From Candidatus Poseidoniaceae archaeon (lineage in GTDB: Archaea > Thermoplasmatota > Poseidoniia > Poseidoniales > Poseidoniaceae), in assembly GCA_965662895.1 (NCBI GenBank), contig CBFIJH010000007.1, forward strand, positions 1 through 64,000: a stretch of 64,000 nt of DNA. Direction: 5' to 3'. Of this stretch, positions 1-64,000 are shown in pieces. The stretch's first letter is position 1. The number at the start of each line of letters is the position of its first letter. The notes below the pieces were generated by a model. That model saw nothing but the letters and a program-made list of their open reading frames with translations. It was not told where the DNA came from and did not search any database. Both the position numbers and the translations under genes were made by a program.

Positions 1-804
1 GCCTTGTTTGCATACACATCCAGAAAACAATCTCCGAAACAAATCGTATCTGTTGTACTCGGTACCGCATTAGCATCAATTGTTCTGGCCATCCTCGTTC
101 CTTCAGCGCTCGGTGGGGATGCGAATGAGGCCATCTCTGAATTCCTATCACGAGGAACCATCGCATGGCTGGTTCTTCCCTCAGTCTTGGTTGCAATCGT
201 CCCCGTAGGTGCTGAAGTGTTCAATCGAGTCCAATCTTCTGGATTTGGGAAAATAGCTCCAGCAACCCATCTGGTTCACTTTGGTCTACTTCTCTTGCTG
301 ATCGGTCACGTCTTTACAACCGTTCTTGTTGACCGTGGAGATGCTTCACATCGCATTACGTTGGTTCGCGGAGAAATGGTCGAAGTCGACGGCTATGGCT
401 ATGTTTTCGAAGAAATCGTTCTTGAGAATGAAGACCTAGAAGTTGGTGACGGATACGTTGGTGCAGTCATCAGTGTCTATTCGGGTGATGAGAAGATCGG
501 AGAAGTCGAACCGGGATTAATTCGATTCGATGGCTCGAACAATCCTCCGAGAAGTGAAGTGGATACGCTTGTTCGTTACCACGGAGATATCGTTTTCATC
601 TTTGATGGGTCTCAAACGACAGGATTGATGCAACAAGTTTCGAGCGACGGCGCAGATTCGGTTCAACGAATGCGCGTCATCATTTACGACCTACCTGGCT
701 CTCATTTGGTCTGGGCTGGATGGGCCATAATGATGGTCGGTATGGCCTGGTTGACCGTCCTTGATGCACGAAAAACACCCCATCCCCGCAGTGAGGAAGA
801 GTAG
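1..804 (+). CDS. ccmF: Cytochrome c biogenesis protein CcmF, C-terminal part (5' truncated by window)
   Basis: HLVHFGLLLLLIG helix, soluble beta region, RSEVDT..GDIVFIF and terminal P..HLVWAGWAIMMVG match the CcmF C-terminal domain layout. Confidence 0.75.
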   Translation, partial: ALFAYTSRKQSPKQIVSVVLGTALASIVLAILVPSALGGDANEAISEFLSRGTIAWLVLPSVLVAIVPVGAEVFNRVQSSGFGKIAPATHLVHFGLLLLLIGHVFTTVLVDRGDASHRITLVRGEMVEVDGYGYVFEEIVLENEDLEVGDGYVGAVISVYSGDEKIGEVEPGLIRFDGSNNPPRSEVDTLVRYHGDIVFIFDGSQTTGLMQQVSSDGADSVQRMRVIIYDLPGSHLVWAGWAIMMVGMAWLTVLDARKTPHPRSEEE

Positions 805-865
805 GTTTTCATCCAATTGACTTATCAACACCTTGCGAGTCGCCGAAGCATTCAGGTGAACTGAC

Positions 866-1561
866 ATGGAAGAAGGCGATATTATTCACGTTGATTATGA
901 CCTCTACAATGGCGAAACAGGCGATTTGATTGAAACCACCCGTGAAGCCACGGCGCAGGAGCATGAGATGCATGACGAAAACCGTACCTACCAACCTATG
1001 GTTTGTGTAGTCGGCTCCGGTTCCTTGATTCCTGGTTTTGAAGAAGCACTCCTCTCGGCTAAGGTCGACAAGGACGTAGATCTCGAACTCGCTCCTGCCG
1101 ATGCATACGGGGAGAAAGATTCCACGCAAATTGAAACCATCAGCATCGATAAGCTCCGACGCGCAGTTCGTGACCCAAACGCACTCTACCTCGGCGCTCC
1201 AGTCAACATTGGCGGTCGCCAAGGCTACCTCTCGTTCCTTGCAGCAGGCCGTGCTCGAATCGATTACAACCATCCTATGGCTGGTAAATCGCTCAAGTAC
1301 AATTTCAAGATCGTCAAGGTCGTTGAAGGAAAAGAAGAGAAAGTTGCAGCGCTTCTTGAATCAAACACCGGCCACTCCGACTTTGGTGTCTCTTTCGACG
1401 AAGACGACCTAAACATCGTAATCCCTCAAACGATGTTGTTCGACACCAACGCAGCGATGATGAAGTTCCGACTTGTCACCGTTTTACGCGATGCTGTCGA
1501 TTGTGGCAAGGTTTCCTTCATCGAAGAGCACGAACCTCGTGTCATCGCTGAAGAAGAGTGA
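866..1561 (+). CDS. FKBP-type peptidyl-prolyl cis-trans isomerase (long archaeal SlyD-like)
   Basis: GDIIHVDY, LIPGFEEAL, APADAYGE, DYNHPMAGKSL motifs; upstream AGGTGA SD. Confidence 0.93.
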   Translation: MEEGDIIHVDYDLYNGETGDLIETTREATAQEHEMHDENRTYQPMVCVVGSGSLIPGFEEALLSAKVDKDVDLELAPADAYGEKDSTQIETISIDKLRRAVRDPNALYLGAPVNIGGRQGYLSFLAAGRARIDYNHPMAGKSLKYNFKIVKVVEGKEEKVAALLESNTGHSDFGVSFDEDDLNIVIPQTMLFDTNAAMMKFRLVTVLRDAVDCGKVSFIEEHEPRVIAEEE

Positions 1562-1615
1562 ATATAGTGGGAAGAGATATCTCTCAGACCCTTCTCGTCT
1601 GAATGAGGGCGTAGC

Positions 1616-2998
1616 ATGGCAACACTCGAATCGATTGATGAAGTTCTAGCAACGCATCAACCTGCCTTGCCTTCGTCACGAATGTCAATGGTCGAGCAGA
1701 CTCTCACGCGATTGCTCCTTTTTGTTGTCGTAGGGATTGCCCTCGGATTGCTCTTGATGCCTGAAACGATCTGGGACGATGGTTTGCGTCCAATTATTTG
1801 GGAGCCAATTGAGCAAGATGCTGGTGCGCAAGGCGATGCGGGATACTCGTATCAGAATACTGCCATCTACACCTTTGGCTTGCTCGCTTCTGTTGTTGTC
1901 TTCCAAGCACTGTTTCGAACGCTGCAAATGCCTGCAGACGACAAGATGATGATTGCGCTTATTGCTTGGGTCTGCCTTGCACCAATCTTCAGGGTTCTCG
2001 AGGATGCTGATTTTTTCCCATCATCGATTGATTGGTTGCTTATTTCACCAATCATCCACCTTCACCTAGCAACGTGGCTCATTGGCATTGGCTTTGTCTC
2101 GCATTTGATTGGAAAGAAGTGGGACGATGTTGGTGGTGATTTTGGAGAATTGAACATCCGTATGCGATTGGTGCCCCTCCTCTGCCTCTTTCTCTTGTTT
2201 ATGTGGGCCATTCTTTTCCGACCAGGTTATGCAGAGCATGAGATGGGTTTGATTTGGGTAATCCTTGGCTTAGGCGTTGGTTTCGCTAGCCTCATCGTTG
2301 CTTTTCATGCCACTCGGGACTGGCCAACCATCACTCGTGGTCTTCTTGCCTTTGCAGTAGGGGCATGTTTTGTCGGCTTGGGGCATTGGGCGCAACTTGC
2401 AGCAACTCCTTGGGTCCAAGAGTCGGGACGATTGCCAAACGAAGTGGTCTTCTGGCCAGCATTGATTGTTCTCGGTTTACCTGGAATCATTTGTTTTGTT
2501 TTGTATCGTATCGGCAAGGATGATGCGCGGCAACTCAAACTCACCGGTTTTGAAGCAGGGGTTCTCCCAGAAGGCATTAGCATCAAGTCTTGGGAAGCTG
2601 AAGAGAAGGTTGTTGCCAACCATCCCATCGAGCAACTCTCCAACAAAGCATTGCTTGCCAGTCCATTTGTTCTCGCCATGGTTTTCGGTCAATTGTGTGA
2701 CGGTTTTGCGACCATGGTCGGCATTGATTATTTTGGATATTCGGAAAAACATCCACTCAGTGATGCAGTCATCCAATACGGTGGTGGGATTTCAGACAAC
2801 CTTGGGTGGGACGTGGAGGGCGCATGGCTTTTTGCCATTGTCAAAGCGATATTGGTTGGTACAATTGCGTATATTTTCCTCGAAATGCGAGTCGAAAACC
2901 GACAGAAGCATCTTCGGTTGTTGATCGTCCTTGCTGTGCTTATCGTTGGTCTTGCACCAGGTATTCGTGACATTGGTCGACTGATGCTCGGTGTCTAA
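1616..2998 (+). CDS. DUF63 family archaeal membrane protein
   Basis: Multi-TM; [44 protein letters not shown] motifs. Confidence 0.8.
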
Positions 2999-3051
2999 AG
3001 CCACGATGCTTTGAAGGGTTGGACCGAAGTGGTCAACATAGGTGGAAGCAC

Positions 3052-4662
3052 ATGGATCGACTACCGACACGCGTAAACAAAGCCGATCCAGATTATTCTG
3101 CTCGACGAGAACACAATCTTGCTCTTATCGAAACGCTGCGTGAGCGACTCGATCTCGTTCACCAAGGTGGTGGCGAGAAGTACGTTGACCGTCACCGAAG
3201 TCGAAACAAGATGCTGGCTCGGGAGCGAATTGAACGTATTATCGATCCAGGAACCGCTTTCTTGGAACTGTCACCACTTGCTGCATACGACCTCTACGAT
3301 GGTCGAGCCCATTCGGCTGGAATCGTCACTGGCATTGGCTGTGTGCATGGACGCGAAGTCCTTTTCGTTGCCAATGATGCAACGGTCAAAGGTGGATCGT
3401 ATTATCCTATGACGGTCAAGAAGCACATTCGTGCTCAAACAGTTGCACATGAAAACCACCTTCCATGCGTCTACCTCGTTGATTCCGGTGGAGCGTTCCT
3501 GCCGATGCAAGACGAAGTGTTCCCAGACATTGGGCATTTTGGCCGTATTTTCCGCAATCAAGCTCGAATGTCTGGAGACGGTATACCACAGGTTGCAGCC
3601 GTTCTTGGCTCCTGTACTGCGGGTGGGGCCTATGTTCCAGCGATGAGCGATGAATCGATTATCGTCAAAGGCAATGGAACCATTTTCCTTGCTGGTCCTC
3701 CTCTGGTTAAAGCAGCCACAGGTGAAGAGGTTACGGCAGAAGATTTGGGTGGCGCTGAAGTTCACACCGTTCAATCCGGCGTTGCCGATCATTACGCTGA
3801 AGATGAGCCTGAAGCGCTTCGAATGGTTCGAAATGTCCTTGAGAACATTGGTCCAAGAAATCTGGCTCCGGCAGCACTGGAAGAACCCGAACCTCCAGCC
3901 CACGATGTTGAGGACCTACTCGGACTGATTCCAAGCGATAACAGAACACCAATCGATGTCCGTGAAATCATTTCCCGAATCGTCGATGGTTCCCGTTTCC
4001 ACGAATTCAAATCGCGTTATGGAACAACATTGGTGTGCGGTTTCGCTCATATCCATGGGCACAAAGTCGGCATCGTCGCCAACAACGGGATTCTGTTTTC
4101 GGAGTCTTCACTGAAAGGCGCTCACTTCGTTGAATTGTGTGGGCAGCGAGGAATCCCTCTTGTCTTCCTCCAGAACATTACTGGCTTCATGGTCGGTAAG
4201 GCCTACGAAGCAGGTGGGATTGCCAAAGATGGGGCAAAACTTGTCACCGCCGTCTCGTGTGTCAATGTCCCAAAATTCACAGTCATCGTTGGCGGATCTC
4301 ACGGTGCAGGCAACTACGGTATGTGTGGAAGAGCGTACGATCCACGCTTCCTTTTCATGTGGCCAAACAGTCGAATTTCCGTCATGGGTGGTCCACAAGC
4401 AGCCGATGTTCTTACCACAGTCAAGCAAGATCAACGAGAGCGGGAAGGCAAGCATCCAATGGAAGGTGAAGAGCTTGAAAACTTCCGTGCCCCAATCCTC
4501 GAGAAGTACGAGGTTGAAGGTTCACCATACTATTCGACAGCACGACTTTGGGATGATGGAATCATCGATCCACGAGATACACGGGATGTCTTGGGTCTCT
4601 GTCTCGCTGCTGCCAGAAACGCTCCTTTGCCTGAAGGAAAATACGGAATTTTCAGAATGTAA
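3052..4662 (+). CDS. liuB: Acyl-CoA carboxylase carboxyltransferase (methylcrotonyl-CoA carboxylase beta)
   Basis: [48 protein letters not shown]-terminal YGIFRM; start moved to ATG 3052. Confidence 0.92.
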
Positions 4663-4693
4663 ATTCCAATTGAAAATTTAAAATTGCAATTGA
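4661..4693. repeat. AT-rich direct repeat AAATT(C/G)CAATTGA x2 with 20-bp period
   Basis: aaattccaattga at 4661-4673 and aaattgcaattga at 4681-4693; related copies near 51112 and 51212. Confidence 0.7.
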
Positions 4694-4703
4694 GGTTTTT
4701 GAT

Positions 4704-5564
4704 ATGAAAACGATGAAGAATCCACCACAAACTTCCTTGATTCAACTCACCATCGATGGGAGCTGTGCACGAATTGAGTTGGCTCGTGAGGACAAGTTCA
4801 ATGCACTCAACGTTGACATGATCACGGAATTGATTGAGGTCTTTGAATGGACCAAAGAACGTAGTGCAGGCCACAACGATGCACTGGAAGATGAAAACGG
4901 TCAACCTTACCTTCGTACACTTGTTCTTTCAGGTCGTGGTAAGCACTTCTGTGCTGGAGCTGATATCAACATGATGCGTGATGCTGGAGCCAACACACCT
5001 GAAGAAAACAGAAAGGACAGTGAGCGTCTTGACCGTCTGTTCAACGGTCTTTGGTCCCATCCATGTTTCACCATTGGAGCAATACAAGGTGTTGCCCTTG
5101 GTGGAGGTGCAGGTCTTATCGCATGTTTGGATTACGTCGTTGCCACCGAGAATGTCCGCATCGCACTTTCGGAGGGTAAACTCGGTATTCTTCCTGCTGT
5201 TATTGGCCCCTATGTGTATCGTCGTGTCGGTTCAGCGAACTTCCGTCGATTGGCCATGCAAGCCAGTCGAGTCAAATCGGAAGAGGCCCTTCGCATCGGT
5301 TTCATTGAACGTGTTGTTGAGAATGTTGAAGCATTTGATGCTGAGATTGATTTCATCATCGCAGAAGTCCTCACTACTGGCCCTAGTGCTGCAACCCTTG
5401 CCAAGGAATTGAGCCTTGGATTCGATCGTTGGAGCGATGATGATGAATCATTGCGTCGATGGACCCTTGACTTCACCAGTCGGATGCGTGGCTCGAGAGA
5501 AGGTCAGGAAGGTCTCTCGTCTTTCCTCGAAAAGCGTCCTGCGAATTGGAAACCAGAGAAGTGA
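4704..5564 (+). CDS. liuC: Enoyl-CoA hydratase family (probable methylglutaconyl-CoA hydratase)
   Basis: FNAL, FCAGADI, ALGGGAGL, LSEGKLGILPAVI, EGQEGLSSFLEKR; lies between carboxylase subunits. Confidence 0.85.
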   Translation: MKTMKNPPQTSLIQLTIDGSCARIELAREDKFNALNVDMITELIEVFEWTKERSAGHNDALEDENGQPYLRTLVLSGRGKHFCAGADINMMRDAGANTPEENRKDSERLDRLFNGLWSHPCFTIGAIQGVALGGGAGLIACLDYVVATENVRIALSEGKLGILPAVIGPYVYRRVGSANFRRLAMQASRVKSEEALRIGFIERVVENVEAFDAEIDFIIAEVLTTGPSAATLAKELSLGFDRWSDDDESLRRWTLDFTSRMRGSREGQEGLSSFLEKRPANWKPEK

Positions 5565-5573
5565 GGTGAGAAG

Positions 5574-7079
5574 ATGATTGAGCGTGTCCTGGTTGCGAAC
5601 CGTGGCGAAATCGCCTGTCGTATCCTTCGTGCATGCCGAGAAGCGGGTCTTTCAAGCGTTGCAATCTATGCTGAAAACGATCAGGACGGGATGTTCCGAG
5701 AGCTTGCAGACGAATCGGTTCTGCTTGAAGGCGAATCAATTGCTGAGACCTATCTCAATGGATCGGCGATTATTCAAGCGGCAAAGAAGACAGGTGCTGA
5801 TGCCATTCACCCTGGATTTGGCTTTCTCTCAGAGCGTGCAGAATTCGCTCAAGCCGTCATGGATGCTGGTTTGATTTGGATCGGTCCATCTCCTCAAGCC
5901 ATCGAACAGATGGGTGATAAGATGTCTGCGCGTCAAATCATGAAGGCTGCTGGCGTCCCTGTGATCCCAGGTGTTGAAATCGAAGAAGAGGATGAGGTTC
6001 TTGCCATGGAAGCCATTCGTGGTGCAGCCAAGGAAACGGGTTACCCGCTTCTCCTGAAAGCAACTGCAGGAGGCGGTGGTAAAGGGATGCGTGTCGTCAA
6101 CGTTCCAGAAGAACTGGAGAATGGAGCACAATCCGCTCGACGTGAAGCCCTCGCAGCGTTTGGTGATGGACGCGTGTATGTTGAGAAATTACTGATGAAA
6201 TCGAGGCACGTCGAAGTGCAGGTTCTTGCTGATACGCACGGTCGTTGCATCCACTTGGGTGAACGAGAATGCAGTGTTCAGCGTCGTCATCAGAAAGTCT
6301 TCGAAGAAGCCCCATGCTCCTCGATGACACCATCGTTGCGTGACCGAATGGGGCAAGCCGCAGTTGCAGCAGCGCAGGCCGTTGATTATGTTGGAGCTGG
6401 AACGGTGGAATTCCTTCTCGCTGAAGATGAGTCCTTCTATTTCCTCGAGATGAACACACGTATTCAGGTTGAACATCCTGTAACCGAGATGGTCACTGGA
6501 GTTGATTTGGTTCGAGAACAACTGCGGATTGCGAACGGTGAGCCCATGTCCGTTGATGAACTCAACATCCGTGGTCATTCCATCGAAGTCCGTCTCTATG
6601 CTGAGGATGCGACGAACAACTTCCTGCCTGCCATTGGACCTCTCGCTGTGTTCCGTCCACCTACAGGCCCAGGAATACGTCTCGATACGGGTGTTCGTGA
6701 AGGTGATGAGGTCACACCTCATTACGATCCAATGTTAGCGAAACTGATTGTCTTCGCTCCAACACGCGAAGAAGCACTGCAACGTATGCGTCGTGCGTTG
6801 GATGAATTCGTTGTTCTTGGAACAACGACAAACATTGGCTTCTTGCGGGATTTATGCGATGTTCCAGAGGTCGTTTCGGGCGACACCTACACTTCAATGA
6901 TCGACGACTTGTATCCAAACGGTTACGAATTCACACCACGAACGGACCATCTCGATGTCGCCTTAATGACCGCAGCAGTAGCTGAAACAACGGGTATGCA
7001 CCGCCAAACCGTTTCATCTTCACAGGGACCAGCAGGCGTTGCAAGTCCCTTCCAAACGCTCAACAGGAGGTATCCCTGA
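5574..7079 (+). CDS. Biotin carboxylase subunit of acyl-CoA (methylcrotonyl-CoA) carboxylase
   Basis: LVANRGEIA, HPGFGFLSE, GGGGKGMR, ERECSVQRRHQK, EMNTRIQVEHPVTE, YDPMLAKL. Confidence 0.95.
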   Translation: MIERVLVANRGEIACRILRACREAGLSSVAIYAENDQDGMFRELADESVLLEGESIAETYLNGSAIIQAAKKTGADAIHPGFGFLSERAEFAQAVMDAGLIWIGPSPQAIEQMGDKMSARQIMKAAGVPVIPGVEIEEEDEVLAMEAIRGAAKETGYPLLLKATAGGGGKGMRVVNVPEELENGAQSARREALAAFGDGRVYVEKLLMKSRHVEVQVLADTHGRCIHLGERECSVQRRHQKVFEEAPCSSMTPSLRDRMGQAAVAAAQAVDYVGAGTVEFLLAEDESFYFLEMNTRIQVEHPVTEMVTGVDLVREQLRIANGEPMSVDELNIRGHSIEVRLYAEDATNNFLPAIGPLAVFRPPTGPGIRLDTGVREGDEVTPHYDPMLAKLIVFAPTREEALQRMRRALDEFVVLGTTTNIGFLRDLCDVPEVVSGDTYTSMIDDLYPNGYEFTPRTDHLDVALMTAAVAETTGMHRQTVSSSQGPAGVASPFQTLNRRYP

Positions 7080-7540
7080 TGCAGCATGAGTTCCGATACG
7101 GTGGAGAAACGTACGACGTTCTTCTCGAACGTACGCCAAAAATCTGGACCTTTGCCAATCATTGCGCTCACCCACGCGAAGATGGTCGCATTCGAATCTA
7201 CTTCGAAGACGGAACAAAAGCATGGGCCCATGTTGCCAAAGTGGGTGACGTATGGTGGGTTCACCATTCCGGACGAATCTACACCATGGAGCGCATCGAA
7301 GCAGGAGCAAGCAGTGATGAACACCATGGAGGATTGGTTGCTCCAATGCCTGGGGTCGTTCTCGAAGTTCTCGTAACTGCAGGTGAAACTGTTGAAGCAG
7401 GACAAACACTGATGATTCTTGAAGCGATGAAGATGGAACACAGAATCGTAGCCTCTGAAAATGGAATCGTGAACGCTGTGCACTTCAAAGCTGGCGATCG
7501 GGTCGAACAAGGAATAAATTTGCTCGATGTTGATGCTTAG
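7079..7540 (+). CDS. Biotin carboxyl carrier protein with N-terminal BT-like beta region
   Basis: APMPG and EAMKME biotinylation motif; TGATG overlap with upstream gene; AGGAGGT SD at 7065-7071. Confidence 0.92.
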   Translation: MQHEFRYGGETYDVLLERTPKIWTFANHCAHPREDGRIRIYFEDGTKAWAHVAKVGDVWWVHHSGRIYTMERIEAGASSDEHHGGLVAPMPGVVLEVLVTAGETVEAGQTLMILEAMKMEHRIVASENGIVNAVHFKAGDRVEQGINLLDVDA

Positions 7541-7552
7541 TACTTATTAAAA

Positions 7553-8842
7553 CTACCATTGACACGGTTCGAGAATCGCTTGACCTTGCATATACGACTG
7601 CAAGACGTCAGGGATTCGAACACGACCATCCTCGAGTTGATTTTGCTCGATAATGGCCACGAGAGCTCGTGATGTTGCCACAGCAGTTGAGTTGAGTGTG
7701 TGCACCATCGGCTGGTTTGGATGCCCTGGGGTCCCGTATCGGATGTCCAATCGATTGGCTTGATAATCCGTGCAGTTGGAACATGATACGATTTCTTTGA
7801 ACGCCTTTGCACCAGGTAGCCACGCTTCAAGGTCGTACTTTCGTGCGGCGACAGTCCCCATATCACCCGTGCAGATGTTGACCACTTCGTAGTGCAATCC
7901 AAGCGCATCCCAAAGGTCGATGCAATTTTGCAGCAACTCCTCATGAAGTTCCCATGATGTTTCAGGTGTGGCGATGATGATTTGTTCCACCTTCGTGAAT
8001 TGATGAACCCGCCAAATACCTCGATCGGATTGACCATGCGCACCCACTTCGCGTCGGAAACAAGAAGAAACACCGACGATTTTCAGTGGAAGCAATTCTT
8101 CTGGAATCGTTTCCTGCATGTACATGGCAGTCAGTGGATGCTCAGACGTTGCAATCATGTAGTAACCATCAGGGTCGATACCGTACATGACCGTTTCAAA
8201 GTCGGACAAATCCGTAACACCTTCGTACGCTGCACGATTCATCATGACTGGAGGCTGAACAAATGTAAAGCCACGCTGTTGGATAAAATCAACAGCATAG
8301 GACTGCAACGCCATTTCCAAACGTGCTAAATCTCCTTTTAAGAAGTAAAACCGGCTTCCAGTAATCTTTGCGGCGCGTTCCAAATCAACCCATTTGTTTT
8401 CTTCGATCAATTCGTTGTGTGTTTTCGGTTCAAATTCAAAGGATGGCTTCTGGCCATGCAGCGAATGCTTCGTGTTCCCCGATTCGTCCGCTCCGGATGG
8501 GACATCAGGATGCAACAGGTTTGGAATCGACATTCGTATTGCATCTCGTTCTGCGAGAAGGGCATCTGTTTTCTTCTCCATTTCTGAAATCTGTGAGCCA
8601 AGGTCGGCGACTTCAGAGAGAATACGTTGAGCTTCGGCTTCATCTCCTGATTTCTTTGCAGCACCGATACCACGGGCCGCTTCGTTCTTTTGTCGTCGCA
8701 GTTCATTGGTTTCACGGAGCATTCTTTTCCATTGTGTGTCCAAATCAAGGACCTTGTCGATGTTGTCATGCGGAAGACTACGTCGATCATGATCAGCACG
8801 TATTTTGTCGACCTCTTCTCGGAACAACTGAATATCAAGCAC
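7553..8842 (-). CDS. serS: Seryl-tRNA synthetase
   Basis: N-terminal coiled arm, ATSEHPL, FRREVGAHG, RVHQFTKVEQ, EIVSCSNCTDYQ, HTLNST; likely GTG start 8842 after AGGTGA. Confidence 0.97.
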   Translation of the reverse strand: MLDIQLFREEVDKIRADHDRRSLPHDNIDKVLDLDTQWKRMLRETNELRRQKNEAARGIGAAKKSGDEAEAQRILSEVADLGSQISEMEKKTDALLAERDAIRMSIPNLLHPDVPSGADESGNTKHSLHGQKPSFEFEPKTHNELIEENKWVDLERAAKITGSRFYFLKGDLARLEMALQSYAVDFIQQRGFTFVQPPVMMNRAAYEGVTDLSDFETVMYGIDPDGYYMIATSEHPLTAMYMQETIPEELLPLKIVGVSSCFRREVGAHGQSDRGIWRVHQFTKVEQIIIATPETSWELHEELLQNCIDLWDALGLHYEVVNICTGDMGTVAARKYDLEAWLPGAKAFKEIVSCSNCTDYQANRLDIRYGTPGHPNQPMVHTLNSTAVATSRALVAIIEQNQLEDGRVRIPDVLQSYMQGQAILEPCQW

Positions 8843-8851
8843 TTGAATCAC

Positions 8852-11008
8852 CTAGAAACTAATGTTAAACTGGAACATCGCCATACCAATCGTCAACAAT
8901 CCTCCAACAATGTATCCAAGGATTGCACCGCCATTCAACAGTGGTAGTCCGGCTTGCGCCTGACCTTTGCCAACATAATACATGAGTACCGAATAACCGA
9001 TGAGGCTTCCGACGAGTGTTGCCATCGCCATAACAAAGCCATCATCGCCACCAACGTATTGAAGCGTGGAAAGGACAAGCATTCCTGGGAAGATGACATC
9101 ACCAAGACCCATGAGCATAGCATCGTTGCTCTTGGCAACCACTCGTTCTTGAGCAACAACCGGTTTGGCAACATCTGGCGTTTCAGGAGATGCATGAACG
9201 GTAGCACGCTCTGTACGCATTGAGTAATCCGAGTCTTGAGGTGCAACGAGCAAAATCGGTAAATTGAGATTCATCATCGTATCCGCCAGATCGAGCATGT
9301 GTTTGGATTTGTAAACAGCCCATGCATCGTACACCGCTGCAGCAATCATGAACACCATAATCAACGTTGGAACAAATGAAACGCCGAGCATGACGATGAC
9401 GCCACTTCCGACAAGAATTCCAACTGTATTGACGACGTACCACTCACTGTGAACATAGAGCAAAACCATGAGCAAGATGCTGAGGAGGATGCCAATGATG
9501 GTTGGAATGTCTTCAATGACAAGGCCTCCGACCAAAAACATCGATGCATCAACAATGCCCGAGGACGTGGAGAAGGATGCATTGACAAAGTCCCCAGTTT
9601 CGGTCACATAGGCTTGGATAATGACCGTCGAGTAAAGGTGAATGGTCTCGTTTTCAATGTCTGCTTGGGTTTCACCAAATGCAACGGAAACGTCCTCTCC
9701 CTCAGGCACATCGATGATTAATCGTTGGACCATGGATGCTCCATACAGCAGACGAGCATCTTTGTCTGTCGTAATCAACAGTTCAGTGTATCCGGTCGCG
9801 TCAATATCTGTCAATCGAACATCACGAATGCTGTTTGCAAAATTCTGAATGCTGACTTTGCTTTCTTCAGCGAACATTGGAACTTCATTCGGAGAATATG
9901 ACCAAGCGAGAACATCACCGCCTTCGGTACCCAGCACAATCAGTTGTTCACCATTCGTGGAATCTTGCATCGGTGTTTCTGCAACATTCGAATATCCGAT
10001 GTCAAGGGATGTGAACCCATCTTCAGAGGTTGCATTGTACGCAAGTTGAGCGTCATCATAGATCTCCTCATCGCCAGGGGAAGGGGCAACATTGCTGGTT
10101 TCTTCGAGTTCGATGATTGCTGCCATGTTTTTGCTGACCATCAGAACGTGGTCGTCACTCATGCGTTCAATCTCGATAAGTTGTGAAACTTGGATTTCTT
10201 GTGGAAGAGACCATGTTGCTTGGTAGAACATTTGGTTGGGGAAATCTGTATTGGTGATGAATCTATGAAGCCGATCTGCATAATCGATTACATAAACGGA
10301 GTCTTCCGTTTCAACAGCAACTGCACATCCACTCTCCAAAATAGAAGTGATTTCGCCTTGCTCATCGGATTCCAAGCATGTGTATGTTGATTCTAGGGTT
10401 CCATCCGATAATGCAAGTGTGTGGATAAATTCTCCATTGGTGATGGTTACGGTATTCGGGCCGGGTGCGACAATCAATTGTTGAAATTCTGACGTTATGT
10501 TGCCATGTTGGACATCCGTTTCCCAGATTGGTTCTTCCTCTCCCCATTGCATGAGTCGGATTGTGTTCACAAGCTCCCCATCGCGTTCAATTCTTTGATT
10601 TTCAAGATACTGATCCATTCCGATTTCGGTCAGATATTCGGTATTTTTGTCCTGGGTTGAATCGTACTCGAACGGTGTAACGCTATCATCGACGAGAACC
10701 TGATGAGCAAGGGGAACGTTGGCATAGAGGAGTGCAATGAAGAGAATCCCCATGATTCCGTATTTGATGATCCATTCTTTCTTGTATTTTGCAAGCATGA
10801 GGATGGCTGCAGTAAAAATGAAGATCATAATTAACTCAAGACCAATATAGCGCAATTGTGAGGCTCCAGCCTCACCAAATGCTTGCAGTCCAGCCTTATC
10901 GTACCAGGGTCGGATGTACATGGCGAGGAAGATGGTTGCGACAAACATCGCTGCCATACCAATCATCGAAGGGAGTTGTCGACGAAAGTCCTCCGCTACG
11001 TCGCTCAT
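8852..11008 (-). CDS. Presenilin-family (A22) intramembrane aspartyl protease with large inserted soluble domain
   Basis: YDAWAVYKSKHM (YD), MGLGD (GxGD) and QAGLPLLN (PAL-like) motifs; ~390-aa hydrophilic insert after third TM. Confidence 0.9.
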   Translation of the reverse strand: MSDVAEDFRRQLPSMIGMAAMFVATIFLAMYIRPWYDKAGLQAFGEAGASQLRYIGLELIMIFIFTAAILMLAKYKKEWIIKYGIMGILFIALLYANVPLAHQVLVDDSVTPFEYDSTQDKNTEYLTEIGMDQYLENQRIERDGELVNTIRLMQWGEEEPIWETDVQHGNITSEFQQLIVAPGPNTVTITNGEFIHTLALSDGTLESTYTCLESDEQGEITSILESGCAVAVETEDSVYVIDYADRLHRFITNTDFPNQMFYQATWSLPQEIQVSQLIEIERMSDDHVLMVSKNMAAIIELEETSNVAPSPGDEEIYDDAQLAYNATSEDGFTSLDIGYSNVAETPMQDSTNGEQLIVLGTEGGDVLAWSYSPNEVPMFAEESKVSIQNFANSIRDVRLTDIDATGYTELLITTDKDARLLYGASMVQRLIIDVPEGEDVSVAFGETQADIENETIHLYSTVIIQAYVTETGDFVNASFSTSSGIVDASMFLVGGLVIEDIPTIIGILLSILLMVLLYVHSEWYVVNTVGILVGSGVIVMLGVSFVPTLIMVFMIAAAVYDAWAVYKSKHMLDLADTMMNLNLPILLVAPQDSDYSMRTERATVHASPETPDVAKPVVAQERVVAKSNDAMLMGLGDVIFPGMLVLSTLQYVGGDDGFVMAMATLVGSLIGYSVLMYYVGKGQAQAGLPLLNGGAILGYIVGGLLTIGMAMFQFNISF

Positions 11009-11112
11009 ATCACTCCCAAACATGAACCACATTTGAGCGCATCGACGGATGCATGGACAATTGTTGCATCGCTACACCTATGAGAAATAGCCTCAAGGCT
11101 CGGACGAAGTCG

Positions 11113-12393
11113 ATGCTCTCCAACATCCGTGAATGGCTCATGTTGAGTAAAAAAAGAGGCATGAAACTAGGTTTAGAGCGCGTCCAATTGGCTCATCAAA
11201 CCCTTCTTGGCGAGCCATATGAATCATCGATTCTTCACATTGCTGGAAGCAACGGGAAAGGAACATTGTGTGCAACCTTGGGGGCTTTTTTGAACGCTCG
11301 AGGTCATTCAACGGTGATGTTTACATCACCACATCTTGTTCGAGTTGAAGAGCGAATTCGAATCGATGGCCGACCGATCGGTTCTCGAGAATTTGACAAT
11401 CTTTTGTCCGAGGTACGAGAGGTCGAACGTCTGAAAAACATCGAATTGACGTTTTTCGAAATCACCTTCCTTGTCGCTTGCCTTTGTGCACATCGCAGCA
11501 ATGTCGCCTATTTTCTGGTTGAAACAGGTCTTGGAGGGCGGTTCGACGCCACCCGGATTCTTCCCGCAGATGTTTGCATTCTCACCTCACTAGCCCTTGA
11601 ACATCAAGATATCTTGGGCGAAACGCTCGCTGACATCGCTTCTGAAAAGGCAGCTATAGCGCGACCAGGCCGGCCATTGATCGTGCGTGAAGTTCTCGAT
11701 GATGCAGCAATCAAGGCGATTGAGGTTGAAGCGAAGAATGCAGGTCGGATGGAACTTGGTGAAAAAAAGCAAGAAGCAGGTCTTCAATGGGTCAGTATTC
11801 CAGAAAACACATCCATTGAACGAGAAGCAGTTCTTCTCGCAGAAGCGACAATTTCGGTCTTAGGTATGGATGCAAGTGGGCTTGAGCAAGCAATACAGAA
11901 TATGACGTGGCCGGGTCGTATGCAAGACATCCCAACGAACTGGAAAGGTACAATCCTGTTCGATGCGGCGCACAATCCGAGTGGACTTCAGAACGTTGCT
12001 CCTCTGCTTCAGAAGAGAATCGAGAATGAACAATCTTGGGTCCTTGTCTTTGGTTGCACGCCGCAAAAGGACTTGTCGTTTTTTTCGAAACCTTTGATGC
12101 ATCTGTGCAAGAACAAACCACCTGAACACATCGTTCTCACCAAACCACAGTTTGGACGATACCCTGGCGTGTCAATTCATCAATTGCAGGAACTTGGCTG
12201 GCCCTCATCAAGTATGGTGCATGAACACGAACATGCTGCAGATGCCTATGCCTTCCTACGCAAACTTCAACCAAGTTTTGCAATCGTCCTAGGTTCGTTG
12301 TATCTCGTTGGCGAGATGTATGAAACCATGGGGTTGTGGGGTACTGAACATATGGAATTGTTTCCTGCAAAGACTCAAAGAGATGAAGCCTAA
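11113..12393 (+). CDS. folC: Folylpolyglutamate synthase / dihydrofolate synthase
   Basis: HIAGSNGKG, FTSPHL..VEERI, ETGLGGRFDAT, WPGRMQ, DAAHNP, GSLYLVG; start uncertain (11080-11140). Confidence 0.92.
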   Translation: MLSNIREWLMLSKKRGMKLGLERVQLAHQTLLGEPYESSILHIAGSNGKGTLCATLGAFLNARGHSTVMFTSPHLVRVEERIRIDGRPIGSREFDNLLSEVREVERLKNIELTFFEITFLVACLCAHRSNVAYFLVETGLGGRFDATRILPADVCILTSLALEHQDILGETLADIASEKAAIARPGRPLIVREVLDDAAIKAIEVEAKNAGRMELGEKKQEAGLQWVSIPENTSIEREAVLLAEATISVLGMDASGLEQAIQNMTWPGRMQDIPTNWKGTILFDAAHNPSGLQNVAPLLQKRIENEQSWVLVFGCTPQKDLSFFSKPLMHLCKNKPPEHIVLTKPQFGRYPGVSIHQLQELGWPSSSMVHEHEHAADAYAFLRKLQPSFAIVLGSLYLVGEMYETMGLWGTEHMELFPAKTQRDEA

Positions 12394-12410
12394 CCCGCAA
12401 ACTGGTCATC

Positions 12411-12857
12411 ATGGGTTCGAAGTGGGATATGCGGTTTCTTGAATTGGCCCAACACATCAGTTCATGGAGCAAAGATCCCTCAACAAAAGTTGGATGTGTC
12501 GTTGTCGGTTTGGACCGAGAGATTCGGTCGACTGGATTCAATGGGTTTCCTCGCGGCATCGAAGATTCCATAGAACGACTGGAAGATCGCGAGGAAAAAT
12601 ATCCATTGATTTGCCATGCTGAAGAGAATGCAATCATGCACGCAGCCCGTATCGGTGTTTCACTCAAAGATTGCACAGCCTATGTGACTTGGCCTCCATG
12701 CACACGATGCGCCCGTTCGTTGATTCAGGCCGGTATTGTCGAAGTGGTGTATGCTGGAACAGGGAACATTCCAGAACGATGGATGGAGGACTTTACTCGG
12801 TCAACCAACATGATGAAGGAAGCAGGAATCCGACTACGGAACGTCGAATTTGAGTAA
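12411..12857 (+). CDS. dCMP deaminase family protein
   Basis: SKDPSTKVG, GFNGFPRG, HAEENA, PCTRC zinc motifs. Confidence 0.93.
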   Translation: MGSKWDMRFLELAQHISSWSKDPSTKVGCVVVGLDREIRSTGFNGFPRGIEDSIERLEDREEKYPLICHAEENAIMHAARIGVSLKDCTAYVTWPPCTRCARSLIQAGIVEVVYAGTGNIPERWMEDFTRSTNMMKEAGIRLRNVEFE

Positions 12858-15800
12858 CTATCCCCAGAACCGTCGGGTTCGCGCGTATTCAATTTCTGCG
12901 TGATGAATGGACTGCAGCAAACTCTCAAGATTTTTGTTGTGACCCTTTCGAAGAATTCTCTGTGCTGTGGCTTCCCCAACTCCTCGAGCCATGAGGCATA
13001 CGATGGCATGGAAGCCGTGTGTTTTGAGCAGTGAAGCATTACGAATCATCCGATTTCGATCGCTTTCTTCCTCAGATGCGACCCAATCTTCAAGCATTTT
13101 TTCCAAACCTTCTCGCGCACAGACCAACATTTGGCCTTTGCAAGCGATGCATTCAGCCGGATTTTTCAATTCAGGGTAACGTTCAACTCGAAATCGTCGA
13201 ATTGCTCGACATTTCAAACAGCAGAGAACAGCCCGCTCGTTTAGCAAACGCAGACGTAAGCGTGCTCGAACGGCCTCATTGTCCCAGTTCGGTAGCAACA
13301 AGTCACGTTGACTCCGATCCGAAAGACCGAGCGGTCCTGCAGGGGTTACAATGACATCAAGGAGGCCTGATTGGATGCCCCGAAGAACATCCTTAGCGCC
13401 CTCAATATCCATTCGTTCGAAGTAGAGCTTGTTGAGAACTTCCTCAAGAACAATGGTTCCACGGTATTTTCGAACCAGTGCGCCAAGGTTGATTTTACGA
13501 GGGTCGACACCATGTCGAAGAATTCCGAATGTTTTCGCAACCTGCGCAAAACGCCACCGAACTTGACGAGAATTCGGGAGTGTAACGGAAAGAAGCCCTT
13601 CGATTCCATCAGCCGGAAGTTCATTCAGCCAGTCAACAACATCTTCAGGTTCGATGTCAGCACCGGAGATGTGGATACGTGTTGCTTCAACCATCAAGCC
13701 ACCCCATTTTCCGGTTCGTGTTGAGGCCATCGCAAGCAGGAGATGACCAATTGTTTCGTTGATGAGCGTACCTTGACACATATTGATGACAAGTGCCTCT
13801 GAACGTCGCTCAATGGTGATTGTTTGCTGGTCGGGCAGACTTTCCGTAGCGTCGATGTGTCGAGTTATGGTGTCCGCAAGAAGACCTATCGCCTCACCAT
13901 CAAGAGGATAGGAGGTCAATGGTTGATCATCATGGGCCAGTAGTCCAGCAACATCGATTTGTTCGCTTTCAATCCGTTCAATCAGACCAAAGTCTTCGGC
14001 AATCAACCGACGCAAACGTCCGATATTCCGAGCAATCACTGCTGGAACTGGCGGCAATTCACCCACCCAAGTCGGGGCTTCACCTTGCATGGAGACTGGA
14101 GCAACCAACACTTCACTTTGCTCAGGATCAGCATCAACGATGGTCCAGGTACGACCTGCCATGACGAATTGTCGGATTCGCCCGTCCTCTTCTTCTCCAC
14201 TTCCGTTCAGTTCGAGAACAAATGCTTCGTCCACGTTTCCAATGGTACGACGTGTCACCACATCACGTACTCGATACGATTGTTTGTCAGGAATCATCGA
14301 AAGGTGATGTTCAACCCATCGCCGAGTGCGTCCAGCAGAGGCGAACCAACCGTCTTTGAATTGCTGAGGCACGGGCATTCGCATGCTTTTGTATTCAACA
14401 GGGATGTCCTCATCAGCGACATCGTATCGTGGCAACTCCTCTGGCCACGTGTCTCCATCGGGAATCGCCTCTTTCGCAGCAAGGTACAGGTGTTTTGGCC
14501 ATCGATACCATGGTGTCTCATCTGGAGCAAGGGCATAACGTAAGAGCCATCGATCGGAAAGAACAGCGAGTACATTCTCCGTATCCTTACGAGTCCAATC
14601 CTCAAATTGCTCCGTCTTTGAAAAAATCTCATGAACATCATCGATTCGGACAACCTTGAAACTATGCGCCATGAGCATAATCTGGTTCGCAGCGATGCTG
14701 TATGGGCGAGATCTCCATTCAACATCTTCAATCGAACCTTGATGTGAGCGATGTGCAATCACTGCAGATTCAGCAATTCCATCGGTTTCCCAAGCTAGCA
14801 GATGACCACGTCCGATTCCACCAATACGGTGATCGGCTCGACCAACCCGTTGCAACATTCGATCGACCGACCTTGGACTCTCGAGTTGAACAATTTTCCG
14901 AATCGATCCAACGTCAATCCCCAGTTCAAGGCTCGATGTACAAATCAAGGCTTGTAAGGTGCCATTGCGAATGTTTTCTTCCATCTCTTGCCGGGTTTCT
15001 GCAGCAAGGCTCCCATGATGCACACCAACGGAGAGATGTGGAGCCATTGTCTGCAATCGTTGTGCAACGGTTTCCGAAGCGTTCCGACTGTTCACGAAAA
15101 CGAGGCAAGGAGGATCGTTTTCGACAATTTCTGCTAACAGTCGAAAGGTTGCATGTGCTCGAGGAGACAATCGCATCTCCATCGCACCGACTTCGTCTTC
15201 AGCAAGCGGAGGCGCTGTTTCGACGGTCAACACGGTCGACCGCTCAGCAGGTGCCAGAATCGCTTCACATGAATCGCCTGAAATCCACGATGCTACCTGC
15301 TGCGGATTGCCTACTGTAGCAGAAAGTCCGACCTTCTGCAGTGTTCGTCCACACAGTGCTTCAAGACGTTGCAAACCGAGTCGCAATTGCCAACCGCGTT
15401 CACCTGCTGCCAAATCATGGACTTCATCAATAATCACAGCTTGGACAGATGATAGCATTGCACGTAAACGATGACCAGTGAACATGAGTTGGAAGGTTTC
15501 TGGTGTTGTAACAAGAAGGTGAGGTGGACGACGAGCCTGACGAGAGCGCTCACTTGTCGGTGTGTCTCCGTGACGAAGTGCAAATCGCAAATCAAGCACC
15601 TCACTCAGTTCTGCAAGTCGACGATCGACGTCGCGATTTAATGCTCGTAACGGAGTAATGTACAAGATAGACAGTGGCTTCCATTCTTCAACTTTGCATC
15701 GATGAAGCAAAGGAAGAACAGCAGCGAGGGTCTTCCCCGAACCAGTAGGAGCAATCAGTAATCGTTCCATACCAGCAATGAGATCAGGAAGCGCTTCTTC

Positions 15801-15881
15801 TTGCACGGGTGTTGGTTCCCACTCACGATCTGAGAGAAAAGTCTGGAGTTGGGGATGCAGAAGCGAAAAAACATCCGACAT
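12858..15881 (-). CDS. lhr: Lhr-like DEAD/DEAH-box helicase with C-terminal zinc finger
   Basis: APTGSGKT, TPLRALNRD, DEVH, SAT, HHGSL, SLELGIDVG, QRVGRA; CLKC..CIAC and GVG HhH-like end; start moved to 15881. Confidence 0.92.
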   Translation of the reverse strand: MSDVFSLLHPQLQTFLSDREWEPTPVQEEALPDLIAGMERLLIAPTGSGKTLAAVLPLLHRCKVEEWKPLSILYITPLRALNRDVDRRLAELSEVLDLRFALRHGDTPTSERSRQARRPPHLLVTTPETFQLMFTGHRLRAMLSSVQAVIIDEVHDLAAGERGWQLRLGLQRLEALCGRTLQKVGLSATVGNPQQVASWISGDSCEAILAPAERSTVLTVETAPPLAEDEVGAMEMRLSPRAHATFRLLAEIVENDPPCLVFVNSRNASETVAQRLQTMAPHLSVGVHHGSLAAETRQEMEENIRNGTLQALICTSSLELGIDVGSIRKIVQLESPRSVDRMLQRVGRADHRIGGIGRGHLLAWETDGIAESAVIAHRSHQGSIEDVEWRSRPYSIAANQIMLMAHSFKVVRIDDVHEIFSKTEQFEDWTRKDTENVLAVLSDRWLLRYALAPDETPWYRWPKHLYLAAKEAIPDGDTWPEELPRYDVADEDIPVEYKSMRMPVPQQFKDGWFASAGRTRRWVEHHLSMIPDKQSYRVRDVVTRRTIGNVDEAFVLELNGSGEEEDGRIRQFVMAGRTWTIVDADPEQSEVLVAPVSMQGEAPTWVGELPPVPAVIARNIGRLRRLIAEDFGLIERIESEQIDVAGLLAHDDQPLTSYPLDGEAIGLLADTITRHIDATESLPDQQTITIERRSEALVINMCQGTLINETIGHLLLAMASTRTGKWGGLMVEATRIHISGADIEPEDVVDWLNELPADGIEGLLSVTLPNSRQVRWRFAQVAKTFGILRHGVDPRKINLGALVRKYRGTIVLEEVLNKLYFERMDIEGAKDVLRGIQSGLLDVIVTPAGPLGLSDRSQRDLLLPNWDNEAVRARLRLRLLNERAVLCCLKCRAIRRFRVERYPELKNPAECIACKGQMLVCAREGLEKMLEDWVASEEESDRNRMIRNASLLKTHGFHAIVCLMARGVGEATAQRILRKGHNKNLESLLQSIHHAEIEYARTRRFWG

Positions 15882-15949
15882 ACTCTCCCCACCCCTGTGG
15901 AGTATTCTGCCTGCCCACCCTTCTTGAGCGTTTGTTACTGCGAGGAGAC

Positions 15950-18900
15950 TCAATCATCGTCGTAATCGTCGTCGTCATCATCGTCGTAATCGTCGTCGTC
16001 ATCTTCCCAGTCCATTTCTTCATCTTCAGCAAATGCACCATCGCCGAGGTCGACTGCTGTGCGGCTTGCAACCGTTGCTACAGCGATGAGAATAAAGATG
16101 GTTGAAAGAGCAAAAATCCAAGCCAATGGGTGCTCACGAGGAGAATCCAACCAGCCGAGATATTGCCCATAGGCGATGTTAATGTCGTGTTCTGCAGTGT
16201 TGTCGTTATCGTTCACTTCGACCAAAACATTGCCATAATCGACTTCAACTCGAATCCGATCAACGTTCTCAACATCCCAATTCACGGTGACAGGGATACT
16301 CTCGCCACCCTCAATGCCGACAATTGCCTTGACATCGAATGGTTCATCGGAATTGCCTGCAAAGAAGGCGACCTTGAATTGCGAAGTTGTCGGTCCGCCG
16401 TTGTTCACAACGGTCGCAGTAATCTCAACATCGGTGCCTGGAGAAACGTGATCGTCAGACACTGTGATGGATTGGACTCGAAGTTCAGGACCAACAGCCC
16501 CCAAACGCACCCATTGACGTTCAAAGTCCGTATCATCAAAGGCCAATTCAGGAATCGGACTTGCTTCTGAATTCGAAACAACAGGGAATTGATTGCCTGC
16601 AGCATCCCAACCCGTCATGTAAAATCCAACGAAATCGCCTGCTTGAGGCGTAACGGTTCCACCAGCAGTGATGTCCACTTCACCGGTCCAAAGGACCGTT
16701 TGACCATCCTGCTGCATACCGAGCAAGGAAGAGCCGGCTCCGATGGTGACGGTGCGAGTTTGGTCACGCATGACCCAATGAATCATTTGTTCTGAACCCG
16801 TCAAATCCGCATCTTCCGAACCTTGGAATTCAACATAGATGGAACTCAAATCGTTCGATGGGGATACATCGATAACGTTCAACGGGGCCATTCGGCGCAC
16901 AACGCGTGGAGCAGCATCATCAACGGTAACCCGCAACGTGGTTGAAACGAGGGTTCCAGTCATATCTTCACCACGACCAGGGATGTTTGTAATCGAAATT
17001 AAGCATGTTCGCGTAGGTGATGATTGCAACGTCTTTGCAGAATCGAGAGGAACTTCAATCAGGTATTCGCCATCTTTCGTGAGCGAACCATCACTCCACA
17101 GCTTCTCTCCGTCGAAGACCTCAACGAGAATACCAACATCACGAGGAGCAGGAACATCACTGCCTTCGTAAACAACACGACCGCTAAAGGCGAGACGGTC
17201 ATCCTTGCGGATTCGAGTACCATCGGCCACTGGACCCGTTCGAGGTTCGCTTACGTCTTCCACCAGATAATCCGTTGGTGCGAGAATGAAATCGTTCTCA
17301 ACTCGGAAGGTATGCTCGAGAATCAGCAATTCCCTGTCTTCGGGAGAACCACGCTCTTTGAACAACAATGCCAAGTCACCCATCTCTTCATCGGGCCAAT
17401 CCCAATCAAAGACGAAATTGTAGGTAACGATGATCCAAGGCAGGCCGGATTCATTCGTTGTCTGCCGCATCATGCTGGTTGGTAAGAGGTGAATGTACTC
17501 ACTCTCGCTCCAGAATGTGTCGTTTACACCAGAGTACGAAATCCGCTGAGCGTCGCGGCTTGGGTTTGGACCCTCAAAGTCAAACACGAGTGAAATGTGT
17601 TCGAAATCAATCGCAGTGTTTGCATCGATGAATCCGACTGTAATGGACTGCTCAAGGCCAGCGAAGACAGGTTCATCGTCGGAGTGTCCAACCCATTCAA
17701 GACCGGTGAAGATTGCCGCTGCGTCCTTCCGGGTTTGGAATGTAGCATCATCAAAAGCGAAACCTGGACCCGAGTTGAACGTATACATGATGCCCTCTTC
17801 ATCGTATTGTGTGTAGTAGACAGGATTGCCTGCCTGATCGCCACCTTGCCAGTAGTAAGAGACGCGACCCATGTTTGGATTACGTGAATGGTCGATGGTG
17901 GTGATGAACAACTTGCTCTTGCTTTGCGTCATGTTGGTGACACGCTTGCTCGCATATTCAGATTCATCCGCAATTCCGTTGCGATTGAGATCGTGATCGG
18001 CTTCGACCCAGTACATGAGTGTCAATTCCATCGGAACACCGACTTCATCGTACACGTTGATGCGCACTTCTTGCTGATTGACACCGGCTTCGTACGATCC
18101 ATCTGCTGGGAAAACCGAACGACGTTCTGGAGGTGTTGCATCGACTCGGAAGGTTCGACTCCAATCAGAGTTCGGTTCCATGACGTGCGTTGGATTGCGT
18201 TCGTTGTAGGTTTGGACTTCGTAGGTCAGACCATCGGGAACATCGATGTTTGGCGTAACGACACTGATGAAGAACGAACCGTTGTTGTTTGTTGTGTCTC
18301 TTGCCGTCGATTCAACCCAGCCGTTACGGGAAACTCGAACATCGAACGCACTGTCAAGTGGTGCATCGTCCGTATCCATGAACCACATGGCTCCTTGGAA
18401 GTGCAGTGTTTCACCTGCAGCAACCCATGCATTGTTCGGAACATCGTCCCGCACGAGAGCACCTTCATTGTCACGTACCTTCAACCAACCGAGGCCGAAG
18501 GTTCGGTTGACTTCCAAACCCTCACTGCTGATTAAATCAAGAGGAGAATATCCTGCTGAACCACTATCATCCAAACATCCGGTTTTGAATCGAACGTTGG
18601 TTTGGTCTGGGAATTCACTGGTAACACGGAACAACCAGTGGATTTCAAGGATGCTGTTGTTGAGAATCGAATACGAATTCCCATCCATAACGATGTATCC
18701 CTCAGGATCGTTCGGGGATGGGAATATGTCCCCATCCTGCCAGAACATTGTCGGATTGGTACTCGGAGAATTCGTCATGAGCGTAAGCGTAGCTTCACGA
18801 ATCTTCGTAGCGCTCTCACCAACGATGTGGCGGGTGATGACTTCGTACGGTTGCGTACGCTCATGCAGGATTTCGCCTTCAGGAATGTTCAATTCAAGGT

Positions 18901-21046
18901 TCACCGTTTGGATGGTGTATGTGACGCTAAACGAGGTAAGTGTAAGGATTCCACTGCTGTCGGAGGTTAGATCGATTGGAATATCAATAAAACCAGCACC
19001 GGTATCTGGAATACGGTCATTGAATCCTTTGATGATGGCATCGTTTGAATTCACCGCGACGATGCTCTTTGTCCCGACCAACGGTCCGGTTTCTTTCCAA
19101 CCAACGGTTGGTGTAAGCGGAGGATTGAACCCATCCGGAATCGGTGATGGCGTGTGGATTTCAAATCCAGGATTTTCGGGGGCATTGCTATGCAGCGCCA
19201 CTTGGATGTCATGCAAAACAGGAGTGTAGCCAGTATTGCTCGTTGAAAACAAGACTTTGAGGCAAAGGTATCCGAAACTTGGTGTTGTGAATGCCTTGGT
19301 GGTTCCGCTCTGTCCAAATGTGGTCAACCCACTACTGCACAAGCTCGAGGAACTTCCTCCAAGTTGGACAGAGATGGATGTACTTGCAGGTATCGTGGCG
19401 TTGTAGTTGATGGTCGCAGCCACATAGGATGGGAATGGGTTGTTGTAGTTTGAGCGAACGTAGAAATTGCCGCTGGTGAAGAAACTTGTTGTGTATTGAA
19501 TCGTGACTTGATCGAGAATGGGCGTCTCGGTTGATGTACCGTTCAATGTGGCCCGCCATGTGACTTTGTTTCCTGTGGCTGCAAAGGTCTTTGAAGAGCC
19601 CACTGTGATGGATTTCCAAGTCACACCATCATCGTTTGAAACATCGATGTCGATTGAGGTTCCCGAGGGGATGAAGCCTATGGCACCTTCGAGTTTAATT
19701 TCGTCAATCATTCGGCTGGTCGTTGTCGTTTGACCGTAGACAGTGCTTGTTGTTGCGGTTGGTGTGCGGCTGTCGGTAAGACTTCCATCGCCCCACTTGT
19801 GAATGTCTCTTTGGACAGAGTTGCAGTAGGAAACATGGTAGCAGGAATAGTAGATTTTTCCATCATCTTCGATTTGGTTGATACCGTAATGTCCGCCGTT
19901 TGGCATTTCTTGTGTACCCATTTTCTGAAGACTAAACCCGTTCATATTGAAATGATGATGGCGCGAGCCTTGGACGTTGTACTCATTGAGGATAATTCTC
20001 GGTAAGTCAACGACCAACCCTGAGTTTGAATTTCCTGCAGTGGATGTGGTTTTGTAATTGTAGTCCGATGCAGAACCGAGTGACCATGTAGAATTGACAG
20101 AGGTTGGATTGGCTGGATTAACTTCGAGGAGATGGCGCGTGTAGGAAAATCGATCTTGATAACTGACAAACATTTTGCCTGTATCTTCATCAAAGTCCAC
20201 TCCTGTGAGGTATCCGTAACTACTCAAGTAGTAATCATCGGCGCATTGCCACTGGGTTTTCGCTGCATTAAGTGTCCATTTTGTAAGATAGTAGTAGGAA
20301 TAGGAAACGGTCCAGATGTTTCCATTCGGATCCATGGCTGCATCGTACCAGTACCTCGATGATGAGGATGAACATCCTGTAGTTACAATGCTTGCTGTGC
20401 CAAGCAACGCCCCTGTTGTAGCGTTGAATCGCTGTATGGTTGGGGCGGTGTACATCGACGTGCTCGAATAGCGAGTGGTATGTATTTCATCATCAGAAAC
20501 TGGGACAACAATGCCACGATAGTTCCAGCTTGCGCTTGATGAAACAGACAAATCAGTGAATTGCTTGGTGACACTGTTGTACCCCTGATCGCCCAAGGCA
20601 ACGAATTGGCCCGTGGAATTGAGCGTCGCCGCATTGCTGTTTGATAGGTCGTTGCTCGAACGGAAGCTTACTGCGGTATTGGTCGGATTTGCTTGCAAAC
20701 CGATTTCATCGTTTGAAGTTTCAAGATTCGATCTGGTTCCATACTGGAATGAGCCCGTTTGTTTGCTGGACCACGAACCGGTGCCAGCGCCACCAAAGTC
20801 GTTGTTGTTGGTGAAATTACTCCACGTTGTCGTGCTCGCCTCGCCTAGGAAATTGAACTGCGCAGAAGTTACCTCTGCACCATACGGGAACGTTATGACG
20901 CCTGCAGAGCCGTTGCCTTGGCCGTTGAAGGTATGTGTGTAGGAGGTTGAACCGCCTTTGAATTGGGTCTCCGTCGTCGCTGAGGAAGCGAGTGGGGCCA
21001 TGACAGATAGGAAAAAGAGGAGGACGAGGAAAACGGCTTTTCGCAT
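15950..21046 (-). CDS. Giant (~1700 aa) secreted, C-terminally anchored surface protein with beta-rich domains and CARDB domain
   Basis: Signal peptide MRKAVFLVLLFF, Ser/Thr-rich beta domains, CARDB pattern (PELRV..ITATVVNNG..VEVNDNDN), C-terminal TM, poly-Asp tail. Confidence 0.85.
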   Translation of the reverse strand: MRKAVFLVLLFFLSVMAPLASSATTETQFKGGSTSYTHTFNGQGNGSAGVITFPYGAEVTSAQFNFLGEASTTTWSNFTNNNDFGGAGTGSWSSKQTGSFQYGTRSNLETSNDEIGLQANPTNTAVSFRSSNDLSNSNAATLNSTGQFVALGDQGYNSVTKQFTDLSVSSSASWNYRGIVVPVSDDEIHTTRYSSTSMYTAPTIQRFNATTGALLGTASIVTTGCSSSSSRYWYDAAMDPNGNIWTVSYSYYYLTKWTLNAAKTQWQCADDYYLSSYGYLTGVDFDEDTGKMFVSYQDRFSYTRHLLEVNPANPTSVNSTWSLGSASDYNYKTTSTAGNSNSGLVVDLPRIILNEYNVQGSRHHHFNMNGFSLQKMGTQEMPNGGHYGINQIEDDGKIYYSCYHVSYCNSVQRDIHKWGDGSLTDSRTPTATTSTVYGQTTTTSRMIDEIKLEGAIGFIPSGTSIDIDVSNDDGVTWKSITVGSSKTFAATGNKVTWRATLNGTSTETPILDQVTIQYTTSFFTSGNFYVRSNYNNPFPSYVAATINYNATIPASTSISVQLGGSSSSLCSSGLTTFGQSGTTKAFTTPSFGYLCLKVLFSTSNTGYTPVLHDIQVALHSNAPENPGFEIHTPSPIPDGFNPPLTPTVGWKETGPLVGTKSIVAVNSNDAIIKGFNDRIPDTGAGFIDIPIDLTSDSSGILTLTSFSVTYTIQTVNLELNIPEGEILHERTQPYEVITRHIVGESATKIREATLTLMTNSPSTNPTMFWQDGDIFPSPNDPEGYIVMDGNSYSILNNSILEIHWLFRVTSEFPDQTNVRFKTGCLDDSGSAGYSPLDLISSEGLEVNRTFGLGWLKVRDNEGALVRDDVPNNAWVAAGETLHFQGAMWFMDTDDAPLDSAFDVRVSRNGWVESTARDTTNNNGSFFISVVTPNIDVPDGLTYEVQTYNERNPTHVMEPNSDWSRTFRVDATPPERRSVFPADGSYEAGVNQQEVRINVYDEVGVPMELTLMYWVEADHDLNRNGIADESEYASKRVTNMTQSKSKLFITTIDHSRNPNMGRVSYYWQGGDQAGNPVYYTQYDEEGIMYTFNSGPGFAFDDATFQTRKDAAAIFTGLEWVGHSDDEPVFAGLEQSITVGFIDANTAIDFEHISLVFDFEGPNPSRDAQRISYSGVNDTFWSESEYIHLLPTSMMRQTTNESGLPWIIVTYNFVFDWDWPDEEMGDLALLFKERGSPEDRELLILEHTFRVENDFILAPTDYLVEDVSEPRTGPVADGTRIRKDDRLAFSGRVVYEGSDVPAPRDVGILVEVFDGEKLWSDGSLTKDGEYLIEVPLDSAKTLQSSPTRTCLISITNIPGRGEDMTGTLVSTTLRVTVDDAAPRVVRRMAPLNVIDVSPSNDLSSIYVEFQGSEDADLTGSEQMIHWVMRDQTRTVTIGAGSSLLGMQQDGQTVLWTGEVDITAGGTVTPQAGDFVGFYMTGWDAAGNQFPVVSNSEASPIPELAFDDTDFERQWVRLGAVGPELRVQSITVSDDHVSPGTDVEITATVVNNGGPTTSQFKVAFFAGNSDEPFDVKAIVGIEGGESIPVTVNWDVENVDRIRVEVDYGNVLVEVNDNDNTAEHDINIAYGQYLGWLDSPREHPLAWIFALSTIFILIAVATVASRTAVDLGDGAFAEDEEMDWEDDDDDYDDDDDDDYDDD
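15954..16001. repeat. Perfect 24-bp tandem duplication within the poly-Asp tail codons
   Basis: tcatcgtcgtaatcgtcgtcgtca x2 (15954-15977, 15978-16001). Confidence 0.9.
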
Positions 21047-21172
21047 AGTGTACACATCCACTAGTTTCAACTATTTGCTTGTAGCATATCAACGCATCGG
21101 CGATTGGTCACTACGCAGCGTTCCGCAATCAATTTGAAGAACATCGTGCATAGCGGTGACTGAGGGCAAAAC

Positions 21173-21556
21173 ATGGCGGGTCTTTTTTCAAACTGGTGGG
21201 CTAACCAACATGGCCGACAGTACTCGATTTTAGCGACGTTCTTCTGGGCTTTTTTGGTTCTATTGCTTGCAGGATTATCGCAACTCCTCTTTCTTCAGGA
21301 CTCCGAAACATGGGGAGAGTACACAGGCGCTGCTATCGCAGTTCTCGTTGCAGGAGCGACGGGATTGATTTTTGTGACCCCCGAATTTTTGGTTTTCAAG
21401 GGCCATGTAAGCACCTTGGATGAGTTGTATGAAATCCAGAGCACTGCGGAATTGAAGCGTCGCCGCTCAGAAGGTGATCGCTCAGCAGCAGCTCTCGGAG
21501 CAGGCCATGAAGAGCGATGGAATGCGTTCCTTCAAGAACGTGGCCTGCGACGTTAA
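21173..21556 (+). CDS. Small two-TM membrane protein, function unknown
   Basis: Two hydrophobic helices plus charged tail; GAGG SD; upstream of signal peptidase. Confidence 0.75.
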   Translation: MAGLFSNWWANQHGRQYSILATFFWAFLVLLLAGLSQLLFLQDSETWGEYTGAAIAVLVAGATGLIFVTPEFLVFKGHVSTLDELYEIQSTAELKRRRSEGDRSAAALGAGHEERWNAFLQERGLRR

Positions 21557-21571
21557 CACGGCGGCGATTGT

Positions 21572-22567
21572 TTGCAACCATCACATTCGACCAAACTTCT
21601 TTTTCGAGAGATTTTGTTTGCTGGAGGGATGATTTTCGTGCTCATTGCAGCACTGTACGCCCACACCCAATCGATGCCTCCGTTGGTTGTTGTTGAATCC
21701 TCAAGCATGGTACATGAGAGCGAGGGAGAAGTTGGTAGCATCGATGCTGGAGACCTTGTCTTGGTTCACAAATCCTCCTTTGAGAACATTGTAACCTTTG
21801 CAGAAGCAACCGATTCATCAAATCCACATTATGGATACGAATCCCACGGAATGGAAGGTGATGTCGTCATCTACAAGAAAAATGGAGAAACGTCGACCCC
21901 AATTATCCATCGAGCAATTTTGCGAGTCGTTCCGAACGATGTCTATCCCTTCAATACGACCGTTGAACCTTGTCCAAATGGAGGGGTCTATGATTCAGAG
22001 TGGAGCATAAACGGTCGGTCGGGTGCGTGCATCCTAACGTGGGACGTTCCGGGTACGAAGGTCATCAATCAAACCAACATCAGCATCACCTTCGATGGAA
22101 TCGATGCGGGTTATTTTGACTGCAAGCGTTACGTTCATGCTGGAGTGGAACCACATCTTGTTATTCACGAGTGGATTCCAAAACACTCCGGCTTGTTGAC
22201 ACTCGGTGATGCAAACAAGTGTTCCGTCGATCAAGGGCCGGAAGCTGTCAATGGTTCCTCCGGTCTGCGCACGCTTGACGGTTCTGTGCTGGGTCCTGTT
22301 CAGGAAAGTTGGCTTGTTGGTAAGGCTGGAGGCGAAATTCCATGGCTAGGGGCAGTCAAACTCATCGTCAGTGATTCAGGTCCAGGGCTTACCTATGTTC
22401 CTAGTTCGTCGATTATGTACCTCCTTGCCTGCATTGGAGGAATTCTTGTCTTTCCGATGATTGCTGACCCTCTGGTCAATCGAATCTTATCGACATCCCC
22501 AGAAAACATCCAAGCAAAACAAGAGAAAGCCTTCTTGGTGGCTTTGGGCGTTGACGAAGAGGAGTGA
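21572..22567 (+). CDS. Signal peptidase I (S26, archaeal type) with insertion
   Basis: TM then VVVESSSM (Ser), GDLVLV, PIIHRA (His), LTLGDAN, IPWLG; start codon uncertain. Confidence 0.88.
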   Translation: MQPSHSTKLLFREILFAGGMIFVLIAALYAHTQSMPPLVVVESSSMVHESEGEVGSIDAGDLVLVHKSSFENIVTFAEATDSSNPHYGYESHGMEGDVVIYKKNGETSTPIIHRAILRVVPNDVYPFNTTVEPCPNGGVYDSEWSINGRSGACILTWDVPGTKVINQTNISITFDGIDAGYFDCKRYVHAGVEPHLVIHEWIPKHSGLLTLGDANKCSVDQGPEAVNGSSGLRTLDGSVLGPVQESWLVGKAGGEIPWLGAVKLIVSDSGPGLTYVPSSSIMYLLACIGGILVFPMIADPLVNRILSTSPENIQAKQEKAFLVALGVDEEE

Positions 22568-23110
22568 TTATTCCTCACTTTCAGCAACACGCTTGTTGCG
22601 TGCGAGTTCTCGTGCTGCATTGTTGAGACTTCTTTGTGTTGTAGCAAGCATCTCCTTTGCGTACTCAAGGTTTGATTGCTCCAAGTATCGTTCAATGCTG
22701 GCTTTTGAACGTCGAATCGTTGCGAGACGTTGCTCCGAACTTTTTGGTCGTGTTTCGTCGCCTCGTTGCGCCATCAACCACTCTTCAAGCAGTGCTTGCC
22801 CCCATTCGGGTGCACGAAACCGTGCTGAGAGAACGATCTCTGCATGCCTGTGACGGAATCGGACACGAGAATCGCGAGTACGATTGGCTTGAATTGAACC
22901 AGGGTTCCATTGATCAAATGGGATATGCAAATGATTTTTGCATCGCAGGTGATTGTTTTCATCGACGACTGCATCGATGATAAGTGCTCCTCGTTGCAAT
23001 CGAATGAATGCCTGAACGACCTCATCTTCAATCAACCATTCTGCGATTTGGACGGACGGTTGACCCCACTTGTCGCTTGTCCAAGCTTCGATTGCAGCGC
23101 GATGCAGCAT
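22568..23110 (-). CDS. Hypothetical protein with helical C-terminus
   Basis: 180-aa ORF that fills the gap exactly; no recognised motif. Confidence 0.7.
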   Translation of the reverse strand: MLHRAAIEAWTSDKWGQPSVQIAEWLIEDEVVQAFIRLQRGALIIDAVVDENNHLRCKNHLHIPFDQWNPGSIQANRTRDSRVRFRHRHAEIVLSARFRAPEWGQALLEEWLMAQRGDETRPKSSEQRLATIRRSKASIERYLEQSNLEYAKEMLATTQRSLNNAARELARNKRVAESEE

Positions 23111-23197
23111 GAACGTACCTTTCAGTTCCTATTCATGAACCTTCACATTCATGAGATTGTGCATTGATTGAAATGGAAGCAAACCTTCCGACGGATA

Positions 23198-24655
23198 ATG
23201 GCAGCATCATGGGGAGCGGTCGATTTCGACTGGCGCATCATCCCACTCCTGATTTTTGGGTGGTATTTGCTCCTCAAACGATGGGAGCGTAACGGTGTCC
23301 TCGACCGATGGAACGCAACCCGAGTGTTTGGATTTGTCCTCATGGTTCGAACCAAGAAAGGCCTCGATCTTCTTGAAAAGGTTGCGAAGCCTCGTCGTTT
23401 TTGGAGAATTTATGGCGAAATTTCTCTTTGGGTATGCACCTTTGCCATGTTCCTGGTCGCTTTGGTCGTAATTCTCGCTTTTGTCGGAGCGCTGCTTTCT
23501 CCGCCGGATGTCGACCCACCGTCTGCGAGTGAATTGGTTGCCATACCTGGCATCAACCCCGTGATTCCGCTCTGGTGGGGCCTTATCGGTTTCATTGTCG
23601 CTTTGGTAATCCACGAATTTGGTCATGGTTTGTTGGCTCGAGGCCATGGAATGCGTATCCGTTCGTTTGGATTGTTGCAATTGGGGCCGCTACCACTCGG
23701 AGCGTTCGCTGAACCAGAAGGTGAGGAACTGTTCAAGGCACCACGGAGAGAGCGACAGCGAATGTTCGCCGCAGGACCCGCAACAAATCTGTTTGCTTCG
23801 TTCGTTCTCTTGCTGTTGATTGGTGGTATTGCTGGTCAATTTGCCGCTGGTGATCAATCGATACACGTCAAGGGGATCATCAAGGGAGAGGGTGCTGATG
23901 AAGCTGGAATGCTCCCATGGGATACCATCGAGACCATTGGTGGAGAGGACATAGTGGGGCTTGAAGGATTTCGCGATGCGCTTGATCAATACAGTGCAGG
24001 CGATTCGGTCTTAATCGGCGTTCTGCATGATGATGGTACCAGTGAAACGGTGAATGCAACGCTCTCGGACAAGTACGCGTATTACCAAAATCTTGGGTAT
24101 TCCGAAGACCAACTCGATGCACTCTCAGTCAAGCCCGGTGATCCATTTTTGGGTGTTGAAGGACTCTCCTCGAATACAGCCGGCATCGATCGACTCGCAG
24201 GACCGTTGTCTCCGAATGTTGAATATTCCACATTACAGCGAGCCATAATCGCCCCGTTGCATGTTGTGACCATCATGATCATCCCGTTCGAATTCCAGGG
24301 TGTTGCCATGCATCCAAACGAGGAAGCTATGCTTGAAGCGGATGATGCATGGCTCGGCAATTTGATTGGAAAAGAGGGTCTTCTGATTCTGGTCAATCTC
24401 ATGTTTTGGATGATGTGGGTCAATGTCCTTCTTGGATTTACCAATCTCATTCCGATGGTTCCGTTCGATGGAGGTCACATGTTCAAGGACATGGTTCATG
24501 CTGGCTTGTCACGAATTCGTGCTTTTGGACGAAAACTCAAGTTGTGGAATTTTCACCCACTGTGGGTCGATCAACTTTCTCGAAGAGCCAGCAATTTTTC
24601 TTCACTCGGCCTGCTGTTCATTTTGCTCTTCATTCTCGTCATACCGTATTTTTGA
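23198..24655 (+). CDS. Site-2 protease (M50) with PDZ domain
   Basis: HEFGH, GAFAEP, AAGPATN, PDZ-like ADEAGMLPWDTI, NLIPMVPFDGG. Confidence 0.93.
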   Translation: MAASWGAVDFDWRIIPLLIFGWYLLLKRWERNGVLDRWNATRVFGFVLMVRTKKGLDLLEKVAKPRRFWRIYGEISLWVCTFAMFLVALVVILAFVGALLSPPDVDPPSASELVAIPGINPVIPLWWGLIGFIVALVIHEFGHGLLARGHGMRIRSFGLLQLGPLPLGAFAEPEGEELFKAPRRERQRMFAAGPATNLFASFVLLLLIGGIAGQFAAGDQSIHVKGIIKGEGADEAGMLPWDTIETIGGEDIVGLEGFRDALDQYSAGDSVLIGVLHDDGTSETVNATLSDKYAYYQNLGYSEDQLDALSVKPGDPFLGVEGLSSNTAGIDRLAGPLSPNVEYSTLQRAIIAPLHVVTIMIIPFEFQGVAMHPNEEAMLEADDAWLGNLIGKEGLLILVNLMFWMMWVNVLLGFTNLIPMVPFDGGHMFKDMVHAGLSRIRAFGRKLKLWNFHPLWVDQLSRRASNFSSLGLLFILLFILVIPYF

Positions 24656-25294
24656 TTAACGGATGAGTGTACGACGACGTTGAAGTTCATCAAGAATCGA
24701 TTTTTGAACATCTGAAGCGTGTTGCTCATGTTGCTTGTCATTACTCCGCTTTTGGATGAATTCCAGTGTAGGAGAATGCTCATTGTGCTGACAAACGATG
24801 TGAAGAAATTCATTGAGGGGCAATCCTTGATCCCAATCGATGAATGCTCTGTCTTTTCTTGTTCTTGGTAAGGCTGGAATACGACGTGCAAGAACGCGAA
24901 GACTTCCTTCAAGCGTTGAGGTTTCAACTCTGAAGATGCGCCAAGAATCTCCACGCACTCCTTTCAACCGGTGCGCATACAACGGCATTAGGCCACAACG
25001 CTCTCCCTCGTAAACCAGGGCGTTGTATTGGTCAAGGGTGCGTCCGCTCAAGTAAATCTTCTTTGCTTTGGTTGTCTTAACTTCGATAGGAAACGACATA
25101 TCACCTCTCAAAGCGAGCAAATCACCGCTCCCTTCGATGCCAGAACCTGCGGCTCGAACAACGAGAAATGGCCGCTTAAGTACAATCCTCATTCGCTGTT
25201 TTTCTTCAACCGTACAGGATTTGATGACCGCTTCAACACCAGAGGGAATACCAGCGAGAACATAGCGTAATTCGCGCTCGTATTGACTTGTCAT
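24656..25294 (-). CDS. hjc: Archaeal Holliday junction resolvase (Hjc family)
   Basis: YEREL, VRAAGSG, DLLAL..IEVK PD-(D/E)xK motif. Confidence 0.85.
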   Translation of the reverse strand: MTSQYERELRYVLAGIPSGVEAVIKSCTVEEKQRMRIVLKRPFLVVRAAGSGIEGSGDLLALRGDMSFPIEVKTTKAKKIYLSGRTLDQYNALVYEGERCGLMPLYAHRLKGVRGDSWRIFRVETSTLEGSLRVLARRIPALPRTRKDRAFIDWDQGLPLNEFLHIVCQHNEHSPTLEFIQKRSNDKQHEQHASDVQKSILDELQRRRTLIR

Positions 25295-25405
25295 GTGCGT
25301 GGATTGATGTCAACCGCCTTTATTGACTTCGGTGATTTTCCGACATACAACGGTTGTTCCTCCCAAACCAACTGGAGACGGAGGATTATAGAGGACGGGA
25401 GCGTA

Positions 25406-26155
25406 GTGCTCAATGTGCGAAGCATCTTCATTCGAACCAATGATTTCCAGTTAGCATATCGCACCATGGAATTACTCCGTTTACGCAACATCAAATTCAA
25501 GCAACTTTCCCTTGAACAACCGTTGCCAAAAGACGACTCCATTTGGATTGGAACCGTTGATGAGGTTGCAACTCATTTTGCTGATGGCCGACCCATTGCT
25601 GCTGATTTAGATACGATTGAATCGGCTATTGAATCTGCTCTTTTTGCATTGAAAGGCCAAGTCAGAACGCACCGATTTACACTCGGCATTGACACAGGCC
25701 CACGTCCTGGCCTTGCTTGGTTCACGGACGGTGTGTTGATCGATACGAAACAAACGGAATCTGTTGAGGAATGCATCGGCATCATCGACGTTTTGGTCAA
25801 AACGCACGATTTTGAGCATCTTCTGGTTCGTGTCGGAAAAGGTTCACCGTCTCATCGGAACCAACTTGTGAACGCAATATTGCGTCGTGGATACATCGTT
25901 GAGTTGGTTGATGAACGGAAAACATCGAGAGGTTTGAAAAGAAATCAGCACGGTGTCTCAGCAATTCGAATTGCCTCCCTTGCCGGAACACGAGTCTGGG
26001 AACCATTTGTGATTCAACCAACGGAAGGAGAGATACGTGAGATACAGCGGCGGAGTCGAATCAAAAGTCAAGGGCGTGTCACGATTTCATCAGAACTAGC
26101 CAAACAAGTAGCCTCGGGTGAGTTGACGATGTCTGAGGCGATTGAACTTATTTGA
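25406..26155 (+). CDS. YqgF/RuvX-like RNase H-fold protein with extra N- and C-terminal regions
   Basis: LGIDTG..PGLA, VRVGKG, VDERKTS motifs; start uncertain (GTG 25406 or 25415). Confidence 0.65.
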   Translation: MLNVRSIFIRTNDFQLAYRTMELLRLRNIKFKQLSLEQPLPKDDSIWIGTVDEVATHFADGRPIAADLDTIESAIESALFALKGQVRTHRFTLGIDTGPRPGLAWFTDGVLIDTKQTESVEECIGIIDVLVKTHDFEHLLVRVGKGSPSHRNQLVNAILRRGYIVELVDERKTSRGLKRNQHGVSAIRIASLAGTRVWEPFVIQPTEGEIREIQRRSRIKSQGRVTISSELAKQVASGELTMSEAIELI

Positions 26156-26993
26156 TGCGAATCCGATAACGCTCTCTGCCATTCGCATAGAGGACAATGC
26201 TTCCCGTCGAAGAAACTGCAATTGCAACACCTTCCGTTAATTGCGAAATGGCTCGAGCTGCGAGGTGCCGCCCACCTTCACCGGATTTTGGACTCAGGCC
26301 TGATGGAACTTGGATGTAACGTCCTGCATCGCTTGCAATACCCTCTCTATTGAAGAGAATGGCACCATCCAACCAAGCGAATTCGGCCAAAGTTTCGTGA
26401 TTTTCTTTGTTGGTAACATCACGCTTGGTCTCACTGTGTCCCTTAAACGGGTTGAGAACCATCGCTGTTGAATGTCCGCGCATCTTTTGGATGTTGCCTA
26501 TCGCAAACAATGCACCGATTGCTGTACCTTCTCGACCTCTTATACCAATCGCACGCGAAAGTTCAATCAAGCGAATAAGAACCTCAAGTTCAATGTTTTG
26601 CTCTTCAGCAATAGCAGTGAGCCGTTCTGCACCAAGCATTTTGGTGTCAACAATAATGACGCCATCGATTGGTTCGGCAAGGACGACCAACAATCGTCCC
26701 CCTTTTGCAATCCATCGCTCCCCCATCCCTTGGAGAACGAGATCGTACAACTCATTCAGAATGGATAGCCCCTTTGTCGATAAGCCCTCTTCGAGCACTT
26801 GAGCATCAATGTCGTGTTCAACAAGGGCATCACGGACTCGCGTCAAACTTGTCATGACCCTTAGAGGTAAATTGGATGGTAGAACATCAACAATCGAGCG
26901 AACCATGCGACGATCGTTGGAAACCATCAAGACAGCATCAAAGGATGATGCAGACTGAAGGGCGACACTCACCATGTGAGGAAGGTCGCTCAT
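26148..26993 (-). CDS. dacZ: Diadenylate cyclase (DacZ-type, DisA_N domain)
   Basis: GREG..IGALF, LNPFKGH, EFAWLDGA (DGA), GGRHLAA (RHR-like), AIAVSSTG; N-terminal alpha/beta domain. Confidence 0.85.
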   Translation of the reverse strand: MSDLPHMVSVALQSASSFDAVLMVSNDRRMVRSIVDVLPSNLPLRVMTSLTRVRDALVEHDIDAQVLEEGLSTKGLSILNELYDLVLQGMGERWIAKGGRLLVVLAEPIDGVIIVDTKMLGAERLTAIAEEQNIELEVLIRLIELSRAIGIRGREGTAIGALFAIGNIQKMRGHSTAMVLNPFKGHSETKRDVTNKENHETLAEFAWLDGAILFNREGIASDAGRYIQVPSGLSPKSGEGGRHLAARAISQLTEGVAIAVSSTGSIVLYANGRERYRIRIK

Positions 26994-27003
26994 CGTCCTT
27001 GCC

Positions 27004-27630
27004 TCAGTCGTTGGTGGTGTCAATACCTGGTAACAAATCGTTGATTTCTCGGTAGACCGTACGCATGTTGGAGATGAAATTCTTCTCTTTTACAACGATT
27101 GTGAAGGTTTTGACGCCGGGATCCTCCTCGCCATCGAGAAGTCCGAGAAGTGTTTCAAGGGTGAGACGTGCTCCTTCTCTGTGTGGATATGCGAAGACGC
27201 CCATGCTGAGTGGAGGTGAGATGACGTTGTCGATTTGCCCAAGTTCCTTGAGGCGAGCAAAAAGCTTGTAATACGTTTCAGGGAGAAGATCACGACGGTT
27301 TTCGTCCTGATTTGGTCGCCTGCAATCTGGGCCAACAACGTGGATGATGTGCTTGAATCGGTCTGCGAGCGCAAACGGTTCGGTGACAACGTTGTGTGTG
27401 ACAGCACATGGCGGTGCGTTGATCTTCCGCATTTCCAAACATATGTTCCGGGTTGCTTGAGTCAACTCTTGGCCTGCTTTTTGATGTATCATGTTGTCAA
27501 GACCTTCTCTACCTGAGAGCCGATTGTTTGCAGGCGTGATAAGCACATCTCCGGAATGATTCCAAACATCTCCGCCAACGACGCGAAGCGTACCCCATTT
27601 ACAGGTTCGAGCCATGTATAACTCTGCCAT
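27004..27630 (-). CDS. Macro domain protein
   Basis: VVGGDV, DVLITPAN, IHQKAG, HIIHVVGP, PPLSMGVFAYP macrodomain motifs. Confidence 0.88.
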   Translation of the reverse strand: MAELYMARTCKWGTLRVVGGDVWNHSGDVLITPANNRLSGREGLDNMIHQKAGQELTQATRNICLEMRKINAPPCAVTHNVVTEPFALADRFKHIIHVVGPDCRRPNQDENRRDLLPETYYKLFARLKELGQIDNVISPPLSMGVFAYPHREGARLTLETLLGLLDGEEDPGVKTFTIVVKEKNFISNMRTVYREINDLLPGIDTTND

Positions 27631-27757
27631 CAATTGCTCAGAGGAGGCCACCCTTCATATTCTTTCAGTGTTTTTTTCATGAAAATGAGGATTTTGGGCG
27701 AAGAATCTGTGCGCAATCCATCAATACTCCTAAACTACAATTTGCTATGGTCGAACC

Positions 27758-30700
27758 ATGGCAGAAAGAGGAACAAGTTTGTTTCTCGTTACCATCATGC
27801 TCGGTTCGCTATTCAGTATCTTGCCAACGTCATCAATCAACATCCATGAAAAGCACGATTTGGAGCCACCAAGCAATCTCCTCCATGGATTTACAACGGG
27901 CGAAAATTGGTTGAACCTGGACAACGAAACAATTGCAGTCCCAACGGGATTTAACGCTCTTAACGTCTACGACTACAGTGATGTTGGTGTTTTGATCAAC
28001 AACAAATCAGAAGCGAGCAAAACCATTGGTTGGGCTTTTGTTCATGCAAGAAACATTAGCCTTGAGCGTGTTTTCGTCTTCGATTTGGATGGAACACCCA
28101 CTGGAGAAACCATCAATCGAAATCAATTCAATACCTTCTTTGCTTTACCATTCCTTGAGATGCTCAACAATCGAAGCAATGTGTCGGACATGAATTATCT
28201 CGTTACGAGCAAAGGTTTGCCATTGCGAGTAAGCGGTGGACAAAACAAAGCGTCCTTTGACCAAGAATTCGCTTTGCTGGGCGGTTCTTTCAACAGCAGT
28301 ATCGGTGGCGACTATTGGGCAACACATTCCTATGGGCCCCTTTCTGGCGGTGATTTTGAATCCTTTTCAAGGCAAAAACACGGATTCTACCTCGTGACTC
28401 GCCTCACAGGCTATACTGTCGATACTGCACTTAGCCTGATTGAAAAGGCGAACAATAGTCTTGGACAACGCGGCACCTATGTACTGGATTTGGCAACCAA
28501 CCGAAATGGATCGGGCTACAAATTTTGGAACGATGACCTCTATGCCACAAATTCGACACTAACGGAACTGTACAACCAGACTGTATTCTTCGATGAAGAA
28601 ACAGGTTTCGTCACAAATGTCAGCAATGTTATGGGCTATGCCTCTTGGGGTTCAAATGATGGGAACTGGGGTGCAAATTGGGGCAAAAATACCGGATTTG
28701 AAACAGAAGATGCCGCATGGTCGAGTGGTGTTCGACACTGGAATGCAACGATTCCGGCATTATCTTCCGGCGATTCGTTCGCTTGGACTTACCAAACCGA
28801 TGTCAAAAATGCGGGGAGTGCATCGATTGAAGCAACGATGTCAGCATCTTGTTCCGATGAATCCAGCAACGGAACACAGGGTATTTTTGCTGAGTATTTC
28901 GACAATGAAGGCTTGAGTTTTAACACAGGCTCGATGCCCTTACTCATCGACCGCACCCCTGATCATACGCGGATTGAATCGTCTTTGCAGTACGGTTCAA
29001 GCAATTCCGCATACCCTGGTCTCGATGATCGATTCAAGAACAATTGGGGAGCTCGATTTAGCGGCCGAATCAACGTACCTGATAGTGGCAACTGGACCTT
29101 CTATCTTACAAGCGATGATGGCAGTGAAATGTGGCTTGATGGAACAAGTTTGGTGACCAATTATGGGTCACACGGAATGCGTGAAATGTCTGGAACACGC
29201 AACATCTCATCTGGCCCTCATGAATTCAAAATCGAGTTCTTTCAAGGCGGAGGCCCGCATGGATTGAATTTGAAATGGGAGGGGCCAAACCAATCAAAAG
29301 CGATGATTCCTTCCTCAGCGTTTGTTGTTTCCGATGGAACGCCACCATCCGCCTCAACGCTTCTTCACGCTTGGAATTTCGATGAAGGGATAGGAACGGA
29401 ATCCAATGACTCGGTCTTGAACGGGTCAAGTATGACCTTGTACAACATGGACGCAACAAACTGGAGGACGTGTCCAGATGGAGGCTGCCTTTGGTACGAT
29501 GGCGTGGATGATTATGTCGAAGTTGATGTTGATGACTGGGTTGGAAATTTTACCGTGAGTCAATGGGTTTGGGCAAATTCGACAACCTTACCGAACTATG
29601 CTTCAGTTCTCGCAGTTTCGAACAACGCAGGTTCAAACACATCGTTTCAACATGCGATTTTCAATGGGGAATGGCGATTGCACAACAATCAGACGCACAC
29701 CTTTGGCGATATTGAAGCACAACAATGGATGCACCTCGCTACAGTGTTTGATAACGGTTCAGCGCGACAGTACCTCGATGGTGTTCATGTTCGCACGACT
29801 TCCTTCCCAACCGGCTCAGTCAACAACATCGATTTGTTCAAACTCGGTGTGAACAGAGCAGGATCGACGTATTTCGAAGGAATGATCGATAAAGTCATGG
29901 TATGGGAAAGTGTTCTCGACGACGATGAAATCACAATCTTAAGTCGAGACATCTATCGGGATTGTCAAGCGTATTCTGGTTCGGGTGCATCCGGAGCCTC
30001 GCTTGAACAGTTCATTTCCCTTGATCCTGATTTGAGAGAGCATGCTTGGATTCTGTCCCTCGCTGGGAAGCGAAATGGTGACGTGTTTGGAAGCTACACA
30101 ATGATTGTCGAAGGTCTTGATGCTCAGGGAAATGTTCTGTCATCCAACACATCAAATTCGAAAACATTTGAGAACAATTGGGGGACTGCTACAATGCGTT
30201 TCCGACCTCATGAGAACGCTTCATTCCTGCGAATCACAGTCCCACTCAACGTCGTGGCTACATCGACCAGTGGTTCTGTCTTCATCGATAGTTTGAGCCT
30301 GCGAGCCATTCGCCCACACATGTCCTGGATTGACGGTTCAATCGCAGAAACTGCAGTTTCGACAGGAGGGCGTTCGTTCAATCTCGGTACAACATACGGA
30401 CAATCGCTGGTTGCTGATTTACTCGAGGATGGTGTAAGCGGCGTCAAAGGTTACGTGTATGAACCTTATTTGACGGCAGTTGGACAACCGAACATTTTGT
30501 TTCCGATGTATGCTCAAGGCTACAACTTCGCTGAAGCGAACGCAGCTGCAAACAATTACATTTCTTGGATGGGTGTTGTCGTAGGCGATCCGAAAATGGC
30601 TCCCTACATGGATGCGTTGCATGATGTTGAAATTCTAGGCGGGCGTACTGTGAACAATTTCTCTGTCGGACAAACAGGCCACCTCGAAGTCGCACTTCAG

Positions 30701-33037
30701 AACAAAGGTATGGCGGCAGGTCATGGAAAAATCGACATCATTAATCTCCAAGGTTCCACATTGATGTCGTCAACAAACGTGAGTGTCGTTGAAGGAAACA
30801 AAACGGGCTCTCGAACGTCGCTATCAATCCCTCTTACTCCAACACAACCCGGTTGGCTCGACGTTCGTGTCCGCTACACACATGATAACGCAACCTCCTA
30901 CGAACGCGAAACGCTCAACAATTTCATCATCATGCGAATTTGGGTGAACGACATTCCCACCATCGATTCTGTTGCTTGCGACCAAGATGAGTATGCTCGA
31001 GGCGATTCCTTCCTTTGTACTGTGACCGCTTCAGATGATGAGCGTGTTGAATCGGTTGACATGGGTTGGAGCGTTCTCTGCCCAAATTGCTCCATTTCCA
31101 ACGCAACTTGGACCACAGGTTCCATGGGAACCAACGATAATGGAACAACGTGGGAAGCGATGATCACCTTACCAATCAATGTCACAGTTGGAAACTTGGC
31201 GCTTCATATTAAGGCAAGAGATGGACTTGGAATGGAAGCTGAACTGATCGCAGAAAACGTCTCAAATATCCTCGATGCACCCTCCATGTGGTTTGGGCCA
31301 CATGTAACAAATGCGGACCCTGAATGGTCTGGTGTTACTCCATTGCCATCAACTTCGAGCATGGGCGTACAACGTGGCATTCAGCAAACAATTACGGGTT
31401 GCGTTCTTGATGTTGACCACGATTCTTTGATTGAGCGTCCGCAGTTTCTTGTCGCTCGTGGAATCCTCGGAGAGATTGTTTACGTTCCAATGGTTGACGT
31501 AAACCATCACTGCTACCAAGCAACATTCGTTCTTGAAAACGGGACTTCAACAAATGGATTTGATATCGAAATGCGAAAAGACGATGGAAGCCTCGTTGCT
31601 CAACGTACCATTCAAATCAACGATATTGCGCCACACATCCAAGTTTATTTTGAAAACGATTCCAATGCCTCAATCGACCGTATTGTCGACAACGACAATG
31701 AATTTCTCCGAATCGTTGTAAACGATGTTGATGATTCCGTCAATGACTATCTTGCAGATATTGAAATCGATTGGCCTGGCTATGGGCTGCAGGTCATTTC
31801 AACGGAAGGGTTGGTGAATGAAGGGGCTGTTCGCCTGAAGATTCTCCCTCCATATGAGTTACTTGAAGCAGGTGATATTGATTTCAAGATCGTTTTACAG
31901 GATTCAAAAGGTGTTCAATCAACAACGACGGTAACCGTGCCGTTGATTCTCAATGCCCCCGATATCGCTTCGATGATTTCTTGCAATGAAGATGGTGATG
32001 TTACGGAGCTGATGTTCGGACATCCAGCCGTTCTTGGAGCGGTTATCGAGAGCGACCGTCCGCTTGAGAGCGTTCAACTTTCACTGCGTCAACGAGGTTG
32101 GATCGTCATTGCACCCCAAATTCAACAGCCTCTTTGGGTTCAATCCAATGATGCTTGCTTACAGGATTCGGGCGATAGCGTATACTGGTTCCGTTTGCAA
32201 TTGGATGGTTCATTCGCATCGGAAGTTGGCTCCATTCAATTGAATGTCGTAACCGTTGATGGTTATCCGGCTTCGATGCAAATACCGATGTTGTTTCGGC
32301 ATGCGCCCCCAGTCATCAATGGTACAGTGGCTCCGTCGGTAGAGGCTGGGAGCGACCTCACGCTCCAACTTGCAGTGACCGATCTCGACGGATTGGACGA
32401 TGTATCTTGTTCAGTATCTGTTCTTGATGATTCAGAAGATACGATTTGGGAGAAAAATTTCCGCCCGCTTGATTCACAAGATGCGGATGGATTGAATCAG
32501 CTCCGATGGCCCACGCCCCGAAATTTGAATGAATCCACTGACGCATTGCATGTATACACGCTCTGTGAGGATTCAGACGGAGAGGTTGGGGAGTGGTACT
32601 CTCCCAGTAATATTACCGTTGAGCCATATGTTTGTCGATCGGGTTGCAATTTGACAAACGATGACAAGGTTACGACCTCTGCAGCAACTTCTCCACTCCA
32701 GTGGGTTTTGCTTGGTCTTGGGTTACTTGCTGTTCTTTTGACAACAGCGTTCATGGTACGGCGATCTGGGGATGAGGAAAAATGGGCAACAGATGAATCG
32801 ATTGAAGATTTTGATCACCTCACATCAGCATCAATCGCTGAAGCCGATGCTATGCTTGAGCGCATGGTGGAAGAGAGTCCACCACTCCCAGACGGTTGGA
32901 CGGAAGACGCATTTGTAGCCTGGCTACGAGGGGAAAAACCCGATGATTGGACAGATGGGCAATGGGATGCAGTTCGCCAGGAACATGCCTCTCGGCTCGA
33001 GCAGTTGCAAACCGAGACCGATGACATATTATTCTGA
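27758..33037 (+). CDS. Giant surface protein: TIGR03790-family domain with inserted CBM-like, PA14 and LamG domains, Ig-like repeats, C-terminal TM
   Basis: VGVLINNKS..S, YLVTRLTG, SWGSND, GSIAETAVST, GYVYEPYL, VVGDP; PA14 (FYLTSDDGS, IEFFQGGG); LamG (WMHLATVFD, FEGMIDKV). Confidence 0.85.
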   Translation: MAERGTSLFLVTIMLGSLFSILPTSSINIHEKHDLEPPSNLLHGFTTGENWLNLDNETIAVPTGFNALNVYDYSDVGVLINNKSEASKTIGWAFVHARNISLERVFVFDLDGTPTGETINRNQFNTFFALPFLEMLNNRSNVSDMNYLVTSKGLPLRVSGGQNKASFDQEFALLGGSFNSSIGGDYWATHSYGPLSGGDFESFSRQKHGFYLVTRLTGYTVDTALSLIEKANNSLGQRGTYVLDLATNRNGSGYKFWNDDLYATNSTLTELYNQTVFFDEETGFVTNVSNVMGYASWGSNDGNWGANWGKNTGFETEDAAWSSGVRHWNATIPALSSGDSFAWTYQTDVKNAGSASIEATMSASCSDESSNGTQGIFAEYFDNEGLSFNTGSMPLLIDRTPDHTRIESSLQYGSSNSAYPGLDDRFKNNWGARFSGRINVPDSGNWTFYLTSDDGSEMWLDGTSLVTNYGSHGMREMSGTRNISSGPHEFKIEFFQGGGPHGLNLKWEGPNQSKAMIPSSAFVVSDGTPPSASTLLHAWNFDEGIGTESNDSVLNGSSMTLYNMDATNWRTCPDGGCLWYDGVDDYVEVDVDDWVGNFTVSQWVWANSTTLPNYASVLAVSNNAGSNTSFQHAIFNGEWRLHNNQTHTFGDIEAQQWMHLATVFDNGSARQYLDGVHVRTTSFPTGSVNNIDLFKLGVNRAGSTYFEGMIDKVMVWESVLDDDEITILSRDIYRDCQAYSGSGASGASLEQFISLDPDLREHAWILSLAGKRNGDVFGSYTMIVEGLDAQGNVLSSNTSNSKTFENNWGTATMRFRPHENASFLRITVPLNVVATSTSGSVFIDSLSLRAIRPHMSWIDGSIAETAVSTGGRSFNLGTTYGQSLVADLLEDGVSGVKGYVYEPYLTAVGQPNILFPMYAQGYNFAEANAAANNYISWMGVVVGDPKMAPYMDALHDVEILGGRTVNNFSVGQTGHLEVALQNKGMAAGHGKIDIINLQGSTLMSSTNVSVVEGNKTGSRTSLSIPLTPTQPGWLDVRVRYTHDNATSYERETLNNFIIMRIWVNDIPTIDSVACDQDEYARGDSFLCTVTASDDERVESVDMGWSVLCPNCSISNATWTTGSMGTNDNGTTWEAMITLPINVTVGNLALHIKARDGLGMEAELIAENVSNILDAPSMWFGPHVTNADPEWSGVTPLPSTSSMGVQRGIQQTITGCVLDVDHDSLIERPQFLVARGILGEIVYVPMVDVNHHCYQATFVLENGTSTNGFDIEMRKDDGSLVAQRTIQINDIAPHIQVYFENDSNASIDRIVDNDNEFLRIVVNDVDDSVNDYLADIEIDWPGYGLQVISTEGLVNEGAVRLKILPPYELLEAGDIDFKIVLQDSKGVQSTTTVTVPLILNAPDIASMISCNEDGDVTELMFGHPAVLGAVIESDRPLESVQLSLRQRGWIVIAPQIQQPLWVQSNDACLQDSGDSVYWFRLQLDGSFASEVGSIQLNVVTVDGYPASMQIPMLFRHAPPVINGTVAPSVEAGSDLTLQLAVTDLDGLDDVSCSVSVLDDSEDTIWEKNFRPLDSQDADGLNQLRWPTPRNLNESTDALHVYTLCEDSDGEVGEWYSPSNITVEPYVCRSGCNLTNDDKVTTSAATSPLQWVLLGLGLLAVLLTTAFMVRRSGDEEKWATDESIEDFDHLTSASIAEADAMLERMVEESPPLPDGWTEDAFVAWLRGEKPDDWTDGQWDAVRQEHASRLEQLQTETDDILF

Positions 33038-33061
33038 ATGCGCATGGAAGGAATGATACGC

Positions 33062-33295
33062 ATGGCAGTAGGATATGTGCTCTTGAATGTCGCACCCGGA
33101 GCAGAACACGATGTTTATGTCCAATTGCAAGAGATTGACAACGTTGTGGATGTGACAGTTCTCTTCGGCGATTACGATCTCATCGCCAAATTGGTTTCTC
33201 ATGATCTCGCTTCGATTGCTACCACAGTTGTCGAAACGATCCGACAGGTTCCTGGGGTTCTCAATTCTAAAACACTTGCAGGTGCAGAATTCTAG
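33062..33295 (+). CDS. Lrp/AsnC ligand-binding (RAM) domain protein without HTH
   Basis: GYVLLNV.PG, LFGDYDLIAKL, IRQVPGV..SKTL; 77 aa. Confidence 0.9.
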   Translation: MAVGYVLLNVAPGAEHDVYVQLQEIDNVVDVTVLFGDYDLIAKLVSHDLASIATTVVETIRQVPGVLNSKTLAGAEF

Positions 33296-33373
33296 GGTTT
33301 CAGTGCCCTTTTTTTGCTGATTTCCGCTCTCGGAATGGTGTACTGGGCGGCATATGTGGCGCAGTATTGCCTT

Positions 33374-33395
33374 TTTTCGGCGAAAACTATAATAA
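33374..33395 (+). promoter_or_regulatory. Probable BRE/TATA promoter of MC1, overlapped by palindrome TTTTCG-G-CGAAAA
   Basis: CGAAAA (33381-33386) then TATAATAA (33388-33395), ~35 bp before ATG 33431; GGAGGT SD. Confidence 0.6.
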
Positions 33396-33430
33396 CTATG
33401 GGTTGTGATTGAAATTTGGAGGTAATCCAA

Positions 33431-33694
33431 ATGTCAGACAAGAAATATTTCGTTCTCATGGAGAACGGTAAAGACACGAGCCAAGTATTTGCGAGCAAGC
33501 AACCACGAGGAGCAGCCCTCAAAGCTGCAACCCGTGGACACACGAACATCCGCCTACGAGAGCGTGGCACCAAGCGTGTACACGTTTTCACAGGCTCAAT
33601 CAAGATGGTTGACAAGCCTGCTGGCGGCCCTGATTGGCTACCAGACAAGATCAAGAAGGCCAACGTCAAGAAGGTCGGAATTGAGCACCTCTGA
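33431..33694 (+). CDS. Non-histone chromosomal protein MC1 family
   Basis: YFVL, QPRGAALKAATRG, IRLRERGTKRVHVF, PDWLP; small and basic. Confidence 0.92.
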   Translation: MSDKKYFVLMENGKDTSQVFASKQPRGAALKAATRGHTNIRLRERGTKRVHVFTGSIKMVDKPAGGPDWLPDKIKKANVKKVGIEHL

Positions 33695-33756
33695 GGTTCT
33701 CAATCTCTCTTGATTTTTGACTCGTTCGACGAGTGTTGCCACAAAAGTGGCTCTCC

Positions 33757-33794
33757 GCCCCACTAGGGATTCAGGTCCTTCGTGGGGCTTTTTT
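33757..33794 (+). terminator. Hairpin plus T-tract terminator after MC1
   Basis: GCCCCAC (33757-63) pairs with GTGGGGC (33782-88), inner AGGGAT/GTCCTT stem, then TTTTTT. Confidence 0.7.
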
Positions 33795-33857
33795 CTTCTT
33801 CCCTCTCACGTTGAATTGAACGAATCTCTCATAATGAGGATATCAATTCAACAGTTT

Positions 33858-34535
33858 CTAAAAATTGTATTTCACCTTATCATCGGTGATTTCAATGTGC
33901 TGTTTTTGGATGAGCCAGTGGACAACATCCCAGGTTTTGTGAACAAAACCGATTCCTGGTCTCCAGTGTTCGAGTTGATTTTGGAGGGTTGTTTGCTTAC
34001 GAGGTCGTTTCGCAGGAGCTGTCTTCTCAAGAATTTCAACAACTCGCGTACCCACCTGCTTGATTGAGGGCGGTTCTGATTTTTCTTGGACGTTTTCTTT
34101 TTTCTCATCGGGCGTATCCTTGGCTTTTTGCTCCGATTTTTTGTCATTCTTCACCGCAGGAGCGGTTTTCTTTTTCACCTTCGGAGGCTCTTTTCTCTCG
34201 ATTCGTCGTTTCCGAGTTTTGAAATGTTCAATGAGATCATCAAATCCTTTGTCTCTTGACCAAACAATGAATTTCACGGAATTGTCACGCCCGACATGAA
34301 CCATCCCCAAGTAGGCTGATATGTGGAAGTCAACGTTGTCTTTCGAAGTCTTTCCAACTCGAATAACTGTAATGTTGTAATCAACAATCAACCAGTCATT
34401 TGGAATCGTTTGTTGATTCCCCACGAACAGAAGCACTCGTTGGTGGTTCCCTCGTGCGATATCATCGATGGGAATGTGTTTGTGAACGTTCTCAAAGTCT
34501 ACAAAGTGAACGACTTTTTCCAGATCATCGCTCAT
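33858..34535 (-). CDS. PIN/NYN-like (PIN7-type) nuclease domain, Lys-rich linker, small C-terminal helical domain
   Basis: FVDFENV, KDNVDFHISAYLG, SRDKGFD acidic motifs. Confidence 0.8.
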   Translation of the reverse strand: MSDDLEKVVHFVDFENVHKHIPIDDIARGNHQRVLLFVGNQQTIPNDWLIVDYNITVIRVGKTSKDNVDFHISAYLGMVHVGRDNSVKFIVWSRDKGFDDLIEHFKTRKRRIERKEPPKVKKKTAPAVKNDKKSEQKAKDTPDEKKENVQEKSEPPSIKQVGTRVVEILEKTAPAKRPRKQTTLQNQLEHWRPGIGFVHKTWDVVHWLIQKQHIEITDDKVKYNF

Positions 34536-34622
34536 TTTTAGGCATCTCCATATCTTTGTTGGAAATCAAATTTCTGAAGTATCCTTTTCTTCACGTTCAA
34601 ACAGTCCGCCATCGCTTCTGAA

Positions 34623-35234
34623 TCACTCTGGTTGGTGATAACTCCAGACCTTGGTTGTGATAACTGCCATAATCACAATTTTGAATGCATCCCAAACCAG
34701 GAACGGCTCAACTCCCCATTCAAAGGCCTGACTCATGCTGACTCCATACGATTCTGCGAGCCAAAGTGTCCCGATTACATAGACTGGAATCATTGCAATG
34801 AACCAGCAAATGAGTTGAGCCTTGAAGTCCGCAATACCGGCAGTCCGAGACCGATCAAGGCCTTCTGCAACGAGTGCAGAAGCTACCGGGAATGCCATGA
34901 GATATCCTCCGCTGGCGATTAACGCCCCATCTGAAAACAAAGCATTGCCACCTTCCGCAAAAACAGGAGCGCCCAAAGCACCAGCAAAGAGATAGACGCA
35001 ACCAGAAACAAAAGCATCGTTCCTACGCAAATAGACTCCAGTTGCAAGAACAGCAAAGGTTTGGAAGGTGTATGGGACGGGTGTCCAAGGTACAACGAAG
35101 GCAATTTGTGCACACAAAGCGGTAAGTCCAGCGAAGAAGCCAATGGCAATCGACCGTTCAAGAAGCGTGGATTTTTCCGAGGAAAGCGTAAGGTGCCACG
35201 TGTGTGGTTTTGACCATGTCATTTGTTCAAACAT
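34623..35234 (-). CDS. bioY: Biotin transporter BioY
   Basis: PVPYTFQTFAV, GAPVFA.G, SGGYLMAF, GVEPFLVWDAFK. Confidence 0.93.
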   Translation of the reverse strand: MFEQMTWSKPHTWHLTLSSEKSTLLERSIAIGFFAGLTALCAQIAFVVPWTPVPYTFQTFAVLATGVYLRRNDAFVSGCVYLFAGALGAPVFAEGGNALFSDGALIASGGYLMAFPVASALVAEGLDRSRTAGIADFKAQLICWFIAMIPVYVIGTLWLAESYGVSMSQAFEWGVEPFLVWDAFKIVIMAVITTKVWSYHQPE

Positions 35235-35332
35235 AATTTTCCCAGTGCAAAATAGCACTTAGATGTTCACATCCGGTTTACTGGACGATGACGACATGCA
35301 AATCAGCAGTTTCGAAACGCGTGTCGAGCAAA

Positions 35333-36100
35333 TCAATAACGTACTTTCTGGCGTGTAATCGTTCTCCAAATGCGTTGAAGTGGGTCGTAGTATCGATCGA
35401 CAACACGTTCTTTCAACTGGATGATCGCATCATCCGTGATTTGGATGCCTGCAGGACAAACTTCCGTACAGCATCGTGTGATGTTGCAATACTCAATACC
35501 GAATTCTTTCTTGATTTCTGGGATACGGTCTTCGGTGTCAAGGGGATGCATTTCGTACTGTGCAAGACGCACAAGGTTTCGCGGTCCTGCAAACCCATCA
35601 AACATCTCATGATCTCGCAGAACGTGGCATGTGTTGACGCAAAGGAAACATTCGATACACTCACGGAAGTGCTGCACTCGGTCAGCTTCCATTTGGTTGA
35701 ATTCCCAATCCATGGATTCTGGACCGTTGATTGGAGCAATTCGCTGAGCAACATCGTAGTTCCATGAAACATCCGTGACCAAGTCCTTGATGTGTGGGAA
35801 GGCTTTCATCGGTCGAATTTCAATGGGCTTACCTTCCGGCGTTTCTGCAACAACATCGCTCATTCGAGTCATGCACATCAAACGTGGGCGTCCGTTGATT
35901 TCTGCTGAACACGAACCGCACTTTCCAGCCTTGCAGTTCCAACGGACAGCCATGTCTGGCTCTTGTTCGTGTTGAATGCGGTGCATACAATCCAGAACGA
36001 CCATGCCTTCATCGAGTGTAATCTCATATTCTTCAAGATCGGTTTCTCCATCTTCTCCACGAGCGACTTTGAACGCTTGCTTTCTTCCTTTCAATGACAT
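35333..36100 (-). CDS. sdhB: Succinate dehydrogenase/fumarate reductase iron-sulfur subunit
   Basis: CKAGKCGSC..C, CIECFLCVNTC, CNITRCCTEVCP. Confidence 0.95.
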   Translation of the reverse strand: MSLKGRKQAFKVARGEDGETDLEEYEITLDEGMVVLDCMHRIQHEQEPDMAVRWNCKAGKCGSCSAEINGRPRLMCMTRMSDVVAETPEGKPIEIRPMKAFPHIKDLVTDVSWNYDVAQRIAPINGPESMDWEFNQMEADRVQHFRECIECFLCVNTCHVLRDHEMFDGFAGPRNLVRLAQYEMHPLDTEDRIPEIKKEFGIEYCNITRCCTEVCPAGIQITDDAIIQLKERVVDRYYDPLQRIWRTITRQKVRY

Positions 36101-37953
36101 TACTTGCCACCTCCTTGTTCCTTTGCACGCTCAGCAATCATGGCTTTGACTTCCTTGATTGCATCTTGGAGATCGTCTCGCATTTCTTCAACAGGTTCCT
36201 GTCGAATTTTGATTTCTCCATCTTCCATCCAAACGATGTTGAGGGTCTTGCCCCAGTATTCATCTTCAGGTGTTGGCATATCTTCACGAGTGTGACCACC
36301 GCGACTTTCTTCACGGGTAAGAGCGGCGAGTGCACAAGCACGGGAAACGTCAGCCATGTTGATCAAATCAAGTGCTTGGTGCCAACCCGAATTGTAACGT
36401 CGACTTGTACCTGGGAACGATTCCATTGCACGTTCTTTGAACGCTGTAAGGTCCTCCAGTGCTTCCTCTAGTTCGTTCTTGGTTCGGATGATACCAACCT
36501 TGTGTTGCATCATTTCACGCATTTCATCGTAGATGATTCCAGGGTTTTCGCCACCTTCTTGAGCAAGCGGTGCAAGCATGTCTTCGATCGCTTTCTTGAC
36601 TTGAGCATCATCGATGCCTGGCTGTGCAAGATCGGTTGCTCGCTTGGCAGCAAATTCACCAGCACGCTTTCCAAAGGTAATCAAATCAGAGAGTGAATTT
36701 CCTCCAAGTCGGTTCGCTCCATGCAATCCTGATGCAGCTTCACCGCATGCATAGAGACCAGGAACGGTTGTTTCTTGCGATTCAGCATCAACACGGATAC
36801 CACCCATGATGTAGTGAGCTGTTGGGCCAACTTCCATGGCATCTTTCGTGATGTCAACACCGGCCAATTCCATGAATTGGTGGTACATCGATGGGAGTTT
36901 CTTCTTGATGGCTTCCTCACCACGGTGCGAAATATCGAGGAAGGCCCCTCCGTGTGGTGAACCCCGTCCGGCTTCAACTTCAGCCTTGATGGCCTTCGCA
37001 ACAACGTCACGGGTCAAGAGTTCAGGGGGTCGTCGAACGGTGGCAAGTTTTCCACTCACGACTTCTTCGACCCATTGGTCGGCTTCTTCGATGGTTTCTG
37101 CATGGTCGCCTTGGAACATTTCAGGGACGTAGTTGAACATGAAGCGGTCTCCATCGCTGTTGGTCAGACGGCCGCCTTCGCCACGAACACCTTCTGTGAC
37201 GAGAATACCGCGAACGGATGGAGGCCAAACCATTCCAGTTGGATGGAATTGAACGAATTCCATATCTCGAAGTTCAGCACCTGCCCACAAAGCAAGAGCG
37301 TGACCATCACCTGTGTATTCCCATGAACCTGAACAGACGCTCCAACACCGAGTGCTACCGCCCGTTGCAAGAACAACCGATTTGGCAGAGAAGGCGTGGA
37401 AATCACCATCGACACGGGTGTAAGCAACACAGCCTGTGACTCGGTCGCCTTCCTTCAAGAGATGACGAACGGTGTATTCCATAAAGATGTCAATCCCTTC
37501 GTGAATGCCTCGCTCTTGGAGGGTACGGATGATTTCGAGACCAGTAGCGTCACCAACGTGTGCAAGACGTGGGAAGGTGTGGCCTCCGAAGTTGCGTTGG
37601 TTGATCAGGAGTTTGGGTGTTCGGTCGAAGACAGCACCCCATTGTTCGAGTTCTCGGACTCGATCTGGGGCTTCCTTGGCATGGAATTCAGCCATACGCC
37701 AATCAGCAAGCCACTTGCTTCCTTTCATAGTATCGTGGAAATGAACCTTCCAACTGTCACGAGGATCTGCGTTCTGCAGTGCTGCAGCACAACCACCTTC
37801 GGCCATGACCGTGTGTGCTTTTCCTAAGAGAGACTTGGTGATGATAGCGGTCTTGGCACCACTTCGGGCAGCTTCAATTGCTGCACGTAGTCCAGCTCCT
37901 CCAGCACCGATGACAACAACATCGTATTCGTGTTTGGTATAGGTTTCACTCAT
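36100..37953 (-). CDS. sdhA: Succinate dehydrogenase/fumarate reductase flavoprotein subunit
   Basis: GAGGAG, AHTVMAEGG, QFHPTG, TEGVRGEGG, HYIMGG, HGANRLGGNSL, ESRGGH. Confidence 0.96.
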   Translation of the reverse strand: MSETYTKHEYDVVVIGAGGAGLRAAIEAARSGAKTAIITKSLLGKAHTVMAEGGCAAALQNADPRDSWKVHFHDTMKGSKWLADWRMAEFHAKEAPDRVRELEQWGAVFDRTPKLLINQRNFGGHTFPRLAHVGDATGLEIIRTLQERGIHEGIDIFMEYTVRHLLKEGDRVTGCVAYTRVDGDFHAFSAKSVVLATGGSTRCWSVCSGSWEYTGDGHALALWAGAELRDMEFVQFHPTGMVWPPSVRGILVTEGVRGEGGRLTNSDGDRFMFNYVPEMFQGDHAETIEEADQWVEEVVSGKLATVRRPPELLTRDVVAKAIKAEVEAGRGSPHGGAFLDISHRGEEAIKKKLPSMYHQFMELAGVDITKDAMEVGPTAHYIMGGIRVDAESQETTVPGLYACGEAASGLHGANRLGGNSLSDLITFGKRAGEFAAKRATDLAQPGIDDAQVKKAIEDMLAPLAQEGGENPGIIYDEMREMMQHKVGIIRTKNELEEALEDLTAFKERAMESFPGTSRRYNSGWHQALDLINMADVSRACALAALTREESRGGHTREDMPTPEDEYWGKTLNIVWMEDGEIKIRQEPVEEMRDDLQDAIKEVKAMIAERAKEQGGGK

Positions 37954-37958
37954 CTTGT

Positions 37959-38768
37959 TCACCCCACCAAAACGAAGGCCATGTCACTGATGTGCCCTTC
38001 TGCGACGGCAATGGTCCAAAGGTCGCCAAGGAAGACGAAGCCGAGGCTTGTCCAGAACCAGAATCCGTGGGAACGATTGAACACACTGATTCGCTTGAAG
38101 AGACGACCACGGAAAGCAGAAATTCCGCTTACCCATCGGTCAAGACTACCACCAGCAAGGTGGCGAAGAGCGTGACATGAAGTCACGTACATGGTCAAGA
38201 GGAAAGCTTCCGTCGCCATAATGAAGGTTCCAAAGGAGAAGCCCCAACCGGTATCAAAGTGCAGGGTGTGGGTGACATCCCACCATTTGATGACGATGAT
38301 GATCATAGCAGCGTAGAGGAAGTATCGGTGAAGGTTGTTGAAGATGAACAAGCGCTTTTCGCCACCGTATCCAATCTTCTTGTTGATGTCTGGCTCATCG
38401 ACCCAGCAAGCTGTTGGTGATTGGAAGAATGTTCGATAATAGACGCGACGCATGTAGTAGCAGGTTCCACGGAAACCGAATGGAATCCAGAGAACAAGAA
38501 TTGCAGCATTGACCCAACTCGGATGGTCCCATTCATTGAGTCCGAACAAACTCCATTCGAGGATGTTTGGTGAGAAGATAGGAGAGACGACTGTTGAACC
38601 TTCGAGTTTGTAGTAGATGCTCTCAGGGAACAGAATTAATCGCCATGCAGTGTAAATGAGCGCAGCGGTAAGAGCCAGTCCCATCCAGAAGGGTTGTGCC
38701 CACCAATTGTCGATTCGATCGGTACGCCCAAGCCCGTTAATCACGGGGAGTTTGATGCCTTCTCCCAT
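37959..38768 (-). CDS. SDH membrane anchor of the mycobacterial Sdh1 (Rv0249c-like) type
   Basis: Multi-TM; FRGTCYYMRRVYYR, NNLHRYF, SCHALRH motifs; first gene of sdh operon. Confidence 0.8.
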   Translation of the reverse strand: MGEGIKLPVINGLGRTDRIDNWWAQPFWMGLALTAALIYTAWRLILFPESIYYKLEGSTVVSPIFSPNILEWSLFGLNEWDHPSWVNAAILVLWIPFGFRGTCYYMRRVYYRTFFQSPTACWVDEPDINKKIGYGGEKRLFIFNNLHRYFLYAAMIIIVIKWWDVTHTLHFDTGWGFSFGTFIMATEAFLLTMYVTSCHALRHLAGGSLDRWVSGISAFRGRLFKRISVFNRSHGFWFWTSLGFVFLGDLWTIAVAEGHISDMAFVLVG

Positions 38769-38883
38769 AGGTTCACATCCGCCCCTCAAGGGGGCTTATA
38801 CTAACCCAACGACTAGGGGTCTTTGAGGTTGGCCCTTCGTCCCATTGCAGCGTTTGAAAGAAAAAGAAAGGCAATTTGAACGA

Positions 38884-40539
38884 TTAGACCAATTCGTCCC
38901 ATCGAACTTCTGCTTCAACCATCTCGATTTCATCAACATCCATCTGAGCAAGTTGCAATTTTCCAGAGAGTTCATCGTTGACAGCATGCCAGTAGGAATA
39001 GGCTTCAAGAACCCAAATTCCAGATTCTCGAGTTCCATTGCCGCTTCCTTTGACGCCACCGAACGGAAGATGCGCTTCTGCACCTGATGTGGAGTTGTTG
39101 ATTCCAGTCATTCCAGCCTTGATACCGGTCTTGAAGCGATATGCCTCGAGTCGATCGTTGGTGTAGATGGCCGAAGACAATCCGTACGGACTTGCGTTCG
39201 CTAGGTGAAGAGCATGGTCGAAATCATCCGCCTTGACCAAGGTAATGGCAGGCCCAAACAATTCCTCATGGAAGCAACGCATGTCTTCAGTAACGCCAGC
39301 GTAGACGTGTGGCCACATGAAGACGCCATCTTCTGGGGTTCCGAGGAAACCTGATGGCTTGTTATCGGACGTGATTCGACCTTCTCCGTAGAGTTTGGTT
39401 GCTCCGTCTTGTTCGCAGATCTGAATGACTTCAAGGAAATCCTTTGCGTACTTTTCAGAAAGCATCGACCCGTAAAGAACACCTTCATGCTCCAAGGAAT
39501 CTCCTATGCGTGTCGAATGGACCTTGTCCATCAATTTCGCAACGAACTCATCGTAGATGTCCTTGTGGATGATGAGGTTTCCAAGCGATGTGCAGCGTTG
39601 GCCTGCGGTTCCAAAACCTGCCCAATACGCTCCTTCAACGGCATTTTCAAGGTTCGCAGACGGCATGATGACCAGTGGATTTTTTCCACCGAGTTCGAGT
39701 GAACATGAGACGAGGTTTCGTCCACAGACTTCTCCAATCATCTTCCCAACAGCGGTTGAACCGGTAAATGAAATCTTGTTAACACGACCCTCGTCCACGG
39801 CATCAACAAGATACTGACCTGCCCCACTTCCCTTTCCATGGATGAGGTTGATGACGCCGTTCGGCAAACCGGATTGGTGCATGATTCGAGCGAGGGCAAA
39901 CGAAAGCAGAGGTGTGTCTTGAGGGGATTTCCAAACGCATGTGTTTCCACACATGATCGCTGGAATCATCTTCCAGAACGGTACGGCGGATGGGAAGTTG
40001 CAGGCGTTGATGATTCCACAAACACCAAGAGGGCGTCGGTAGGTGAACAGTTCCTTGTCTGGAAGTTCAGAGTTGACCGTTTGTCCGTACAAGCGTCGAC
40101 CTTCGGATTGGAAAAACAGGCAGGTGTCAATCGCTTCTTGGATTTCGCCTCCACATTCTTTCAACGTCTTCCCCATTTCTCGTGCTTGAAGTCGGACGAG
40201 ATCTTCCTTGCGTTCCATCAATAAACGACCCATGTTGCCTATGATCTGTCCACGGGTAGGTGCTGGTGTTGCTGACCATCCAGAGAAGGCAGCGTGAGCA
40301 GCATCCAAGGCAGCATCAACGTCGGCTTTGGTTGAGAGGGGAAAGACTCCTAGAACATCGTTCAGGATTGCTGGGTTCCGAGATTCAAAGGTCTCTCCGT
40401 TGCTTGATTCTTCGAGTTGACCATCAATGATGTTGTAACCTTTAACGCTTGGACGGTTTTTTGGGTTGTTGGCTTCGAGGAACGTCAGACCTGCTTCGAG
40501 AACGTGGACCATATTCTCGCGGAGTTCGCTTCCCTCCAT
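38884..40539 (-). CDS. Aldehyde dehydrogenase family protein
   Basis: NFP, FTGSTAVG, LELGGKN, GQRCT (catalytic Cys), EELFGP, PFGGVKGSG. Confidence 0.95.
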   Translation of the reverse strand: MEGSELRENMVHVLEAGLTFLEANNPKNRPSVKGYNIIDGQLEESSNGETFESRNPAILNDVLGVFPLSTKADVDAALDAAHAAFSGWSATPAPTRGQIIGNMGRLLMERKEDLVRLQAREMGKTLKECGGEIQEAIDTCLFFQSEGRRLYGQTVNSELPDKELFTYRRPLGVCGIINACNFPSAVPFWKMIPAIMCGNTCVWKSPQDTPLLSFALARIMHQSGLPNGVINLIHGKGSGAGQYLVDAVDEGRVNKISFTGSTAVGKMIGEVCGRNLVSCSLELGGKNPLVIMPSANLENAVEGAYWAGFGTAGQRCTSLGNLIIHKDIYDEFVAKLMDKVHSTRIGDSLEHEGVLYGSMLSEKYAKDFLEVIQICEQDGATKLYGEGRITSDNKPSGFLGTPEDGVFMWPHVYAGVTEDMRCFHEELFGPAITLVKADDFDHALHLANASPYGLSSAIYTNDRLEAYRFKTGIKAGMTGINNSTSGAEAHLPFGGVKGSGNGTRESGIWVLEAYSYWHAVNDELSGKLQLAQMDVDEIEMVEAEVRWDELV

Positions 40540-40620
40540 GAAGGCTACGATTCAATCCTCAGGCTTCACACCGGATTTTCATAACTCATGGTTTTAGTAC
40601 TCTCGGGACTTGGACTTGGT

Positions 40621-42846
40621 ATGTCCGGAGAAGATAACGAGGTATCGCTACGTGTTGCAAAAGCCATTCCTTCCGACGTCGGTCACGGCCGAGCTCGGAT
40701 TTCAGGCGACCACGGACTTGACCTCAAACCAGGCGACATTGTCGAAATCAAAGGCGAGAAGCGTTCAACAGCAGCAATCTATTGGCGCAGTCGACCAGAA
40801 GACGCCAAAATGGATATCGTCCGAATCGATGGTATTATTCGAAAAAATGCAGGCGTGAGCCTCGGCGATCGAGTCACCATCTCCAAATCGGAAGCAAAAG
40901 AGTGCAAGAAACTCACACTTTCCCCAGTGATGGCGAACAAGCAGAAGGTCAAATTTGGCCCCGGGATTGAGGGTTTCGCACGCCGTGGTCTCTCAAAACG
41001 TCCAGTCATGGCCGGTGATCGGATTTTCATTCCTGGGATGACACTCTTCGCTGAGGCTCTACCGTTTGCAGTGGTTCAAACCACACCAAAAGGCATCGTC
41101 AAAGTTACGAGCGATACGGACATTGTCATCAAAGACGAGGCCATCGATGACGAGGATGTTGGACAATCGGAAGGGATAACCTACGAAGACGTAGGTGGTA
41201 TCGGCCAACAACTCCAGAAAGTACGAGAGATGATTGAACTCCCACTTAAGCACCCAGAACTGTTCCGAAGACTGGGAATCGACCCACCGAAAGGTGTTCT
41301 TCTGCACGGGCCACCAGGCACCGGTAAGACCATGATTGCCAAAGCGGTTGCGACAGAAGTGAACGCTCACTTCAAATCCATTAATGGACCGGAAATCATA
41401 TCAAAATACTACGGTGAATCCGAGAAACAGTTGAGAGAAATTTTCGACGAAGCGAGTGAAAAAGCTCCTGCAATTATCTTCATTGATGAGATTGATTCAA
41501 TCTGTCCAAAACGCGAAGATGTCAGTGGCGAAGTGGAGCGACGTGTCGTTGCTCAGATGCTCACACTTCTTGACGGTATGCAGGGTAGAGACAACGTTGT
41601 TGTCATCGGTGCGACAAACCGACGTGACGCTCTTGACCCTGCACTGCGTCGAGGCGGTCGTTTCGATCGTGAAATCGAGATTGGTGTCCCTGACCGCGAC
41701 GGTCGAAAAGAAATCATGGAAGTTCACACCCGTCAAATGCCAATCGCTGACGACTTTGAAGTCAATTGGGTACTCGACAACACGTACGGGTTCGTAGGAG
41801 CTGATCTTGCTGCACTTGTACGAGAAGCTGCGATGAAGGCTTTGCGCAGGTACTTGCCTGAAATCGATCTTGATGAGGAGACCATTCCACCAGAAGTCCT
41901 CGAAAAGATGGAAGTACGAATGACCGACTTCAGAGATGCTATCAAGGACATCGAACCATCAGCTCTTCGTGAGATTTACGTTGAGGTTCCCGAAATTGCA
42001 TGGAATGAGGTTGGTGGACTTGACGAAGTTAAAGAGCGACTCAAGGAGTCCGTCGAATGGCCGCTCACCAAACCAGAAGTGTTTGAACATTTCAACATCA
42101 AACCTCCACGAGGAATTGTTTTGTTTGGCGCACCTGGTACTGGAAAAACGCTCCTTGCAAAAGCCATAGCGAATGAAGCTCAAGCCAACTTCATTTCCAT
42201 AAAAGGTCCTGAAATGATTTCCAAATGGGTTGGTGAATCCGAACGAGGTATTCGCGAAATCTTCAAGAAAGCGAAGCAGTCTTCACCTTCCATCATTTTC
42301 CTTGATGAATTTGAATCCATTGCGAGCATGCGAAATGCTTCGAACGGTGAAGGAAGCGATGTTGGCAACAGGGTTGTGAATCAACTGCTTGCGAGTATGG
42401 ATGGCGTCGAATCCCTCGACGGTGTCATTGTTGTCGCTGCGACCAATCGTCCGGAAATGATCGACCCCGCTCTGCTAAGAAGCGGACGATTTGAACGTGT
42501 TCTTCACGTTCCTCCGCCCGATGCACCTGCTCGCGAGGCTATTTTTGAGATTCATTCGAGTGGCATGCCGTTATCGAAGTTCTCCATCAAAGGTCTTCTT
42601 TCGAGTATGGAAGGTTTCACTGGAGCCGATATCGAGGCAGTTTGCAGGGAAGCTGCGCTCATTGCCATGCGCGAGGGCAAGAAGCGTGTCGCAAAGAAAC
42701 ACTTCGATGAGGCTGTAACACGTGTACGACCAACCGTTACGCCAGAGATGCTCGAATACTACCAGAAAATGGAGACACGGTTGACGTCTGGCTTGTCAAA
42801 CATCAAGCGCACGCGTGACTACAGTTACGGCATGGAAACAATGTGA
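40621..42846 (+). CDS. cdc48: CDC48/VAT AAA+ ATPase
   Basis: N domain plus two AAA modules: [13 protein letters not shown] and [16 protein letters not shown] regions. Confidence 0.97.
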
Positions 42847-42898
42847 GCACGGAAACGGTCAAGTTCTTCCTTTGCCTAGGATTTTCAAGGCGAGTCGA

Positions 42899-43141
42899 AT
42901 GACATCCAGTTTCGGTCAGGAAATGCTTGGACGAACAGTCCAAGACAAGAAAGGTAAGGAGCTTGGAAAACTTACCGATCTTGTTGTTGATGTTTCAAAC
43001 GGTGGAATTTCTGAACTTCTTGTCAAATGCTCAGAAAACATCGATACGAGTCGTCTTCCATTTCAGATGAAAGACGGTGCAGTTGCAATTCCTTCCAACG
43101 AGGTGGCCTCGTTTGGGCACGTGATTTCGCTCAAAATCTGA
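42899..43141 (+). CDS. PRC-barrel domain protein
   Basis: MLGRTVQDKKGKELGKLTDLVVD...G.ISELLV pattern; 80 aa. Confidence 0.85.
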   Translation: MTSSFGQEMLGRTVQDKKGKELGKLTDLVVDVSNGGISELLVKCSENIDTSRLPFQMKDGAVAIPSNEVASFGHVISLKI

Positions 43142-43227
43142 TGAGCATTTTCGCAACAGAGTTGGACAACCTTCTAAACCGATGTGAAACCGTGTGTGTA
43201 TGAACGGTGTACTAGGGAGGTGTGGAG

Positions 43228-44844
43228 ATGGCGGCCGAACGTAACAGAAATTTCAGGCGAATTGGGCTTCAACTCGCATTCTGGGCCGTTCTTGGAATCC
43301 TCCTCTTTACCATTCTTCAAAATTTCATCAACATTAGTCAAACCAATCAATTGTCAGCATACGATGACGATTGGAACGACATGTCTGCGTTTCGCGAAGA
43401 TATCAATGCCATGGGAGTTGAAACAAAATCTCTGGTAAGCAGCCCGCTTCTATTGGCCGACATTGAAGATCCACGAAATACCACGTTTGTCATCGCAGGT
43501 GTTGAACGAGATACGCTTTCACTTCCACAATTCGATGAAGATGGATTCATCACAATCGCCACTGAGGATGGTTATTCACCCTCAGAGGTTGATGCAATTG
43601 TTGAGTTTGTTGATAATGGTGGTACAGTCATTGTTCTGGAAGACTTTGGTTATGCTGGAAGCATCGGAGAAGCTTACGGTGTTCGCTATTCTGGATACCA
43701 GTTGTACGATACAAACTATGTCGCTGAATTGGATTATAACTACATCTGGATGTGTGTGCAGGCAAGTCCCTGCGGTATGAACGGAACGGTACTTGACCCC
43801 ACAACAATAGAAGAACACGAACGCTGGTCTTCTGAGGTTGGCGCTCATCCATGTTCCGAGCTTGACGGCCAATCCATGACCCTTGGGGAAGCAGGGGTCT
43901 GTTCGCACCACTGGGTTCGAAGCGCAGGTGAACTGGGACGTATTGAGTACAATGCAACCTACACAATGCTGCTCAACAACGTCACTGGTCTTGAAATCGT
44001 TCCTGGAGTCCGTGGCGCCCTCAATGATGTGAATATCCGTTCTGTAACAAGCAATCAGGCTACCGTTGACGTCAATGGCGATGGTGAACTTTGGGTGAGC
44101 AACGAACAAACAAGTGAAACACCTGATCTGTGGGGGCAATTCAACCTCTCGATTGAAGCGTGCGCCTCCACAAATTGCGATCCGGATGAAGGGGGACGCG
44201 TCTTCTTTGTCGCAGATGGTAGCGCACTGATAAACGCAATCTACGATTTTGAAGGATTCAATGCAGGAAAATACGGTGAAACAGGTAAACTCATTCCGGC
44301 AAACGACAACCGAAAGTGGGCCCTCGACGTTATCGCAGAATCCTTGATGAGCACGCTTGAAGGCGAAGAGGGCCAACCAGCAGAAAACGCCCTAGTGATA
44401 TTTGACGAAAGCCGCCACCCACAGAACGCCTTACTTGCAGATTCTTACAACACGGTTTACTTCCTCTTGGTCTATTTCACCGGTGAAGGGCTTGCAATGC
44501 TTGCACTGTTTGTTGTTCTCTTTATCACGTTTGAAGCAGTTCTTCTCAAAAAGCGAGACCCGGAGCCATGGCGTCATGTTTTCAGCATCATCTATTACGG
44601 ATTTGGGGATGCAAATCGTTACACCTATTATGCCAAAACGGAGAAAATACGGCAGGTATTTTTGTCAAAAGTTCGTAATCAAAACGGTTTGACCGTTGAA
44701 GAATTTCATGCCATGCCTGCCAAAGAACTCGTTGGCCTTATCCAAGATCCAGTGTTGGCGAAGTTTGCCATCGAACCTGGAAAATATTCGTTGGAACAAT
44801 CGGTTGCACTCGTGAAACGAATCAAAGCATGGGGGCGAAGGTGA
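43228..44844 (+). CDS. DUF4350-like membrane-anchored extracytoplasmic protein
   Basis: N-terminal TM, SAYDDDWNDMSAF, FVDNGGTVIVLEDFG, GRVFFVADGSALIN, IFDESRH, second TM. Confidence 0.7.
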   Translation: MAAERNRNFRRIGLQLAFWAVLGILLFTILQNFINISQTNQLSAYDDDWNDMSAFREDINAMGVETKSLVSSPLLLADIEDPRNTTFVIAGVERDTLSLPQFDEDGFITIATEDGYSPSEVDAIVEFVDNGGTVIVLEDFGYAGSIGEAYGVRYSGYQLYDTNYVAELDYNYIWMCVQASPCGMNGTVLDPTTIEEHERWSSEVGAHPCSELDGQSMTLGEAGVCSHHWVRSAGELGRIEYNATYTMLLNNVTGLEIVPGVRGALNDVNIRSVTSNQATVDVNGDGELWVSNEQTSETPDLWGQFNLSIEACASTNCDPDEGGRVFFVADGSALINAIYDFEGFNAGKYGETGKLIPANDNRKWALDVIAESLMSTLEGEEGQPAENALVIFDESRHPQNALLADSYNTVYFLLVYFTGEGLAMLALFVVLFITFEAVLLKKRDPEPWRHVFSIIYYGFGDANRYTYYAKTEKIRQVFLSKVRNQNGLTVEEFHAMPAKELVGLIQDPVLAKFAIEPGKYSLEQSVALVKRIKAWGRR

Positions 44845-44849
44845 GTCAC

Positions 44850-46103
44850 ATGTGGACGCGAAAAGCATCGTTTACTTTTACTGGTGGTATTGCACTCATT
44901 CTCATTGGGATGATGATTTCCAACAACCAAATGATGATTCTTGGTTTAACACTCATCACCTTCATTGTCGTAAATTCATGGGTTTCCGGCCATGGCGATA
45001 TCGAAGTACAACGCACACTTTCTGCAGATAACTTGTACAAAGGTGATGATTTGTACGTTGAGTTGCTTGTCACCAACCGATCGAATCGCCGAACCCAACT
45101 CTTGGATGTTTACGACAACATTCCTCACGAAATGAAGTTGCGTAGTGGATTGAATCAAATGCGGCTCAATTTGCGTCCCGGAGAGAGTGCTCGAATCCGA
45201 TACGTGTTGCGTTGTCCACTTCGTGGACATTACTCGATTGGTCCTGTTTCTCTTCGAGTTCGCAACACCTTCAATCTCGGAGTTGAGGACATGTACGTTG
45301 ACCATCATTCCGATATCGTCATCTTCCCTCAAATCAAAGAAGTCGAGGAAGCGTTCCTTCGCTCACGTACACCTAAAATGTACACTGGAGCAACAACGCT
45401 TCGAACACCAGGACAAGGGTCAGAATTTTATTCGCTGAGAGAATACGTACCTGGTGATCCGTTCAAAAACATCAACTGGAAGGCCTTTGCTCGAACTGGT
45501 GACTTAATGGTCAATGAAAAATGTCGAGATGCGGTAACTGATCTTTACATCCTTCTTGATTCCAGAGACGTTGCCCGCATCGGAACCGTTCTCAAGAATC
45601 CACTCGAGATGGGAACGGTAAGCGCTGCAAGTCTTGCAGCATTTTTCCTCAAGCGACGAGATAGCGTCGCTCTCGGAATCTATGGCGACGGTCTCGCTTA
45701 TTTGCCACCCGATACCGGTGACAAGCAGTATTTCAAAATCCTAAGTTCACTTGCTGGCGTAAAGCCAGAGGGAAGTATGCCACTGCAAGCCGTTACCAAT
45801 TCGCTCAGTGGACGTTTCAGCCGAGGTAGTCCGGTGTTTGTTATTTCATCCTGTGAAGGGGATGGAACGGTTCCTGCAGCAGTACGTGATCTTGTTGGTC
45901 GAGGTCATGAAGTAACTGTCCTATCGCCATCAAGCATTGATTTTGAACGACTTGTTTCTCGGATACCGCGTATGTCCTACGAAGTCCTGAAGTTGGAACG
46001 ACAAAACCGTTTGACGACGCTTGCAGGTTCTGGAGCGCAGGTCATTGATTGGATGCCAGATATGGATCTATCACAAGCGATTATGCAGGTAAGGGGGTAT
46101 TAG
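44850..46103 (+). CDS. DUF58 domain protein
   Basis: Two N-terminal TMs, RGHYSIGP, EFYSLREYVPGDPFKNINWKAFAR, vWA-like C-terminus. Confidence 0.92.
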   Translation: MWTRKASFTFTGGIALILIGMMISNNQMMILGLTLITFIVVNSWVSGHGDIEVQRTLSADNLYKGDDLYVELLVTNRSNRRTQLLDVYDNIPHEMKLRSGLNQMRLNLRPGESARIRYVLRCPLRGHYSIGPVSLRVRNTFNLGVEDMYVDHHSDIVIFPQIKEVEEAFLRSRTPKMYTGATTLRTPGQGSEFYSLREYVPGDPFKNINWKAFARTGDLMVNEKCRDAVTDLYILLDSRDVARIGTVLKNPLEMGTVSAASLAAFFLKRRDSVALGIYGDGLAYLPPDTGDKQYFKILSSLAGVKPEGSMPLQAVTNSLSGRFSRGSPVFVISSCEGDGTVPAAVRDLVGRGHEVTVLSPSSIDFERLVSRIPRMSYEVLKLERQNRLTTLAGSGAQVIDWMPDMDLSQAIMQVRGY

Positions 46104-47306
46104 ATGGCTGGTGAAGTTGATCCACAAAGCGATGTTTCCCTCATGGGAGGACGCACCCGAACTCTGCACCTCAAAACATTGCGCAAGCAATGGCAAATCA
46201 TCACGCTCCAAGTCGTCTCAACGATTGCACTGGTCTGGATGTATTTGGAAGTCGTCTCCACCTATGTTGTTGGAAGTATTGACCACACCATGTTGTTTGA
46301 ATCATTGGAAACAGCCGTCGGTGAGGTGCCAATTGGAGATTGGTTAATCGGTTCAGGCCGCACGGGACTCGCTCGATTCTATGTTCCTATCGTGTTGGGA
46401 CTTGGACTTGGTGGTTCAATGGCGCTTCTTGCTTTCCAATCACCACGCGTTCAACAACGAATCAAACTTGGATTTATCGTTACACTCATGCTTCTCCTGA
46501 TTGGACGACTCGTCCTTACGTGGATTCCTTCAATGCTCTTTTCATTGGACCTACGTGCACCGACAGAGAGCGAACTGAAGACTCTTGAATGGCCGCTTTT
46601 GATGATTCTTTCATTGATGATTTTGTTCATCTATCTGTTGCCCGTCATCATGGGAACCCGTGGAATTTGGGGCCTCTCACGCCGCTCCATCGGATGGGCG
46701 ATTGGATTCACCTTGCTCTTCTTGGGTATCCATGCTATCCTGACCTTCCCTCTCATCAAATCACAACTCGGAGATTGGGGCTCGAATTTGATATCGTTGG
46801 AATCACAAGTGAGTGATCCGACCGTCGGCCTTTTTGGATTCGACTTAGTGACTCCTGAACAATTTTCACTCATCTTGATTGCAGTGCTGATTATGGTGTT
46901 TCAAGAATCAGGATTCGGTGTCATCCGCTATCTCGAGTACGCGTATCGCCTTCCAGAGTCTTGCAAGAGAGATCCTGAATACGTACGACAAATGGACAAC
47001 GTCCTCAACGGTCATCTCCGTCACACAGCTGGTTTTCTAACCATCACAGGCATCGTGACGACGGTTGCACTCGGCTTCCATAGTGTCCTTCTCGAGGTGG
47101 TTCGAACCTCAACAGGCAGTCAATGGGCGGCGCAAGTATCCGAGTCGATTGAACTGTCGTTGACGTATGGGTTGGTCATTTCTGCACTTCTTTTCCTCAG
47201 TCTTATTGCTCTACTGAGGTTCTTTGTTCCTTGGCAGAGGGTATGGGGTCTTATCGAATCCTTTAGCAACAATGCACCCGAACCTGTGAAAGAAAAAGAA
47301 TTCTAA
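46104..47306 (+). CDS. Multi-pass membrane protein, function unknown
   Basis: About 8 hydrophobic segments; follows DUF58 gene directly with AGGGGGT SD. Confidence 0.8.
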   Translation: MAGEVDPQSDVSLMGGRTRTLHLKTLRKQWQIITLQVVSTIALVWMYLEVVSTYVVGSIDHTMLFESLETAVGEVPIGDWLIGSGRTGLARFYVPIVLGLGLGGSMALLAFQSPRVQQRIKLGFIVTLMLLLIGRLVLTWIPSMLFSLDLRAPTESELKTLEWPLLMILSLMILFIYLLPVIMGTRGIWGLSRRSIGWAIGFTLLFLGIHAILTFPLIKSQLGDWGSNLISLESQVSDPTVGLFGFDLVTPEQFSLILIAVLIMVFQESGFGVIRYLEYAYRLPESCKRDPEYVRQMDNVLNGHLRHTAGFLTITGIVTTVALGFHSVLLEVVRTSTGSQWAAQVSESIELSLTYGLVISALLFLSLIALLRFFVPWQRVWGLIESFSNNAPEPVKEKEF

Positions 47307-47543
47307 TCACGCTCGTGTTCGAATCGACTGAATCGTTCTTCCGAACAACTCGTTGAGAATCAACATACTCAATACGAGTCCAATTGACGAAAGCCATTGA
47401 TACAATGTTGAATCGATGTTTGACCAAGCATACTGATTGAGAAAAACAAATCCTATGATGGACAAAAGGAAGACCAACTTTTCAAGAAAAATTGGGTAAG
47501 AGGAACCTTTCGATTCATTGCGCATGAGAAGTGTTTCAACCAT
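47307..47543 (-). CDS. Small two-TM membrane protein
   Basis: 78 aa, two hydrophobic helices, GGTGGA SD, 9-bp gap from coiled-coil gene. Confidence 0.7.
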   Translation of the reverse strand: MVETLLMRNESKGSSYPIFLEKLVFLLSIIGFVFLNQYAWSNIDSTLYQWLSSIGLVLSMLILNELFGRTIQSIRTRA

Positions 47544-47552
47544 GCTTCCACC

Positions 47553-50500
47553 TCAGAAATCCAATTCAGAAAGTTGGTCATGCAAGGCTTCGAGTCGGGG
47601 GTCTGGTTTTGCTTCTTCTGCGTCAGGCACCCGTAATTGACGTTCCGCATCCAATCGAGCCAACTCGGCTTCAAGGTCGGCACGATCTTCTTGCATTGGC
47701 GTGGCTTCGACTTGTTCGCCTTCTGTTTCAAGAGGTTCTGAATCAGAGGGTGCTGGCATCGCTTCCCATTCCTCAGAAAGTTCTGAAACAGTTGGTTCTG
47801 AATCCAGCGACACGCTTTCCTCGACCACCAAGGTAGGTTGAATGGTTTCCATCATATCATCCATGACTGGGGTCCGTTGACCGACGGGTATTGAAGTGCG
47901 TTCAAACGGTAAGAAACCGTCTCGTTGGAAATCCCACATCGCTCCACGTGGTATTCCCCGAGTTAATCCAGAGGCATCGATTTGCGTCAACAGTTCTTCA
48001 AGAACCTGTGCTGTCTGTTCAAGCGCAATTGCTTCGCCAGCATCGCGTTGGTCAGCTTCGAGATAAATGTCATCGAGTGCAACACGTATGAGTCGTCGCG
48101 TTTCAACAGCAACACTTGGTAACGCTTCAGGTCGCATGCAATTCATTCGAAGCGCCTCGATTTCTTCAGGTGGAGCACCAAGGTCTCCAAGTTGATCAAG
48201 GACGTTTCGCATGCGTCGCAACATGGTAATTGAACGATCATAATCTTCCAGGATTCCCTCCAAATCGAGAATCAGGTGACCAACGGTCTCACCGAGTTGG
48301 TTTTCCAGTCGCTGTTGTACCGACCATCGTGCCAATCCTCGAACTGCGCCTGCAGTCTGTGGAACTTGGCGTTCGAGCAACGTCATCACCTCACTGCTGA
48401 GCAAATGACGAGGTGTAGCAGCAATATGGTCGACTGTGGACTGAACGACCTGTAGGGCTCGTTCAACAGCACGATCGAGAAGGACAACCGAATAACCAAG
48501 CGTACGTGCATGTTCAAGACGCTCAAGTACGGGTCCCAAACCTCGGAAGGTCGCATCATCATTGAGCAATGCTTGAGCAAGAGGCTCTTCTGACAATCTT
48601 GCACGCAGACGTTCCGCTTCGGCAATGTCTGAAACGGCTTCTTCATGCGCTTCAGTGAGAGCCTCAGCGCGAGCGATGAGCCCAGAAAGTTCAGTTTCTG
48701 CATTGCCTCGGCGAGCTCCAAGATTGCCAAGTTCGGTAAGCAACTCTTTCCGCTCACCCATTAACTCCCGCAGTTCAGCATGGAGTTGCATTCGCCGTGC
48801 CTCATCTTCTGCGAGACGTTGACGTTCTTCCTCAGCCCGTTGACGACTTGACAAGGTTTCTGCTTCAATTTGGTCCAACCGTGCCTGTGCAGTTCGGATC
48901 TTTTCTTCTGAAGCATTGCTCTTTGATTGGGCGCTTGCTTGTCGTTCCCTCAGGGTTGCAACTTGTTCCTCAAGTGTTCGCAATCGTCGTTCCTCAAGCT
49001 CGATTTGTTCTCGAATTGACGACAACTGTTGTGCGTTGGACTCTAAGTCTGCACGAGTTGTTGCTTCCTGATTTGACAGCGCTTCAAGTTCATCTCGAAG
49101 TGCAGCACTGCTTTGCGTATCTCCAAGCGCCTTTGCTAATTCTGTTGCACGCTCACTGAGTTGGTGCTCCAGTTCACTCACCCTACGTAGCAAACGATCA
49201 GCACGTGCTTCAGCTTGCTCCATCCGTGTTCTTGATTCAGAAACCGTCACTTGTACTCGGTTGAGTTCGTCGTTTTTCGACTGAATGGCAACGGTTTGGT
49301 CTCCAGAAGACTGTTTGACTTCCTCGAGCCGAACCATTGCTTCAGTTCGCTCTTTTTCAGCATCCTGAAGTTGAGTGGTTAAGCTCGCATTTGCGCGCAT
49401 TAATGAGTCAGCTCGACGCTCGGATTCCTCCAGCCTTCGTCGTAATCCTGAATCAACCGCTGCAAGCGGAGCAGAGTTTGGTAGCGGTTGAGATGTTTCT
49501 TGCCCACCGACATGAATGCGTAGTTTTGCTCGAACGGCTCGAACATCATCAAGACCAATTTCAAAACCATACATGCTCATCAATCGATGCATCATAGAAG
49601 TTCTGCGCTTTTCGGAACGAGTACGTACAGTGGACAGTTGTTCTACAAATTGTTTGAGTGTAAATTCGGAAACATCACCGGTTGAAGCGGAAATCATCGT
49701 CCCAGAGGCCAGTCGATGCAACTTCAACACACGCTTGCTTTCCGTCAATCCAAGCATTGCTTCCTCGAACGATTGTCCGTTCGCTGCCAGTGCTACTGGA
49801 AGACCGTTGTTCAATGCAAGTGAGACCGCCTTGTCGCTGACACCTGCTTTGAGATGACCAGTAACTCGATCTTCAAGTGCTGCAGAAAGCATAGACATGA
49901 CGGCATCTGAGCCGCCCTTTCCCTCTCGAAGAATGAAACCGTCAGGCAGTGATGCTTCACCCTCGGCATATGTTCCTATTTCTCCATCAAGTTTGGCGGC
50001 TACATCGGACAACAAGCGTGCATGATTCGCATCAAGCTCCGTCCATATCGCTAACACGATGGTGCTGCTTGAGGCGATAAGTAAAGACGCATCTCCCATA
50101 TTCAACGATGCGTAACCTTGACCATCTCCTCCGAGCGTCTCATGCTGTGCATTCATTGCATCCGAGAGCGAGGCAACAGTTGCAGCGAGGTCTTCAGCAG
50201 ATCCTGGTAACTCACCCATGCTATCGATGACAATTCCTTGATCAGCGGCGAGACCTCCACGTACGTGCTCGTAATCAGAGAGCGCTTGAAGAACTGCAGA
50301 TAAGTTTCGGGCGAAGAGGCGATCTGTCAATGCGCCTCCAGAACCGAGTCCCTGTGCATCTGCTTGGAACTCAAAGGCTTCTGGTAGAAGTTTTGCAAGC
50401 TCAGCCAAGCCATGCATTGAGCATGTTGAGGCAACCAAACGATGTTGGTTTTTCTCAGCCTCTTCAAGCGCTTCTCGAGCGTCAGCGCCGCCGAGTAGTT

Positions 50501-50684
50501 TGGTTGCGCTCGTCCCTTCACAAATCCAACCAACAATCCTTCCAGCACGAACCAATCGGTGTCCGAAGGGGGTTTTTCGTCGGCCAACCCATGTTGTGAT
50601 GTACCCATGTTCAAAAGGCTGGAGTCCTCCAGATGCAACATCCACTTCATCGTCGAATCGCTCAATATGTGGTAAATCAAACAT
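47553..50684 (-). CDS. Large protein: DUF2226-like, roadblock/LC7-like and DUF4388-like domains, long coiled coil, acidic tail
   Basis: Roadblock-like LQALSDYEHVRGGLAADQGIVIDS..AEDLAA..LG..LLIA..VLAIW..N; heptad-rich E/R/Q/L/A stretch ~aa 410-700; domain names are by-eye calls. Confidence 0.7.
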   Translation of the reverse strand: MFDLPHIERFDDEVDVASGGLQPFEHGYITTWVGRRKTPFGHRLVRAGRIVGWICEGTSATKLLGGADAREALEEAEKNQHRLVASTCSMHGLAELAKLLPEAFEFQADAQGLGSGGALTDRLFARNLSAVLQALSDYEHVRGGLAADQGIVIDSMGELPGSAEDLAATVASLSDAMNAQHETLGGDGQGYASLNMGDASLLIASSSTIVLAIWTELDANHARLLSDVAAKLDGEIGTYAEGEASLPDGFILREGKGGSDAVMSMLSAALEDRVTGHLKAGVSDKAVSLALNNGLPVALAANGQSFEEAMLGLTESKRVLKLHRLASGTMISASTGDVSEFTLKQFVEQLSTVRTRSEKRRTSMMHRLMSMYGFEIGLDDVRAVRAKLRIHVGGQETSQPLPNSAPLAAVDSGLRRRLEESERRADSLMRANASLTTQLQDAEKERTEAMVRLEEVKQSSGDQTVAIQSKNDELNRVQVTVSESRTRMEQAEARADRLLRRVSELEHQLSERATELAKALGDTQSSAALRDELEALSNQEATTRADLESNAQQLSSIREQIELEERRLRTLEEQVATLRERQASAQSKSNASEEKIRTAQARLDQIEAETLSSRQRAEEERQRLAEDEARRMQLHAELRELMGERKELLTELGNLGARRGNAETELSGLIARAEALTEAHEEAVSDIAEAERLRARLSEEPLAQALLNDDATFRGLGPVLERLEHARTLGYSVVLLDRAVERALQVVQSTVDHIAATPRHLLSSEVMTLLERQVPQTAGAVRGLARWSVQQRLENQLGETVGHLILDLEGILEDYDRSITMLRRMRNVLDQLGDLGAPPEEIEALRMNCMRPEALPSVAVETRRLIRVALDDIYLEADQRDAGEAIALEQTAQVLEELLTQIDASGLTRGIPRGAMWDFQRDGFLPFERTSIPVGQRTPVMDDMMETIQPTLVVEESVSLDSEPTVSELSEEWEAMPAPSDSEPLETEGEQVEATPMQEDRADLEAELARLDAERQLRVPDAEEAKPDPRLEALHDQLSELDF

Positions 50685-51025
50685 TATATCTCCTCATTTT
50701 GTTTTGAATTCCAATCGTTACGCAGCCGTTCAAGTTCGTAACGCCAGGTGCCCATTTTCCCATCTTTGCCAGAGAGGTGGACGAAAACATCGTAGTCAAA
50801 CCGATCAAAAAGGGTCAATCGTCGCCCTTCACTCCAAACTTCAAACAGCGTGCCGAGTTTGAGTTCTTCTGCAACTGCACAACATTCTGCCCATTCGCGT
50901 CGTTGTTCCCCAGCAGTCTCGGGCCATTTCTTCGTGGTCTGAACAACACCGCCAAACTGATCCATCACGCGGACGTGATTCACACCATTGAGTTCGCAAA
51001 GTTGAGAAAACAACGTCTCCAACAT
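50684..51025 (-). CDS. Roadblock/LC7 (MglB-like) protein, divergent
   Basis: LCELNGVNHVRVMDQFGGVV, AEELKLGTL..EG, GTWRYELER; TAATG overlap with next gene; GAGGT SD. Confidence 0.65.
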   Translation of the reverse strand: MLETLFSQLCELNGVNHVRVMDQFGGVVQTTKKWPETAGEQRREWAECCAVAEELKLGTLFEVWSEGRRLTLFDRFDYDVFVHLSGKDGKMGTWRYELERLRNDWNSKQNEEI

Positions 51026-51111
51026 CTTAGCCCAAACCTCTTCACAGCAACGTACCATTCAAGAACTTTGCCGAAACTCTTCCCCCGTAGGGGGATTTGG
51101 TGATGAAAATC

Positions 51112-51281
51112 AAATTTCCAACTGCAAAATTTCAATCATTGCTGCGCGGAGGCGTTAGCACCGTAGATTTTCCGCGCATTACTGGCATCGAGAAAGCCCT
51201 TACGTAAATAAAAAATCCAATTAAAAAATTTAAAATCTAATTGCAATTTTGAAATACAATCAAAACCCAATCGGAGGCGTT
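51112..51281. repeat. Diverged duplicated AT-rich element, each copy followed by CGGAGGCGTT
   Basis: aaatttccaactgcaaaatttcaatcattgc (51112-51142), aaaatccaattaaaaaatttaaaatctaattgc (51212-51244); cggaggcgtt at 51147 and 51272. Confidence 0.6.
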
Positions 51282-51307
51282 TAATGGAGGTGTTGTAACC
51301 CTCGACC

Positions 51308-52303
51308 ATGGCCGAGCCTATCCAGAGTCCCTTCCAAGCACCTGCTTGCGATGTGTGCGGCAAGGATGCTGTCGTCGAACAGGCCTATTCTGGGCGTATT
51401 TTATGCGGGCATCACCTCGAAAAGTCCATTCGAAAGAAAGTTGGCAAAGAATTGCGTAAGCAACTTGTTCTGGACAAATCGCAACCGACGACGGTTTTTG
51501 TTGCGATTTCTGGTGGGAAAGATTCAGCAGTTCTTCTGACGCTTCTCGTTGATCTCATCGGGATGCGTCGAGATGTCCGTATTGTTGCTGGTTGCGTTGA
51601 TGAAGGAATCGATGGCTATCGCCCACCATCTCTCCAGTGTGCCATCGATCTTTGTGAAACTCTAGATGTTGAATTCATTTCCACCAGTTACGAAGATCTC
51701 GATTTTCACCAGATGGACGAAGTAGTCAAGCGATTACCAATGATTTCAGAGAAGAAAGATGGCGCATCGACGATGCCTTGCTCGTATTGTGGAGTTTTCC
51801 GTCGGCAAGGTATCAATGCGCTTGCTCAACAAGTCGGCGCTGATGTGGTTGCGCTCGGTCACAATTTGGATGATATGGCCCAAACAGTTCTCATGAATAT
51901 GACAAATGGAGATATTGAGCGAACGTTACGTCTAGCGCCACACACCGATGCTCCAGTCAACGGGCTGCCACCAAGGATTGTTCCTTTACGTTGGATTCCC
52001 GAGCAAGAGATTCACCTGCTTGCGATGCACAAACAACTCCCGCTTCATCATGAAGAGTGTCCTTACGCACAAGGAGCCCTACGATGGCGATACCGGGACA
52101 TTGTCGCACAACTTGAGCAGGATGTACCTGGGACGCGCCACAGTTTGGTCCGGATGTCGGACAACATCAAGACCGTTGCCCGTCAAGAGGTTCCACCCGT
52201 CCAAACGCATCCAACGAAATGCGAACGGTGTGGTTCACCAACATCAGGATCAACGTGCAAAGCTTGCGACATGCGAGATCTTCTCGATGTCGCCTCAGAG
52301 TAG
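51308..52303 (+). CDS. ncsA: tRNA 2-thiolation protein, TIGR00269/NcsA (TtuA/Ctu1) family
   Basis: CDVC..C.HH, SGGKDS PP-loop, CSYCGVFRR, GHNLDD, ECPY, CERC..CKAC. Confidence 0.9.
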   Translation: MAEPIQSPFQAPACDVCGKDAVVEQAYSGRILCGHHLEKSIRKKVGKELRKQLVLDKSQPTTVFVAISGGKDSAVLLTLLVDLIGMRRDVRIVAGCVDEGIDGYRPPSLQCAIDLCETLDVEFISTSYEDLDFHQMDEVVKRLPMISEKKDGASTMPCSYCGVFRRQGINALAQQVGADVVALGHNLDDMAQTVLMNMTNGDIERTLRLAPHTDAPVNGLPPRIVPLRWIPEQEIHLLAMHKQLPLHHEECPYAQGALRWRYRDIVAQLEQDVPGTRHSLVRMSDNIKTVARQEVPPVQTHPTKCERCGSPTSGSTCKACDMRDLLDVASE

Positions 52304-52771
52304 ATTGTGTATCAATTCGTCCAAATCTTGCGGACGTTGGCAATAATGGCATCGTAGGGTGAGAGGATCTGTTTTGGTAACTTTTAGGCGATGCGGCAAA
52401 GGTTCCCTGGAATTTTGTGTTATGCAGTTGGAGAATGTGCATCGAACAACGTTGCGAACCTCTTCACCCAAGTTCACCGTCAATTTCTCAGCTACGGTGT
52501 ATGCTCGAATAATGGCGATACTGGACTCTGGGGAGACCAATGCTAAGCGATCAAGTTCAGATTGGGTCAATTCCCGATCTTCGACCTTGATGATGTCCTT
52601 CGCTCCCATCTTTTTCGATGGGACGTTCATAACCAAAGAAACGGGGACCGATGTATCGCTTGTCAGATTCAGCAGTTCAAGCACTTTGAGAGCTTGCCCT
52701 GAAGGGATGTGGTCAATGACGGTTCCATTCTTGATTGCAGTTACTCGGCGCATGTTGTGTTCTTCCACCAT
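52295..52771 (-). CDS. pyrI: Aspartate carbamoyltransferase regulatory subunit
   Basis: IKNGTVIDHIP, KDIIKVE, CTFSNC..CHYC zinc site. Confidence 0.96.
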   Translation of the reverse strand: MVEEHNMRRVTAIKNGTVIDHIPSGQALKVLELLNLTSDTSVPVSLVMNVPSKKMGAKDIIKVEDRELTQSELDRLALVSPESSIAIIRAYTVAEKLTVNLGEEVRNVVRCTFSNCITQNSREPLPHRLKVTKTDPLTLRCHYCQRPQDLDELIHNLL

Positions 52772-53715
52772 CAGGCTTCACCTCCAGCGATTTCTGCAGG
52801 AACTTCGATATTGAGCAGTCTGCAGAGCAAAGCCATTCGGGCGACGACACCGTTGAATGCTTGCTCAAAATATCGTGCATGGCGGGTCTTGTCGACACTT
52901 GGATGAATCTCATCCACACGTGGTAGTGGATGGAGGATGACCATCCCAGACTTTGCGTTATCAAGGTCTCGTGCATGGAGTTTGTAAGCCCCAGCAACTT
53001 TAGCGTATTCATCCTCATCAGCAAATCGTTCCTTTTGAATACGCGTCATGTAGACGACATCGGCTTGGTTAATGTTGCCAAGAAGATCCTCCGTTTCTGT
53101 TACATCAGCGCCATGTTCTCGCAAATCTTCAACGATTTCAACAGGCATGCGAAGCAGATCAGGGGATGCGAAAATCAGCCGACAGCCAAATCGAACCAAT
53201 GCATGGGAAAGGCTGTGAACGGTCCGACCATAACGTAGATCGCCGGCGAGAATAACGGTTAGACCTTCGAGCGTACCATGCGATTGTTGAATCGTAAACA
53301 AATCAAGCATGGTTTGGGTTGGATGATGTCCGGCACCGTCTCCACCATTGAGAATAGGAACGCTTGCAGCATCTTGGGCATAGCGTGCAGCACCTTGTCG
53401 GGGATGACGCATTGCGATGATATCGGTGTACCCGTCAACCATCTGAATGGTATCGAACAATGTCTCTCCCTTGACGACAGAGGAGGTCTTCACATCACCA
53501 AGATTGACGACATCTCCGCCCAAGCGCTTCATTGCAGTTTCGAAGGACATTCGTGTCCGAGTGCTGGGTTCAAAGAAGAGGTTGCCAAGAATTTTCCCTT
53601 GCAAGAGCGGAAGATAGGTTTCGCCTCGAGCAACCGGTAGCAAGCGTTCAGCATCGGCAAGAATGCTGTGTATGTCTTCATTCGTTAAGTCGTCCATCGT
53701 GATGAGTCCTTTCAT
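52771..53715 (-). CDS. pyrB: Aspartate carbamoyltransferase catalytic subunit
   Basis: FFEPSTRT, HPTQ, GDLRYGRTVHS, TRIQKER, HPLPR; start moved to 53715. Confidence 0.97.
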   Translation of the reverse strand: MKGLITMDDLTNEDIHSILADAERLLPVARGETYLPLLQGKILGNLFFEPSTRTRMSFETAMKRLGGDVVNLGDVKTSSVVKGETLFDTIQMVDGYTDIIAMRHPRQGAARYAQDAASVPILNGGDGAGHHPTQTMLDLFTIQQSHGTLEGLTVILAGDLRYGRTVHSLSHALVRFGCRLIFASPDLLRMPVEIVEDLREHGADVTETEDLLGNINQADVVYMTRIQKERFADEDEYAKVAGAYKLHARDLDNAKSGMVILHPLPRVDEIHPSVDKTRHARYFEQAFNGVVARMALLCRLLNIEVPAEIAGGEA

Positions 53716-53823
53716 TGAATGTCCCCTTCTATGCCAACCATCCAAGCACACCCTTGAACATTGTTGCCAGCCACTATGCAAAGAGTCGGTGGTTTCATCA
53801 TCCAAGCCCTTTCTGGTTGATTC

Positions 53824-55587
53824 ATGCTCTGGGGCGATGTCGATGAGGCGATACAAGCCGAGCGTTTGGTTCGAATTCAGAGAATCGAGCGATTGAGTAC
53901 CATTTGCGCCTTATTTTGTCTCAGTGGAGCGGTTTGGCTGGCTTGGCCAGTACTCAAGGATGCATTTGTTGGTGATGCGAGCCTCCTTACTGGGCTTGGA
54001 ATGCCAGTCCTTGTTCTACTTTGGGGCATTGTCATACAGGACCTCATTCTCGATGATCCTCGAGCTCGCACACGAATCGGAGCGGCTTCAAGCATCATCT
54101 GGCCAGTATTTCTTGTGTTTGCCTTGCGGTCCTATTCAACAAATCCGACCGATCTTCTCGCAATGGTTCTCTTCGCAGCATTGGGTTTTGCAACGTACCA
54201 ATCGTCAGCAAACACGCTCCGCGGTGGAATCGATGTTATGCGGTTCCGAGCGATGATGACGGGTCTTGGTGCACTAACAGTGCTTGGTGTGCTTGTAGGC
54301 GACCGAGCAGGTCGAACGTGGATTGTTGAGCCTGAAGATTGGGCTCACCCTATCTTGTGCCTTGTGATACTTCTTCACGTGGGATATCTTTGGATTGCGG
54401 GCGATGATATGCGAGAAGAACGGAAAGCCTTCCGCCAAGAACTCGATATCATTGAGAATCGATTGCTCGTTTTGCGATCTGAAGGAGCCGCTGTTGATCA
54501 GGCCAGTAGCCTTGTCATGACGGCAAAGGAGGAAGGCCACATCGACCCGTCATTCGGTATGCGTCTCCTTCGTGAGGCAACCGAAGACATAGAGCGTTCG
54601 TTATCCCTTGCTACGGACGTCGATGTTGTGCGAGGTGAAGCCCTTCTCGTCATTCAGCACGCTGAAGAATTGGCACCTCTCGCCAAGCGTCCACGTAAGT
54701 CTTACGAAATGGGAGAACGAGAAGCTTCTCTAGGTTCTCTGCGGGAAGCGGAAGGACTCTTTCGTCAAGCGAAGCGAAGAGCGCAAGAAATCGTTACCTG
54801 GTGGGAGCAAGCAGAAGAAGCCATCCAAACAGCGGACGAACTACTCACCGGCAAATCCGGCGCAACCATCGACAATTTGCGTCAAATCATTCGCGACGCA
54901 CGAAAGCAACTTGACCGGGAGGCACCAAAGAAGGCATTCGAACTTGCATGTGTGATCCCGATTCAATTGCAAGCAGATGGTGATGCTCGTGAGCGTGCAG
55001 TTGAAGTTTTGAGCGATGCAGCAAAAGCACTCAAAGCAACAGATGGATTCGACACCAATGAACTTGAAAAGCGCCTTGAGCAGGCAGAATCAGCGCTCGA
55101 AGCGGGTGATACAGGTCAATCGATTGGCCTTGCAGAGGGGGTTCTTCGCGTGATTCAAATTGAACGCGAATCCATGGAGACGGTCCGTCGCGCACTCCGC
55201 CAACGCAAGAAGATCACAGAGCGATTTGAACATTTTACTGATGCCGAAGAATGGATGGCTCGATTTAAACAGGTTCAGAACGCAGCGGATGAGCGGGAAT
55301 GGAGTCATGCGGCAACGTTGCTTGAACGTTTAACCATCGACCTCGATGCACTCGGTAGCGAACAAGACGAAGCACAGGCATTGCTTGATTTCGTTCGCCA
55401 AGAATGGGCAGTCTTGCGAAACCAATGCAATGCTTCGAGCATACCGGTTTCGGATGAGGATATGAGACAAACTGAGGCGGCAGTTTCCCTCGCAGAAGAA
55501 TATCTCACGAAAGGCCAGGTTGAAGCATCCCTCAAGCAACTTGGTCAAGCCGATGCTTCGATGGAACGACTTCGAAGGCGAGTTTAA
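53824..55587 (+). CDS. Membrane protein (about 6 TM) with long all-helical C-terminal region
   Basis: Hydrophobic N-terminal ~195 aa, then ~390 aa of A/E/R/L helical repeats. Confidence 0.8.
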   Translation: MLWGDVDEAIQAERLVRIQRIERLSTICALFCLSGAVWLAWPVLKDAFVGDASLLTGLGMPVLVLLWGIVIQDLILDDPRARTRIGAASSIIWPVFLVFALRSYSTNPTDLLAMVLFAALGFATYQSSANTLRGGIDVMRFRAMMTGLGALTVLGVLVGDRAGRTWIVEPEDWAHPILCLVILLHVGYLWIAGDDMREERKAFRQELDIIENRLLVLRSEGAAVDQASSLVMTAKEEGHIDPSFGMRLLREATEDIERSLSLATDVDVVRGEALLVIQHAEELAPLAKRPRKSYEMGEREASLGSLREAEGLFRQAKRRAQEIVTWWEQAEEAIQTADELLTGKSGATIDNLRQIIRDARKQLDREAPKKAFELACVIPIQLQADGDARERAVEVLSDAAKALKATDGFDTNELEKRLEQAESALEAGDTGQSIGLAEGVLRVIQIERESMETVRRALRQRKKITERFEHFTDAEEWMARFKQVQNAADEREWSHAATLLERLTIDLDALGSEQDEAQALLDFVRQEWAVLRNQCNASSIPVSDEDMRQTEAAVSLAEEYLTKGQVEASLKQLGQADASMERLRRRV

Positions 55588-58146
55588 TCAAACCAAACCA
55601 CGTTGAGCAAGGTTGTCGATGTCCAATCCACTCGGTAATCCAAGGTCAACAGGCATACCTGCAATGGTTACAACAATTCCATAGAGGTGAAGATAAAGCC
55701 CATGCGGGGGTTGATTTTCTGCGTCAAATGGAATCTTTTTCCATACTTTTGACTTCATGTAATGATTTGCAACGGATTCCTCCTTTGAGTGAACAATCCA
55801 TACATTTGCTTGACTTGCATGCTTTTTCGCTGCTGTCGAACCGAGCCGAGGTGAAACGTGGACGGTGTGAAGGATCGGCCAATTACGCACCCAATCGCCT
55901 TCAGAATCGATGAGCATCGTCATCTTGGTTGGTTCGGTTGCCATAGAATCGAGCAGTCCGAGTTCATTCAGAATCCGAATCAATGACCGAACATGGGGGT
56001 GGCGAGGTTCCTTTGTTCGTAACTCTCGTCCGATTCGGACTGCAGTGTTCGGTCGATTGGCATCCAAGTGCAACAAGGCAGCAACAACTCGACCTTGCGC
56101 CCACGATGTTGACGGTAACTTTGAATCGTCTTCATGTTGTTTCATGAACGATTCAAGCATGGAAAGTGCCTCCTCACTGCGGCCCTCCAAACGCATGCGT
56201 GCACAATCTCCGAGGAGAATGAGTCGATCTGCGGGTTTGTTGCGATATTTTCGATTGCTTCGTGGATTTCCTTCAGAGGTACGCTTCAACAAATCGATGT
56301 TTCTACGCATTAAGGGATCAACGCCCAAGACCGGTTGCGAGGCATCTGGAACAACACGTTTCGGGTCAAGAACAGCAGCAAACCATTGCAAACGTGCTGC
56401 CTCAATATCGCTCTTGTTAAGGAGTGCAAGGCGAGGCGCTGCTTCGGGTAGGTCGCGTTGACACAAGCTTGCAGCAGCGAGAATCAATCGGGCAACTTGG
56501 GCATCTCTCCCTGCCTGCAAAGCCAACAAGGAGACAGCATTTTCTTCGGCCTCTTCCCAACGATTCATCCCTGCATAAAGTTGCATCTTTGCATTTGTTT
56601 GTCGAAGCAAATCGAGTCCTTGTGTTGAGGCCTCAGAGGGGTTCAAAATCTCATCGTAGAATTCAATCGCTTTTGTCCACCGATCCTTTGCGATAAGTTC
56701 CGTGAAAGGTCGTTGTTTGAGATAAATCATATCCTCCATTTGTGTAAGCATTTGTCGTTGTTCACTGATGCTTGCATCAAACGAGATGTCATCAAGTTTT
56801 GAACCAACTTGCAATGAAGTCAACCAAACGAGAAGGAAACAAACTTGACCACCAGATGCTAACATCCACGTTAGTTCCTCCATCGCATCCTTTTCGACAT
56901 AGGTACACAATGTTCCTTCCCAGTCACCGCAAGCAGCACCCTGGGGAAGGAAACTTGAATCCCAGAAGGTGATCATGGCAAGTGCCAAGAGAAGCATCGA
57001 CTGTCCAGCAAATCCAGTGAAGCAGAAGTTCAGAACTTTTGCTTGCTGACTTCGCTCTGCTCGCAGCAAACGGCTGTCTGCGAGCCGGATACCACCTCGG
57101 CCCGATACATCTTGAACATCAAGGAACAAGATACGAGCAACTTCGTAAACGAAAAGAAAACCAACCAAGGCGACGTTCAGCAACAAGAACAGGAGAATCG
57201 AGGTAACCAACGGTACGCGTAAGCCAGGGTCGGGAATATTGGAGAACAATTCGATGAGAAAGAACCCAAGGATACCACCTTCTTCCATGATGGTTGCTTG
57301 CTCTCGGTATTCAGGCAACGCAATGACTTGGTCAGAGTGCGTAAACAATTCTGGAGATACGATGATTGCAATGAGGGATAACAAGGTGTTGATCGCAACA
57401 ACGGGCATGGCTATGGTGTTGAGATGAACAATTCGAGCAATGACTTGCTGTCGGGCGTTTGGCGAATGATTGTGAAACGGTGATGGATTTCCTTTCGCAA
57501 TTTGAGAAGATGATTGACGCAGTGCCTGCCATGATGTTCCCATGACGCGGCCATATGCAACAATCGATGGGGAGAAGGCAACGAGAAGCGTGATGCTCAA
57601 TCGGTGCGTGAATGCAATATCCCACGTGCCGAGAATTGAATACAAAAATCCAACACCAATGAACCAACATAGAGTCAGTGCGATGTAGGCTGTGTTGCGA
57701 GCACTGCTCGAAACCTGCAGTTTTGCTTTCCCGTGACCAATCGGTTTGATGATTTGCGCACCAAGAGAGGAACCGGATGAAATCACTGCTGGAAGGATGA
57801 TGAGAATCAAAGCAAGTGAGATGTTTGGAGCATGAAACCCATCGCTCCATCCTTGTGCATAGATGATGTATTCAAAGAACAACAACAATGCGCCAGTAAG
57901 TGCAAAAAGATAGGTTGCAACACCAAACCGCATACCTCGACTACGAAGGAGATCACGTGCTTCACTGAAGGAATCTGTGACCGTGTGGACTTCGTATCGT
58001 TTCGGTCCGGTTTCAAACGCGACTTGCAGCCCACGCAATTGACGGGGAACAACGGTTCTCCAGAACAAGAGCGCAATCACGGCTGCAAGAAGAAGGGGAA
58101 CTGTGGCAATTGAGGCAAAGCCCTCAACAATCACTGGTCCACTCAT
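55588..58146 (-). CDS. Multi-pass membrane protein with TPR-like C-terminal region
   Basis: About 9 TM segments in N-terminal half; WTKAIEFY, WEEAEENA, GRSEEALSML TPR-like helices. Confidence 0.78.
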   Translation of the reverse strand: MSGPVIVEGFASIATVPLLLAAVIALLFWRTVVPRQLRGLQVAFETGPKRYEVHTVTDSFSEARDLLRSRGMRFGVATYLFALTGALLLFFEYIIYAQGWSDGFHAPNISLALILIILPAVISSGSSLGAQIIKPIGHGKAKLQVSSSARNTAYIALTLCWFIGVGFLYSILGTWDIAFTHRLSITLLVAFSPSIVAYGRVMGTSWQALRQSSSQIAKGNPSPFHNHSPNARQQVIARIVHLNTIAMPVVAINTLLSLIAIIVSPELFTHSDQVIALPEYREQATIMEEGGILGFFLIELFSNIPDPGLRVPLVTSILLFLLLNVALVGFLFVYEVARILFLDVQDVSGRGGIRLADSRLLRAERSQQAKVLNFCFTGFAGQSMLLLALAMITFWDSSFLPQGAACGDWEGTLCTYVEKDAMEELTWMLASGGQVCFLLVWLTSLQVGSKLDDISFDASISEQRQMLTQMEDMIYLKQRPFTELIAKDRWTKAIEFYDEILNPSEASTQGLDLLRQTNAKMQLYAGMNRWEEAEENAVSLLALQAGRDAQVARLILAAASLCQRDLPEAAPRLALLNKSDIEAARLQWFAAVLDPKRVVPDASQPVLGVDPLMRRNIDLLKRTSEGNPRSNRKYRNKPADRLILLGDCARMRLEGRSEEALSMLESFMKQHEDDSKLPSTSWAQGRVVAALLHLDANRPNTAVRIGRELRTKEPRHPHVRSLIRILNELGLLDSMATEPTKMTMLIDSEGDWVRNWPILHTVHVSPRLGSTAAKKHASQANVWIVHSKEESVANHYMKSKVWKKIPFDAENQPPHGLYLHLYGIVVTIAGMPVDLGLPSGLDIDNLAQRGLV

Positions 58147-58202
58147 GCTTTTCCCACGTCTTGCTTCCTTTTATGCAGTGCGAAACAATGTCACTTTAGG
58201 AT

Positions 58203-60230
58203 TCACTTTTCGTTGCGAACAGGAACCAAACTTGGTTCTGCGATTTTATCATCGATTTCTTGTTTCAAATCCTTGATGAATGCATCAACAGGAATGTCTG
58301 CGATTTGATCGCCAGTACGGGAGCGCAAAGAGACACAATTGTTGTTCATTTCCCCATCACCGAGGATTATCAAGTAGGCAGGTCGCATTTTCCGATGGGT
58401 TCGAATCTTCTTTCCGATCGTGTCGTCTCCATCATCGATTTTTACACGAACACCGTGTTCTTGCAACTTCTCGGCGACCTGTGAAGCGTATTGCTTGTGC
58501 TTTTCCGATATGGTGAGAATGTGGACTTGTGTGGGCGACAACCACGTGGGGAATTTCCCAGCAAAGTGTTCGATGAGGACACCACAAAAACGTTCCATGG
58601 ACCCAAATGGAGCACGATGAATCATCACAGGACGATGATTCTCCCCATCGCTTCCTTTGTACCATAGATCGAACCGTTCGGGAAGATTGTAATCCACTTG
58701 TACCGTGCCTAGTTGCCACTCTCGCCCAATGACATCCTTGACAACAAAGTCAATTTTTGGACCGTAGAATGCGGCTTCTCCTTCTTCTTCGGACCAATTG
58801 ACGCCAAGTTTTGCAGCAGCTGATCGGCATGCTTCCTCTGCTCGATCCCATTGTTTGGATTCTCCGACGTATTTGTCGCTGTTTGGGTCACGCAAACCGA
58901 CGCGAACCCTGTAATCATGCATCCCAAGAACATCAAAAATTGTTTGAACCAATTCAATACAACCCATGACCTCATCAGCAATTTGGTCTTCAGTCACGAA
59001 CAGATGTGCATCGTCTTGCGTGAATCCACGGACACGAGTCATCCCTGAAATTTCACCGGATTGTTCCCATCGATAAACAGTTCCAAACTCAGCCAATCGG
59101 AGTGGAAGGTCACGATAAGAACGTGCTTGAGAGGCATAGATTTTGACGTGATGCGGGCAGTTCATTGGTTTGAGCATGTATCCGTCAATATCGCCTGAAT
59201 TCATCATGTTGGAAAGTTCGGAACATGAGCACCCTTCATCAGCGAGTTTCTTCATCAGTTCGCGCTCGACCAGGGGAGGATATTGACTGTCTTGGTAATA
59301 AGGGAAATGACCGGAGGTTCGGTACAGATCGAGTTTACCAATGTGTGGCGTAAACACCTGGTCGTAGCCTTGCCGCCGCAAATGGTGGGAGATGAAATCT
59401 TGGAGTTGTTGTCGGACAATGGCGCCTCGAGGCGTCCAAAGGATGAGGCCTTGTCCGACCTCTTCGTCAACGTGGAACAATTGCAAATCCTTGCCCAATT
59501 TTCGATGGTCTCGAAGCTTGGCTTGTTCCATTTGATGAAGGGTTGCCTTGAGTGCTTCCTTGGTCGGTTCAACGATTCCATAAATCCGAACCAATTGTTC
59601 TCTGGATTGATCGCCTCGCCAGTACGCTGAGGAGACTGATGTCAAACGACTGAACATCAATTTCGCTGTACTGGGTACGTGTGGGCCAAGGCACAGATCA
59701 TACCATTCACCTTGCTTGTAGATAGTTGAACCATGTCCATCTTCGAGCTTATCATCGATGATTTCAATCTTGTATGGGTTGGATGTAAAATGCTCACGAA
59801 GGTCGTGTTCATCCAACTCAACCCGTTCCACCTTGAGATTGCGGCGAGCAAGTTCATGCATTTTCTTCTCGATTGGTTTCAAATCGCTTTCACTAATGGG
59901 TTCCATTGCAAAATCGTAGTAGAAACCTCGGTCGATGGCAGGACCGATTGTTGGTTTTGCATCAGGATAGAGTTCCATCACCGCTTGGGCAAGAAGGTGC
60001 GCAGCACTGTGACGAAGAATGTGCATACCTTCATCGCTCGCTGCGAGAATCCCCTCAAGATTGCAATCTTGATCCAACGCAGCTGAGAGATCACGCTCGA
60101 CGTTATCGACTCGCGCAGCAAGACATCCGTGTTTCTTGCCAAGGGCATCAACAACGACTTCACCAGCAGTGATGCCAGCAGCATATTCGTTGACTGTACC
60201 ATCCGGCAACGTGACATTGACCATCGACAT
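58203..60230 (-). CDS. thrS: Threonyl-tRNA synthetase, bacterial type (TGS plus editing domain)
   Basis: VTLPDG, RHSAAHLLA, DLCLGPH, RDHRKLG, KPMNCPHH, RVRGFTQDDAH, HRAPFGSMERF; start moved to 60230. Confidence 0.97.
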   Translation of the reverse strand: MSMVNVTLPDGTVNEYAAGITAGEVVVDALGKKHGCLAARVDNVERDLSAALDQDCNLEGILAASDEGMHILRHSAAHLLAQAVMELYPDAKPTIGPAIDRGFYYDFAMEPISESDLKPIEKKMHELARRNLKVERVELDEHDLREHFTSNPYKIEIIDDKLEDGHGSTIYKQGEWYDLCLGPHVPSTAKLMFSRLTSVSSAYWRGDQSREQLVRIYGIVEPTKEALKATLHQMEQAKLRDHRKLGKDLQLFHVDEEVGQGLILWTPRGAIVRQQLQDFISHHLRRQGYDQVFTPHIGKLDLYRTSGHFPYYQDSQYPPLVERELMKKLADEGCSCSELSNMMNSGDIDGYMLKPMNCPHHVKIYASQARSYRDLPLRLAEFGTVYRWEQSGEISGMTRVRGFTQDDAHLFVTEDQIADEVMGCIELVQTIFDVLGMHDYRVRVGLRDPNSDKYVGESKQWDRAEEACRSAAAKLGVNWSEEEGEAAFYGPKIDFVVKDVIGREWQLGTVQVDYNLPERFDLWYKGSDGENHRPVMIHRAPFGSMERFCGVLIEHFAGKFPTWLSPTQVHILTISEKHKQYASQVAEKLQEHGVRVKIDDGDDTIGKKIRTHRKMRPAYLIILGDGEMNNNCVSLRSRTGDQIADIPVDAFIKDLKQEIDDKIAEPSLVPVRNEK

Positions 60231-60286
60231 AAGGACGCCTCTTGTCAACGCCTCGACGGCCTTATTCATCAATGCGACGCTTGAAA

Positions 60287-60583
60287 TTACCACTCAACGA
60301 TGATGTCGTCGTCCAAATCTTGACTAGGCTTTTCGAGAATAACCTGTTCTTTCACTTCCTTTGGATTCGGTTCTTTTTTGGGTGCAACAACGAAAGAATC
60401 AGCTGCTTCGATTGGGTTGAGTTTGAAACCAAACTGAGGTTTTGCGGGCTCTGCAGGTGGCGTTTCAAGTGGTTGCTTGGTCGCATTTTCTTCCTCTACA
60501 GTTTCACCCTTCCCCATATCTTTCAGGCTTTTTTGCATAATCTCCTCAAGCGTAATCTCATCCGATGTTGAACGTTTGGCCAT
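60287..60583 (-). CDS. Small, probably disordered hypothetical protein
   Basis: 98 aa, E/P/K-rich, ends DDDIIVEW; fills gap upstream of thrS. Confidence 0.65.
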   Translation of the reverse strand: MAKRSTSDEITLEEIMQKSLKDMGKGETVEEENATKQPLETPPAEPAKPQFGFKLNPIEAADSFVVAPKKEPNPKEVKEQVILEKPSQDLDDDIIVEW

Positions 60584-60679
60584 GAATGGCGATAACAGGC
60601 GATAACATCAAAACATCGGTTTTTTGATTTCATACGGACAAGAGCAATGATTGAAAACAAACAGAAACGACGTTCCATC

Positions 60680-61816
60680 ATGCGAATCGGCATTGTGGTC
60701 AATCCAGACGCTGGACTTGGAGGTCGATTGGGTTTCAAAGGCAGTGATGGGCGAGCAAAAGAAGCCAGGGAAGCAGGAGCAGTTGACCGTTCTGGACCAC
60801 GTATGCAACAGTGCGTGACGAAATTCACTGAATTCCAACAATCAAGCCTGAATCGCATGGGTGTTTCGCCGACCTTTGTGGCTTGGACGGGGCGAATGGG
60901 TGGTGATTGGTTGGAAGGTATTGCCTACGAGTCCTTGCAACCCTCTCCAACGGAATCGACCGCGGAGGACACAGCGGCCCTTGTTCATGATTTACTCGCA
61001 GCCAATGTGGATGCAATTCTCTATGCTGGCGGAGATGGAACAACCCGTGATATCGTCAATGCCCTCAATGGTCATGAAACCCCATTAATCGGCGTACCTG
61101 CTGGTGTTAAGATGCATTCAGGCTGTTTTGCTACAACTCCGAATGCAGCTGCTGAGGTTTTGCTCGCCTTCCTTCAAGGTGATCTCATGGTTGCCATCAC
61201 GGAAGTCATGGACCTTGATGAAGAGACGTACCAGAAAGGGGAATGGAACGTGCGGATGTACGGTGAGGCATGGACACCATCAAGCCCTCGATTCATGCAA
61301 GGTGCAAAAGAACAAGTCGAACGAGCAAGTGAATCAGAAACGATTGAAGGACTAGCGAATCATATCGGAAATTTGATCGAAGCAGACCCTGAACTCATGA
61401 TCATTTGGGGTAGTGGTGGAACCCTACGCCGCATGGGAGAACACCTTGGTGTTGAATTGACGCTTCTCGGTATTGACATTCAGCACAGAGGTTCAATTCA
61501 TGCCGATTTGAACGAAACCTCACTGCTTGAACATCTTCGTGAGTATGATGGACCACGTTTGCTTCTTCTTTCTCCGATGGGCGGGCAAGGGTTCCTCATT
61601 GGACGCGGCAATCTCCAACTTTCACCTGATGTGTTGAGAGTGATTGGATTGGATTCAATCCTTGGCGTTGCAACCCCGTCGAAATTGCTCGGATTGTCGA
61701 GCGTGCGTATTGATACGGGCGATGTTTCACTTGATGAGGAATTCCAACAACGTCGTTTCGTGAAATTGCTTCAAGGGTACAGGACGACGAGAGTTATTCG
61801 CGTCCTTGAAGCCTAA
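60680..61816 (+). CDS. ATP-NAD kinase family protein
   Basis: [43 protein letters not shown]. Confidence 0.88.
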
Positions 61817-63441
61817 GGCAACGATTGTCCACTCGATGCGAGAAGGAGACCGAGGAATGGAGGGCTTGGTCTTCCTGGCCGAGATTTGAATTCAGGATGA
61901 TACTGAACACCAACGTAGTATGGATGTCCCTCGAGTTCGAAAATTTCGCATCGTTGTCCACTCTCATCTTTGCCAACAAATTTGAGTCCAGCAGCCTCGA
62001 TTTTCTCAACCAAATCGGGATTGATTTCGTAACGGTGTCGATGACGTTCATCGACCGAATCAAGACCTCCATACAGTCGTTTCATTGTACAATCGTCAAC
62101 TTGGAAGATGGTCGGACGTGATCCTAAACGCATTGTCCCTCCAAGATGCGTCTTGGAAATTTCTGGCATGAAGATAACTGCAGGATTTGCTGCATCGGCA
62201 TCAAACTCTGTGGAAGTTGCATCCTTGATGTTGAGAACGTTGCGACAGAATTCAATGGCTGCGACCTGCAATCCAAGACAAATACCAAGGTAAGGGACAT
62301 CGTTTTCACGAGCGTATTGAGCAGCCAGAACTTTTCCTTCAATACCACGGTCTCCAAATCCACCAGGAACCAATATCCCATTTGCATTGCGCAACAAATT
62401 CCATGCTTCAGCGTTCTTGGTATCTTCCAAATCGCTGGCTTCAATCCAATCGATGACCAATTTTCGGTCGACTGCAATTGCTGCGTGTTGGAGAGACTTG
62501 ATGACCGAAAGATACGCATCCGAAAGGTCGGTGTATTTTCCAACCATTGCAATGTGGACTTCTTCTGTTAATTGATCGAGGCGATGAGCCATAGCTCTCC
62601 ATTCCTTGAGCAGCCCTGTCTTGTCACAATCGATGTCGAGGATGTTGCAGAAACCTTGTTCTTCAAGCATCAATGGGACGTGATAGATGTTTGGAACATC
62701 ATGCGTAGAAAAGACAGCATCGGGGTGAACATGACAGAATGCAGAAAGTTTCTCACGAGTTTCATTGTTGAGAGGATTGCTTGATCGACAGACAAGGACA
62801 TCAGGCGTTATCCCTAAGCCCATCAATTCTTTTACGGTGTGTTGGGTGGGCTTTGTCTTTTGTTCACCAACAGGGCCCAAGACAGGAACAAGCGATACGT
62901 GGACAAATGTCACATTGTCTCGTCCGACTCGAAATTGGAATTGACGTAGTGCTTCAAGATAGGGTGCGCTTTCGATGTCTCCAACCGTTCCTCCGAGTTC
63001 GATGATGCAAACGTCTGGTGTTTCATCCGAACCGTCAGCAGGGCGCTGAGCAACATCCACAATCCAATCTTGGACTGCGTCTGTAATGTGCGGGATGACC
63101 TGAACCGTCTTGCCAAGATAATCGCCTCGTCGTTCAGCTTCAAGCACTTTGGAGTAGACTTTCCCAGTTGTCAGGTTGTTATCCCGAGCGAGATTGAGGT
63201 CGAGAAAACGTTCGTAATTTCCAAGGTCAAGGTCGACTTCTCCTCCATCATCGAGAACGAAGACTTCACCATGCTCGAACGGACTCATCGTACCGGCATC
63301 ACTGTTCAAGTACGGGTCAATTTTTATCGATGTGACTCGCAATCCAGCGCTTTTGAGGAGTACACCGATGCTGCTTGCAGTAACACCTTTGCCCAAGCCA
63401 CTGAGCACTCCTCCGCTGACAATTACGTACTTCAAACCCAT
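61813..63441 (-). CDS. pyrG: CTP synthase
   Basis: [42 protein letters not shown]. Confidence 0.98.
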
Positions 63442-63543
63442 CAACGGGATTCAAAGCGGTCGCGCATACCATATGAATATTGGCTAAGAAGACCAAGTTT
63501 GTTGCATCTCTAGTTTCAAGTATCGTCACAAGAAGGGCAGCCT

Positions 63544-64000
63544 ATGCCGGGATTGGATGGGGATAGGATTCTTGTCACCGGAGCATTGGGCCAAATTGGA
63601 ACTGAACTCGTCGAGGCTTTACGAGAAAAACACGGCGTTGATTCTGTCATTGCCTCAGATATTCGAAGTGATGCACACAATACTGAAAACGACAAAGGCC
63701 CGTATGTAACCCTCGACGTTTTGAATCAGGACGCAATCACCAAACTGTGCAAATCTGAATCTGTTGATACCGTCTACCACCTTGCTGCATTGTTGTCCGC
63801 AACCGGGGAGCAAAATCCTGAGTTGTGCCGCAAAGTGAACATTGACGGAACAGTATCCGTCCTCGAGTCTGCACGAGCATGCCAAATGCGCGTATTTACG
63901 CCTTCATCGATCGCAGTTTTCGGTCCGGATGCTCCAAAACATGCTCCCCAAGTTACAGAACTGAACCCGACAACGGTGTACGGAGAAACCAAGGTGAAAG
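63544..64000 (+). CDS. NAD-dependent epimerase/dehydratase family, probable L-threonine 3-dehydrogenase (3' truncated; absent from ORF track)
   Basis: Manual translation: MPGLDGDRILVTGALGQIGTELV..ASDIR..YHLAALLSATGEQNP..PSSIAVFG..YGETK. Confidence 0.88.
   Translation, partial: MPGLDGDRILVTGALGQIGTELVEALREKHGVDSVIASDIRSDAHNTENDKGPYVTLDVLNQDAITKLCKSESVDTVYHLAALLSATGEQNPELCRKVNIDGTVSVLESARACQMRVFTPSSIAVFGPDAPKHAPQVTELNPTTVYGETKVK

Follow-up and report, generated by a model that had tools for sequence, protein, structure and literature searches.

A three-gene operon with two roadblock units, a coiled-coil protein, and a predicted two-pass membrane protein, found only in Poseidoniales

Roadblock proteins have been studied mostly as partners of small GTPases, as in the MglA-MglB and Rag-Ragulator systems, with the dynein light chain as an exception, and their domains form pairs in MglB/MglC, LAMTOR2/3, and dynein LC7. 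To our knowledge, all described prokaryotic roadblock systems use a GTPase switch. In the polarity module of Myxococcus xanthus, MglB and MglC are single-domain roadblock proteins of ~115–160 aa that dimerize, comparable to the small protein described below; their partners at the membrane or cell pole are large coiled-coil or scaffold proteins, and MglB acts on the Ras-like GTPase MglA. Ragulator (LAMTOR1-5) is a membrane-anchored scaffold of roadblock heterodimers that docks Rag GTPases; its anchor is a lipidated wrapping peptide, and it lacks a coiled coil. The conservons of Streptomyces, source of the roadblock protein CvnB, encode a kinase-like sensor, a DUF742 protein, and the GTPase CvnD, and are presented in PMC4316618 as membrane-associated multi-protein operons. 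The same paper, citing Koonin and Aravind 2000, ties the roadblock superfamily generally to the regulation of NTPases, counts 328 of 749 MglB homologs as not coupled to an MglA, and gives none of these as characterized by 2014. Stand-alone roadblock proteins of Asgard and other archaea are single-domain and are discussed together with small GTPases in PMC10933270. Our literature searches found no description of a 1,000-aa coiled-coil protein with a built-in roadblock, nor any paper on the three-gene module presented here.

The module lies on the minus strand of a 64,000-nt stretch of a Candidatus Poseidoniaceae genome (hereafter the window), where open reading frames occupy 47307–47543 (78 aa), 47553–50684 (1043 aa), and 50684–51058. 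The last of these contains the free roadblock gene, which runs from an ATG at 51025 to 50687, with its stop codon at 50684–50686, and encodes 113 aa; the methionine at 51025 is the start of all 32 aligned orthologs, in support of this start. Its stop codon overlaps the start of the large gene by one base (TAATG), and a gap of only 9 bp separates the large gene from the 78-aa gene, just as the first-pass annotation had it when it described three tightly coupled genes. None of the window's own three proteins matches any Pfam family, and no paralog of any module part, the 78-aa protein included, was found among the 13,548 ORFs of the genome. A weak Robl_LC7 match elsewhere on the contig falls inside an arginase gene.

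The three genes are also kept together across the order. A search for the N-terminus of the large protein was positive in 96 of 151 Poseidoniales genomes, and 3 of the 55 genomes lacking a match have a contig break at the locus. The small roadblock gene adjoins the large gene in all 50 loci compared, and a family HMM detected the two-segment membrane protein in 18 of 20 long loci, 17 times directly after the large gene. Five module-negative genomes were checked, and in each the genes that otherwise flank the module lie directly next to each other, with all three module genes missing. Synteny in relatives, proposed earlier as a check on the module, holds across Poseidoniales, and absence is likewise joint: the operon is a unit that is inherited and lost together. 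The C-terminal domain of the large protein occurs in 41 of 41 genomes of one family (f1), in 8 of 22 of another (f3), and in none of the 237 genomes from other Thermoplasmatota families, and by these sequence searches the module appears restricted to the Poseidoniales (marine group II archaea), the only place where it was found. Adjoining the module is a conserved convergent row of genes encoding CDC48, PRC-barrel, DUF4350, DUF58, and unk400 proteins, the last present in 19 of 20 long loci. This row is retained in all five module-negative genomes and is therefore independent of the module.

Upstream of the operon, a conserved region (51058–51124, minus strand) keeps rigid spacing to the ATG at 51025 and carries three elements on that strand: CAGTTGG at 51118–51124 (-99), a GC hairpin with stems at 51090–51094 and 51082–51086 and a loop at 51087–51089, and TTCTTGAA at 51058–51065 (-40). 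Among 49 non-redundant upstream regions, CA[GA]TTGG occurs in 41 and T[TC][CA]TTGAA in 35, each at a fixed offset, and the pairing of the hairpin is maintained across at least 8 different stem sequences. The combined pattern occurs a single time in the genome, and the region has no match in Rfam.

The small protein is a roadblock/LC7-fold protein. Pfam Robl_LC7 (PF03259) matches 16 of its 32 orthologs at E<=1, with a best value of 2.5e-7, even though the window's own copy gives no match at that threshold, and the family profile matches the solved roadblock structures 7f8m (1.1e-9), 7yh1 (1.2e-8), and 7ct3, of MglC/MglB type (1.2e-6). An AF2 model (pLDDT 92.2) has the alpha-beta-beta-alpha-beta-beta-beta-alpha order of the roadblock fold, and all top Foldseek matches to it are roadblock proteins, at TM 0.70–0.77. 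A second roadblock unit, D2 (aa 117–240; 49965–50336, minus strand), is embedded in the large protein; residues 125–237 gave both a roadblock fold match and a profile match, and the best match by sequence was Streptomyces cvnB5 (3leq, E 0.001). Thus both roadblock assignments of the first-pass annotation, for the 113-aa first gene and for residues ~125–232 of the large protein, stand. Profile-profile alignment of the free and internal roadblocks with hhalign gave a weak similarity (probability 31%, E 5e-4), which speaks neither for nor against their pairing.

The best-scoring solved relatives of both module roadblocks are the stand-alone roadblocks of Asgard and other archaea (7yh1, 9jue, 9jq8, 7f8m, 7f8f), which are likewise archaeal and equal in size to the roadblock parts of the module; they differ in consisting of a single domain, whereas one of the module's two copies forms part of a multidomain protein. 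For the small protein, MglC and MglB rank among the best matches by sequence and by fold (7ct3; 6izw, 3t1s). Chains of LAMTOR2/3 (MP1/p14) and LAMTOR4/5 appear among the fold matches of both roadblocks, and for a layout of two roadblocks with a membrane anchor Ragulator is the closest analog. The module has both roadblock units and a candidate anchor, although that anchor is a predicted two-pass protein and not a lipidated peptide, and the module, unlike Ragulator, has a coiled coil. The likeness to Ragulator is one of design, with homology limited to the roadblock fold. The other components of the Streptomyces conservon (kinase-like sensor, DUF742 protein, and CvnD) are absent from the module operon.

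On either side of the internal roadblock lie two domains for which the original reading finds no support at the level of Pfam models. D1 (aa 1–116; 50337–50684, minus strand) is beta-rich with two helices, begins with an invariant MFxLP in the ortholog alignment, and shows secondary structure at pLDDT 83–90 over residues 1–100 of the AF2 model. It had been taken for a DUF2226-like domain at residues ~1–105, but none of the 32 orthologous N-termini is matched by DUF2226 (PF09987) at E<=1, and this model finds nothing at the locus of the module across 151 Thermoplasmatota genomes, its sole match in this genome being a ThrRS ORF outside the module. D3 (aa 241–400; 49485–49964, minus strand), modeled by AF2 as an alpha/beta domain followed by a long helix at residues 358–385, had been assigned to DUF4388/PATAN at ~245–345; here too, PF14332 matches 0 of 32 orthologs at E<=1 over residues 241–400 or 1–116, has no match at the module locus, and reaches its cut-off nowhere in the 151 genomes. 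What is left of both assignments comes from ESM features, in which residues 1–116 have DUF2226 at rank 6 (0.86, in a cluster of which 47% of members carry DUF2226) and the nearest clusters to residues 241–400 are PatA_N (0.86). D1 as a DUF2226/PATAN-like domain and D3 as a PATAN-like domain are accordingly treated only as leads. Genes for PATAN proteins are known from the vicinity of MglB genes (PMC4316618). In word-indexed searches, the profile of D1 retrieved 41 database matches and that of D3 seven, all of them fragments of this protein family; matches of the N-terminus to Pfam and NCBIfam models were few, scattered, and below threshold, and the match lists of a fold search with a 400-residue N-terminal model were filled by the roadblock domain. 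A relationship between D1 and D3 was also considered, but hhalign returned a probability of 0.4%, and no relation was shown.

Beyond D3, the large protein continues into a coiled coil of ~290 residues (aa 401–689; 48618–49484, minus strand). Heptad periodicity over about aa 401–694 exceeds the 99th percentile of shuffled sequences, and the composition there is 67% E/Q/R/K/A/L. It is followed by an orphan helical domain (aa 690–945; 47850–48617, minus strand), and then by an acidic low-complexity linker (aa 946–1000) and a helical tail (aa 1001–1043), which together span 47556–47849 (minus strand). The linker contains 31% D+E and 0% K+R, and conservation is 0.36–0.40 in the linker and 0.50–0.62 in the tail. 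These features agree with the ~300-aa coiled coil, helical domain, and acidic tail of the first-pass annotation, which nevertheless missed that the best conservation lies in the C-terminal domain and not in the N-terminal ones. Mean column identity in the family alignment is 70% for the C-terminal domain versus 53% for the N-terminus, and identity between families f1 and f3 is 0.53 in this domain compared with 0.27–0.35 in other parts. A search of 1.84 billion proteins with its profile returned 40, every one a member of the same family or a fragment of one; the domain has no Pfam match, and Pfam and NCBIfam scans yielded only scattered sub-threshold matches. A match to FliS in the PDB (E 0.004, 94 columns) is weak and was taken as a generic helical-bundle likeness.

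The third gene (47307–47543, minus strand) encodes the 78-aa protein, which by hydropathy is predicted to be a two-pass membrane protein, with hydrophobic segments at residues 16–39 and 49–68, in keeping with its earlier description as a small two-TM protein. A conserved motif, YP-x-[WFL]-[LIM]-E-[RK], precedes the first segment in the N-terminal part, which is predicted to be cytoplasmic.

The earlier reading had also set the module apart by its lack of a GTPase; the operon contains no such gene, and none of the Ras/Arf/Rag type was found in the genome. No NTPase gene lies within the operon in any of 20 long loci, and Pfam models for Ras, Arf, and Gtr1/RagA, run on six-frame translations, have no match above cut-off in this 92%-complete genome, a search that a very divergent or non-Ras NTPase would escape. 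A motif scan for P-loop proteins returned translation-type GTPases, MeaB, or non-GTPases, and no small GTPase, and a convincing Ras match was obtained in only 1 of 151 genomes of the order. MglB acts on MglA, but no cognate MglA or Ras-like GTPase of the kind expected for an MglB-type GAP was found near the module or in the genome.

A two-roadblock coiled-coil operon in genomes without the usual small-GTPase partners is therefore probably an undescribed scaffold. The reading we prefer, at a probability of roughly 0.45, is that the three gene products form a single scaffold complex, cytoplasmic but associated with the membrane, specific to Poseidoniales and operating without a Ras-like GTPase. 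In such a complex, the large protein would dimerize through its coiled coil, and D2 would pair with the free roadblock protein to form a flat binding platform, by analogy with MglB/MglC, LAMTOR2/3, and dynein LC7. D1 and D3 may flank this platform as two alpha/beta adaptor domains, while the C-terminal domain or the tail could bind the N-terminal motif of the two-pass protein, or another fixed partner, and so hold the assembly at the membrane. The roadblock pair would then serve as an adaptor, the part that roadblocks play in Ragulator or dynein, rather than as a GAP. The adaptor roles of D1, D3, and the C-terminal domain are assumptions, and a role in polarity, cell shape, or division is a guess.

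It is also conceivable, if unlikely, that the module serves as an accessory or positioning factor of a Tad-like type IV pilus machine, in which PATAN-like D1 and D3 domains would bind the pilus ATPase or platform while the coiled coil and membrane anchor fix the site of the machine. The genome does encode a 414-aa T2SSE ATPase in an operon with two T2SSF genes (G000:C8), and the profiles of this ATPase and the module are concordant in 22 of 22 genera; at the level of genomes, 96 have both, 53 have neither, and the only 2 with the ATPase alone both have contig breaks at the module locus. The force of this concordance is reduced by the phylogeny, for in a tree of TtuA plus unk400 the sampled module-negative genera (g12, g14, g15, and g17) group into a single clade (support 100/100). 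Genomes in this lineage are small (1.3–1.6 Mb), and the shared absence of module and ATPase therefore amounts to about one loss event. The archaellin fits the distribution of the module less well than the Tad-like ATPase does, the two disagreeing in 5 of 13 f3 genera. A tight archaellum link was itself rejected, as the module occurs without an archaellin match in g10, g11, and g19, and archaellin without the module in g17 and g22. The nearness of D3 to PatA_N clusters in ESM features (0.86) would favor a pilus role, as would the binding of PilB1 and PilC by the PATAN domain alone in Synechocystis, reported in bioRxiv 10.1101/2021.06.11.447907. Against this, the Pfam PATAN model finds no match in the module, and the module and the Tad-like genes are not neighbors, being on different contigs.

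A classical MglB-type regulator, with the roadblock pair acting as GAP or GEF for an unrecognized GTPase or other NTPase, seems very unlikely to us, even though complexes of MglB and MglA (6izw, 6h5b, 3t12) are among the fold matches, the superfamily is generally linked to NTPase regulation, and the genome is 92% complete. The Ras, Arf, and Gtr1/RagA searches and the motif scan yielded no small GTPase, none of the 20 long loci has an NTPase gene inside the operon, and a module present in 96 of 151 genomes contrasts with a convincing Ras match in one. We hold an equally low opinion of a chromosome-organization or cell-division scaffold, whether as an arm protein of SMC type or in partnership with the neighboring CDC48 and PRC-barrel genes. 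NCBIfam SMC and Rad50 models do match residues 417–705 (best 8e-13), and the CDC48/PRC-barrel/DUF4350/DUF58/unk400 row is conserved beside the module. These matches, however, cover the arm only (model positions 687–963) and score 47 bits against cut-offs of at least 567, and the large protein has no Walker A motif, which argues against membership in the SMC/Rad50 families. The gene row persists where the module is missing (5/5), and no MIT-domain protein was found as a partner for the helical tail.

A bolder version of the scaffold complex, and quite a doubtful one, is a GTPase-free, Ragulator-like platform, in which a heterodimer of the free and fused roadblocks would sit on the coiled coil, pinned by the two-pass protein, while the PATAN-like and C-terminal domains fix where the Tad-like pilus, a type IV filament machine, or some other complex of the envelope sits. 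If true, this would be a polarity system made of roadblock parts that dispenses with the GTPase switch of described prokaryotic roadblock systems.

The module is in any case a clear instance of orphan roadblocks, being single-copy and order-wide, with two roadblock units, in an order essentially without Ras-like GTPases, and its proteins form a defined set with which to study the function of roadblock domains when no GTPase is involved. Its orphan C-terminal domain, missing from all other lineages searched, poses a structural question of its own. Poseidoniales rank among the most abundant archaea in surface ocean waters, and the module provides a first handle on cell organization in these uncultured archaea.

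The module occupies the minus strand of the window, with ORFs for a small roadblock protein (50684-51058), a large protein of 1043 aa (47553-50684) and a 78-aa two-transmembrane (2-TM) protein (47307-47543). The ATG at 51025 is the best start of the small gene, as each of the 32 orthologues aligned starts at that Met; the product is then 113 aa long. The tight coupling described in the first-pass annotation was confirmed: the small-gene stop and the large-gene start share a one-base overlap (TAATG), and the gap between the large and the 78-aa genes is nine bases. The flanks are housekeeping genes. On one side, CDC48, a PRC-barrel protein, DUF4350, DUF58 and an unknown protein of 400 aa (unk400) form a convergent row; on the other, a TtuA-like gene runs divergently, with PyrI and PyrB behind it. 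This order is kept across Poseidoniales over ~15 kb (window 40588-47306 and 51308-53856; compared loci L031-L050), with TtuA in 20/20 long loci and unk400 in 19/20, and the flanking row persists at loci lacking the module. Both loci from genus g10, L032 and L034, carry ~4.7 kb of additional DNA between the 2-TM and unk400 genes.

Of 151 Poseidoniales genomes, 96 have a match to residues 1-400 of the large protein, each time as a single copy in a frame of ~1,020-1,100 aa. By family, and excluding the window's own genome, this N-terminus occurs in 72/74 genomes of f1, 2/2 of f2 and 21/74 of f3. Three of the 55 misses (G112, G114 and G141) are assembly gaps, with the flank at a contig end or the flanks on separate contigs. 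Profile searches placed the small gene beside the large one in 50/50 loci, the window's included, and found the 2-TM protein in 18 of 20 long loci; of the other two, L041 is on a contig that stops within the large gene and L047 contains unread bases. The 2-TM gene follows the large gene immediately in 17 of the 18 and, in L042, lies 1.2 kb further on, past an inserted 461-aa ORF. In 5/5 module-negative genomes, from four genera, unk400 and the TtuA-like gene stand ~140-450 bp apart and all three module genes are absent. The three genes are thus one unit, and the synteny anticipated for relatives is borne out by adjacency and joint absence alike. Among 13,548 ORFs of the window's genome, no paralogue of any module part was found. 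The ORF inserted in L042 (G004:C6, 9620-11005), a locus of a small third family, contains many D-x-D-G-D type repeats and a hydrophobic C-terminal stretch. In L048 (G003:C1, 6800-9975; a single-contig genome), the large gene is split into frames of 947 and 111 aa with a 4-nt overlap, and a genome search found the match to its C-domain interrupted by one TGA, reflecting either a sequencing error or a genuine split of the tail.

None of the window's own three proteins matched a Pfam family, and the first-pass domain assignments therefore needed family-level tests. For the small protein, 16 of 32 orthologues matched Robl_LC7 at E ≤ 1 (best 2.5e-7), and the family profile matched solved roadblocks (7f8m, 1.1e-9; 7yh1, 1.2e-8; MglC, 1.2e-6; MglB, ~0.03). 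Its AF2 model (pLDDT 92.2) has the element order alpha-beta-beta-alpha-beta-beta-beta-alpha, and the leading Foldseek matches are all roadblock proteins (TM 0.70-0.77), so that its reading as a roadblock/LC7 protein holds. Residues 1-400 of the large protein were modelled as three domains (pLDDT 82.6, pTM 0.61). Robl_LC7 was matched by 6/32 orthologues of this protein, its roadblock matched cvnB5 at E 0.001, and the free and internal roadblocks show a weak likeness to each other (hhalign probability 31%, E 5e-4).

The domains on either side of the internal roadblock, D1 (1-116) and D3 (241-400), are alpha/beta domains. The DUF2226 and DUF4388 assignments made for this region found no match in Pfam among 32 orthologues at E ≤ 1, nor at the module locus in 151 Thermoplasmatota genomes, and NCBIfam gave no match to D1 or D3. 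In a language-model atlas, where scores below 0.9 are leads only, D3 falls closest to PatA_N clusters (0.86); the nearest to D1 are archaeal clusters without a name (0.90) and one that is partly DUF2226 (0.86). The predicted coiled coil of ~300 aa was upheld by heptad periodicity and composition over residues 401-694, a region lacking a Walker A motif, and SMC/Rad50 matches are confined to this arm. The helical domain and acidic region proposed beyond it were likewise recovered, as a helical C-domain (690-945), then an acidic linker (31% D+E, neither K nor R) and lastly a helical tail, which is conserved. The C-domain is the best-conserved part (mean column identity 70% vs 53% for the N-terminus), with an identity of 0.53 between the two main families vs 0.27-0.35 elsewhere in the protein. 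Its profile matched 40 proteins among 1.84 billion, 10 of them full-length (1,020-1,089 aa, domain at ~685-955) and 30 of them pieces of 51-737 aa; in a phylum sample it occurred in 41/41 genomes of f1, 8/22 of f3 and 0/237 of other families. It has no Pfam match, and its sole PDB match, to FliS, is weak. In the 78-aa protein, a conserved N-terminal motif precedes the first of two hydrophobic segments.

Conserved elements at fixed offsets from the small gene occupy window positions 51058-51124 (minus strand). Within 100 bases 5' of the gene, CAGTTGG lies at -99, a GC hairpin spans about -70 to -56 and TTCTTGAA is found at -40, rigidly spaced in both main families (Poseidoniaceae and a second), with hairpin pairing maintained by compensatory changes across at least eight different stem sequences. 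The combined pattern occurs once in the genome, the region has no Rfam match, and the elements are missing from loci of the small third family (e.g., L042). On its own, TTCTTGAAG has 96 copies in the window's genome vs ~14 expected. Most fall within coding sequence, but about a dozen precede the ATG of a long ORF by 16-49 nt, a hint that the sequence is a promoter-like element of general use. The upstream region as a whole could be either a structured leader or a promoter plus operator. Farther upstream, a second inverted repeat (CGCGGA ... TCCGCG) is present in the aligned Poseidoniaceae loci, five of them genus-level and two others.

No small GTPase was found, in line with the first-pass annotation, which had seen none in the module: no hit of the Ras, Arf or Gtr1/RagA models passed the cut-off in the genome, which is 92% complete, and a P-loop/NKxD scan returned translation-type GTPases, MeaB and non-GTPases only. 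One of the order's 151 genomes has a convincing Ras match (6e-33), and the remaining 19 matches are weak, lying in frames of 370-680 aa except for one of 77 aa. The convincing match (G144:C7:14637-15146, L097; a 294-aa frame) does not lie close to the module and comes from an assembly with 2% contamination.

One conceivable role is service to a Tad-like pilus machine. Its operon encodes a 414-aa T2SSE ATPase (G000:C8:30824-32065; L103:6825-8069) and, as neighbours at L103:2199-6821, two T2SSF proteins and three unknown ones of 653, 313 and 117 aa. Across genera the operon is distributed exactly as the module is; the ATPase is concordant with the module in 22/22 genera, and 96 genomes have both, two the ATPase alone and 53 neither. 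Some colour is lent by Synechocystis, in which PATAN domains bind PilB1 and PilC (bioRxiv 10.1101/2021.06.11.447907), but that argument rests on an unproven domain call. Moreover, in a tree of TtuA plus unk400, built without g13, g21 and g22, the sampled negative genera (g12, g14, g15 and g17) group as a single clade (support 100/100); the joint absence thus amounts to roughly one event in a reduced-genome lineage, and is weak evidence for a link. A tight link to the archaellum was rejected, as archaellin does not track the module (5/13 f3 genera discordant).

A literature search found no paper on the module. MglB and MglC are its closest prokaryotic relatives by sequence, and, of the 749 MglB homologues surveyed by Wuichet and Sogaard-Andersen (PMC4316618), 328 are orphans, none characterized. 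The nearest analogies of design are Ragulator, with its membrane-anchored roadblock dimers, and dynein LC7. Taken together, the module fits a membrane-associated scaffold that is built on a coiled coil, bears a roadblock platform and works independently of a GTPase; in it, the free and internal roadblocks would pair, the 2-TM protein would anchor the scaffold, and the scaffold would carry a cargo.
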